NCBI GenBank assembly: GCA_963714975.1
Contig: CAVQQD010000002.1
Location: 736,001 to 800,000, forward strand
Direction of reading: 5' to 3'
Origin: an uncultured Gammaproteobacteria bacterium
Lineage (GTDB): Bacteria > Pseudomonadota > Gammaproteobacteria > JAURND01
DNA length: 64,000 bases
Every line of letters begins with the position of its first letter. The stretch's first letter is position 1. The notes below the pieces were generated by a model, which saw nothing but the letters and a program-made list of their open reading frames with translations, was not told the DNA's origin and did no database searches. This document shows, piece by piece, positions 1-64,000 of the stretch. The position numbers and the translations under genes are program-made.

Positions 1-836
1 CCTCAGGAAAGACTAAGACAGCATTCGAGTTATGCGATCGCCTACCTTGCGATATTGTTAGCGTTGATTCGGCAATGGTCTATTGTGGTATGGATATTGG
101 CACAGCTAAACCCAGCTTTGCAGAGTTAGCGCAGTTTCCGCATCGTCTGATCAATATTCGAGACCCTGCGTGTGCTTATTCTGCAGGACAATTTCGCCTC
201 GATGCCCTACAACAGATTGAAAAAATTCTGGCAGCTGGTCGCATTCCGCTGTTGGTGGGTGGGACCATGCTGTATTTTCATGTCTTACAACAAGGTATTA
301 CCCCCTTACCTCGAGCAAATCCTAAAATTCGGCAACAGCTAACCCATGAAGCAGCAGCAGAAGGCTGGCCTGCGCTGCATCGTCGTTTGCAGAGTATTGA
401 TCCGGTAGCCGCAGCACGCATTCAACCGCAAGATGCCCAACGGATTCAACGAGCATTGGAAGTCTATGAAATCACCGGGATGTCTTTGACCGATCTTTGT
501 CAGCAAAGCGATCGAACACCTGCAGCGTTTCGGTGGATAAACCTTGCGCTTATCCCCAGTGATCGAGAGCTATTACATCAACGTATTGCAGCGCGTTTTG
601 ATGCCATGCTGCAACAAGGGTTTATAGCCGAGGTAGAAGCATTACAACAACGCGGTGACCTTCATCCTGACTTCCCTGCGCTGCGCGCGGTAGGATATCG
701 CCAGGTATGGGAATATTTGCAGGGCAAGTTATCTAAGCAAGAAATGCGTGAACAGAGTATTGCCGCTACTCGCCAACTCGGGAAGCGGCAGCTTACTTGG
801 TTACGGAAGTGGCCTAATATTCACTACTTTATTTGA
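1..836 (+). CDS. miaA: tRNA dimethylallyltransferase (5'-truncated by window edge)
   Basis: Frame is open from position 3 (SGKT..DS.MVY.GMDIGTAKP); VGGTMLY and KRQLTW motifs; upstream of hfq. Confidence 0.97.
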   Translation, partial: SGKTKTAFELCDRLPCDIVSVDSAMVYCGMDIGTAKPSFAELAQFPHRLINIRDPACAYSAGQFRLDALQQIEKILAAGRIPLLVGGTMLYFHVLQQGITPLPRANPKIRQQLTHEAAAEGWPALHRRLQSIDPVAAARIQPQDAQRIQRALEVYEITGMSLTDLCQQSDRTPAAFRWINLALIPSDRELLHQRIAARFDAMLQQGFIAEVEALQQRGDLHPDFPALRAVGYRQVWEYLQGKLSKQEMREQSIAATRQLGKRQLTWLRKWPNIHYFI

Positions 837-1649
837 ATAAATGCTCGAATTCGTATAACAAATCATCATTAAAGAGCATTACCTTCTGGTCAGTATATTC
901 TCGCTGTTGCGCAGTCACTTTATGGCCTGCTTGATCAAAATAATAAGCGCTAATCTGGCCAATAATTTCGCTAAAAATAACTGCTTTAGCCTGATTACTG
1001 TACATCTGCATTTGCACATATCCGGCACAAAATTCCCCAGCCAAATTAAATGCTCGATTTGTGAGGGCATGACCAAAAAGATCGTGAGTTGCTCTAAACA
1101 AATCGTTGTAACAAAATTCCACACCATCAATAATGATCCCAGTTAATTCCAACATAGGATGGTCATCATAATGTTGATCACGTTTTCCGTAACCAGTCTT
1201 GGTCATATAGACATAAATTTCCCCATTCTGGATTCCCTCAATTATCTCCTTGGATGAATGATAAGGTTGATCATAGTTGGTCCAGGGTTTTATTTTAAAC
1301 CCATATTCAATTAGGCTATCGTAATGTTGTCGGGTTTCAAGTTTAAATTGGCGATAGGCATTTATAACATTAAAGGAGCTATTGCTATCTGCGAGCGCAA
1401 GATCGTAGCGATGATATATTTTAGCTATTTTACAAGCGAACTGTTGAATAACAGCGGATGCGAATTGACGATCATAAAAACTAAAGCAATTGGCCGGATC
1501 GTGCCCATGGTTAATAGGTTTAACCTAGTTTCTACTGCCGAATCTAGGTTAAATATTGTCGAACCATCTCTAAGCCAAGACTTCGGTTGGCTCCCGTAAT
1601 TAGGATTGTTTTGGACATTAAACCTCCGATCTGTTAAATAATTTTCCAA
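829..1649 (-). pseudogene. Conserved-looking hypothetical protein with NDLFRATHDLFGH motif, apparently frameshifted
   Basis: Frame of ORF 829..1206 stays open without a start to about 1525 (..AYRQFKLETRQHYDSLIEYGFKIKPW..QPYHSSKEII..); the N-terminal part is probably ORF 1425..1649 in another frame. Confidence 0.55.
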
Positions 1650-1911
1650 TTATTCTCAATAGCTATGAACGATATAGAAGTATAAGAGTCTGTGGTAGAA
1701 ATAGCCAGTCTCGTGGGAATCGACCAGGAATAGATGAAAAGCATAAATTATCTGGTAACTTAACATGGTATTAGCAATTTGATCAGGAAATTAAAAATTT
1801 TGCAGCTATAATTTTTGAGTATCAATAGTATTCATCAATTTATACAACTTCTCTTACTTGGGAGAGAAAGACCAAATTGTGCTTAATAGTTGCTAAAAGA
1901 CCGGAGAATCC

Positions 1912-2232
1912 ATGTATTACCTGCATTTTTACGTCCCTGAATCTCATCTTGAACTTGTAAAAGCGGCCTTGTTTGCAAAGGGTGCTGGCCGAATTGGCAA
2001 TTATGATCAATGCGCTTGGCAAGTTCTGGGTGAAGGCCAATACCGCCCCCTGGAAAATAGCAAAGCTTTTATCGGCGAACCTTTAAAACTGTCCAAGATT
2101 GCTGAATATAGGGTAGAAATGATTTGCGAGGACGACTGCATTGAGGCAGTAATCGACGCATTGCTCGCGACGCATCCTTGGGAACAACCAGGTTATGTAG
2201 TTATTCCTGTGACTTGTTCAACTTTTGAGTGA
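1912..2232 (+). CDS. YqfO/NIF3-like small protein
   Basis: FYVPESHLE.VK.ALF..GAG.IG.YD.C and HPWE.P motifs; RBS ggag. Confidence 0.85.
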   Translation: MYYLHFYVPESHLELVKAALFAKGAGRIGNYDQCAWQVLGEGQYRPLENSKAFIGEPLKLSKIAEYRVEMICEDDCIEAVIDALLATHPWEQPGYVVIPVTCSTFE

Positions 2233-2852
2233 TTAGAATAAGTAGGCCAATCTGGAAAATATTTTTCAGCTTGATCTCCCCATGCATCCCAATTTTTTCT
2301 CGAGCCTCGGGCAAATAGCTCAAGGTAGGGTCCGGGGCTACACGATTCCACGATATCATAAAATTCATCTGGTTTACGAGAATGCTCGCGTTTTCGTGTG
2401 GCAAGAAAATTGACTTGGCGGCGACCTGGTTCAAGAGTGCGAGCGTTTTTACCTCGCACTCCAAATAGGATAAGTTCGGTTACATTGCGAAAATAGAAAC
2501 CTACACCACGTCCATCTGGACCACCATCTTTGCGTATTTTGTGCCAGACTAAATTGCCTTTGTAATGGAAGCCCCAAGCTTTCATTACAAGTAAACCTTC
2601 TGGTAGCAAAGCATTTGGTACCCATAAATATAAGTGAGCAGTTTGGTTGCTAAGTTGTGCAATGGGAAGGTTTATAATGTCTTGTAAATCCATAGTGTTA
2701 TAGCGCGATAACCGCTTGTGTTCTGGGGCCATCTTCCCGGTACGATTTTGAAATTGCCAGGGAGGATCCGCTAATATGGTAAAGAAACGTTTTTTTTCGA
2801 ACTTGCTAAGCAAATCCTTGGCTGCATTAAGTTCAGTTTTCAATTTTCTCAT
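2193..2852 (-). CDS. MT-A70 family N6-adenine methyltransferase
   Basis: ILADPPW, HLYLWVPN, EHSRKPDE, YLELFAR motifs; ATGA overlap with the upstream nuclease gene. Confidence 0.92.
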   Translation of the reverse strand: MRKLKTELNAAKDLLSKFEKKRFFTILADPPWQFQNRTGKMAPEHKRLSRYNTMDLQDIINLPIAQLSNQTAHLYLWVPNALLPEGLLVMKAWGFHYKGNLVWHKIRKDGGPDGRGVGFYFRNVTELILFGVRGKNARTLEPGRRQVNFLATRKREHSRKPDEFYDIVESCSPGPYLELFARGSRKNWDAWGDQAEKYFPDWPTYSNHSKVEQVTGITT

Positions 2853-3664
2853 GGGGGATTCCAGTCAGTTATTAATCTCGGTGTGATTCCAAATACTAAT
2901 ATTGGGCATCCACCATGCCGTCCAGCATTTAAACGATAAAGTAACTTGCCCATCCAGGTAGTACTGGCGCCATATTTAGCTTTTACAGTTTTAGCTTGAC
3001 CAATTTTCTTACCAACTTTATGCATCTCAACTTGACCTGATTTTGTTAATTGTGGGACAGCTTCGAATACTGCGTTTAAACTTGCACTGCGTGTTATCAT
3101 GATGCCAACACTAATTAGCCCACATTCGTGAAAAGCGCGTAATGCATATAAATCACGGTCAAAGGTTTGATCCTTTGAGTTCCATTCCAAATCAAAGGCC
3201 ACACGGTTTTTTACATAATCAATCTTATGGCCATCAATAAAATTAGTAATCGTCTGCGATTTATATTCAGGACGTTTGATTTTCTTAATTTTAGAATCTG
3301 ATAAGAATAATTCATCATATTCTTGCATCCGTATTAGCAAGTCACCCTGGATTCGGGTTTCAGTCCAACCAGCAGGCCTTAAGATGCGTGAGAATTTCTT
3401 AGGGATATCAGATTCATTCCCACCAGGGGCGCTTATTTCTTGTAGAGTAATTTGAAAAGCTAGTAATGCTTGTTCAATTTGATGTAATTCGTTTGGAAAT
3501 GAATTAGCTAAAATCGCAGCAGCGTGCCGATAGCTATATATTTCATAAAGCTCTCTGACTTTGCTACTGATGTATGGTTCTATACTATCCATATCATCAG
3601 CGTTCTGGCCAGGTCGTAGATCAATATCATCAGCTGTTTCAATAGATTTTTCTTGTATATTCAT
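2849..3664 (-). CDS. BglII/BstYI-like type II restriction endonuclease
   Basis: GGNES, HKIDYVK.RVAFDLEWNSKD..FDRDL, ITRS, GGCPILVFGI motifs; coupled to the MT-A70 gene. Confidence 0.85.
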   Translation of the reverse strand: MNIQEKSIETADDIDLRPGQNADDMDSIEPYISSKVRELYEIYSYRHAAAILANSFPNELHQIEQALLAFQITLQEISAPGGNESDIPKKFSRILRPAGWTETRIQGDLLIRMQEYDELFLSDSKIKKIKRPEYKSQTITNFIDGHKIDYVKNRVAFDLEWNSKDQTFDRDLYALRAFHECGLISVGIMITRSASLNAVFEAVPQLTKSGQVEMHKVGKKIGQAKTVKAKYGASTTWMGKLLYRLNAGRHGGCPILVFGITPRLITDWNPP

Positions 3665-3806
3665 ATTAGATTATCCAGTGGGTGTTTCTATCAAAACCTA
3701 TTATCGTCAAATAGCTATTGCTTTTTCAACCTATGAATTTATTCTCTCTCTTATATTAAATTTAGCTAGACTTTATCATTAACAGCTTCACTTTGGTAGT
3801 TGTAGC

Positions 3807-4667
3807 TTAATTAAATCGCCATGGGATTGGTGAAAATGGCGTTAATTCTTTCAGGAATTCCTCTACGGGTAAGCATAGAATATGGTTTTTTTGTAGGCGG
3901 TCTTTGCCGCGATATAGGAAAAGTGGGGCTACTTCTGGATAATCCTCACAAAAGGCTTTTAATCCATTAAGGTCTTTGTCATGAATTTTGTCGGCATTTT
4001 TCACTTCGATAGCAAAAAGACCGGCTTTGCCGTCAATAATAAAATCCACTTCCAGGCCATAGCGAGTGCGCCAATAATATAATTTGTTGGGTTCTCCTTG
4101 GGAATCATTCCACGCCCGTAAATGTTGAGCGACTAATCCTTCTAGACCTGCCCCATTTAATTCAGCGACGGTATCCAAATAACCGCTAGGGCGCAAATTG
4201 TTATAAACACCCGTATCAAAGTAATAAAATTTGGGATGTGAAATCAATTCACGTTTGGCTCTAATACTGAAAACAGGGATTTGAAAGCTCAGCAGTAAAT
4301 CCTGTAAAACATCTAGATAACCTTCGATTAATTTACGTGATAATTCACACTCTCGGGCAATGTTGCTGAGATTAAGGATAGCTCCTTGAGAAAAGCTCAT
4401 GACCTCAAGAAACCGTGAGAAGAGCAATTCTGGCAGTTTTTGTACTTCATCAATGATAATTGTTTTAGTTTTTGCGGCACGCACAATCTCCTCCAATCGC
4501 TCTGGGTAAGCACGGTATTGACGAATTTCTGCCGGTTTTAGCAGGTCTATTCTCAATGCATTGGGGTAATTGAGCTTCAACCAAGTAGATTTGCCGGTAC
4601 CACGCGGGCCGAACAAAAAATAGGATTGCTCTATTGGGATTAAAAACCGCTTAATGGAGTTGTACAT
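3807..4667 (-). CDS. AAA+ ATPase with DUF4143-type C-terminal domain, probably internally deleted
   Basis: Walker A GPRGTGKST, Walker B IIIDEVQK, KFYYFDTG, EVDFI..AIEVK; the central region seems missing. Confidence 0.85.
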   Translation of the reverse strand: MYNSIKRFLIPIEQSYFLFGPRGTGKSTWLKLNYPNALRIDLLKPAEIRQYRAYPERLEEIVRAAKTKTIIIDEVQKLPELLFSRFLEVMSFSQGAILNLSNIARECELSRKLIEGYLDVLQDLLLSFQIPVFSIRAKRELISHPKFYYFDTGVYNNLRPSGYLDTVAELNGAGLEGLVAQHLRAWNDSQGEPNKLYYWRTRYGLEVDFIIDGKAGLFAIEVKNADKIHDKDLNGLKAFCEDYPEVAPLFLYRGKDRLQKNHILCLPVEEFLKELTPFSPIPWRFN

Positions 4668-4682
4668 CGTAATTTACCCGCG

Positions 4683-4739
4683 AAATTTCACCTGTCACCT
4701 CCATTTTTGCAGCAAAAATGGAGGTGATAAGTGAAATTT
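4683..4739. repeat. 28-bp-arm near-perfect inverted repeat directly upstream of the ATPase
   Basis: aaatttcacctgtcacctccatttttgc-a-gcaaaaatggaggtgataagtgaaattt (2 mismatches). Confidence 0.85.
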
Positions 4740-4744
4740 TGGCA

Positions 4745-4782
4745 CGTCGTCCCGGCAGGACTGGCATCCATGCCAGGACGAC
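4745..4782. repeat. Palindromic element, family E (related to the copy inside rluB)
   Basis: cgtcgtcccggca...catccatgccaggacgac versus 51554-51583. Confidence 0.7.
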
Positions 4783-4955
4783 ATTCGAATTAATTAAGCT
4801 TACCTTAATTAATCGATGGCAAATTGCCAATTACATGGTAAACTTGCCAGCTCATCCTTCAATGCGAGGGAGGGGGTTTATTTGAGAATCCCAGTTGCGA
4901 CTGTCAGCGGAATCGCTGATTAGTTTTTAGTTAGACAAATAGCAAGGAGAACGCT

Positions 4956-5198
4956 ATGACTAAAGGACATTTGCTACAAGATCCTTTTTTAGAAACTTTA
5001 TGTAGAGAAAAAGTACCTGTCTCAATTTACCTAGTAAATGGTATTAAGCTACAGGGGCAGATTGAAGCTTTTGATCCGGCCGTGGTACTGTTAAAAAATA
5101 CCTCGAGCCAGATTGTTTATAAACATGCAATTTCCACCATTGTACCCTCACGCAAAATTGTGCTTGAAGGCTTTAATGAAGAGGTAGAAAGCGCCTGA
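4956..5198 (+). CDS. hfq: RNA chaperone Hfq
   Basis: [24 protein letters not shown]. Confidence 0.98.
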
Positions 5199-6313
5199 AG
5201 TCCAATAAATCTGAGAAACCAAAGGGAGAGCCTGCTATCCTCGTGCATATTGATTTTCATACTGTGCACGAGGAAGAATATATTGCTGAGTTTTACGAAC
5301 TTGCCTTATCAGTTGGAGCTGTGCCTAGCCAGCTTATTAGGGGGGCTCGTAAGGTGCCTGAGCCAAAATATTTTATTGGTACCGGTAAGGCAGAAGAAAT
5401 TTTGCATTCAGTTGAGGCGCAAAAGATAAAACTCGTTTTGGTCAATCATGAATTATCCCCCAGGCAAAAGCGTAACTTAGAACTGCTGCTGCAGTGCCAG
5501 GTGCTGGACAGAACTGAAGTCATTTTAAAAATTTTTGCCCAGCGCGCTCGTACTTTTGAGGGAAAGCTGCAGGTTGATTTAGCGCAGATGCAATATTTAT
5601 TGTCTCGTTTAGTACGGGGTTGGACGCACCTGGAACGACAGCGCGGGGGGTTAGGGTTACGTGGTGGCCCTGGTGAAGCGCAAATTGAATTGGATCGGCG
5701 CTTATTGCGTGATCGCATTAACGTGATTAAAAAGCGCTTGGAGAAGGTTCGAAAGCACCGTAATTTGAGCCGTCGTGCCAGGCAGCGGGCAGCCATTCCA
5801 ACTGTCTCTTTGATTGGTTATACCAATGCCGGTAAATCTACATTGTTCAACAAGTTGACCAAGTCACAGGTTTTTGTTGCTGATCAACTGTTTGCCACTT
5901 TGGATCCGAGTTTACGTCGAGTCAATATTCCTAAAGCAGGAACTGTCATCTTAGCGGATACAGTGGGTTTCATTCGCGATTTGCCGCATCATTTAATCGA
6001 AGCTTTTCATGCTACTTTGGAAGAGACGGTAGAAGCTAGCTTGTTATTGCATGTGGTTGATGCTCATAATCCTGAGCGTCAATTTTATATGGAACAAGTG
6101 GATAAGGTTTTACAACAAATTGGAGCTGATCAAGTCCCCCAGCTGCAGGTTTTTAATAAAATTGATTTATTGCCTGAGCTGTTGCCTAGAATTGATCGTG
6201 ATGCATCAGGTCGACCAATTCGGGTTTGGCTATCAGCCACCACGGGTCAGGGCATTGAGTTGCTAAAAGAAGCACTACAGGAAGTAATTTCTGCTGAAAT
6301 TCGGCTCCCTTAA
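5195..6313 (+). CDS. hflX: GTPase HflX (start possibly CTG 5195; ORF track uses GTG 5243)
   Basis: [25 protein letters not shown]; follows hfq. Confidence 0.96.
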
Positions 6314-6315
6314 CT

Positions 6316-6360
6316 CCTTCTCCCCTTGTGGGAGAAGGTGCCCGCTAGGGCGCGGAGGGG
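6316..6360 (+). repeat. REP-like palindrome family A
   Basis: ccttctccccttgtgggagaaggtgcccgctagggcgcggagggg. Confidence 0.9.
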
Positions 6361-6394
6361 TAAGTTTTATGGGATAGCATCCCTATAAGCATTC

Positions 6395-7672
6395 TTACAG
6401 GGTCAGGCTTTTTGCTGTCTCTGTGCCTTTCTTTTGCTGAGGGTAGGTAGTCTCTTCCTTGCCCAAAAGCTTGTAAATAAGGCTCTTGCCCTGTTCTTCG
6501 GGAATTATAAAAATCGCATATTCTATAATTATTTTAAGTAACTCAATTGGGAAGGTCTGATGAAGATAACTGCGTAATTCTTTTGCATCTTGTTGTTTCA
6601 ACCTGTTTTGCCAAAAAGACCATTTATTCCTTAGCTTCTGGTTGGGGCTCTGCGATAACAATTCGTTAATTTTTGTTTGAGTATGACCTGTCTCTTTTGC
6701 TTTTTTGTTATCTAAAAAGGTTTTTGCAACAGTTAACTGAAAAATTTCTTGCTCCTCTTCATCTGCTACTTGTTTTATTGGTTTAAAGGAAGGACGCTGC
6801 CCTAACAAATCCTTTGCTTGTTGATGTCCTTGAGCAGCAGCTTGTCTAAGCCAACGCGCACCTTCTTTCTGGCTCTCCAGGTCAATATCCCTAAAGAAAT
6901 CTCTCACCGAGGTAAACCAACTTTTTTCCCTATCCGTCTGGGGAGCAGCAGGTATGCGAATTTTTCCATTTATATAAAGCGAAGCTAAATTATATTGTGC
7001 AGTGACGCATCCTAGCTCAGCAGAGGTGTATAAAAAATTCACTGCTTTTTTCTCATCTTTTTCAACGCCTTCGCCGTTCCAAAAATGTAGACCTAAGTGA
7101 CAGTTTGCATCGGCATCTCCTTGTTCAGCAGCCAAAAGAAATAAACGTATTGCTTCTTCTTGGTTACCCTGTTGCGCGCAATGCCGACCTAAAGATGTTT
7201 GTGCAGGAGGGTATCCTTGCTGAACAGCAAAATCCAATAAACGCTGTGCTTCTTGCTGATTTTTTTCTACACCTCGTCCGTGTTTATAACATTTACTTAA
7301 ATGATATTGTGCAGCAGCGAGTCCTTGCTCAGCAGCTAAACTCCATAGGCGCACTGCTTCTTGCTCTTGCTCATGGGTGCCATTAGGATGTTCCCGACCC
7401 AAATAATATTGTGCTATTGCCTCATCAAATTGTTTTGCCAGACCGTATAAAAATTGCACCCTTTTTTTATCGGGTTCGCTGAAAATTTCAAACTTCTCCA
7501 AAATCTTATCCAGAATAACTACCAATTCATTGGACAATTTTTTGTAATCATCCTTTATGCTGCATTTTTTTGCTTCCGCTATTTTTATTTCTAATTTATT
7601 TAATAATTCACCTAACGTATTAGTTGTATTTTTGGGGGGACTTACTTCTATTGCTGTTTTTGACTCATTCAT
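6395..7672 (-). CDS. Sel1/TPR-like repeat protein, putative secreted effector
   Basis: Repeated AAEQG..AQY.L...Y..G.GVEK units; inserted antisense between hflX and hflK. Confidence 0.88.
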   Translation of the reverse strand: MNESKTAIEVSPPKNTTNTLGELLNKLEIKIAEAKKCSIKDDYKKLSNELVVILDKILEKFEIFSEPDKKRVQFLYGLAKQFDEAIAQYYLGREHPNGTHEQEQEAVRLWSLAAEQGLAAAQYHLSKCYKHGRGVEKNQQEAQRLLDFAVQQGYPPAQTSLGRHCAQQGNQEEAIRLFLLAAEQGDADANCHLGLHFWNGEGVEKDEKKAVNFLYTSAELGCVTAQYNLASLYINGKIRIPAAPQTDREKSWFTSVRDFFRDIDLESQKEGARWLRQAAAQGHQQAKDLLGQRPSFKPIKQVADEEEQEIFQLTVAKTFLDNKKAKETGHTQTKINELLSQSPNQKLRNKWSFWQNRLKQQDAKELRSYLHQTFPIELLKIIIEYAIFIIPEEQGKSLIYKLLGKEETTYPQQKKGTETAKSLTL

Positions 7673-7812
7673 AGTATTTTCCTCCTCTTGGTTTTTCGTA
7701 GACTTTAGGGTTAGGGTAACCTCAAAACTTAAAAACTGCGAATAGGACTATTTTTGATAATAGCCTTTGGAAAATTCTGGCTCCTGCCTAGCGGCAAGTG
7801 AGTAAGAAGTAC

Positions 7813-8016
7813 CTCTGTAGGGGACAAAAATAATCCCTCCCTTTGCAAAAAAGAGGTTTAGGAGGGATTTAAAGAAGCATTGAATACTAACGAAAATAAC
7901 GTTAGTACTCTACATCTTTATTAAATCCCCCCTACCCCACTTTTTTCAAAGGGGGGGGGGATTATCTTTGTATCCCCCTTTTTCAAAGGGGAAAATTATT
8001 TTTGTCCCCTATAGAG
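7813..8016. mobile_element. MITE, 204 bp, with 22-bp TIRs and 9-bp target duplication
   Basis: TIR ctctgtaggggacaaaaataat 7813-7834 / attatttttgtcccctatagag 7995-8016; aagaagtac at 7804-7812 and 8017-8025. Confidence 0.88.
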
Positions 8017-8200
8017 AAGAAGTACTACTCTTTGTTGTCCGACGTTACTTGTCGGAGTTAATGGTAACATTTGCAGGAGGTAATAAGAAGGGTTTTGCGG
8101 TGCTGTCCCGGTGTTTTGATCACATCCGGTTGCTAGAGATTCATTGCAATGCTAAGCTTGTTGGCTTCCCGAATTGCCCTTTATGTGGAGAGTGATAAAA

Positions 8201-9339
8201 ATGCTTTGGAATCTATTTAAACAGAATGGTGAGAAAAACGTGCCCCAAGGGCCTCCGGATTTAGATGCTTTATTGCGGCAATATAAAAATAAATTGTTAG
8301 CCGCTCTTCGTGGTAAAAAACCAGGAGGTTATGGCGCTAGTACTCCTTCTGGGAAGGGGGGGGGGGTCATGATGGCGATTGTAATTTTGGTTGCAATAAT
8401 AGTCTGGGCGCTACTCGGTATTTTTATCGTCTCCCCGGCAGAAAGAGCGGTAATCCTTCGGTTTGGTCGTTACGTCGAAACAGTCGGCTCAGGCCCGCAT
8501 TGGATCCCCTTATTCATTGAGTCTAAACGCCTCGTGAATGTCCAGCGCGTTTCCAATTTTAAATATGAAGCAGAAATGCTCACCAAAGATGAAAACATTG
8601 TTTCGGTTGCAGTGGCTGTCCAATATCGAGTCGATAATGCCCGAGACTTTCTCTTCAATGCGGTGGATCCAGATATCGGTTTACAACAGGCTATTGCCAG
8701 TGCTTTGCGTCAAGCTGTGGGTCACAATACCTTGGATGATCTACTGACTACAGGTCGTCAACAAGTTCGTGAACAAATGGCCGTGCAGTTGCGACAAATC
8801 CTCTCCAATTATCATTCAGGATTATTAATCACTGACGTAACCTTACAATCCATTCGGCCTCCCGAAGAAGTCACCGATGCTTTTGACGATGCTGTGAAAG
8901 CCCGAGAAGACCAACAATCTTACATTAATAAAGCGGATGCTTATGCCAAGCAGGTGAGTGCTACTGCTCAGGGTCAAATAGCACGCTTATCACAAGAAGC
9001 TGAGGCAGCCAAAAAACAAATTGTCCTTGAAGCCCAAGCTAGTACAGCCCAGTACTTGGCCTTATTGCCAGAATATCAAAGATCCCCCCAAATCATGAAG
9101 GTACGTCTCTATTTTGGTACTTTACAAGAAGTATTCGCTCAAACTCCAAAGTTATTTTGGGATCAACGAAACGCTGGACCATTAATTTTTTCTTTTGATA
9201 AGCTCGCTCAAGCGGCCAGTATGCTTTCTACTGAAACTTCAGCTACTTCTGAGAATGCAAAAGCCTCTTTATTGAACTCGCTTACTAACCTGCCAAGTCA
9301 GCCAGGGCCTGCAAGATTTCCGTCACGAGGAGCGAATCC

Positions 9340-9343
<4 letters not shown>
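8201..9343 (+). CDS. hflK: FtsH protease modulator HflK
   Basis: GPPDLD, TM helix, MLTKDENIV SPFH domain. Confidence 0.96.
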
Positions 9344-11858
<2,515 letters not shown>

Positions 11859-11884
11859 CTGGGATAAGACTGATAACCTAATGT

Positions 11885-11971
11885 TGGTGCCGAGGAGAGG
11901 ACTCGAACCTCCACAGGGTTTCCCCCACAAGTACCTGAAACTTGCGTGTCTACCAATTTCACCACCTCGGC
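11885..11971 (-). tRNA. tRNA-Leu(CAG)
   Basis: gccgaggtggtgaaattggtagacacg..caagt-tt-CAG-gt-acttg..gttcgagtc..cca; long variable arm. Confidence 0.96.
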
Positions 11972-11980
11972 TTGTTTTTA

Positions 11981-12026
11981 CCCCCTCTCCCACCTTCCCT
12001 TGCTGGCGCCCGCGTGGGGGAGAGGG
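11981..12026. repeat. REP-like hairpin, family A variant
   Basis: ccccctctcccacc...gtgggggagaggg. Confidence 0.7.
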
Positions 12027-12036
12027 AGTAAAGCTC

Positions 12037-12327
12037 TTATCGGGTCGGCCTTATTGGACCGGATCCATTATGAATTTTGACTTCATCACAATGGTAAAAA
12101 TCATATTCCTTATACAAAGCAGCGTCAGTTGCAGGTGTATAAGGCAACCCATTAGGTGGACTTGGTGGATTAGTCACATTATCATTCATGATGATGTCTT
12201 GACTTATGGTATCACAGATTGTGCTGCGTTGATCAATAGGAATTACACTTGGTTTAGACGCACAACTAACCACGAGCAGAGGGATACTTAAAATAGCGAA
12301 ATAAACCGACTTGGGTTTGAGAAGCAT
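12037..12327 (-). CDS. Small hypothetical lipoprotein
   Basis: Basic N-terminus, hydrophobic stretch, lipobox-like VVSC; RBS aagga. Confidence 0.65.
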   Translation of the reverse strand: MLLKPKSVYFAILSIPLLVVSCASKPSVIPIDQRSTICDTISQDIIMNDNVTNPPSPPNGLPYTPATDAALYKEYDFYHCDEVKIHNGSGPIRPTR

Positions 12328-12407
12328 GGGTAAATCCTTCAGTCATTATTGTTAAAAAGAGGGTGCTAACTTTAGCACTTCCAATTGGTTATTTCATTAT
12401 AGTTCAT

Positions 12408-13196
12408 ATGATCACTGGCGCTTTAAAAAAAATGACGACAGCTTTGCAAACTCCTGTCGCCTATTATTTATCCTTAAATCAAGAGTTGATATTACTTAAC
12501 TCTTACCTCAACCAGGAAATTCATCTTCGGTATTTAGGGGAAATTTATTGTATTCAGTGTGGGCGCAAAACGCCTAAAAGTTTTCAGCAAGGACATTGTT
12601 TTCCATGTTATCGGCGTTTGCTGGAATGTAATTTATGCGTCATTCATCCGGAAAAATGTCTTGGGTTGCTGACTCATTGTAATCAGCCCCATGTGGTTTA
12701 CTTGGCTAATTCTTCTGGACTTAAAGTAGGGATTACTCGTGAAGCTCACGTTCCTAGTCGTTGGATTGATCAAGGAGCGACACAAGGTTTAGTGATATTT
12801 AAAACTCAAAACCGCTATCAGGCGGGGGTTATAGAGCAGGTTTTGAAACAATATGTCGCAGATAAAACCAAGTGGCAGGTGATGTTGAAATCACATAACC
12901 AAGATTTATTGTTATCTGAAAAACGTGATGAAATTTGGGCGCAAGCCAAGCCTATCCTAGATAATACAGTCCAGCAGTTTCCTTTGGACATTGAAAGTGT
13001 AACCCATGCAGAAATGATCTCCATTCACTATCCGATTCTGGAATTTCCGCAAAAAATTACGACTTTTAATTTAGATAAGAACCCGCTAGTAGAAGGCCTA
13101 TTAAAAGGGATTAAAGGCCAATACCTAATCCTAGATACTGGTGTGATCTCCATCCGCAAGTTTGCTGGCTATGCTGTGGAGTGGCGTGCAGAATAA
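12408..13196 (+). CDS. DUF2797-like zinc-binding protein
   Basis: CxxCGRKT.KSF.QG.CFPC, HVVYLANSSGLKVGITR, RWIDQGA, GIKGQYL. Confidence 0.85.
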   Translation: MITGALKKMTTALQTPVAYYLSLNQELILLNSYLNQEIHLRYLGEIYCIQCGRKTPKSFQQGHCFPCYRRLLECNLCVIHPEKCLGLLTHCNQPHVVYLANSSGLKVGITREAHVPSRWIDQGATQGLVIFKTQNRYQAGVIEQVLKQYVADKTKWQVMLKSHNQDLLLSEKRDEIWAQAKPILDNTVQQFPLDIESVTHAEMISIHYPILEFPQKITTFNLDKNPLVEGLLKGIKGQYLILDTGVISIRKFAGYAVEWRAE

Positions 13197-13246
13197 CTCC
13201 GCGGTAACTTGAGCCTGGCGATCCCGGCCGTAGCATCAGGCGTAGT

Positions 13247-13311
13247 CATTTGACCGACGGGTGCTGCAGCGGCAGGACCCGTCCGGGGAGCAGGGCTGCA
13301 GCGGGAATTGC
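13247..13311 (-). repeat. Palindromic element family B
   Basis: Reverse complement of agcaattcccgctgcagccc..gacgggtcctgccgc..cacccgtcgg; matches 25190-25316 and 56847-56902. Confidence 0.85.
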
Positions 13312-13391
13312 TGACAGGTTGCCAGCGTGGTAGGCGAGGTGATAATCTTATATAAAAGTTAATGATACAATCCAATTATTGAGGAAAAATT

Positions 13392-13931
13392 ATGAGTTTC
13401 ACCAATATTACTGCTGGGCAAAATCCACCAGATGAAATCAATGCTGTGATTGAAATTCCAGCCAATAGTAGTCCCGTCAAATACGAAATGGACAAGAAAA
13501 TCGGGGTGCTTAATGTCGACCGCTTCTTGAGCACGGCAATGTTCTATCCTTGCAACTATGGATATATCCCCCAAACCCTATCTGAAGACGGCGACCCTTT
13601 AGACGTCCTCGTGATTACCCCGATCCCACTCATCCATTGGTCAGTGATCCGTTGCCGTCCAGTCGGAATGCTGAATATGACAGACGAAGCAGGGATAGAT
13701 GCCAAATTATTGGCAGTACCTATCGATAAACTAACTCCTGCTTATCGTCATATTAAAACTATCGAAGACGTACCGCGGGAAGAGCTAGCAAAAATTGCTC
13801 ATTTTTTTGAGAATTATAAAGCCCTAGAAGCTGGGAAATGGGTAAAAGTAGAAAATTGGCAGGGAATAAAAGAAGCCAAAAACGAGATTATGCAAAGTAT
13901 CGAGCGCTACAAGACACATTCTGGAGAGTAA
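13392..13931 (+). CDS. ppa: Inorganic pyrophosphatase
   Basis: DGDPLD, YPCNYG, FFENYK.LE.GKWVK. Confidence 0.97.
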
Positions 13932-13936
13932 GATTA

Positions 13937-16900
13937 ATGAGCCCCTTTATTTTTTCTGATGAATTGCTACCACTGACCCCGCTGCGCAAGGCGATTAATG
14001 CTGCTTATCACCAAGATGAGGCAGCTTGTTTAGAAGTCCTCCTTAAAGCGGCGGAGCTTCCAGAAATGCTCCTGGAGAAAATTAGACACGCAGCGGAACG
14101 GTTAGTGATTTCTGTTCGGGAGCAACGCTTAGGCAAAGGGGGGCTCGATGCTTTTTTATACCAATATGACCTTTCTACTGAAGAAGGCATAGCCCTAATG
14201 TGTTTGGCCGAGGCGACTCTGCGAGTTCCTGATCGCCGATACCATCGATCGATTAATTAAAGACAAAATTGCGACTGCCGATTGGGAGTCTCATCGTGGG
14301 AAAAGCGACTCTTATTTTGTCAATGCCGCAAGCTGGGCGCTAATGCTTACTGGCAAGATCTTGGCGCCGGAGCAAACCAGTGCAGGTTATTTTGGTCCAA
14401 TCCTCAAAAATTTCTTAAAAAAGGCCGGTGAGCCAGTCGTTCGTAAAGCAGTTGGACAGGCCATGCGCATTATGGGTAAGCAATTTGTCATGGGAATCGA
14501 TATTCAAGATGCCCTAGTACGTTCACGAAAAGAAGAAAAAGAGGGCTATCGTTTTTCCTATGATATGTTAGGCGAGGCAGCACGCACCCAAGAAGATGCC
14601 GATCGTTATTTTGAAGAATACCAAAAAGCCATTGCTGCCATTATAAAAGCAGAACGAGGCAAAGATGTGCTCCGCAGTGCTGGTATTTCTGTGAAACTTT
14701 CTGCGTTATATCCTCGCTACGAAGTAGCCCAGCGCCAATTTTGTCTTCCGGCATTAATTGATCGGTTGCGCGCTTTAGCTTTACAAGCTAAAGAGGGTAC
14801 TATTGGGTTAACGGTGGATGCCGAAGAAGCGGATCGTCTCGATTTATCCCTGGATATTATTGAAGTTGTGGCTCAAGATTCAGCCCTAAGTGGTTGGGAT
14901 GGCTTTGGTTTAGCAGTTCAGGCTTATCAAAAACGTGCCTTCTATGTGATCGATTGGTTAGCGGCTTTAGCCAGAAAAACCCAATGTCGAATCATGGTCC
15001 GGTTAGTGAAAGGCGCCTATTGGGATTACGAGATTAAAGACAGCCAAGTGAAAGGATTAGAGAATTATCCGGTTTTCACCCGCAAGGTCAATACCGATGT
15101 TTCTTATCTGGCTTGCGCCAAGAAATTAATCGAATATGGAGATATTTTTTATCCACAATTTGCTACCCATAATGCCTATACCGTAGCTGCAGTGCTGGCC
15201 ATGATGGGGGAGCGGCGTGATTTTGAATTTCAATGCTTAAGAGGCATGGGTCGTGCTTTGTATGATCAAGTAGTTTCTACCGATCAAAAATGCGATTGCT
15301 TGTCGCATCTATGCTCCCGTGGGCAAGCACGAAGATTTACTGCCTTATTTAGTCCGCCGCTTATTGGAAAATGGCGCGAACTCCTCGTTTGTGAATCGAA
15401 TTGTTGATGAAAAAACTCCAATTGCCGAGTTGGTCGAACATCCAGTGCAAAAAATACGCGGATTAGCCAGCAAAACCCACCCGCGCATTCCTTTGCCAAG
15501 TGCCCTTTATGGAGAAGAGCGTCGAAATTCCAGTGGTATAGATCTCTCAGATATGGAACAACTTACTGATCTTGCTCATGCCATGAATAAAACTCAAGGA
15601 ATGGCTTGGATAGCGGCGCCGACTATTGGCAAATCATTAGCCGACGTACAAGCCTCGAATACCCATCGTAAAGTGACGAGTCCCAATAATCGCAGCGAGG
15701 AAGTAGGGACAGTATTAATGTCGACTAAAGAAGATTTGGAACTGGCTTTAACCCGGGCCACCCAAGCGGCTGCAGATTGGGATCGAGTTTCGGTCGACAA
15801 AAGAGCGGCGTATTTGGAAAAGTTGGGAGAGTTGTTTGAGATTAATAAGGCGGAATTGATGGCCTTGTTGGTTCAGGAGGGAGGGAAAGCTATTCCCGAT
15901 GCGCAGGGTGAGGTACGTGAGGCGATTGATTATTGTCGTTATTATGCGCTAATGGCGCGGGAAACTTTAAGTCCTAAAAACCTACCAGGCCCCACTGGCG
16001 AAACTAACCAACTTTTCATGCATGGCCGTGGGGTTTTTTTATGTATTAGTCCTTGGAATTTCCCTTTAGCTATTTTTTCAGGCCAAGTACTCGCTGCTTT
16101 AGCGGCAGGAAATTGTGTAATTGCCAAACCTGCAGAACAAACGTCGTTAATTGCGGCGAAAGCAGTGGCTTTAATGCATGAAGCGGGTATCCCTTCTTCT
16201 GTAGTACAGCTGCTGCCAGGTAAGGGTTCTGTGATCGGAGCGGCAGCAGTAGCCGATGAACGAGTGCAAGGAGTAATGCTCACGGGTTCCACGGAAACGG
16301 CCCGCATGATTAATCAGAATTTAGCCCAACGTCACGGGCCGCTTGTGCCATTAATTGCTGAAACAGGTGGGCAAAATGCGATGATCGCAGATTCAACAGC
16401 TTTGCCGGAGCAGTTGGTGATGGATGTGGTGATGTCGGCCTTTAATAGTGCCGGCCAACGTTGTTCTGCTGTGCGAGTATTATATGTTCAAGATGAGGTG
16501 GCAGATCGCATTATCAAGATGTTAAAAGGAGCCATGGCGGAATTAAAAATGGGGTTGCCTGGTCTTTTAGCGACGGATGTCGGGCCGGTTATTGATGAAA
16601 ATTCTCGATCCTCGCTTGAGGCTCATGTGGCACGGATGGACCGGGAAGCTAAACTCATTTTTGCGGTCCCGTTGCCCAAAGAGGCAGAATATGGCTCTTA
16701 TTTCGCACCACGGGCTTATGAAATACCGCGGCTTAGCCTGTTAACCAATGAAGTATTTGGTCCGATTCTGCATGTAATTCGTTATAGTCAAAGCAATTTA
16801 GCTCAGGTGATTGCTGATATTAATGCCACTGGGTTTGGTTTAACTTTTGGAGTCCACAGTCGAATCAACAGTACGGTTGAATATATTACTAGCCGAATTC

Positions 16901-17100
16901 ATGCGGGTAATGCTTACGTCAATCGCAATATGATTGGAGCAGTAGTGGGAGTCCAACCTTTTGGCGGTGAGGGCTTATCGGGAACCGGCCCCAAGGCCGG
17001 AGGCCCGCATTACTTATTGCGCCTCTGTCATGAACGTACCTTATCAATCAATACCGCTGCCGCTGGCGGAAACGCCAGCCTAATGTCGATGGGCGACTAG
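13937..17100 (+). pseudogene. putA: Bifunctional proline dehydrogenase/P5C dehydrogenase in three pieces (frameshifts near 14234 and 15288)
   Basis: EG.ALMCLAEA.LRVPD, RLVKGAYWD, FATHN, YLVRRLLENGAN, AETGGQN, SAGQRCSA, PFGG spread over three frames. Confidence 0.92.
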
Positions 17101-17153
17101 GGGGGGGCCCCTCGGGCCGGCCGGGGCGGGGGGGGCGAGGTGGCTGAGCTGGG

Positions 17154-17229
17154 TGGCGCCCCGGGCAGGACTCGAACCTGCGACCTATCCCTTAGGAGGG
17201 GATCGCGCTATCCTCTGTGCCACCGGGGC
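17154..17229 (-). tRNA. tRNA-Arg(CCT)
   Basis: gccccgg..atccc-ct-CCT-aa-gggat..gttcgagtc..ccggggcgcca. Confidence 0.94.
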
Positions 17230-17307
17230 AAAGCATCGAAATGATATTTTATTTGACCTGGTAAGTAAATCATACCAAAATGCTGCAAGCAAAACATTAG
17301 GGCCAAT

Positions 17308-17392
17308 GCGAGAGTGGCGGAACTGGTAGACGCGCTGGATTTAGGTTCCAGTAGGGCAACCTGTGAGAGTTCGAGTCTCTCCTTTCGCACCA
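17308..17392 (+). tRNA. tRNA-Leu(TAG)
   Basis: gcgagagtggcggaactggtagacgcg ctgga-tt-TAG-gt-tccag..gttcgagtc..cca; typical position before tig. Confidence 0.96.
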
Positions 17393-17421
17393 TAATCAAT
17401 ACGAGGTAACAGAGGTAATTC

Positions 17422-18762
17422 ATGTCTGATGTAAGATTAGAGGTAACGTTAAAAGAAATTAAAGGTCTTGAGCGCAAGATGACGGTATCTGTGCCGGCTG
17501 AAGAGGTAGATAAGAAAGTGCATAAACGCTTACTGGAAATAGCCCCCAAGGTAAAACTGGCAGGCTTTAGACCAGGCAAGGTGCCAATGGCTCGTTTGCA
17601 ACAACTCTATGGTGAGTCGGTGCGTAATGAAGTGATCTCTGAGGTGATTCGGAAGAGCTATGAGGATGCTCTCTCGCAGGAAAAATTAGTCCCAGTCGGT
17701 CCTCCCAAAATGCAAATTATCACTAATGTTAATGGCAAGCCTTTAGAATATGAGGTGCTATTTGAAATCTTTCCCCCTATGGAATTCAAAGACTTAACTG
17801 GTGTTGAAGTGAAAAAACTTCAAGTGGAAATTGCCGACGAAGATGTCAATAAAATGGTTCAAAAGCTGCAGGAGCAGCAAGCAGAATGGCTGCCCAATAT
17901 CGAAGCTGCTAAATTAGGTGACCGTGTTAACATTGATTTTGAGGGTCAAGTGGATGGTGCCGCTTTTGAAGGGGGATCGGGTAAAAATGTCACCCTTATT
18001 TTAGGTAGTCATACGGCTATTCCAGGATTTGAAGAGGGTTTAGTGGGGCATAAGGCTGGTGAAGAAGTTCAACTTACCTTGGAGTTTCCTCAAACTTACC
18101 CTAATGAAGAATTGGCCGGTAAAACCACCCAAATTTCCGTGCAGGTGCATCAGGTAATGTCTCCCAAACTGGCCGAAGCTTCTGCATTACCAGCCAAACT
18201 GGGCATTGCCGATGGTGGAATCGAAAAATTAAAGCAAGAAGTACGTGACAACATGGAAAAAGACTTAGAACAAACCATAAAAAATCGGGTTAAAGAACAA
18301 ATAGTTGAGGCTATATTAGCTAGAAATCCTGTTGAACTGCCTAAAATACTGATAGCAGCCGAACTAGAAAACATCAAGAAGCAGACGGAGGAATTGAATT
18401 CTCAAGGTGCAGGAATCAAGATCACTCCCAAGCTGGAACAGCAATGGCTAGAGACAGCTCGAAGACGGGTGGGTTTAAGCTTAATTTTTCGAGAATTTAT
18501 TACTTTCCATCAGATGAGAGCTAATCCTACCCGAGTACAGACTCTGCTGCGTCAAATGGCTGCCCCTTATAAAGACCCAGAAAGTGTCATCCAATGGTAT
18601 CGCAGCAATCCAGAGCAACTGGCTATGATTGAGGCTCTTGCTTTAGAAGAACAAATCATCGAGCAATTGATGAAGCAAGTTACTATCGTCCCAGAAGCAA
18701 TAAAATACCCGGATTTATTAAGTAAAAACAAAACTCAACCACAGGATGAACCAATGCTATGA
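17422..18762 (+). CDS. tig: Trigger factor
   Basis: GFRPGKVP signature, FKBP domain (IPGFEEGL). Confidence 0.97.
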
Positions 18763-19382
18763 TAAATACCCAACGTAATAGTGCCCTGACGACACACGCT
18801 CAATTAGTTCCCATGGTCGTTGAACAAACAGCTCGAGGGGAGCGGGCCTACGATATTTATTCGCGTTTATTGAAGGATCGAGTGGTATTTTTAGTAGGAG
18901 AAATTGAGCCCCACATGGCTAATTTAATTGTGGCGCAATTCCTTTTTCTAGAAGCAGAGAATCCTGACAAGGATATTTCGCTGTATATTAATTCCCCAGG
19001 AGGTTCGGTAAGCGCCGCCTTGTCTATTTATGACACCATGCAATTTATTAAGCCGGATGTCAGTACCTTGTGTATTGGACAAGCCGCTAGTGCAGGCGCC
19101 TTGCTATTAGCTTCTGGGGCGGCTAAGAAGCGCTTTTGCTTGCCTCATGCTACGGTGATGATTCATCAGGTATTGGGTGGTTTTCAGGGGCAAGCTGCTG
19201 ATATCGAGATCCAGGCTCGAGAAACCCTAAGGATTGGCTCCTTGGTTAATGAAATATTATCTAAGCATACCGGCAAAACCCTGCCAGAGCTTAAGCAGGA
19301 CACCGACCGGGATTATTTCTTACCTGCACAGGAGGCTGTGGCCTATGGATTGGTTGATGAGGTGATTGAACGGCGGAAATAG
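18759..19382 (+). CDS. clpP: ATP-dependent Clp protease proteolytic subunit
   Basis: [18 protein letters not shown]. Confidence 0.97.
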
Positions 19383-19524
19383 GGACTGTTTACAATTCGC
19401 TAGGCTGAGCTGTAGGTTGCTGATTTTTTGCGATCCGTTGCTCACATACTGGCGTGTATGCTGCGCTACGGTTCTCAAAAATCATCAACCTACAGCTCAG
19501 CCTAGCGAATTGTAAACAGTCCCT
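19381..19524. mobile_element. 144-bp palindromic MITE/RPE-like element
   Basis: 39-bp perfect IRs 19381-19419 / 19486-19524 with an inner imperfect stem; overlaps the clpP stop codon. Confidence 0.88.
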
Positions 19525-19551
19525 TTTGATTGAATTATATGATTGAACTAG

Positions 19552-19579
19552 TTGAAATATCAAACAAGGCCCCCCATGT
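19552..19579 (+). promoter_or_regulatory. Sigma32 (RpoH) promoter for clpX-lon
   Basis: TTGAAA-N14-CCCCATGT. Confidence 0.75.
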
Positions 19580-19615
19580 ACTATACTTTGACTGTAGATC
19601 TATTAGGTGAGAATT

Positions 19616-20875
19616 ATGGCAGATAAAGAGAAGCTTCCTTGTTGCTCTTTTTGTGGAAAATCCAAAAAAGAGGTACAGAAGCTAATTTCAGGTCCTTCCG
19701 TATTTGTATGTAACGAGTGTGTCAAGCTCTGTACAGACATCATTCGCGAAGAAGAACAAGCTGCGGCAGCGGCGGTTGCTCCTGATCCTCAAGAGAAACT
19801 GGTTACCCCCATCGAAATAAAAAACTTCCTTGATGAGTACATTATTGGCCAGGGGGCTGCTAAAAAAGCCCTTGCGGTAGCCGTGTACAACCATTACAAA
19901 CGTCTTTATAGCCGGGTTGCGAGTGAGGATGTGGAGTTAGGAAAAAGTAATATTTTACTTATTGGGCCCACCGGGAGTGGTAAAACTTTGTTAGCTGAAA
20001 CCTTAGCTAGATTGCTTAATGTTCCTTTTGCCATTGCGGATGCCACTACTTTAACTGAAGCAGGCTATGTGGGTGAAGATGTTGAAAATATTCTTCATAA
20101 ATTATTGCAAAATTGCGAATACAAAGTTGACAAAGCCCAAGCTGGGATTATTTATATTGATGAAATTGATAAAATTGCTCGTAAATCAGAGAATCCTTCG
20201 ATCACTCGCGATGTTTCAGGTGAGGGAGTGCAGCAGGCCCTACTAAAATTGGTGGAAGGGACTATTGCTTCGATTCCTCCGCATGGTGGGCGAAAACATC
20301 CGCAGCAAGAATTTTTACAAATTAATACCAAAAACATTTTATTTATTTGTGGAGGAGCTTTTTCTGATTTGGATCGGATTATTCGTGCTCGGACTGAAAA
20401 AGGTGGTATTGGTTTTTCAGCCGAAGTGCATAGTAAGGAAAATAAACGAGTTGTAAGCGAAACATTACAATTAGTTGAACCTGAAGATCTGATCAAATAT
20501 GGTTTAATTCCAGAGTTTGTTGGGCGCTTGCCAGTGCTTGCTACTTTGGATGATTTAGATGTTGATCATTTAGTGCGTATCCTGACTGAGCCACGCAATG
20601 CCTTAACTAAGCAGTATGCAAAACTATTTCAAATGGAAAATGTCGAATTAGAATTTTCTGAGTCTTCCCTGCGTGCTGTAGCTAAAAAAGCCATGGATAG
20701 AAAAGCAGGCGCGAGGGGTCTGCGTTCTATTTTAGAACATGTTTTATTAGAAGTGATGTATAGTTTGCCCTCAATGGAAAATGTGGCAAAAGTAGTAATT
20801 GATGAATCGGTTATTTTAGGGGAATCAGAGCCCTTATTGCTTTACAGGCAAGATACACCCCCGCAAGCCGCGTGA
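19616..20875 (+). CDS. clpX: ClpX ATPase
   Basis: CSFCGK zinc finger, [21 protein letters not shown] loop. Confidence 0.98.
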
Positions 20876-20916
20876 ATTATTTAGACTGCGCTCGTGGAAT
20901 GAATCCACGGGCTTGC

Positions 20917-20948
20917 CCAAGGGGGAGAATGGCATCTCTCCCCCTTGG
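20917..20948. terminator. GC-rich hairpin between clpX and lon
   Basis: ccaagggggaga-atggcatc-tctcccccttgg. Confidence 0.5.
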
Positions 20949-20990
20949 TAATCCCCATTGCTTTGTCCATGGATAAGTGAGTAGACAATT

Positions 20991-23414
20991 ATGGCTAGTT
21001 CAGAACTGGATACCGATAAAATAATTGAAATCCCGGTATTACCACTGCGGGATGTGGTGGTATACCCTCACATGGTTATTCCCTTGTTTGTGGGTCGGCA
21101 AAAATCGATCAAAGCCCTCAAAGTTGCGATGGAGCACACCAAGCAGGTATTTTTAGTAGCACAAAAAAATGCTTCTTTGGAGGTTCCAGAAAGTAAAGAT
21201 TTTTATACGGCAGGGACCATTGCAACCATCATGCAATTATTGGAATTACCTGATGGAACAATCAAAGTATTGGTGGAGGGGAATAGTCGGGGTAGCGCCC
21301 AAGAATATACCATGACTGAAGATTTTTTCATGGCAGTTGTTGAATCCACTGCAGATGAGCCAATCACTCGATCAGCAGAAGTTGAAGTAGTTGCGCGCAC
21401 TTTATTTAATCAGTTTGATCAATATATAAAACTCAATAAAAAAATTCCAGCAGAAATTTTATCTACCCTTGCTGCTGTGGAAGATTTGGGGCGTTTAGCC
21501 GATACTGTTGCTGCTCACATGTCATTAAAGGTAGAAGATAAGCAAAAAATCTTAGAGCAAACTAAGATTAAGCAACGTTTGGCAATAGTTTTAGAACTGC
21601 TAGGCAAGGAAATTGAGCTCTTGCAGATAGAGAGGAAAATTCAGTCCCGAGTCAAGAAACGGATGGAAAAGGGCCAACGTGATTATTATCTCAACGAAAA
21701 GCTTAAGGCGATCCAAGATGAATTGGGTGAAGAAAGCGGAGACGAGAAATTAAAGGAAAAAATTGCAAAAGCAGGAATGACTCCTGAAGCTAAAGAAAAA
21801 GCCATAGCAGAACTCAATAAATTAAAGATGATGCCTGCCATGTCCGCAGAAGCAACCGTGTCGCGTAATTATTTAGATTGGTTGTTGGCAATGCCTTGGA
21901 AAAATCAAACTAAAGTCAGTCACGATTTGCGCAGGGCTCAAGAAATTTTGGATAAAGAACATTATGGCTTAGAAAAAGTCAAAGAACGCATTATTGAATT
22001 TTTAGCGGTACAAACCCGAGTGAAAAAAGTCAAAGGACCTATCTTGTGTTTAGTCGGGCCTCCTGGAGTTGGAAAAACCTCTTTAGGACAATCGATTGCT
22101 AACGCTACGGGTCGAGAATTTATTCGCATGTCTTTAGGCGGAGTGCGGGATGAAGCAGAAATTCGTGGTCATCGACGTACTTATATTGGCTCCATGCCGG
22201 GGCGCGTAATTCAAAAATTAGCCAAGACGAAAGTACGTAATCCATTATTTATGTTGGATGAAGTCGATAAAATGGCCATGGATTTTCGGGGGGATCCTGC
22301 TGCTGCTTTACTAGAGGTGCTCGACCCAGAACAAAACCATTCCTTTAATGATCACTATCTTGATCTCGATTATGATTTATCGCATGTGATGTTTATAGCC
22401 ACAGCAAATTCATTGGACATTCCAGATCCGTTGCTCGATCGTATGGAAGTGATCAGAATCCCCGGTTATACGGAAGATGAAAAGTTAAACATAGCTTTGC
22501 AATATTTGCTGTCTAAGCAAATTAAAGACAGCGGGTTAAAACCATCAGAAATTAAAGTCACTTCTGGTGCTATACGTGACATAATTCGTTATTATACTCG
22601 GGAAGCCGGGGTACGTAGCCTTGAGCGCGAAATTTCGAAGATTTGTCGCAAAGTTGTGAAAGAAGTACTGTTGAGAAAGGGTAAAAAGGCGCGATTACAG
22701 GTCACTTCACGTAACTTAGAGCATTATTTAGGGATCAAAAAGTTTCGTTTTGGCGTTGCTGATGAACGTGATGAAATAGGGCAGGTGACTGGCCTAGCAT
22801 GGACTGAGGTCGGCGGCGAATTACTTAAAATAGAAGCCTCTGTTGTTCCTGGAAAGGGCAAATCTACTTATACCGGCCGATTGGGAGATGTTATGCAAGA
22901 ATCAATCCAAGCGGCGGTTACCGTAGTGCGTAGTCGCTGCCGCATTTTAGGCATTCCAGAAGATTTTTATCAAAATAAAGATATTCATATTCATGTCCCC
23001 GAGGGAGCAACTCCCAAAGATGGCCCCAGCGCCGGGATTGGGATGTGCACGGCCTTGGTATCAGCATTAACGGGCATTCCAGTAAAAGCCAATGTGGCTA
23101 TGACCGGAGAAATAACTTTGCGTGGTGAGGTATTACCGATTGGCGGGCTGAAGGAAAAATTATTGGCGGCATTGCGTGGAGGCATTCAGAGTGTCATTAT
23201 TCCGACAGAAAATATGAAAGATATGAAAGAGATGCCAGCCAATATTATCGAGCATCTTGAAATCCATCCGGTTCGCTGGATAGATCAAGTATTAGGAGTT
23301 GCCTTACAACGTATGCCAGAACCTCTTACGGATGAAACTTTATCGAAAGAAGCAATAGTTATTAGTGGCATCCATAGTAAATCTAAAAGAAAATCCGAAA
23401 GTGCAAGACATTGA
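20991..23414 (+). CDS. lon: Lon protease
   Basis: GPPGVGKT, PKDGPSAG, IGGLKEK. Confidence 0.98.
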   Translation: MASSELDTDKIIEIPVLPLRDVVVYPHMVIPLFVGRQKSIKALKVAMEHTKQVFLVAQKNASLEVPESKDFYTAGTIATIMQLLELPDGTIKVLVEGNSRGSAQEYTMTEDFFMAVVESTADEPITRSAEVEVVARTLFNQFDQYIKLNKKIPAEILSTLAAVEDLGRLADTVAAHMSLKVEDKQKILEQTKIKQRLAIVLELLGKEIELLQIERKIQSRVKKRMEKGQRDYYLNEKLKAIQDELGEESGDEKLKEKIAKAGMTPEAKEKAIAELNKLKMMPAMSAEATVSRNYLDWLLAMPWKNQTKVSHDLRRAQEILDKEHYGLEKVKERIIEFLAVQTRVKKVKGPILCLVGPPGVGKTSLGQSIANATGREFIRMSLGGVRDEAEIRGHRRTYIGSMPGRVIQKLAKTKVRNPLFMLDEVDKMAMDFRGDPAAALLEVLDPEQNHSFNDHYLDLDYDLSHVMFIATANSLDIPDPLLDRMEVIRIPGYTEDEKLNIALQYLLSKQIKDSGLKPSEIKVTSGAIRDIIRYYTREAGVRSLEREISKICRKVVKEVLLRKGKKARLQVTSRNLEHYLGIKKFRFGVADERDEIGQVTGLAWTEVGGELLKIEASVVPGKGKSTYTGRLGDVMQESIQAAVTVVRSRCRILGIPEDFYQNKDIHIHVPEGATPKDGPSAGIGMCTALVSALTGIPVKANVAMTGEITLRGEVLPIGGLKEKLLAALRGGIQSVIIPTENMKDMKEMPANIIEHLEIHPVRWIDQVLGVALQRMPEPLTDETLSKEAIVISGIHSKSKRKSESARH

Positions 23415-24747
23415 TTCCCTTGGCGAGGGTGATGCAGAGCTAACGAAAATTGTGACTGATCTCTTGGTAGAAGCTAAGCAATTAGGTGCTACCCAAGCAG
23501 AAGTCGCTGCAAACACAGAAATAGGTTTTTCTGTGCAGGTGAGAAAAGGAGAAGTCGAAACAATAGAACATCACCGGGGTCGAAACTTAAGTTTAACTGT
23601 CTATTTCGGCCATTGTAGCGGCAGCAGCCTTACTTCAGATTTAAGTCCCCCAGCCTTAAAAACCACCTTGGAAAAAGCTTGTAATATTGCACGCTATACC
23701 GGCGAAGATCCTTGCTCGGGATTAGCTGATACTGAGCTTATGGCCACTCATTATCCAGACCTAGAGTTATATCATCCTTGGGACCTTACTCCCGAACAAG
23801 CCATAGCGATGGCAACAGAATGTGAATTCTTGGCGCTCAATGCTGATAAACGGATCACGAATTCAGAAGGAGCAGCAGTCAGCACTCATGCCCATTGGCA
23901 AATTTATGCGAATACTCACGGTTTTCTAGGTTATTTCCCGAGTACCTATCATTCGATTAATTGCACACTGATCTCACAGCAAGGAAATGAGATGCATTTG
24001 GATTCTGATTATACCTGTGCCCGGAATCCTGATACTTTGGAGTCAATTAAGGTTGTGGCGAAACGAGCGGCTGAAAATACGGCATCACGCGTAGGCGCTA
24101 AACGTTTAGCAACGCGGCGAGCTCCAGTGATTTTCCAAGCGGATGTGGCCAAAGGCTTAATAGCACATTTTCTATCGGCAATTAGTGGCGGTAATTTATA
24201 TCGGCGTAGCTCATTTTTGTTGGATCAATTAGATCAGCCCGTTTTTCCTACATTTATTGATATCTTGGAACGCCCCCATGTTCGGGCTGGCATTGGAAGT
24301 GCCCCCTTTGATTCGGAAGGAGTCAGAACTCATGAGCGTCATTTGATTTCTGCAGGTACGTTGCAAAGTTATTTATTAGGCAGTTATTCTGCAAGACAAT
24401 TAAAGCTGCAATCTACAGGAAATGCCAATGGCGCACATAATGTAAGCATTGTGGCAAGAGGGTCGGAAGATTTATCCAGTTTATTGAAAACTATGGGTAC
24501 TGGTTTATTCGTCACAGATTTAATGGGACAAGGGGTCAATATCATCACCGGTGATTATTCCCGCGGTGTTTTTGGTTACTGGGTTGAGCAAGGAGAAATT
24601 CAATATCCTGTACAAGAAGTAACCATTGCTGGTAACCTAAAAGAGATGTTTGCGCATATTGTGGCTGTGGGAAATGATGTGGACCTACGCGGCAATATTC
24701 AAACAGGATCAATTTTATTAGAATCTATTATGATTGCTGGGGAATAA
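23401..24747 (+). CDS. pmbA: Metalloprotease PmbA/TldE
   Basis: FD.EGV, GQGVN..TGDYSRG, TIAGNL. Confidence 0.93.
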   Translation: MQDIDSLGEGDAELTKIVTDLLVEAKQLGATQAEVAANTEIGFSVQVRKGEVETIEHHRGRNLSLTVYFGHCSGSSLTSDLSPPALKTTLEKACNIARYTGEDPCSGLADTELMATHYPDLELYHPWDLTPEQAIAMATECEFLALNADKRITNSEGAAVSTHAHWQIYANTHGFLGYFPSTYHSINCTLISQQGNEMHLDSDYTCARNPDTLESIKVVAKRAAENTASRVGAKRLATRRAPVIFQADVAKGLIAHFLSAISGGNLYRRSSFLLDQLDQPVFPTFIDILERPHVRAGIGSAPFDSEGVRTHERHLISAGTLQSYLLGSYSARQLKLQSTGNANGAHNVSIVARGSEDLSSLLKTMGTGLFVTDLMGQGVNIITGDYSRGVFGYWVEQGEIQYPVQEVTIAGNLKEMFAHIVAVGNDVDLRGNIQTGSILLESIMIAGE

Positions 24748-24750
24748 ATC

Positions 24751-25176
24751 GTGAAACAACGTACATTATCTATCATCAAGCCGGACGCAGTAGCTAAAAA
24801 TAACATCGGCGCCATTAATCAACGTTTTGAACAAGCAGGATTAAAGATCATTGGGGCAAAAATGCTCCACCTGACACAGAATCAGGCAGAACAATTTTAT
24901 GGCATTCACAAAGAGCGGCCTTTTTACGCCAGTTTAGTAGACTTTATGATTTCAGGTCCGGTGTTAGTGCAGGTACTGGAGGGGGACAATGCTGTGGCTA
25001 AAAATCGTGAATTGATGGGAGCCACTAATCCAAAAGAAGCTCTGCCGGGGACGATCCGTGCAGATTTTGCTGCTTCGATTGAGGAAAATGCTGTGCACGG
25101 TTCTGATGGAGCGGAAACTGCTGCTTGGGAGATTGCATTCTTCTTTGCCCCAGAAGAGATTCATAGCCGAAAATGA
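24751..25176 (+). CDS. ndk: Nucleoside diphosphate kinase
   Basis: IIKPDA, GTIRADF, NAVHGSD. Confidence 0.98.
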
Positions 25177-26432
25177 CTGATAAAGGAGGAATTCCCGCTG
25201 AAGCCTTAATACCCGACGGGTCCTGCCGCGCGGGCAATCCGCCGAGCTCGCTCGCTGCGCGCGGCGTTATTACCCCACGCGTCACCCGTCGGCCAGATGG
25301 CGTAGAAGCGGGAATTACTACTAATAAGATCAACTTATTGAATTTCGATCGGGCAGGCCTGCGGCAATTTTTCCAGGGCTTAGGAGAAAAGGAATTTCGT
25401 GCTGACCAACTAATTCAGTGGGTACATCAGGAGGGAGTTACTGATGTCAACACCATGAGCAATTTTAGCAAAGCATTGCGTCAGCGTTTGTCCGATTTAG
25501 TTCATGTTGAGTTGCTTGAAATTGGCCATGAAAACATCGCAAGCGATGGCACGCATAAGTGGCTCATGCGGTTAAAAGAAGGCAATTCCATTGAAACTGT
25601 ATTTATTCCAGAAGTTCGTCGCGGTACCTTATGTATTTCTTCCCAGGTAGGCTGCGCTCTAGATTGTCGCTTTTGTTCTACAGGAAAGCAGGGGTTTAGT
25701 CGTAATTTGACCGTAGCAGAAATCATTGGCCAGGTTTGGGTTGCCAAGCAAAGGTTGGCGGCCCATCACGCTGGCGATCGGCCGGTCATTACCAATATTG
25801 TATTAATGGGCATGGGCGAGCCATTACTCAATCTGGATAATGTAGTGAAAGCCATGAATATCATGATGGATGATTTTGCCTATGGCTTATCTAAACATCG
25901 GGTCACTTTAAGTACTTCGGGGGTAGTGCCTGCTATGCTAGAATTACGCAAATTGAGTTCAGTGGCATTGGCAGTATCATTACATGCGCCAAATGATGCG
26001 CTACGCAGTCAATTAGTTCCATTAAATAAGAAATATCCTCTCAAGGAATTAATGGCTGTTTGTAAAGATTATTATAAGGAGCAACCGAAACGTGTCGTGA
26101 CGATGGAATATGTGATGTTAAAAGACGTCAATGATCACACCGGTCACGCGCAGGAATTGGTGAAGTTACTAAAAGGGATACCTTGTAAACTGAATTTAAT
26201 TCCGTTTAATCCATTTCCTTTTACCGAATATGAATGCTCATCTTATGAAACCATTCGCAGATTTCAAAGAATCACGCAAGAAAATGGTATCCACACGACG
26301 ATTCGTAAGACCCGTGGCGATGATATAGATGCGGCGTGTGGGCAATTAGTTGGAAATTTCCAAGACCGTACTTTGCGCAACAAGCGTTGGACCCAGAGAC
26401 ACGAGATGCAAAAAACAGGAGAAAAATTATGA
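25173..26432 (+). CDS. rlmN: 23S rRNA/tRNA m2A methyltransferase RlmN with an N-terminal repeat insertion
   Basis: [27 protein letters not shown]. Confidence 0.97.
25190..25316 (+). repeat. Palindromic element family B inserted in frame in rlmN
   Basis: Terminal IR aattcccgct..agcgggaatt; shares blocks with 13247-13311 and 56847-56902. Confidence 0.88.
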
Positions 26433-26881
26433 GTGAAATGTCCCCATCCCCGGTCCGAGGTGGACCAGGCGCTAGTCTACGTATTATGCGTGAAGCTAAA
26501 AACCGCAGTTTAGAGGAAGTTGCCGAGCAATTAAAATTATCTCCCCAGCGCTTAACGCAAATTGAGCAGGATGATTATAAAAGTATTGGCGCCGATGCTT
26601 ATGCTATTGGCTACTTACGAGGTTATGCACGAATATTGGGTTTATCTGAAAACGAGGTTCACGAAATACTTAATGCGTTTGAAACCTCGGGTCTGGCGGC
26701 AGAAATTTCTCGCCAGCCGTTAGAGTTGCTGAATAAAAAAATTTCGCAGTCAGCTCCAAAACGAGCACGTCGCTTTGGTTATTTGCTGTTGTTGTTAGTC
26801 GTTGGCGTGGCTGGCTTTTGGTGGTATCACCATGTAACTGAGACCGAAAAAACTTCTCCTGTCCAGGAAGAGAGGCTCTAA
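26429..26881 (+). CDS. rodZ: Short RodZ-like protein (HTH plus TM, little periplasmic domain)
   Basis: G..LR..RE....SLEEVA..LKLS, GYLR.YAR.LG, basic patch, TM; canonical position before hisS. Confidence 0.75.
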
Positions 26882-26884
26882 GCG

Positions 26885-28195
26885 TTGAATTTACAAGCCA
26901 TTCGCGGAATGAATGATATTCTTCCTGCACAAACACTGTATTGGCAGTATTTGGAAACGCTGTTAGCCAATCTGGCGCGCAGTTTTGGCTATGATGAAAT
27001 CCGCTTTCCGTTATTAGAATTCACCGCTTTGTTCAAGCGAGGTATTGGCGAAGCCACGGATATCGTTGAAAAAGAAATGTATAGTTTCACCGATAGGAAT
27101 GGGGATAGTTTAACGCTTCGCCCTGAAGGGACGGCAGGTTGTGTACGTGCTGCTATTCAACAGGGTTTATTGCATACTCCCCAGCAGCGCTTGTGGTATC
27201 TTGGCCCGATGTTTCGGCATGAACGTCCGCAAAAAGGTCGCTATCGGCAATTTTATCAGTTTGGTATTGAAGCTTTTGGGATGCCAGGCCCCGATATTGA
27301 TGTGGAAATGATTTTCATCAGTGCCCGGATTTGGGAATTATTAGGGATTCAAGATCGGGTTAGGCTACAACTCAATTCTCTGGGCTCCCCGGAGTGTCGA
27401 TTGCATTACCGGACAAAATTGGTTGAGTATTTTACTCGTCACTCCCAATTATTAGACGAGGACAGCCAACGACGCCTGACCACCAATCCGCTGCGTATTT
27501 TGGATAGCAAAAATCCGGCTATGCAGGCTCTGATTGCCGGTGCGCCAGCACTCATTGATTCTTTAAATCCATCCGCTCGTGCTCATTTTGATAGTTTAAC
27601 CAGCCTGTTAGATGAGGCTGGAATTAGCTATGAAATTAATCCACGCTTGGTGCGGGGTTTAGATTATTATGGGGGCATGGTATTTGAGTGGGTGGCTGAA
27701 CATATTGGCGCCCAAAGTGCGATTTGTTCTGGTGGACGTTATGATGCTTTAGTCGAGTTATTGGGCGGAAAAGCTACTCCAGCAGTAGGTTTTGCTCTGG
27801 GCATGGAGCGAGTCATTGGCTTGTTAGAAGAGTCTAAGCAATTAACAGAAACCACCGATGTTTATTTTATTTTAGTGGGTTTAGCTGCCGAACGAAAAGG
27901 CACGGTGTTAGCGCAACAATGGCGCAGGGAATTTCCTAAGCTGCGGCTGATTATCAATTGTGGTGGAGGGAATTTTAAAACTCAATTTAAACGAGCAGAC
28001 CGTAGTAACGCACGGCTAGCTTTAATTTTGGGTGAAGATGAATTAATTCAGGCCAAAATATCCGTAAAATACCTCCGAGAAGACCGCCCTCAAGAATTAG
28101 TACCCTTTGCAGAAATTAGCCGCCTCTTTATCGATCAAGGCACCTATCCTTCTCCCCTTGTGGGAGAAGGTGGCCGCAGGCCGGATGAGGGGTAA
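26885..28195 (+). CDS. hisS: Histidyl-tRNA synthetase
   Basis: [35 protein letters not shown]; last 15 codons are REP-derived. Confidence 0.98.
28148..28192 (+). repeat. REP family A forming the 3' end of hisS
   Basis: ccttctccccttgtgggagaaggtggccgcaggccggatgagggg encodes [15 protein letters not shown]. Confidence 0.92.
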
Positions 28196-28338
28196 GTCTC
28201 ACTTGTGCTCCTATTCCTAGATTTTCTCCCATAGCTCACTGAAATAAGGGGTCTCTCTAGCGGACCTACAAATAGCTAAAGGATAGTTCAACCTAGATTC
28301 GGCCTGTGGATTTTCATTAAGGCTACGAAAAAAAAGCA

Positions 28339-28367
28339 TTGTGCAAGGAACAGTGTCTCGCTATTAT
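28339..28367 (+). promoter_or_regulatory. Sigma70-like promoter of family X copy 1
   Basis: TTGTGC-N17-TATTAT, conserved with 32430-32458. Confidence 0.55.
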
Positions 28368-28409
28368 TGCGATGATATATTGTTCTAGATTTAAGAGGAG
28401 TGCCATTTT

Positions 28410-28967
28410 ATGGCTCAAGAAACATTTACAATGCTGCAAGAAAGAGAACCCAACTTAGTAACAGGAAAGGAGGCGGTGACTTGGGGCCAACTTCAGCCAA
28501 TGTTACAAGCAGTGGATCAGAAACCCCTTTTAGATTTTTATGGCCAGTTATCATCCGCTGAGCTGCGTCAATGCTACTGCTTGTTAGAGTCCAATTCTCA
28601 AGAAAAGTCTCACTTTTTGCGTTTGTCAAGTGTAGTAGGCCAAAAAATCCATGACGTAGAAATAGAACCTCCGGGTTGTGCCTCATCAATCCTAGGAGTT
28701 GGGGGTGGGGCAGCTGCGCTGGGCAGCTATATATACCTTGGAATATGGCTTGTAGCTAATAGACCTAATGGAGCTGGGCTGCCTTTTTATGGGCTTAGTG
28801 TATTTCCTATGGCATGTTTATCGCTGTTTTTAATGGCTGTAATAGGAGGGACTTCTTCAATGATTGGAGATTATTTTAATAAGGAACTTACTGCGCTTAA
28901 GGAATTGCGTCGTGAGATTGATGATAGACAAGATGTAACAAGTCCTTCAGGCTTGGCAAGTAAATAG
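28410..28967 (+). CDS. Family X hairpin-membrane protein, copy 1
   Basis: VTWGQL, FYGQLSSAELRQC, two TM helices, NKELTALKELR coiled tail; RBS gaggag. Confidence 0.85.
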   Translation: MAQETFTMLQEREPNLVTGKEAVTWGQLQPMLQAVDQKPLLDFYGQLSSAELRQCYCLLESNSQEKSHFLRLSSVVGQKIHDVEIEPPGCASSILGVGGGAAALGSYIYLGIWLVANRPNGAGLPFYGLSVFPMACLSLFLMAVIGGTSSMIGDYFNKELTALKELRREIDDRQDVTSPSGLASK

Positions 28968-29012
28968 AGGTTATTTCAAACACCTTCCTCCGGTTATGAA
29001 GCAAAATTTTTT

Positions 29013-30950
29013 ATGAAAAAAAATTCTATTATAATTTTAATTATTTTTTTGGCATTCAATTTCCATGTAATTTACGCAAATCCAAATCAAATACGCAATG
29101 TTTCACTATTTGAGCCTTTGACCCAGCAGGAATTGGTTAAAACAATAAAGCTTATTAAAAAATCTCCCCACTATTCAAAAGATATAGTATTTACTTACTT
29201 GAGTTTGCAAGAACCACAAAAGACCGACCAAAAATATATTCGACAAGCGGTGGCTTTGTTATTTAATCCCAAACAAAATAAATCCTATGAAGTAATTATT
29301 ACCTTAGGTAGCAAATCTTCACTGTCGTGGAAAGAGCTGCCGCAAGTACAGCTGATGGGAAGCAATTATGATTACTCAACCATACCTGAATTATTAAAAA
29401 GCAATGACGCTTGGAAAAGTGCTTTAGCCAAACGTGGCATTAAAAAACCTACTGAAGTCTTTGTTAGCCCTTGGATTGCGGAGCCTTCGAATGATCCGAA
29501 CTTACAAGGTCATCGTTTATTTCACGCCATCCCTTATGACGCAAGGAATAACTTAAACGATTACGGAAGACCGATTGAGGGATTAAGCGCTTTGGTTGAT
29601 TTGACCACGCAAAAAATTCAAGTACTGGATACGGGAATTATACCTATTGCGAAAAGTGATAGCCCTTATAACAGCAAATCAGTAGGCCCTTTAAGAACAC
29701 CTCCTAATCTAGTGCATAGTGATCAGCCGCAAGGCTACAGTTTTCAGTTAAAAAAACATCAAGTTACCTGGCAGAAATGGCGTTTTAATATTGGTTTTAA
29801 TCCACGTGATGGACTGACTTTGCATCAGATCCAATATTACGATCAAAGAAAATGGCGTTCTATTTTGTATCGACTTTCTTTAGCCGATATTTTGGTTCCT
29901 TATGGAGATCCCGATCCGCAATGGAATTGGCGCCATGCTTTGGATGCTGCAGAATATGGCTTGGGCTTGGTAACAGTCCCATTGCAAAAAGGTTTGGATG
30001 TTCCAGAAAATACGCATTTAATCAGTATCCCCAGTGTCAATGATGAGGGAAAACTGGAATTTCGCAAAGATATCATCGCATTATATGAACAATACGGCGG
30101 ATTGAGTTGGAAGCATTATGATCTGGATCGAACTCACACCAATGAAGCACGCCGCGCGCAAAATTTAGTAGTGGCTTCGCACGTGAGCATAGGTAATTAT
30201 GATTATCTGATTCAATATATTTTTAAACAAGATGCGAGTATGGAAGTAGTCGTTTCTTTAACGGGGATTATGTTACCTAAGGGCATTGAAAAAAATAAAG
30301 TTGATCATTTTGCTCATCAAGTTACTGCCGATATTGCTGCGCCACATCATCAGCATTTTTTTAATTTTCGTCTTGATTTTGATGTAGATGGTAGGGAAAA
30401 CACCCTCGTGGAGGAAAACACCCTGCCCATGCCGCAAGGAAAGGATAATCCTGCAGGCAATGCTTTTATGCATCAGGGAACTGTGTTAGCAACTTCTGTT
30501 GCAGCACGTCGTAATCTCAACCTCGATAGCGATCGTTTTTGGATAATCTTAAATCCGAAGGTAAAAAATAGTTTGGGGCAGCCAGTAAGTTACGGGTTAA
30601 TTCCAGGCAGCAACACCATCGCCCATGCTCAGCCTAATAGTGAAGTAAGACGAATGGCAGGATTTATTAATTACCACTTATGGGCGACTCCCTATGATCC
30701 AGAGCAAATGAATGCTACGGGTCTTTATCCAGTACTCAATAAACATATTAATGGATTGGAACAATGGGCAGCTGAAAATAAATCGATTGAAAATACCGAT
30801 CTGGTGGTGTGGTATACCCTGGGTGTGACTCATATTCCTCGTCCTGAAGAATGGCCAGTGATGCCAGTCACCAGCATTTCCTTTAAGATTGTGCCGGTTG
30901 GATTTTTTACCCAGAATCCTGCTTTAGATTTACCCCCGCTTGGAAGCTAG
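29013..30950 (+). CDS. tynA: Copper/TPQ primary amine oxidase with signal peptide
   Basis: S.GNYDY topaquinone motif, HQH and THIPRPEEWPVMP copper ligands, D..EYG catalytic Asp. Confidence 0.92.
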   Translation: MKKNSIIILIIFLAFNFHVIYANPNQIRNVSLFEPLTQQELVKTIKLIKKSPHYSKDIVFTYLSLQEPQKTDQKYIRQAVALLFNPKQNKSYEVIITLGSKSSLSWKELPQVQLMGSNYDYSTIPELLKSNDAWKSALAKRGIKKPTEVFVSPWIAEPSNDPNLQGHRLFHAIPYDARNNLNDYGRPIEGLSALVDLTTQKIQVLDTGIIPIAKSDSPYNSKSVGPLRTPPNLVHSDQPQGYSFQLKKHQVTWQKWRFNIGFNPRDGLTLHQIQYYDQRKWRSILYRLSLADILVPYGDPDPQWNWRHALDAAEYGLGLVTVPLQKGLDVPENTHLISIPSVNDEGKLEFRKDIIALYEQYGGLSWKHYDLDRTHTNEARRAQNLVVASHVSIGNYDYLIQYIFKQDASMEVVVSLTGIMLPKGIEKNKVDHFAHQVTADIAAPHHQHFFNFRLDFDVDGRENTLVEENTLPMPQGKDNPAGNAFMHQGTVLATSVAARRNLNLDSDRFWIILNPKVKNSLGQPVSYGLIPGSNTIAHAQPNSEVRRMAGFINYHLWATPYDPEQMNATGLYPVLNKHINGLEQWAAENKSIENTDLVVWYTLGVTHIPRPEEWPVMPVTSISFKIVPVGFFTQNPALDLPPLGS

Positions 30951-30957
30951 GCATACA

Positions 30958-30988
30958 CCCTCATCCGGCCTACGGCCACCTTCTCCCC
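30958..30988 (-). repeat. Half REP family A
   Basis: ccctcatccggcctacggccaccttctcc, identical to 31607-31635. Confidence 0.85.
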
Positions 30989-31149
30989 AACTGCAGTTGA
31001 CTTGCTAGCTGCGGTGGTGGCATACCCACTCCATATAAATACGTTATAAATACGTTGTAACTTGGTTTTTTCAGTCCTTTCAGGTACAGTTAATTATTTT
31101 TTAGGTTATATATAACAATTTTGTCTCACTTAAAGAGGAGTGTAATTTT

Positions 31150-31587
31150 ATGGCTACTACAATTCGAGAAACAACAGTCGTAAAGCTGCAAAACCAATTC
31201 AGCGGCTTCAAGTCTCATTTTCGAGAAAAATCTGATTTTGAGGATTTGTTACGAACAGTAGACCAAAAAATTCATGATATATCCGGTCCAGGTTGCGCAT
31301 CGTGGGGCCTAGGAGTAGTGGTTGGGGCAGGTACAGTGGCCGGTTATATAGGCCTTGAACAGTGGTTTGCAGACAAGGATGGAACGTTTCCCGCAGAGTT
31401 CATGTTCACATATCCTCCACTTGTCGCTTTGGCAATTGTTGTAATAGCGTTAATAATCGGAACAGCAATGATTACGTCAAAGATTACAGATTATTGTAAT
31501 AAGGAACTTACTCAGCTTGAGACACTACGAGACGATATACAAACGACAATAAGGAATTTGTCTGGGGAGGGGCCCGCATACAAATAG
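31150..31587 (+). CDS. Family X hairpin-membrane protein, copy 2 (shorter N-terminus)
   Basis: VDQKIHDI.GPGCASWGLGV, two TM helices, NKELTQLETLR. Confidence 0.82.
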   Translation: MATTIRETTVVKLQNQFSGFKSHFREKSDFEDLLRTVDQKIHDISGPGCASWGLGVVVGAGTVAGYIGLEQWFADKDGTFPAEFMFTYPPLVALAIVVIALIIGTAMITSKITDYCNKELTQLETLRDDIQTTIRNLSGEGPAYK

Positions 31588-31606
31588 CTAAAAGCCATTT
31601 CAAGCA

Positions 31607-31635
31607 CCCTCATCCGGCCTACGGCCACCTTCTCC
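31607..31635 (-). repeat. Half REP family A
   Basis: ccctcatccggcctacggccaccttctcc. Confidence 0.85.
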
Positions 31636-31649
31636 AAGAGATGAAGAGA

Positions 31650-32315
31650 TTAGGCAGAAGCAGTTCCTCGTCGATGCCAAATGATCGGTGCGGCGGCTTT
31701 TACTTGCTGATTATATAAGGTGAAAGTGGCAACTGTAGTCTCCGGGTTGGTGCATTGCAAATGATATAAGCCTTCCTGGGAGCCTGGTTTTAAGCGGCGT
31801 AAAAGTATTTCATTATGTGCCGTTTCTATAATGCAGTCCTGATTAATTAAACTTTTAATAGCTTCTCCAGTGCGGATACGTCCTGCCACATAATCTCCAG
31901 GCTGGTAATGAGGCGACATCCCATCATCCGTTAGCATAATACTGAGGGCATTTTCATTCAGGCTGCGAAAGAGAATCAGTTCTTGGATAATATTTTCAGA
32001 TGGAACCGAAGCAGAAACTGCAGGTTGACTTGCTAGCCGCGGTGGCATACCCACTCCATATAAAAGCCACTCTAGCGAACAATTAAGGCCTTCTTGTTGC
32101 AAGGCTACTAGAATGCGAACCGCTCCCTGCCGCGTTAAACCTCCTGATTTTGCTGATTCCCAGGATTGTACCGTGCTAGCACTAATCTGATATTTTCCTT
32201 CCAGGGAATGCCGGGTTAAATCCAGAACCATTCTGGCCATTTTCAGGCGTTTGCCCCGAGCTTTAGGGCTAGATTGAGGATCAGAAATTTTAGGAGATTT
32301 GAGAGTAAGTTCCAT
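31650..32315 (-). CDS. XRE-family HTH regulator with an S24/LexA-like C-terminal domain
   Basis: RGKRLK.AR, T.QSWE, SLEWLL.G.G; DDGMSPHY.PGDYV. Confidence 0.8.
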   Translation of the reverse strand: MELTLKSPKISDPQSSPKARGKRLKMARMVLDLTRHSLEGKYQISASTVQSWESAKSGGLTRQGAVRILVALQQEGLNCSLEWLLYGVGMPPRLASQPAVSASVPSENIIQELILFRSLNENALSIMLTDDGMSPHYQPGDYVAGRIRTGEAIKSLINQDCIIETAHNEILLRRLKPGSQEGLYHLQCTNPETTVATFTLYNQQVKAAAPIIWHRRGTASA

Positions 32316-32429
32316 AGATAAATCCTTTTCCGTTGCTGGTTCCTGGTAGGTGCTAATGTTAGCGTGTAACGACCAATTGTCAATCTTTACTTTGTTTTGT
32401 CCCAGAAAACCCCATCCCACAAAAAACCA

Positions 32430-32458
32430 TTGTCGGAGAAGGGATGTGCGGTTATTAT
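32430..32458 (+). promoter_or_regulatory. Sigma70-like promoter of family X copy 3
   Basis: TTGTCG-N17-TATTAT, divergent from the XRE gene. Confidence 0.55.
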
Positions 32459-32506
32459 TACCGTGGTAGGTTGAACTAGATCTAATTTAAAAAGGAGTGC
32501 GAGCTT

Positions 32507-33088
32507 ATGGGTTCAAATTTCTTAGAAATGCCATCTTTGCCATCTTTGATCGAAGAATCAAAGAAGCAGGTGACATGGGCTGAGTTAGGGCCCCTGTTAA
32601 ACACAAACACAAAGAAAGAGACAAAGAAGGAGAAAGCCCTGTTTGTGTTTTGTAACAAGTTATCATCTGCTCAGCTGCATGGTTGCCGCGAGTTGTTAGA
32701 AGATAATCAAGCAGAAAAGGCTCAGTGGAAGCTTTTTTCCAAGGCAGTTGATTACAAAATTGCTCAATTAGAAAGTCCTGGGCCAGGATCCTGGGTTTTA
32801 GGTGTGGGAGTTGCATCGATTGAATTGGCTGGCTATGTGTACGCTGTGTGCTGGGTTTCTGATAATGTTAGCACGGATACGGGTGGTGTGTTGCCGGCTT
32901 TAATGGTTGGATTCATAGTTGCGCTGGCGATAGCACTTCTCTTGTCCGGGGGAATAGCAGAGTTGTCTTCGAGGATTGGAAATTCTCTTGATAAGGAACT
33001 GACTAGGGAATTGAGTGCGCTTAAAGAACTGCGCGAGGACATACAATCTGTCATGAAGCCTTCTTCTCCAGCAACCGCATTGGCCTAA
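32507..33088 (+). CDS. Family X hairpin-membrane protein, copy 3
   Basis: VTWAEL, LSSAQL..C, KI.QLE.PG, two TM helices, DKELT..L..LKELR. Confidence 0.85.
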   Translation: MGSNFLEMPSLPSLIEESKKQVTWAELGPLLNTNTKKETKKEKALFVFCNKLSSAQLHGCRELLEDNQAEKAQWKLFSKAVDYKIAQLESPGPGSWVLGVGVASIELAGYVYAVCWVSDNVSTDTGGVLPALMVGFIVALAIALLLSGGIAELSSRIGNSLDKELTRELSALKELREDIQSVMKPSSPATALA

Positions 33089-33129
33089 ATACAAGGCATA
33101 GAAATGGCACTTTCTTTGTGCGTAAAAAT

Positions 33130-33281
33130 CCTTCTCCCCTTGTGGGAGAAGGTGCCCGAAAGGGCGGATGAGGGGTAAACTTGAAATCAGCAAGGAGCAT
33201 TTTATTAGTTAAATGCTAACTGCTGCTTACCCCTCACCCGCGCGCCTTACGGCGCGGCGGCCTCTCCCACAAGGGGAGAGG
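33130..33281. repeat. Two inverted family A REPs (33130-33175 and 33230-33281)
   Basis: ccttctccccttgtgggagaagg..gatgagggg and cccctcaccc..cctctcccacaaggggagagg. Confidence 0.88.
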
Positions 33282-33343
33282 CAAAATCGTGGTGAATAGT
33301 TACTGTTGAACTAGATCTAACTACTGAAGAGAGGTGCAAACTT

Positions 33344-33904
33344 ATGACTACAGTCCCTGTAGAAACGCCCCTAATTGGGAGGAAGAATCCGAAAGCATCG
33401 AGGGAGATAACATGGGCTGAACTTGAACCTCTATTAAAGGATGAAAATAGGCTTTTTACTTTTTATGGCCAGTTATCAGCTGCTCAGCTGCGCCAATGCC
33501 GCGATTTGTTAACAGCTGAGTCAGAACAAGAGACTCAGTGGCCTCTTTTATGCCAAGCAGTAAGCCGGAAAATCTTGCAATTAGAAAAGGTTTATTGGTC
33601 CCGAGGACTGATTCTAGGGGGGGGGCTTGGCGTAGCCGGAATGGTTGGCTACGCGCTTGGTATAATTTGGCTTTACGATAATGTTGGGGATCTTGCCGCG
33701 TTGCTGTCTGTGATTCCTGGAATCGTGTTTGCATTCTTGATCACAGCCTGCTTAGTGCTAGGATCAGTACGGTTGTTTTCGAGTATCGGAGATAATTTTG
33801 ATCAAGAACTGGCTGATCTTAAGAATCTCCGTGATGAGATAGTGCAAGAACTGACTGATCTAGTGCAGGAAAATAATCTGCCAGGGACGCTCAAATCGAA
33901 TTGA
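33344..33904 (+). CDS. Family X hairpin-membrane protein, copy 4
   Basis: ITWAEL, FYGQLSAAQLRQC, two TM helices, DQELADLKNLR. Confidence 0.85.
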   Translation: MTTVPVETPLIGRKNPKASREITWAELEPLLKDENRLFTFYGQLSAAQLRQCRDLLTAESEQETQWPLLCQAVSRKILQLEKVYWSRGLILGGGLGVAGMVGYALGIIWLYDNVGDLAALLSVIPGIVFAFLITACLVLGSVRLFSSIGDNFDQELADLKNLRDEIVQELTDLVQENNLPGTLKSN

Positions 33905-33927
33905 GGATAAATACACAAGGCACAGGT

Positions 33928-43630: not shown

Positions 43631-44364
43631 CAGGTAAAATGGCTCTGATTACCGGAGCCAGTCGGGGAATAGGTCAGGCAATTTTGTTGCGACTTGCGCA
43701 AGAAGGGGTTGTGGTTGTCGGCACCGCGACCACACCAGCAGGAGCTGAGGCGATTACCCAGCGTTTGCAGGAGAATAATTATTCCGGCCTGGGGTTTGTG
43801 TTGGATGTCACCAACCCTAGCTCCATTGAGGCCTTGCTGACTGAAATAGAATCCGCTTATGGCGCACCGACTATTTTAATTAATAACGCCGGGATCACTC
43901 GAGACACCTTGTTATTGCGGATGAATGCGGATGATTGGGCTACCGTGATTGATACGAATCTCACGGCAATTTATCGATTATCGAAAGCTTGTTTAAGAGG
44001 CATGATGAAAGCTAAGTGGGGGAGAATTGTCAGCATTAGTTCTGTGGGTGGGTTCGCGGGCAGTCCCGGTCAAGTGAACTATGCAGCCGCTAAAGCTGGG
44101 ATGATTGGCTTTAGTAAATCACTGGCCCAAGAAATTGCTTCTCGTGGTATCACAGTGAATGTAGTCGCTCCTGGGTTAATCGAGACGGATATGTCTGGCG
44201 CTTTATCAGAAGTGCAGCGTGCGCAAATCCTCACTAAAATCCCCTTAAATAGGTCCGGCACGCCTGAAGAAATAGCCGCTGCAGTCGCATTTTTATGCTC
44301 TTTGGATGCCGGGTACATTACTGGCGCCACCTTGCATGTCAATGGTGGATTGTATATGGCATGA
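43621..44364 (+). CDS. fabG: 3-oxoacyl-ACP reductase
   Basis: TGASRGIG, NNAGITRD, YAAAK. Confidence 0.97.
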   Translation: MSIAGKMALITGASRGIGQAILLRLAQEGVVVVGTATTPAGAEAITQRLQENNYSGLGFVLDVTNPSSIEALLTEIESAYGAPTILINNAGITRDTLLLRMNADDWATVIDTNLTAIYRLSKACLRGMMKAKWGRIVSISSVGGFAGSPGQVNYAAAKAGMIGFSKSLAQEIASRGITVNVVAPGLIETDMSGALSEVQRAQILTKIPLNRSGTPEEIAAAVAFLCSLDAGYITGATLHVNGGLYMA

Positions 44365-44387
44365 ACTACATCCCCTCTCCTAGGCAT

Positions 44388-44425
44388 TATTCCTTCTCCC
44401 ACAAGAGGAGCAGGAAGAAGGAATA
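44388..44425. repeat. Degenerate REP family A
   Basis: tattccttctcccacaagaggag..gaaggaata. Confidence 0.65.
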
Positions 44426-44439
44426 GTTTTACGAGGGGC

Positions 44440-44467
44440 TTGCAACTTAACAGCTTTTGAATATACT
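44440..44467 (+). promoter_or_regulatory. Sigma70-like promoter upstream of acpP
   Basis: TTGCAA-N16-TATACT. Confidence 0.5.
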
Positions 44468-44546
44468 CATCAAACATTTTACGGCTCCGTAGCAGTTCCA
44501 TTGCTTCGGGTATTTGCAAAACAACTTAACAAGAGGGATTACGATT

Positions 44547-44795
44547 ATGGCCTCACAATCAATTGAATCGAAAGTTATTGACATTGTGGCTGCACAACTT
44601 GGAGTCGATAAGAAACAAGTTACTCCTGAAGCAGCATTTGTTGATGATTTAGGAGCCGATTCACTCGATACGGTGGAATTAGTTATGGCATTTGAGGAAG
44701 AATTTGGGGTTGAAATCCCAGATCACGATGCCGAAGGCATTAAAACAGTAGGCGATGCATTAGCTTATATCGAGAAACACACGGAGCCAGCTTAA
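44547..44795 (+). CDS. acpP: Acyl carrier protein
   Basis: [13 protein letters not shown]. Confidence 0.98.
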
Positions 44796-44817
44796 TACAA
44801 AGCATGGGGTAAGATTT

Positions 44818-46053
44818 ATGCAAAAACGCAAAGTGGTTGTGACTGGCTTAGGCATCATATCTCCGTTAGGCCTTTCAGTGAAGGAAACTTGGGATGGGAT
44901 TTTACAAGGCAAAAGTGGTGTTCGCCCCATAACCTCATTTGATGCTAGTCGGCTCACTACTCGCTTTAGTGCTTCAGTCCAAGGCTTCGACCCGGATCAG
45001 TATTTATCCTCCAAAGAATCGCGCAGGATTGATCAATTTATTCAATATGCCTATGCTGCCTCCAAGGAAGCTTTAGAAGACTCAGGTCTGGTGGTGACTG
45101 AAGAAAACTCCCCCCGCATTGGCGTGGCCATTGGTTCAGGGATTGGTGGTTTGCCTTTGATTGAGAAGAACCATGATGCGTTATTAATGGGAGGGCCGCG
45201 AAAGATTTCGCCCTTCTTTATCCCTAGTGCCATCATTAATATGGCTGCTGGCTTTGTTTCGATCAAGTTCAACTTGAAAGGTCCCAATATCGCCATTGTC
45301 ACGGCCTGTACTACTGGTGCGCATAATATTGGCCATGCTGCGCGCATTATTGCTTATGGTGATGCGGATGTCATGGTTGCGGGGGGAGCTGAAATGGCGA
45401 CTACTGAGCTAGGATTAGGGGGTTTTGCTGCAGCCAGAGCTTTATCTACTCGCAATGAGGAGCCTGAAAAAGCCAGCCGCCCTTGGGACAAAGAGCGTGA
45501 TGGTTTTGTCCTTGGAGAAGGCGCCGCCATTGTGATTTTAGAAGAATATCAACATGCGCTAAATCGCGGAGCACCTATTTATGCCGAATTAGCGGGTTTT
45601 GGAATGAGTGCTGATGCCTTCCATATTACTCAGCCGGGAGAAGAAGGTACGGTGCTTGCTATGCAACATGCCTTGCGAGATGCCGGTGTTAATCCTGATG
45701 AAGTTAACTATATTAATGCTCATGCGACTTCTACCCAAGTAGGAGATACTGCTGAAGCGGCTGCTATTAAAAAAGCCTTTGGTTCCGCAGTCAGCAAAAT
45801 TCCCATTAGCTCGACCAAATCAATGATTGGTCATCTTTTAGGTGCTGCAGGTTCTATTGAGGCTATTTTTTGTGTTCTGGCAATTCGCGATCAAGTGGCC
45901 CCCCCGACGATTAATCTAGATAATCCTGATGATGAATTGCGAGGTTTAGATTTGGTTCCCCATCAAGCACGTTCCGAGAAAATTGATATTAGTTTTTCTA
46001 ATTCTTTTGGTTTTGGTGGCACTAATGGCAGCTTGCTTTTCCGCCGTGTCTAA
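44818..46053 (+). CDS. fabF: Beta-ketoacyl-ACP synthase II
   Basis: [26 protein letters not shown]. Confidence 0.97.
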
Positions 46054-47144
46054 TGAGGTACTTACTACTAGCAATTGTAGTTTGCATACTTCTCTCCTCA
46101 GTGACGTGGATCATCTGGCATTTTTTTCGAGAACCCATCACCATAGTGGATAAACCTGCCAGCTTTTTTGTGGCGAAGGGCCAATCGATGGCAGAATTGG
46201 CTTTTGATCTTTATCAGCGCAGAATTATTAAAAATCCTTATTATTTTCTGTTGCGGGCAAAATGGCAGGGACAGCTTAAGCAAATCAAAGCAGGCGAGTA
46301 CATTATTTATCCTGGGACAACTTCAGCAGCACTGCTGCGAAAATTAGTGCGGGGTGAAGTGGTGATGCACAAAATTACTTTTGTTGAGGGCTGGACTTTT
46401 CGGCAATACTTGGAAAATTTAAAGAGTAATCCATCGCTCACCCATACTTTAGCTAATCAATCTTCCGAGCAGATTATGAGTAGTTTAGGACATCCAGGCC
46501 AAAATCCTGAAGGGATGTTTTACCCCAGTACTTATTTATTTGCTTATGGCGTCAAAGACAGCAAGATTTTGCAAATGGCCTACGATTTAATGCAAACGAA
46601 ATTGCAACAAGCCTGGGAAAAACGTGTGCCTGATTTAGCATTAAAGAGTCCCTATGAAGCCTTAATACTGGCTTCAGTGGTTGAGAAAGAAACGGCGCAA
46701 AAAGACGAACGTCCATTAGTAGCTGGAGTTTTCATGCGTCGCTTGGAGCAGAACATACGGTTGCAGAGCGATGTCACTGTAGCTTATGGTATGGGAGATA
46801 ACTTAACTCGCCCCCTGCTGCGTAGTGATTTACGCTTTGATAGCCCTTATAATACGTTCTTGCATAATGGTTTGCCACCCACGCCGATTGCGATGCCGAG
46901 CGAATCTTCCTTAGAGGCCGCCATGCATCCGAGCCAAGGTCGCATGATTTATTTTATGGGTCGGGGAGATGGTACCCATGTTTTTTCTACGGATTGGCAA
47001 GCTCATCAAGCAGCTGTATCTCAGTATCGAGCGACTAAACGTAAACTTGCTTTGGCTTGTCCCCCCGTTCCGCAGTGTGTCTTGGGTGCGTTGTTAATAA
47101 GCTATTGGCGTTCCTTCTCCCCAAGGGGAGAAGGGATATGCTAA
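46053..47144 (+). CDS. mltG: Endolytic transglycosylase MltG
   Basis: EG, LAS.VEKE, SPYNT...GLPPTPI; C-terminus runs into a REP. Confidence 0.93.
   Translation: MRYLLLAIVVCILLSSVTWIIWHFFREPITIVDKPASFFVAKGQSMAELAFDLYQRRIIKNPYYFLLRAKWQGQLKQIKAGEYIIYPGTTSAALLRKLVRGEVVMHKITFVEGWTFRQYLENLKSNPSLTHTLANQSSEQIMSSLGHPGQNPEGMFYPSTYLFAYGVKDSKILQMAYDLMQTKLQQAWEKRVPDLALKSPYEALILASVVEKETAQKDERPLVAGVFMRRLEQNIRLQSDVTVAYGMGDNLTRPLLRSDLRFDSPYNTFLHNGLPPTPIAMPSESSLEAAMHPSQGRMIYFMGRGDGTHVFSTDWQAHQAAVSQYRATKRKLALACPPVPQCVLGALLISYWRSFSPRGEGIC
47111..47136. repeat. REP family A core at the mltG/tmk junction
   Basis: ttccttctccccaaggggagaaggga. Confidence 0.8.
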
Positions 47145-47788
47145 AAAACAAAGGCTATTTCATTACCTTAGAAGGAATAGAAGGCTCTGGCAAAAGCACG
47201 GCATTAGCTTATATGCAACAGTGGTTGACTGAGGCAGGCATTGCTTATTGTGCCACCCGCGAGCCCGGTGGTACCCCGATTGCTGAGGACATTAGGCAAG
47301 TCTTGCTGAAACACCATGAAGAGTCGATGGCGTCTGATACTGAATTATTGTTAATGTTTGCCAGCAGAGCGCAGCATTTGCACACGCTCATTATCCCTAC
47401 CCTAGCTCAAGGTCAATGGGTGATCTGTGATCGTTTTACTGATGCCACCTATGCTTATCAAGGCGGAGGCAGGGGGATTGATAGCACGCGCATTGCCGCA
47501 ATTGAACATTGGGTGCAGGGCAGTTTACGTCCAGATTGTGTTTTTTTATTGGATTTGCCAGTGGAAGTGGGCTTGGCGCGAATTAAAAAACGTTCTACTA
47601 CCGATCGTATTGAACGAGAACAAGCACAATTTTTCACACGGGTGCGAGAAGCCTATTTACTACGAGCACAAGCAGAACCACAACGCCATAAAATTATTGA
47701 TGCCAGTCAAGCCTTACCCGAAGTGCAAAAAAGCATTGCTGCTGGCTTAAATTCGCTGCTGCGAGAATACTCTCATGCTAGAAACTAA
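47138..47788 (+). CDS. tmk: Thymidylate kinase
   Basis: EG.EGSGKST, TREPGG, DRF..AT.AYQG. Confidence 0.97.
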   Translation: MLKNKGYFITLEGIEGSGKSTALAYMQQWLTEAGIAYCATREPGGTPIAEDIRQVLLKHHEESMASDTELLLMFASRAQHLHTLIIPTLAQGQWVICDRFTDATYAYQGGGRGIDSTRIAAIEHWVQGSLRPDCVFLLDLPVEVGLARIKKRSTTDRIEREQAQFFTRVREAYLLRAQAEPQRHKIIDASQALPEVQKSIAAGLNSLLREYSHARN

Positions 47789-48593
47789 GGCAGTCGCTGT
47801 GGTACGCGGTTGCGTAATGACTGATTTACCGCAGGATTTATACATTCCTCCAGATGCCTTAGAGATTTTTTTAGAGGCGTTTGAAGGGCCCTTAGATTTG
47901 TTATTGTATCTGATTCGAAAACAGAACTTAGATGTTTTGGATATTCCAATTGCAGAAATTACCAGGCAATATCAACAATATATTGAGCTGATGCAAGGCT
48001 TAAAATTAGAATTAGCTGCTGAATATTTATTAATGGCGGCTATGCTGGCCGAAATTAAGTCGCGTTTATTACTGCCACGGCTCGCGAGCACTGAGACAGG
48101 AGAAGAAGAGGACCCCCGCGCGGAATTAGTGCGGCGTTTGCAGGAATATGAGCAGTTCAAGCAGGCGGCTGAATTGCTAGATAATTTGCCTCGTGTGGAG
48201 CGTGATATTTATACCGTAGCCATCTCATCGAATACCATTCAGCCAATTAAATCTTTGCCAATAGTTACGTTACAAGAACTTCAGAATGCTCTTACTGATG
48301 TGATCAATCGGGCTAATTGGCGCATACCGCATTTGATCCAACCTGAAGTATTGTCCATCCGTGAGCGGATGGGAAAGATCTTAGAAAGATTAAGCACCGG
48401 AGGTTTTGTGCCGTTCCATCAGCTGTTAGAGAAAATCGAAGGCCGCCTGGGTGTGGTAGTGACCTTAATGGCGATTTTGGAGCTACTGAAACAAACTGCA
48501 ATTGAAATTGCGCAAGCAGATCCTTATGCTCCTATCCATGTAACAAGTTCCTTCTCCCACAAGGGGAGAAGGGATAAGGATAAGGGTTTATGA
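47775..48593 (+). CDS. scpA: Segregation/condensation protein A
   Basis: FEGPLDLLL.LI, EIKSR.LLP, DPRAELV, VVT..AILEL. Confidence 0.95.
   Translation: MLETKAVAVVRGCVMTDLPQDLYIPPDALEIFLEAFEGPLDLLLYLIRKQNLDVLDIPIAEITRQYQQYIELMQGLKLELAAEYLLMAAMLAEIKSRLLLPRLASTETGEEEDPRAELVRRLQEYEQFKQAAELLDNLPRVERDIYTVAISSNTIQPIKSLPIVTLQELQNALTDVINRANWRIPHLIQPEVLSIRERMGKILERLSTGGFVPFHQLLEKIEGRLGVVVTLMAILELLKQTAIEIAQADPYAPIHVTSSFSHKGRRDKDKGL
48548..48574. repeat. REP family A core within the scpA 3' end
   Basis: ttccttctcccacaaggggagaaggga. Confidence 0.85.
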
Positions 48594-48608
48594 AAGGGAG
48601 ATAAAAAA

Positions 48609-49763
48609 ATGGACGACCTATTATATTTAGATGATTTTCTTAGCACTGAAGAGCAATTGATTCGCGATACAGTTAGGAGCTTCGTGCAAGCCGAAGTGTT
48701 GCCATTAATCCCAGATGCTTTTGAAACAGCTCGTTTCCCTCAAGAACTGATTCCCTCGATTGCTGCATTGGGTGTGTTGGGTATGACTCTCCCGGAACAA
48801 TATGGTGGGAGTGGCGCCGGTGCTGTTAGCTATGGTTTAGTTTGTCAGGAGCTTGAGCGCGGGGACAGTGGCTTACGCAGCTTTGTGTCAGTCCAAAGTT
48901 CCTTGTGCATGTACCCCCTGTTTAAATTTGGTTCCGAAGAACAAAAACAGCGTTTTTTACCGGCTATGGCGCGAGGTGAAATCATTGCTTGCTTTGGACT
49001 CACAGAACCTGATGCTGGCTCTGATCCAGCCAGTATGAAAACCTATGCTAGGAAAATTCCCGGGGCTTGGAAAATCAATGGGTCAAAAATGTGGATCACC
49101 AATGCGCCGATTGCCGATATTGCTATCATCTGGGCTAATACTGAACAAGGCATTCGTGGCTTTATTATCGAAAAAGAATTTCCTGGATTTACGCGCAATG
49201 AAATTACCAAGAAACTTTCTCTGCGTGCTTCAGCAACCGGGGAATTAGTCATGGACGATTGCGTGGTTCCTGAGAGTAATTTACTTCCAGGAACTGAACG
49301 TGGTATGGGAGCTGCCTTAAGTTGCCTAACCCAAGCGCGTTACGGCATTGCTTGGGGCGTCATGGGTGCGGCTATGGCCTGCTTTGATGCGGCCTTGTCC
49401 TACACCAAAGAGCGTCGCCAGTTTAATCGGCCCGTAGCTGCTTGTCAGTTGGTGCAGAAAGATTTAGCTGATATGTATGCAGAAATCATCAAAATGCAAT
49501 GCGTGAATTGGCGGCTAGGTCGGCTCAAAGAACAAGGAAAGTTATCTCCAGTGGCCGTGTCATTAGCCAAAATGAGTGCTTGCCAGACTGCGTTGCAAGT
49601 GGCGCGTAAGGCCCGCAATTTATTAGGCGCCAATGGCATTAGTTTAGAGTATCCAGTCATGCGTCATATGGTGAATCTCGAATCGGTGTTTACTTATGAA
49701 GGCACCGATAACATTCATCACTTAGTCATCGGCAAACACCTTACTGGGATGGAAGCTTTCTAG
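48609..49763 (+). CDS. gcdH: Acyl-CoA dehydrogenase, glutaryl-CoA type
   Basis: FGLTEP..GSDP, G.KMWITN, LGANGI..EYPV.RH..NLE.V.TYEGT. Confidence 0.88.
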   Translation: MDDLLYLDDFLSTEEQLIRDTVRSFVQAEVLPLIPDAFETARFPQELIPSIAALGVLGMTLPEQYGGSGAGAVSYGLVCQELERGDSGLRSFVSVQSSLCMYPLFKFGSEEQKQRFLPAMARGEIIACFGLTEPDAGSDPASMKTYARKIPGAWKINGSKMWITNAPIADIAIIWANTEQGIRGFIIEKEFPGFTRNEITKKLSLRASATGELVMDDCVVPESNLLPGTERGMGAALSCLTQARYGIAWGVMGAAMACFDAALSYTKERRQFNRPVAACQLVQKDLADMYAEIIKMQCVNWRLGRLKEQGKLSPVAVSLAKMSACQTALQVARKARNLLGANGISLEYPVMRHMVNLESVFTYEGTDNIHHLVIGKHLTGMEAF

Positions 49764-50982
49764 CCATCCAATTTCGTCCTTCGACCAGTCGGGCAGTTAA
49801 CATACTGCAAACACTATCACCGGTTACATTTAACATCGTTGCTGCAGGATCAATTAAGATAGTAATGGCAGCAATGATAAATAATGCTTGAGGAGGGAAA
49901 CCATAGAGCGAGAGGATTAACACTTCTACCACCATCCCACCACTTGGCATTGTCCCAATGACAGTTCCCACCAACAATGAAATAAATATGGCGCCGATTA
50001 AAATTGACGCACCTGAAAAATCAAGGTGAAAAATACTAAATAAAAAAGCAATCTTCAGCATCCCGGCCATGACCGAACCATCTTTGTGCAGAGTGGCGCC
50101 GAGGACCACTACCGTTTCAGCAATTTCTTCAGGCACCCCCATTTTGGTAGTCGCATGGAGATTGATAGGCAGGGTCGCTGCGCTACTACAGGTGGCTAGT
50201 GACGTTATTATGGGTAATGGAGCATGGGACCAAAAGCTTATTACTGCTGATTTACCCCCGGCCAAGAAAGCGTAGAAACTAATTCCTATTAAAAGGTAGA
50301 ACAATGCGAGAGGATAGAAAAGCAGAGAAACTTGCGCATAATTAGTCAGTAACTTTGGACCAAATTCGCCAATTAATACTGCAAAATAAGCAAAAAACCC
50401 AATGGGGGCATAGAGCATGACATAGGAGACCATTTTCATGGAAATCGCAGCGCCTGAGTGCAAAAACTTTGCAAACGGTTTGCCTTTTTCACCGACCGCC
50501 GCCGTGGCAACACCCATTAATATTGAAAAAATTATTAAGGCTAGAAGGTTGGTTTTGGAAAATAAGTTTATAAAATCAGGGACGGTGAAAATGCTGACCA
50601 GCCGTTCGCCTAGACTGATATTTTCTACTTGGGTAGGCAAATTGAAATTTATTGCAATATTTTGTGGAGGTAAAAAAAATTTTATTCCAATAAGCATAAC
50701 GATAGCGGCAATGATGCTGGTGAATAGAAAAGTAATCAGCATCCGTGAAATCACTTGCAATATCCGCTTTAAGTTGGACATCGCCGCAATGGAGGAAGCG
50801 ACACTAAAAAATATGAGTGGGATCACGATACTGAAAATGAGGTTTAGAAAAATGTCACCCAAGGGTTTTAGACTGACTGCTTTTTCGCCCAGCAGATAGC
50901 CAACGAGGCTTCCCAGTACTATCGCGCTCAATAAAGCGATGATGAGTGTATAGGGTCGAATTTTTTTAAGAAAAATTTCCAA
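49741..50982 (-). CDS. Dicarboxylate/amino acid:cation symporter (DAACS)
   Basis: TCSSAATLP, GATLHKDG, IDP.ATMLNVTGD; multiple TM helices. Confidence 0.92.
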   Translation of the reverse strand: MEIFLKKIRPYTLIIALLSAIVLGSLVGYLLGEKAVSLKPLGDIFLNLIFSIVIPLIFFSVASSIAAMSNLKRILQVISRMLITFLFTSIIAAIVMLIGIKFFLPPQNIAINFNLPTQVENISLGERLVSIFTVPDFINLFSKTNLLALIIFSILMGVATAAVGEKGKPFAKFLHSGAAISMKMVSYVMLYAPIGFFAYFAVLIGEFGPKLLTNYAQVSLLFYPLALFYLLIGISFYAFLAGGKSAVISFWSHAPLPIITSLATCSSAATLPINLHATTKMGVPEEIAETVVVLGATLHKDGSVMAGMLKIAFLFSIFHLDFSGASILIGAIFISLLVGTVIGTMPSGGMVVEVLILSLYGFPPQALFIIAAITILIDPAATMLNVTGDSVCSMLTARLVEGRNWMARKLPSQ

Positions 50983-50994
50983 AACTAAACCCTC

Positions 50995-51744
50995 TCAACG
51001 CTGTAGATCTAAGACCTGTCGGGTAGGCAAAAACATCCATTTCCCTGGCGCTAATGTTTTAGGTAAAGAAATAGATCCAAAACCTAAGCGGATCAAACGA
51101 TTAATCTTTATCCCTTGCGATTCAAATAAGCGCCTGACAATACGGTTGCGTCCTAATTTTAAACTCACTTGATACCAGCGATTTGTCCCGTTACCACTGG
51201 TTGCTTCAATGGAATCAAAAGCAGCCCTACCATCAGCTAAACGTACGCCGGTACGCAACTTGGCTAATGAACCTGCTGAGAGAGCACCAAATAAACGCAC
51301 GGCGTAAACCCGCGCATGGCCGTTACTAGGATGCATCAGGTGATTGGCGAGGGCACCATCATTCGTAAATAATAATAATCCCGAGGTATTGAAATCTAAG
51401 CGCCCTACCATAACCCAGCGACCAATTGGAGGTTTAGGTAGCTGATCAAATACACTTGTCCGTCCTTGTGGATCTGCCTGGGTACATATTTCTCCTACCG
51501 GTTTATGGTAAAGCAACACCGTAGGTAGTGGGGGTCCCTTCTCCTCGGAAGCTCGTCGTCCCGGCATGGATGCCGGGACGACGCTTCCATCCACCCGAAT
51601 TTCACTGGCAGTTGCCTCCACTCGATCCCCTAGCTGAGCTACCTGACCATTAACTTTCACTCGACCGGCCGCAATCCACCCTTCCATTTTCCGGCGTGAG
51701 CCTAAACCACATTGCGCCAATATTTTTTGTAATTTTTCACTCAT
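50995..51744 (-). CDS. rluB: 23S rRNA pseudouridine synthase RluB-like
   Basis: S4 domain EKLQK.LA..G.GSRR, GRLD..TSGLL, GRNR.VRR. Confidence 0.92.
   Translation of the reverse strand: MSEKLQKILAQCGLGSRRKMEGWIAAGRVKVNGQVAQLGDRVEATASEIRVDGSVVPASMPGRRASEEKGPPLPTVLLYHKPVGEICTQADPQGRTSVFDQLPKPPIGRWVMVGRLDFNTSGLLLFTNDGALANHLMHPSNGHARVYAVRLFGALSAGSLAKLRTGVRLADGRAAFDSIEATSGNGTNRWYQVSLKLGRNRIVRRLFESQGIKINRLIRLGFGSISLPKTLAPGKWMFLPTRQVLDLQR
51547..51588. repeat. Palindromic element family E inserted in frame in rluB
   Basis: cgtcgtcccggcat-gg-atgccgggacgacg encoding SVVPASMPGRR. Confidence 0.85.
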
Positions 51745-52309
51745 GTATTTCGTCAACAGGGGATAATATAATCTCGATTTGTCCACCCTTGGTCTCTTTA
51801 AGAGCAGGCAAATCTGCTAAATTTCGCAAATTAAAATAATCAAGAAATTGCTTGGTGGTGGAATATAAAGCGGGTTTGCCAGGAGTTTCTTTATGACCAA
51901 TAATCTTGATCCATTCGCGCTCCAGCAAGCTGCGTAGCGTACTGGAGCTAATACTCACCCCACGGATTTCTTCGATTGCAGCACGGGTAATCGGTTGCCG
52001 ATAAGCAATGAGCGCCAAGGTCTCTAAAAAAGCTCGGGAATAGCGCCCTGGACGATCTTGTAACCAGCGTGCCAACCAAGGCGTTACTTCTTTTTTGGCT
52101 TGAAATCGATAGCCACTGGCCACTTCACGCAACTCAATCCCGCGATTTTGATAATCTTGTGCCAATTCACGCAATAATTCCCGTAATGCTTTGGTTGTTA
52201 ACCCCTGTTCTGGCTCAAATAATTCCGCCAAGCGCTCCACGGACACCGGTTCCTGAGAGATTAATACTGCTGCTTCAATAATGCGCTTAAATTGCTCATG
52301 AGAAGACAT
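51737..52309 (-). CDS. scpB: Segregation/condensation protein B
   Basis: IIEA, LETLA.IAY.QPITR..IE.IRG, PG.P.LY.TT..FL. Confidence 0.96.
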   Translation of the reverse strand: MSSHEQFKRIIEAAVLISQEPVSVERLAELFEPEQGLTTKALRELLRELAQDYQNRGIELREVASGYRFQAKKEVTPWLARWLQDRPGRYSRAFLETLALIAYRQPITRAAIEEIRGVSISSSTLRSLLEREWIKIIGHKETPGKPALYSTTKQFLDYFNLRNLADLPALKETKGGQIEIILSPVDEIHE

Positions 52310-52384
52310 ATTACTGATACCGTCCTTATTTAAACTGCGAATGATTTAAGGAATAGTATCGAATTGGGCTTTAAATGAGAAGAG

Positions 52385-52415
52385 AATTCCTTCTCCCGCA
52401 AGCGGGAGAAGGATT
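52385..52415. repeat. REP family A core upstream of scpB
   Basis: aattccttctcccgcaagcgggagaaggatt. Confidence 0.85.
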
Positions 52416-52454
52416 AATGCTTCAATTTACCCCTCACCCTAAGTGTCAGAACTA

Positions 52455-55027
52455 CTAGCCCCTGAGAAGCCCTTGATTAAGGAGAGGTATGGTTATGGGT
52501 ACTTCCTCTTCTTGCTGGTTTACCTGATTTGGATTAGGAACTCCATTAGAAGAAGGAAGGTCCTTATTTGTGCTTCTAAGGTGACGGCACCATAAATAAA
52601 ACGCCAGAACTGCTGCCACATTCACAACCGTAGCAGTAATAACCGGCCAATGATTCATGAACCCATCGGAAGTGCCTTGCCAAGCCTGCTTCATACCCCC
52701 CCACTTATTATTTATCCCGTAATCGACTGAATAATATAACCCAGTGCCAACTCCTCCTAGTCCTACCCCTGTCTTCACAACCGGCTTCCAATAAGCGCAA
52801 CTGGCGGTTGTCGATGGCGATGGTAGGGGTTGGTTAAAAAACGCCACAAACAGTGCGTTTAAAAACCCATCAGGTCGATTTACTCCCCGCTCACCATCCA
52901 GTTCCGTACATTCTTTAAGTAAACCCATTTTAGCTTTATGTAAATTTATAGGAGTAAAAGTTTGGTTTGTAATCTCCTTATTGAGTTCTCCACCTCCATG
53001 AAAAAATTGTGGTAGGTCACTAAGAGCAATATTAAATTTGTGCATGGCAAGCGCGGGATAGCTCTCTCTGCTAAGTACATCCAGAAAAAATAGAGCTATT
53101 TTTCCACGGCTAGAGTCCTTCCCTTCAGGGAAAAAACTATCCTTTGTGTCACTTATTTCTTGCATCAACTGTGGAAAGTTCACATTAGCAGTAGAGCGGA
53201 GGTGGTGGGTCTTAAATGCCTGAAATACATAAATCGTATCAGCGATTTGCTCGCGCATATTTTCTGCTTCTGCTTCTTGAAGTTTTTGAAGTTCTTGAAG
53301 TTCTTTTTGCGACGGACCAGAAGAACCCTTGGCATCTTCCAATGATTGAGGTAGGGGGGTAGATAAAGCAGCATACGGCGTACGCAAAATCTTATTCAAG
53401 GTACTGGAAAACTGAGTGTTAATGTTGTGTCCTGGAAATGACTATCAAAATCACTAAATATCTTAGACAAAATACCTTTAGCTGCTAGAGCTTGCTCTGG
53501 AGAAAGCGATTTATTTCCCCATAAAATAGGGAAAAAACTCAATTGTGTTACGTCATTCACTCTCGGGTGGAGCTGATTCTTAATTTTTTTGGCTGTTCCT
53601 ATAACTAGCCCTGTACCCTCGGTATTACTTAGCATTAAAATTTTCTATTGTGCGAAATTGATCCAGCAATTGTAGGGCAATGCGTTTACGTGCGTTCGCA
53701 TTTTCGGAAAAATATCCCATAGAGTTATCTGTTAGAATGAGCTGCTTAATGCTTTCAATATCATTTGTAGCACCATAGTCCGTTTGCCCGTTTATTAAGT
53801 AATAATTGGTCAATGCCTGAACAGCAGCAAGCACATCGGTGATTTTAATACGTTCCTCTGGGGTGATCTCAGAGGGTTTGGAATCCTGCGGATAAAATGA
53901 CGCGTATATGTCCTCAGCAGCGGATTTTGAAGCTGACGATCGCTCAGCTTCTGACTGCCTAAGTTTCTTTAAACGGTCTACAGGCAATTTTTTTGTTAAA
54001 ATTTTTTGCAAATTCAGTACGATTTTGGCTAAATCTCTGGTCGAAAGTTTTTAGCGCCACCTCCAGCTGGATTTTCGCTTTATTCTGCTCATCCGACTCA
54101 AGTCGTTGCAGCTTATCTTCTTGACTGTATAAAGAGGTGAGAATATTAGCTGTACTAAGAGCCTTGAGAAAAATTGGTTTTTTCTAGAAGAAAATTTGTT
54201 TTACCTCCTTGAGCTGCTTTCTTAAATTCCATGAGAAATTGGATTGCAATTGCTTTAGCCACCACATTGTTATAGAAAAATTGAGGATTATCGTCATCGA
54301 CAGCTTGGATAAACCGGTCGAAGTCTGCAGGCTTTTTTTCCCCATTTAGATACTCTGCTGCTTTTAAAACCTGGATAGCATAAACTACGTCGGTAATGTT
54401 GGGAGCCTCTTCTCCTTTCTCAGCTGGGGTAAGCGTAGATTTTGGTGTTGAATCGACTTCCTCTTTGCCCTCCTTGTCGTCATTAGCAGTCGACCCCGTC
54501 CAGGAGTTTGAGGGAGAAGGATTTGATGGAGGCGCTGTTGCTTCAGGCTGTGCCGGCTGTCCCGTCAAAACGTTGTCATAAAAAGTCTCAAATTGCTGAT
54601 TACCAAGAGAGAAATCCCAGCCTTTAAACAGAGTGTCTAAAGCCTGGCCCGCTGCTGCTGCTTCGCTAGGGGAAAATTTTCTACTGGTTGTCGACCAATC
54701 GCCCAGTTTAGGAATACCACTCTTTTCGAACTGGGAATTAATATTTATACAGTCTTGTTGAATTTTCTCTGGAGTTAGTTGGCGCTGCAATTGTAATTGA
54801 TTGAGAAGTTCCAAAGCAATTTTCTTATGAACCGGGAGGTTATGATACGGAGCAAATCCTTTTTCCTGGATATCTAAAATCGTATTTTGGAGTTTTTGCT
54901 GGTCATGACTTTGGTCTAAGTGAGGTTTTAATAGCTGCATCACATAAACTAAATCAGCAACCCTAGTTATTTTCTCCGGAGTGAGCTTGGCCTCTGGTGG
55001 AGGAGTTATCTGTGTTTCTTGTGTCAT
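52455..55027 (-). pseudogene. Large repeat-containing putative effector split into four or more ORFs
   Basis: Motif (I/V)xD...Q.(L/F)...(K/R/A)IA(L/I)..L recurs four times across ORFs 54155-55027, 53625-54011 and 52455-53399; C-terminal TM. Confidence 0.65.
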
Positions 55028-55126
55028 GTTAAACCTCTATACTTCGTTGAGTGAAACTACTCCTCGTCATCTCCCCGCACGAACATAGGGCGACGCGAGT
55101 AGAGTATGAGTAAATTTATTTTACCT

Positions 55127-55159
55127 ATCATACCAAGCAAATATGAAGGATATATTAAG
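55127..55159 (-). promoter_or_regulatory. PmrA-like box plus -10
   Basis: cTTAATATA-tc-cTTCATATT-N7-TATGAT. Confidence 0.6.
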
Positions 55160-55266
55160 GGAGTGGGGCCGTTTTTAAAATAACTCTGTAAATTAATAGG
55201 GTCCGGCCATTTGTAGTGGAGGTAATGTAGAGAAAATGTGACTATTTAGCGGATACCACAGATTTA

Positions 55267-55351
55267 AACGCGCCCGATTGTGTGCCCGACTTTTCTATCC
55301 TTTAATTGATAGAAAACTGGGCATGAGCACGGGCATGCAATCGGGCGCGTT
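55267..55351. repeat. Nested palindrome / small MITE-like hairpin
   Basis: aacgcgcccgattg..ttttctatc..gatagaaaa..caatcgggcgcgtt. Confidence 0.75.
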
Positions 55352-55521
55352 AGGGAAATCTTTACAACACTTGTTAATTTTTCTTTAAGCTAGTAAGCTG
55401 CCAGCGTGGTTGGAGGGCCTGTTTTTAGATTTGGTAACCCTGGAAATTCGCAAACTAGCCAAACTGCCAACCAAAATGTATCCTTGCATGATCTCAGCCT
55501 ATAAGCAATCTAGACTAAAAT

Positions 55522-56703
55522 ATGGAATTTCCAAGAGAACCCAAAAAAAAGAAAGTAAAACTACCTAAAAATTCAGTTGATGTTTTGGATGAACGCTTGC
55601 GCGCGTATACCGACGCACTTTTTACCTTGAGTCAAGCGTATTACGATTTTTCATCCATGGCAAAAAACTCCAATGCTCAAGTGCAATCGATACTGGAAAT
55701 TAAACCAGAAATTTTACCGCCTGAATTATTAGAGTCTGGTGAAAAATGGTTGAAGAAATTCATCTGTGATCAGGCCCAGGAACTTGAATATAAATTAACT
55801 GAATCAAATTTGGCAGAGAAAGTTTTGGAGTTTAAATTATTACACATGGCTCTTGATCTTCATGGGATGAAAAAGCAGGCGGGAGATGATTTTTCATCTG
55901 CCTTAAATAAAGCATATTCGTTACAAGCGGATAATGGAGTAGAAGCACTAAGCCAGACAAAATCGCGGGTAGAGTTTCTGTTAAAATACTGGATAAATTT
56001 ACCCAATAACCAAAAGGATTCTATTGCAAGGGAGAAGGCTAATGATTCTATTAAATATTTAGAAAGACAAATATCTAAAGCTAAAACTAATTTGGCAGAA
56101 AGTGGTTCAACCCAAATTGATCGTTCGAGTAATTATGAAGATAATCGAAGGAGAGGGAGGGTGGGAAAATCAGCTAAAATTCCATCTTCTAATTCTCCTT
56201 CTTCTAGCAGCATGAGTCCTCATTTTACAAATTCTAGTTCTTCTTATTTGAGATTCATGACAGGGGATTTAAAAAGATCAGATTCCGAGAAACCGCAGTT
56301 ACCATTAAATAATCCAACATCTTTTGGGATAAATAACAGTTTCGACTTGACGAGCAACACATTGCTGGAAAATAAATATGAGCAAAATGATGAGGACGAC
56401 GGGTATGATGCTGATGATGAGGAAGCAGATTTGGAAAAATCAGTAATAGAGCTTTCATTGGGCCTTGATCCGTCAAACGAAAAGGAGCAATCCGTAACTG
56501 CGTCTGCAAGCGGTTCATTTATCGCTGTTAATTTTGAGCAGACTGCTAGTTCTATGGTTACAGTCAATGCCAGTACACGTAGTAGATCAAATGCAACACC
56601 TGCAGGTAGCACTTTTAGATTTGTGGGTGGTAATTTTCCCAGAAATTCAAAAACTAACGAAAATGCCCGCTCAGATGCGGATTTGGATAATCTCAGCCCC
56701 TAA
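55522..56703 (+). CDS. Hypothetical protein with an NLS-like N-terminus and Ser/acidic low-complexity C-half
   Basis: 393-aa ORF; PKKKKVK at residues 7-13; EDDGYDADDEE tract. Confidence 0.7.
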   Translation: MEFPREPKKKKVKLPKNSVDVLDERLRAYTDALFTLSQAYYDFSSMAKNSNAQVQSILEIKPEILPPELLESGEKWLKKFICDQAQELEYKLTESNLAEKVLEFKLLHMALDLHGMKKQAGDDFSSALNKAYSLQADNGVEALSQTKSRVEFLLKYWINLPNNQKDSIAREKANDSIKYLERQISKAKTNLAESGSTQIDRSSNYEDNRRRGRVGKSAKIPSSNSPSSSSMSPHFTNSSSSYLRFMTGDLKRSDSEKPQLPLNNPTSFGINNSFDLTSNTLLENKYEQNDEDDGYDADDEEADLEKSVIELSLGLDPSNEKEQSVTASASGSFIAVNFEQTASSMVTVNASTRSRSNATPAGSTFRFVGGNFPRNSKTNENARSDADLDNLSP

Positions 56704-56802
56704 TAACCGTCGATGGCGTATGGATATGGTGCGTACTGGAGCCTCCCTAGGTATTATCGGTAAATCTCTTAGGTTCTATGAAGTTTTGAGTGGGTAATAT
56801 AT

Positions 56803-56821
56803 CCTTCTCCCCTTGTGGGAG
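56803..56821 (+). repeat. Truncated REP family A, cut at the cassette end
   Basis: ccttctccccttgtgggag followed directly by ctatccgatgcacaca. Confidence 0.85.
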
Positions 56822-56846
56822 CTATCCGATGCACACAAATTCGGTT

Positions 56847-56902
56847 AGCAATTCCCGCTGAAGCCTTGCTCCCCGACGGGTCCTGCCGCAGCGGCAGGAC
56901 CC
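56847..56902 (+). repeat. Palindromic element family B (partial)
   Basis: agcaattcccgctgaagccttgctccccgacgggtcctgccgcagcggcaggaccc. Confidence 0.82.
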
Positions 56903-58531
56903 GAGGTTAATGGATTAACAGTGCATCACCTTCATGTTCTATCAAATCATCTAAAATCTCTTTCTGTATTTTTGTGCTACGATTCCTATAATGTATAGCA
57001 CATGCAAATAATAATAGGCTTAATCCGAGCAATATAGTCGCCGAAATGTTAAATTGCGCAAAGGGGTCATTGATGTTGAATGAAGGAGGTGACGATGATA
57101 GATCTTGGCCCATATTCCATGAATATATTATTAAAGTTCCGCTTGCAGTCAAAGTCGTTATTCCGAAAAAGACACTTCGAACTTTGTATGATTTTTGAGC
57201 ACTGAAATCCATAGCAATTTTTTCTAAGCCCAAAAATTTTATTATCTTCGATTCTTGTTCAGTCATTTCTTGTTTTGTTTGTGAAGAATCATGAACTCCA
57301 TGGGTTCTCCAGGTTCTTTTTACAAAATTTCTGAAATAAGTGTCAACAGGAGTTGGTGGTGTGTCCGTATTTTTTTGGTTCAGATTAAAGTCTGACTTTT
57401 TTGTTTCTAATATGTCGCTAGCAATGGCTCGATGACTGTCATACTGTGCCAATTTATTCTCTTGATTAGTCTCTACTGAAAAATAATTACGTAGCCGATA
57501 ATCTTCCTTAGGGCTATGACAATCTATGAGATTCACACCTTCTTCTGTAATTCCTTGCTTATCACTGTTTATATATTGGAACCTTTCTGCTTTAGGAGCT
57601 TGCATTTTTCTATTTTTTAAGTGGTTTTTAGCTTCTATCAAAAAATTTTTAGCAAATTCTAATTTTGATAGGTTTTGTGATGTATTTTTTCCAATTTTTT
57701 CTTCTGATACTGCAATTTTAGAATTTATTTCAGTAATCCAGTGATTAATTACAGCCTTGTATTTTTTTCTTTTATCCTTCAGCGCCGCATGTATGGAAGC
57801 ATAATGCACAACAACTCCATCATCCTGATGATCGTCCGTTCGATCCTGGTATTTAGTTCGTACGACTAAATAATCTTTATAAGCTAAGGGGATAGCTCGA
57901 AAGGCTTTACCGGAATTGAACTCCCATTTAACTAAGCTCACACCGAATTTCACAAAGGGTTTTGCCAGGTAACCGAGTAATTTACCGCCCCAAGTTTCTT
58001 TATGACCAATGCGCGGATGACCCCAAGCTTCAGGATGTTTGGTAGCGCGAATATTCCCCACGATATAATTGGTAATGGAAGAAAAAGATCGATCATTAAA
58101 TATATTAATGGGTTGGCCATGTTGATGAAAATGATGAGCAACTAAAGTTGCTATGGCTCCTCCTAATGAATGGCCTTTTAAGATAATATTTTGGGGAGAG
58201 ACACCTTCTTGGAGTAAACGCTGGACTTGAGCAATACCATCTGTGATTAAATCCTCTTTTGATCTTGGACTCCGTTTGCTCTTTATAACCCCTCGGTAAT
58301 TAAAACCAATCACATTACATTTTAATTCGTTAGCGTCATTCCTCATTGTATTTTGAATTTCTTCATAGCACATTTCGTTGCCGACAAAATTAATAATGTA
58401 TTTTTGGTTAATTATCGGCAAATTTTCTGGTGATTTATAGCTAAGTTCTAAGGTATCTAATTCAGCTTGATCGTGGGTGATTACTGTATATCGTTTCGCC
58501 GTTATAGAAGGAGAATTAGATAAATCTAGAT

Positions 58532-60081
58532 CAATGGCACTACCTTAAGCCACAGAATATTTTAAAATCCTTTTATTTATTTTACGTAGCAATTTTTCTT
58601 TTTCGATTGCTCTGTTTCTCTTCAAGGCTGGAAATGGTTTCGGTCTTTGCTTGACTAGCCTGGGCTCCACCCTATCTGGTCTATTTCCAACTTTGTTTTG
58701 CACAATTAATTTTAACATCTCAATATACATTTTATGGTTGCTCACCTGATTTGAGCTTATAAAATAAGGAATAAATTCATTTAGTAGCTGCACACTTCCC
58801 TTAAAGCTTATTTCCCATGGATTAACGCCATACTCATAACAAGCTTTTGCTATAATTATTCTGATAAAATTATATGCTAATAAATGAATTCCTATTTCTT
58901 TTCTAACCATTTCTGGTGTTTTGCACGATAACATATCCATATTCATGATACTTTTAATACTTCGCAAATTAAGCTCCACCTCCCACCTTCGCTTATATAT
59001 TTGGGCAAGCTCTGCTTTGTGGTATTTTTTGTCTAAAAATGTTGTAACGTATATGTGGCCTGATACTTTAAATTCCCGTATGGAAATTTGATCGGGGTAT
59101 GCCTCATATTGCTTTTGTGTCATCCATTCCGGTTTCTGTGGTTTCTCCCAGTTGACAATGTGATCATTTTTACCCAATTTTTGTCCCATTCTAAAATCAT
59201 AATTCCTTTGACTTTGTCCGCGAAAAACACCATCAGCTCCTATTTTTTTTAAGTCCGCCATAAGAAAAAAATTGGGGTAATAACGGTCACCCAGCACAAT
59301 ATCGTCGGCTTTAATGCAGTTTATAATTTCTCTTAATAATGAGATTTCTCCTGTGCCCTTTCCTTTGTGAGCCCCTATTGCATAATCTATTACGGTTCCC
59401 CGCGTCAGTGACATAACGGCTACTATTCGCGCCATAGGAAATCCAGCCCCTTTTTTCTGATTACCATGCTGAGGAAATTTTTTTTGATTAGCTTTTGTAT
59501 CCGACATTTTGACGGTAGATCCATCAAATGCTTTTAATTCTCGGCCATAGACTTTCCATCTCATTGGAATAGATTTCAAAGGGAAAGCTCCAGATTCTTT
59601 AACTAATGCCTTCACAGTATCTTCAGGCAATCGCTTTCTGGCCTTACAATAGGGGCCAGTATTTGAGCTTATTTTATTCTGCTTCTTTTTTTTACTATGC
59701 AGCTGCTCCACAACAACACCAGCAACCGCTTTTTTGCAGGATTTATCTGGATTTAAAACTTGTTTAATAAACGTAAATAAGGTTTTGGTGGGGCTATATA
59801 TCCGGTCACGATATTCCCGGCACTCTCTAAGTATCTTCTGACATTTTTCTGAATTCAATAGGTTTAACAGGAAAATGTCTGGTGCACCATCAGCCAATTC
59901 TTGTCTTTTATTTTTAACTTGCTTAATTTTATTTTTCTTTTTAAAATTCACAGATCAGTTTCCTTTTTTTATTATTGTGTGTTTGCTACAACAATAATAT
60001 TAAATTTGGAAACTGATTTCATCTTTTTTCATCTAAATCATAGGCTTATATTCATCTTTGCTCCTTAAGGTAGTGCCATTG
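58532..60081 (-). mobile_element. IS4-family insertion sequence, 1550 bp
   Basis: 18-bp perfect TIR caatggcactaccttaag; 10-bp TSD aaatctagat at 58522-58531 and 60082-60091. Confidence 0.95.
58545..59951 (-). CDS. IS4-family DDE transposase
   Basis: AFDGST, GDRYY, Y..RW.VE..LR.IK (YREK motif); stop codon inside the TIR. Confidence 0.93.
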   Translation of the reverse strand: MNFKKKNKIKQVKNKRQELADGAPDIFLLNLLNSEKCQKILRECREYRDRIYSPTKTLFTFIKQVLNPDKSCKKAVAGVVVEQLHSKKKKQNKISSNTGPYCKARKRLPEDTVKALVKESGAFPLKSIPMRWKVYGRELKAFDGSTVKMSDTKANQKKFPQHGNQKKGAGFPMARIVAVMSLTRGTVIDYAIGAHKGKGTGEISLLREIINCIKADDIVLGDRYYPNFFLMADLKKIGADGVFRGQSQRNYDFRMGQKLGKNDHIVNWEKPQKPEWMTQKQYEAYPDQISIREFKVSGHIYVTTFLDKKYHKAELAQIYKRRWEVELNLRSIKSIMNMDMLSCKTPEMVRKEIGIHLLAYNFIRIIIAKACYEYGVNPWEISFKGSVQLLNEFIPYFISSNQVSNHKMYIEMLKLIVQNKVGNRPDRVEPRLVKQRPKPFPALKRNRAIEKEKLLRKINKRILKYSVA

Positions 60082-60325
60082 AAATCTAGATCAATGCTTG
60101 GGAGGCTCATCTGTTGAGCTGGTAAAACTAAAAATTTTCCTAGTAATTCTCCCAAAAACCAATTGAATAGCCACTTGAAAAAATCCCATAACAAGATGGG
60201 TGGGAACAAAATTCGCCAAAGGATAGGTTTCACCCATGTCTGTTCAGGCTTTGAAGCTGTATAGGATTTTGACTCTTGCATTTAATTCCTCACATGGAAC
60301 GCCGTCAAATTGTAGTCTTAATAAA

Positions 60326-60358
60326 ATGTTATCTGATTATTCTTAAGAGAGTATTAAC
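60326..60358 (-). promoter_or_regulatory. PmrA-like box plus -10 upstream of the SidB-like gene
   Basis: gTTAATACT-ct-cTTAAGAAT-N7-TAACAT. Confidence 0.65.
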
Positions 60359-60414
60359 GAGCCTTAAATGTGTGCATCGGATAGTTTGAAAAAAGGGGAA
60401 ATTATTTTTTATTA

Positions 60415-60447
60415 ATTCATAATTTCTTAAGAATGAATCTCTATAAT
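60415..60447 (+). promoter_or_regulatory. PmrA-like box plus -10 upstream of the porin
   Basis: aTTCATAAT-tt-cTTAAGAAT-N7-TATAAT. Confidence 0.6.
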
Positions 60448-60535
60448 TCACAAAAATTAATTAGATAAACTGGGACTTGTGCAATAGGGTGAAGGATAAA
60501 TCTATAACAAAAAAAAATTAGTAGAGAGGCGAGTT

Positions 60536-61924
60536 ATGCGATTATGGGTGCTTTCTTTAGTATGTGTTCCTTTTGTTTCTTTGGCGGCTGGTGAAGCGGA
60601 TGTTGGCGGTGGGACGGATTCAGAGGTCTTGCAACAGGAGTTGGCTGAAATCAATGCTTCAGATACTGCGGATTTTCTTAAAGATGGCAGTGTGGTTTTT
60701 CGTACCACTTGGTACAGCCGCTATCGTGAAGGCTTTCCTAGTCTGTTTTATCAATCCTCTGGCGATAAGAAATTTAATGTCTTGGGTCTGGCCTTGGATA
60801 TTAGTTCCGGTTATTTGTGGGGAATTTTAGGTTTTGATTTCAGCTTCAATAGTAATCTAAAAATAGGTCCCACTGTCGGGCAATCGGAAATATTATTTTA
60901 TGACTATGCAACCCGTCAGGAAAAGAGTGAGGCGATGATTGGTCGGGCTTCGTTGAAATTAAAATTGGGTGGTGATGATAATGGCTTCAAGGCCAATGTG
61001 GGTTATACCCCTATTGATGTTGGGACCATTGGCACTTCCAGTGGGTTGCATCCTCATGGGTATCGTGGCTTTGATGCGAAATATATTTTTCATGATTTTG
61101 AGTTAGGTTATGGCTGGGCTGATCAATTTCACAATGAGTGGACTACTGATTTTTTACCGATCACCACTTCTGAGGCGCAGAATCAACCGCCTTTTCAGAA
61201 TACTGGAAAACGCATTGATTATATCCATAGCCTAGGTGCGCGTTATAAATTTGGTCCGCAAAAATCTGGGTTTGTAGATGTGGGCGTGGGGCAGGGGAAA
61301 GATTATCGTAATAATCAACAAGTAGTGGCTGGTTACCAATTTGATCTGGCCAAGGAACGTGCTTTTAATATCACGGGCTATTATTTTCAAGGCCAATATA
61401 TTCCGGAATTATCAGGTGTTGCGAATCCAAGTAATGAATGGCACACCAGTTTTGGCGTGAATTACCACGAGGGTCCTTGGACATTTGTTGCTGGTTATGG
61501 AAAAACCCATGCTCCTGATTCTGGAGAGCTAAATTTTGCCTTGGCTGCCTATGGGAATAGCGATAGTCGTGATTTTAATCAGGTTTCTGCACAGTTAGAT
61601 GATTATATTTGGGATGGTGAGCAAGCAGTCAAGTTGGGGGTGAATTATGAGATTGGACGCTTAATTAATTTGCCAGGTTTGGTGACGGGTGTTAGTTACA
61701 ATTATGGTTGGGGTTTGATCAATCGCAATGCCAACGGTCAAGTGATTGGCAGGAGTAAGGTTTCTGAAATTGATACTAAGTTAGTTTATACCGTATCTGA
61801 AGGCGTGCTTAAGGGGGTTAGTGCTGGGGTTTATGCCGGATGGCTACGGGGAGATAATGATTTTTATGGTAAACCACCGCGTAATGATGTAAAGTTCATT
61901 CTTTCCTATGAGATTAAATTGTAA
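60536..61924 (+). CDS. Outer-membrane porin, OprD/ChiP-like
   Basis: Signal peptide, SGY..G.LGFD, amphipathic aromatic beta strands, C-terminal DVKF.LSY. Confidence 0.75.
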   Translation: MRLWVLSLVCVPFVSLAAGEADVGGGTDSEVLQQELAEINASDTADFLKDGSVVFRTTWYSRYREGFPSLFYQSSGDKKFNVLGLALDISSGYLWGILGFDFSFNSNLKIGPTVGQSEILFYDYATRQEKSEAMIGRASLKLKLGGDDNGFKANVGYTPIDVGTIGTSSGLHPHGYRGFDAKYIFHDFELGYGWADQFHNEWTTDFLPITTSEAQNQPPFQNTGKRIDYIHSLGARYKFGPQKSGFVDVGVGQGKDYRNNQQVVAGYQFDLAKERAFNITGYYFQGQYIPELSGVANPSNEWHTSFGVNYHEGPWTFVAGYGKTHAPDSGELNFALAAYGNSDSRDFNQVSAQLDDYIWDGEQAVKLGVNYEIGRLINLPGLVTGVSYNYGWGLINRNANGQVIGRSKVSEIDTKLVYTVSEGVLKGVSAGVYAGWLRGDNDFYGKPPRNDVKFILSYEIKL

Positions 61925-61947
61925 CTCACTATTGCGGATCGGCGCTC

Positions 61948-64000: not shown

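Follow-up and report, generated by a model that had tools for sequence, protein, structure and literature searches.

In the account of De Palmenaer, Siguier and Mahillon (2008, PMC2266710), the IS50/Tn5 subgroup of IS4-family elements has sizes of 1350-1550 bp, direct repeats of 8-9 bp and, in Table 1 of that paper, the end consensus CW------Y---CA-A--W-. MIC231 of Bacillus cereus and the mic elements of qnrD and qnrS2, as presented in PMC3913671, hold a passenger gene with its upstream region between IS4-family ends and have no transposase of their own. In Coxiella burnetii, Wachter et al. (2018, PMC5896051) describe QMITE2 as a pair of inverted ends around a central palindrome, 130-320 bp long, with roughly 9-bp duplications. 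Tobes and Pareja (2006, PMC1525189) describe elements concentrated in extragenic palindromes, namely ISRm22 of the IS4 family, IS1397/ISKpn1, IS621 and ISPpu9/10. The locus reported here lies in the window, a 64-kb stretch of DNA from an uncultured gammaproteobacterium, where an inverted pair of IS50-like ends at 56822-60384 brackets 3.56 kb containing a gene related to the Legionella Dot/Icm effectors SidB, SdbB and SdbC (Table 1). It resembles a MIC in that inverted IS ends surround a passenger without the transposase of that IS; target duplication, movement and a cognate host transposase are features that the stretch does not show, and it differs from MICs in that its ends are remnants of two MITE subfamilies in two target sites. 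The stretch looks like a cassette, yet nothing shows that it has ever moved as a unit. We consider it likely that two MITEs inserted here independently and decayed, and that their outer tips, which survived, make up the inverted pair.

Table 1. Features at and between the two transposon ends (positions in the window)
Feature	Position	Strand	Details
REP-type hairpin, 5' part	56803..56821	+	CCTTCTCCCCTTGTGGGAG, first 19 nt of the 23-nt hairpin repeat
Truncated MITE remnant, left end	56822..56903	+	tip 56822-56837; second arm and second tip missing
Central perfect palindrome of left MITE remnant	56877-56903		13-bp perfect stem
SidB-like alpha/beta-hydrolase gene, 3' portion	56907..58531	-	frame 58529..56907, ~540 codons, stop 56907-56909
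IS4-family IS, 1550 bp	58532..60081	-	transposase ORF 58545-59951; 18-19-bp perfect inverted ends
SidB-like gene, 5' portion	60082..60281	-	66 codons, ATG at 60281 to insertion point
SidB-like upstream region	60282..60356	-	tandem TTAATA/TTAAGA, 11-bp period, ~60341-60357 (minus strand)
28-bp stub, second MITE subfamily, right end	60357..60384	-	tip 60369-60384
Second hairpin type, 3' part	60385..60398	+	TTTGAAAAAAGGGG; form CCCC..TTTGAAAAAGGGG; target of right-hand element

The left tip is the 16-mer CTATCCGATGCACACA and the right tip its exact complement, which bears out the perfect pair that a sequence-only reading of the window had noticed. At up to three mismatches the 16-mer has four matches in the window versus 0.32 expected from shuffles, the remaining two (19431 and 35555) with three mismatches apiece. 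Across the 2.56-Mb genome we observed 26 exact copies and 54 ends at up to two mismatches, 27 on each strand; the reversed pattern, used as a control, gave none. The 16-mer is thus a genome-wide repeat terminus and is not private to this locus. A full-text search of one literature library for the tip sequence gave three papers, all unrelated, and so no printed record of the motif. Twelve close pairs account for 24 of the 54 ends, the other 30 being solitary. Eleven of these pairs span 131-324 bp and the last, at 1478 bp, has an IS110-family IS inside (G000:C3:520393-521870, where G000 is the window's genome). The short elements are MITEs, and about 24 more, of 278-281 bp, are present in genome G002; their tips match those of full IS copies exactly. 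Other genera also carry tip ends (58 in G002, 6 in G006), and conservation over the whole tip family is limited to about 16 bp of the tip. Perfect duplications flank two of the 12 short pairs in the window's genome (8 and 9 bp) and 10 of 20 MITEs in G002 (9-10 bp). There are also hybrid MITEs, whose two subterminal sequences differ.

Truncation was observed directly at both window ends. The left remnant aligns over its 82 bp, at 95% identity, with the first 80 bp of a 134-bp MITE (G000:C3:707437-707570), and nothing further aligns. It includes the palindrome that had been read as a hairpin downstream of the gene and that proves to be the centre of the MITE. This left-end subfamily is comparable, by description, to QMITE2, with which it also shares duplications of about 9 bp and the role of landing site for an IS110-family element; the parts of PMC5896051 consulted report no parent for QMITE2, and here a Tn5-like parent was found. 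The right stub aligns over its 28 bp (82%, with a 5-bp gap) with the end of a 168-bp MITE (G000:C1:120940-121107), again with nothing further, and its first 20 nt are identical to both tips of a full IS (locus L166). The subterminal sequences of the two ends differ, the left resembling an L090-type end and the right an L166/L074-type end. No MITE-like sequence was found in the remaining interior of the pair, and Rfam gave no family in 56000-61000. Both remnants lack exactly their gene-proximal halves: the left one breaks off 4 nt from the SidB-like stop codon and the right one directly at a putative regulatory repeat. The 28 solitary ends outside the window have no partner with fewer than four errors within 6 kb. 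As solitary ends keep between 0 and 229 bp of MITE-like sequence, truncation is the rule in this family, and the window ends, with 82 and 28 bp, are among the shortened ones. Many very short solitary tips adjoin genes on their inner side.

The parent element came to light only by exact 17-mer scans. Ten full IS with exact tips were observed in other bins and in metagenome contigs, at 1418, 1488 (three copies), 1489 (two copies), 1492, 1494, 1502 and 1559 bp, with longest open frames of 398-479 aa. The transposase of one of them (L074) scores 322.8 bits against the NCBIfam model transpos_IS4_3 (cut-off 160), and the parent transposase also matches DDE_Tnp_1. Its best solved relative in the PDB is the Tn5 transposase (E 9.3e-30, residues 13-426), with which it aligns nearly end to end. 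In the transposase ORF, Y(2)R(3)E(6)K can be read as YTWRWIIEQIFRTLK; the parent thus shares size, tips and this motif with the IS50 subgroup as set out in PMC2266710, one full copy exceeding the listed size range by 9 bp. All seven conserved positions of the subgroup consensus given there are matched by 23 of 24 tips, compared with 0.06% of random 20-mers; both window tips fit in this way, as do 19 of the 20 from the ten full elements. Compared with the outside end of IS50 in the form given by the sequence-only reading, the left tip has 11 of 19 identical positions, the figure already given there, and the right tip 10 of 19; 0.2% of random genome 19-mers reach 11. Together with the Tn5-like transposase encoded between the same tips, these data uphold the proposal of IS50-like ends and support their assignment as genuine ends of the IS50 subgroup of the IS4 family. 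Five of the ten full copies have perfect duplications, of 9, 10, 10, 10 and 12 bp. Duplications are about one helical turn long, roughly as in IS50/Tn5; at mostly 9-10 bp (up to 12) they slightly exceed the 8-9 bp listed in PMC2266710.

An IS50-group transposase with these terminal repeats, which the sequence-only reading had proposed to look for, thus exists in other bins and metagenomes, but none was found in the window's genome, where the only trace is a remnant of 26-28 aa (G000:C1:158107-158190, E 4e-4). The assembly is 93.75% complete, so that a transposase copy could be absent from the assembly only. Ends resembling the tip were absent from all DDE_Tnp_1 loci examined in G000, G002 and G006. 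Tn5-like transposases in G002 and G008 were considered as parents and ruled out, as their ends differ, and a search of G002 with its own MITE returned MITE copies only.

Both flanks of the inverted pair are halves of hairpins, as had been described. The complete REP-type hairpin reads CCTTCTCCC-CTTGT-GGGAGAAGG, and the left transposon end interrupts it after GGGAG. This 23-nt repeat has 241 genome copies at up to three mismatches, and most among those listed continue with AAGG; nine REP copies are occupied by a MITE end, and all nine are cut at the identical position. The second hairpin type also flanks MITE ends at G000:C3:177574 and is found whole near C2:961974. The two flanks of the pair therefore come from two different hairpins, each cut at the transposon family's usual position, and a direct repeat sought at both borders was not found, in line with the earlier statement that there is no matching duplication. 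These observations support a preference of the Tn5-like IS/MITE family for hairpin (REP) loops as targets. The choice looks like recognition of a short symmetric consensus shown by hairpin loops, C(T/C)......AG, and not of a single REP family. The strength of this preference sets the present family apart from IS50/Tn5, as does the fact that its lineage retains mainly modular MITE subfamilies. The elements reviewed in PMC1525189 are likewise concentrated in extragenic palindromes; here, by comparison with what is described there, the occupants are mostly non-autonomous derivatives.

Between the two ends lies the SidB-like gene, as claimed, in a form split by the 1550-bp IS that the sequence-only reading had overlooked. 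The 3' portion has Abhydrolase_1, Lipase_3 and DUF818 domains. Over 57% of the query, the protein shares about 50% identity with the SidB cluster of L. pneumophila; as in SidB, SdbB and SdbC, the hydrolase domain contains the serine motif GHSLGG and the host encodes DotI/IcmL homologues. It differs from these effectors in that its gene is split, in its C-terminal extension of about 230 residues, which Legionella SidB lacks, and in belonging to an uncultured gammaproteobacterium of another family. A 553-aa metagenome protein is 48% identical over 97%. The score against the NCBIfam SdbBC equivalog model is 85.7 bits (cut-off 400), and by sequence comparison the protein is homologous to the hydrolase domain of the family without being an equivalog. 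Three DotI/IcmL matches (best 202.6 bits) indicate that the host probably has a Dot/Icm type IVB system. The tandem repeat upstream of the gene is a candidate regulatory site, which the sequence-only reading had called PmrA-like; no sigma-70 consensus promoter was found in 60282-60368. Protein searches of the family's eight other genomes returned no SidB-like gene, no porin gene and no clear orthologue of the upstream gene, the upstream protein having a single weak partial match (E 1.9e-7). No SidB-like relative with gene context was found on genome contigs.

The inserted IS is of another kind. Its transposase matches DDE_Tnp_1 (1.4e-21) and transpos_IS4_1 (216 bits, cut-off 115), and its insertion was observed with a 10-bp duplication, AAATCTAGAT, at 58522-58531 and 60082-60091. 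Twelve copies, 99.7-100% identical and mostly flanked by a clear duplication of 10-11 bp, mark it as young and still active, and its ends show no relation to the outer 16-mer. Such ends, together with a duplication of its own, identify it as a later arrival in the cassette-like stretch, and the SidB-like gene is a recent pseudogene made by this second, still active IS. A DNA search with 10 kb in 30 relatives yielded the inner IS, matches to repeats and some short, weak matches in the flanks, but nothing else. One public soil-metagenome run contained 9% of the sampled words, with coverage of only two pieces, both within the inner IS.

We propose that both MITEs derive from one IS of the IS50 subgroup and that each, as is usual for the family, entered a small hairpin repeat in its loop region. 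On the left this would have been a REP hairpin that follows the gene at 55522-56703, and on the right a hairpin of another type that lies upstream of the porin gene (60536). Each MITE would later have lost the half that faces the SidB-like gene, by deletion or through the event that brought the gene, so that 82 bp remain of the left one and 28 bp of the right one, with tips outward; the gene would have been split afterwards by the inner IS. The order of these steps and the way in which the inner halves were lost are what we infer. The window pair is the only pair in the genome that spans 0.4-10 kb, the 1478-bp pair being counted among the close pairs. When the 30 solitary ends are placed at random, the computed expectation is 0.34 convergent solitary pairs within 4 kb, with a chance of 0.29 of at least one. 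Up to a distance of 30 kb the genome has four convergent pairs of solitary ends, at 3.5, 13.7, 23.4 and 25.8 kb. It counts against two separate remnants that both tips are preserved at 16 of 16 positions and are correctly oriented, and the tight fit of the breakpoints to the gene unit goes beyond what the chance model requires. One hybrid MITE with the gene inserted inside it was also considered and rejected, as the flanks are not one duplicated target.

A different reading holds that the stretch is a true transposase-less, MIC-like cassette, whose gene and promoter were moved as a unit in trans. The duplication made on insertion would have disappeared afterwards, when a flank was swapped with that of another copy or when the transposase gave rise to a rearrangement. 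Tn5-type transposases use short end sequences around any DNA, and the perfect, outward-facing tips agree with the core that is conserved in an element of the IS50 subgroup. The inner ends are absent and the cargo is tightly fitted between the remnants. The missing duplication is weak evidence, since genuine family members often lack one, and the existence of hybrid MITEs makes differing subfamilies at the two ends compatible with a single unit. MICs with IS4-family ends are documented in the material of PMC3913671 and PMC2266710. The sequence-only reading had gone further and proposed a mini-transposon that moves complete effector units, naming ends that occur as scars without consistent cargo as the outcome that would speak against it. 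This is essentially what we found: elsewhere the ends are those of MITEs of 103-324 bp, of IS of 1.4-1.56 kb or of solitary scars, and cargo between tips is present neither in the genome's other convergent pairs nor in any of 123 loci elsewhere (72 in genomes, 51 in metagenomes), where spans are 103-281 bp or 1418-1559 bp. The SidB-like gene is single-copy, the genome lacks a cognate transposase, a convergent pair as close as this one arises in more than a quarter of random placements, and the borders show, instead of one duplicated target, two hairpins that are each an independently typical target. Movement as a cassette is therefore unlikely.

The gene might instead have been acquired horizontally and recombined at a site that had two MITEs, or have come with MITE homology from a donor; the incoming DNA would have replaced the inner halves, and the ends would be scars of recombination. 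Most 400-bp windows of the gene region have 32-40% GC versus 42.5% for the contig, the gene is absent from the family's eight other genomes, and among named proteins the closest to it are the SidB proteins of Legionella, with about 50% identity. The presence of the same MITE tips in other genera makes homology between donor and recipient conceivable, and the breakpoints hug the gene unit. The neighbour at 55522-56703 is likewise low in GC, however, so that there is no sharp compositional island, and the homology on offer amounts to no more than 28-82 bp. No donor sequence was found, and a search of metagenome contigs for the point where the left remnant meets the end of the gene gave no match. 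We regard such a transfer as rather unlikely. That unrelated sequence produced the 16-bp inverted match by coincidence is extremely improbable: by a rough estimate a 16-mer inverted pair within 4 kb would arise in 64 kb at a rate of a few percent, but the 26 exact genome copies, as tips of MITEs and full IS, and the pairs that they form refute this reading. Two decayed MITE remnants thus remain the likely origin of the pair.

Had the cassette reading been true, it would have revealed a transposon route by which secretion-system effector genes are shuffled among intracellular bacteria; such shuffling is unlikely at this locus. The ends, the MITEs and the parent IS belong to already known kinds. 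As conservation in the family covers about the 16 bp of the tip, a matching transposase, if provided in trans, would probably accept the window pair as a substrate. It is accordingly conceivable, if quite improbable, that the locus is an effector MIC made by accident, in which orphaned Tn5-like ends bracket a complete SidB-family gene and its regulatory region, and that this unit was or could be moved in trans by the matching transposase, which circulates in related bacteria from the environment; hairpins would then serve as docking sites for the exchange of Dot/Icm effectors, and the short tips adjoining genes would be further junctions. What the data bring to light is a hairpin-loop-targeting IS of the IS50 subgroup that gave rise to several modular MITE subfamilies in uncultured gammaproteobacteria encoding DotI/IcmL homologues. 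The decaying tips of such elements can imitate the borders of a cassette, which calls for caution where inverted repeats surround virulence-type genes.

The sequence-only reading had described a cassette with IS50-like ends docked in REP hairpins around a SidB-like gene, and its account of the inverted pair and flanks is accurate. In this assembly (2.56 Mb in three contigs, C1-C3, 42-45% GC; the window is C2:736001-800000), the two 16-bp copies of CTATCCGATGCACACA, hereafter the tip, form a perfect inverted pair. On the left the pair is flanked by CCTTCTCCCCTTGTGGGAG, which makes up the opening 19 nt of the REP hairpin CCTTCTCCC-CTTGT-GGGAGAAGG (241 genome copies at up to 3 mismatches). On the right it is flanked by TTTGAAAAAAGGGG, the 3' portion of another hairpin type, one that also borders an end at C3:177574. 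A direct repeat bordering the 56822-60384 pair was looked for and, as the reading had said, none was found. Compared with the IS50 outside end quoted there, the left tip shows 11 identities over 19 positions and the right tip 10; 11 identities are reached by 0.2% of random genome 19-mers. In most cases the REP hairpin forms the terminal module of a longer, composite palindromic repeat, e.g. ...AAGGTGGCCGCAGGCCGGATGAGGG, and a near-identical repeat borders a full insertion sequence (IS) in metagenome contig L166.

Features between and beside the two tips, in window coordinates
Feature	Position	Strand	Length	Remarks
Upstream gene	55522-56703		393 aa	
Left tip	56822-56837		16 bp	CTATCCGATGCACACA
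Left remnant	56822-56903		82 bp kept	runs up to and includes the central palindrome
Central palindrome	56877-56903			
SidB-like gene, 3' piece	58529..56907	minus		runs to stop at 56907
Inner IS (IS4 family)	58532-60081		1550 bp	between the gene pieces
SidB-like gene, 5' piece	60281..60082	minus		66 codons from start
Right remnant	tip ending 60384		28 bp kept	exact complement of left tip; subfamily other than left

The tip is the terminus of a MITE family. It occurs in the genome 26 times exactly, and 44, 54 and 69 times at up to 1, 2 and 3 mismatches; the 54 ends at up to 2 mismatches are split evenly, 27 per strand, and the reversed-pattern control gave 0. These ends include 12 close convergent pairs (24 ends), 11 of which are MITEs since they are short (131-324 bp) and non-coding. 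The other (C3:520393-521870) measures 1478 bp because an IS110-family element lies inside it (DEDD_Tnp_IS110, 70.9 bits, 335-aa frame), breaking the MITE after about 32 bp; the genome has 9 IS110-family matches of two types. The MITEs form several subfamilies with little in common beyond the tip, and hybrids with two unlike subterminal sequences are present. The remaining 30 ends stand alone; for the 28 outside the window, no partner with under 4 errors lies within 6 kb. Such solitary ends are commonly truncated, with between 0 and 229 bp of MITE-like sequence retained behind the tip. Twelve of the 30 retain at most 40 bp behind a tip that is often perfect (e.g. C2:303769, C3:99587, C3:229923, C1:211699), C3:229923 being a bare 16-bp tip between two REP halves, and 14 of 18 short stubs have, no more than about 170 bp away on their inner side, the start or stop of an ORF of at least 100 aa. 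The very short stubs probably reflect erosion of intergenic DNA.

The parent element was found outside this genome. None of the DDE_Tnp_1 loci examined in the source genome, G002 and G006 has such ends, and the Tn5-like transposases of G002 and G008 were rejected as parent because they have other ends. Exact 17-mer scans yielded 123 loci, 72 of them on genome contigs and 51 on metagenome contigs; in 10 of these, from other bins or metagenome contigs, convergent tips lie 1418-1559 bp apart and the longest open frames are 398-479 aa. The L074 protein, from one such locus, scores 322.8 bits on NCBIfam transpos_IS4_3 (cut-off 160), aligns over residues 13-426 with the Tn5 transposase (E 9e-30) and contains the Y(2)R(3)E(6)K motif, read in the ORF. 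The available text of PMC2266710 gives the IS50 subgroup as 1350-1550 bp long, with ends CW------Y---CA-A--W- and 8-9-bp repeats; the full elements fit this description in size, and 23 of 24 tips, both window tips among them, match the end consensus. The IS50-like character proposed by eye is thus borne out by full elements with the same tips and an IS50-group transposase. Within the source genome, the search for a cognate transposase gave only a remnant of 26-28 residues (C1:158107-158190) resembling the N-terminus of the family transposase (E 4e-4), located some 230-300 bp inward of the solitary end C1:157877 and perhaps all that is left of an autonomous copy. In two other metagenome bins, many contigs break off some 70-125 bp inward of the tip (L072, L081, L084, L093, L094, L104, L107, L108, L117, L126, L130 and L134 in one; L073, L075 and L133 in an Acidocella bin). 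Such breaks are what a full-length IS present in many copies leaves in an assembly, and the family therefore appears to be active outside gammaproteobacteria.

Many insertion sites of the family are loops of small hairpins. A family end occupies 9 of the genome's 241 REP copies, every one after GGGAG. Docking in REP hairpins is thus a real feature and holds generally, but it is not of a new kind: the portion of PMC1525189 available describes REP targeting by several IS families, among them ISRm22 of the IS4 family. Perfect duplications of 9-10 bp flank 10 of 20 MITEs in G002, with a single mismatch in 3 more, and perfect duplications of 9-12 bp flank 5 of 10 full elements. The consensus of the duplicated sites is C(T/C)......AG, which explains the AG just outside the tip in 31 of the 54 ends. 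G002, which belongs to another genus, carries a uniform 278-281-bp near-palindromic MITE with the same tips (L024-L043, about 24 complete copies and further truncated ones), whose parent IS was not found in G002. The flanks of L166:781-2339 (12/12 positions), L033 (10/12) and C3:55092-55359 (by eye) are inverted complements rather than direct repeats; each of these elements occupies the middle of a long palindrome, and no duplication is visible.

The enclosed gene is homologous to SidB, as proposed, but is not a complete unit, being split by the inner IS; its two pieces were read separately. The inner IS has inverted ends perfect over 18-19 bp (tips CAATGGCACTACCTTAAG), unrelated to the outer 16-mer, a 10-bp duplication, AAATCTAGAT, and a 468-aa transposase (Pfam DDE_Tnp_1, 1.4e-21; NCBIfam transpos_IS4_1, 216 bits, cut-off 115). 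Its 12 genome copies are 99.7-100% identical, most with a clear 10-11-bp duplication. The element is young, and this copy inactivates the gene. The larger SidB-like piece is a real SidB homologue, sharing about 50% identity with Legionella SidB proteins (57% of length covered) and 48% over 97% with one 553-aa metagenome protein. On the NCBIfam SdbBC equivalog model it reaches no more than 85.7 bits (cut-off 400). The genome encodes DotI/IcmL homologues (three matches, the best at 202.6 bits), which makes a putative effector role plausible. The gene is single-copy, and neither it, the porin nor the upstream gene has a clear orthologue among the 8 other genomes of the family, all from other genera, the source genome being the only one of its genus in the comparison. 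The single public run matching the window contains pieces of the inner IS only. The upstream protein has no Pfam or NCBIfam match and is 38% identical over about 210 residues to a 1497-aa open frame (C1:292284-293852); its gene is low in GC, as is the SidB-like gene.

The pair is likely to be two independent eroded MITE remnants whose outer tips face each other by chance across a horizontally acquired, IS-broken SidB-like gene. Two separate insertions predict exactly what is seen, namely two subfamilies in two hairpins, each cut at the usual position. The left remnant ends 4 nt from the SidB-like stop codon, and the downstream hairpin noted by the sequence-only reading is its central palindrome. 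MITE-like sequence was searched for in the rest of the interior and none was found. When 15 plus-strand and 15 minus-strand solitary ends were placed at random, convergent neighbouring pairs within 4 kb arose 0.34 times per genome, with at least one in 29% of trials, and at least one was present in 45% when orientations alone were shuffled.

We consider it unlikely that the pair bounds a cassette once mobile as a whole, although both tips are perfect and outward-facing, family-wide conservation is limited to about 16 bp of tip, and both remnants lack exactly their inner halves, with breakpoints that hug the gene unit. The absent duplication weighs little against it, a perfect one being present in 2 of the 12 short pairs, 10 of 20 G002 MITEs and 5 of 10 full copies. 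However, a single insertion needs an extra rearrangement to place unlike subfamilies in two hairpins. Pairing the scanned ends left one convergent pair of 0.4-10 kb in the genome, the window's own. Convergent spans in the 123 loci elsewhere are all 103-281 or 1418-1559 bp, and cargo was never seen; a search of the metagenome contigs for the point where the left remnant meets the gene end gave no match. With no second copy, cognate transposase or other cargo-bearing pair found, the proposal that the 3.56-kb stretch is a mini-transposon moving effector units is not supported. That incoming DNA replaced the inner MITE halves is also doubtful.

The structure has the bracketing ends and passenger gene of a mobile insertion cassette as defined in the available part of PMC3913671, but not the duplication, mobility or cognate transposase. 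In architecture the family is close to QMITE2 of Coxiella, which in the available text of PMC5896051 receives IS1111, a parallel to the IS110-family element in the C3:520393-521870 MITE. The window pair does not represent a new way of moving effectors; it belongs to an IS50-subgroup IS and MITE family with REP-loop targeting, elements of kinds already known.
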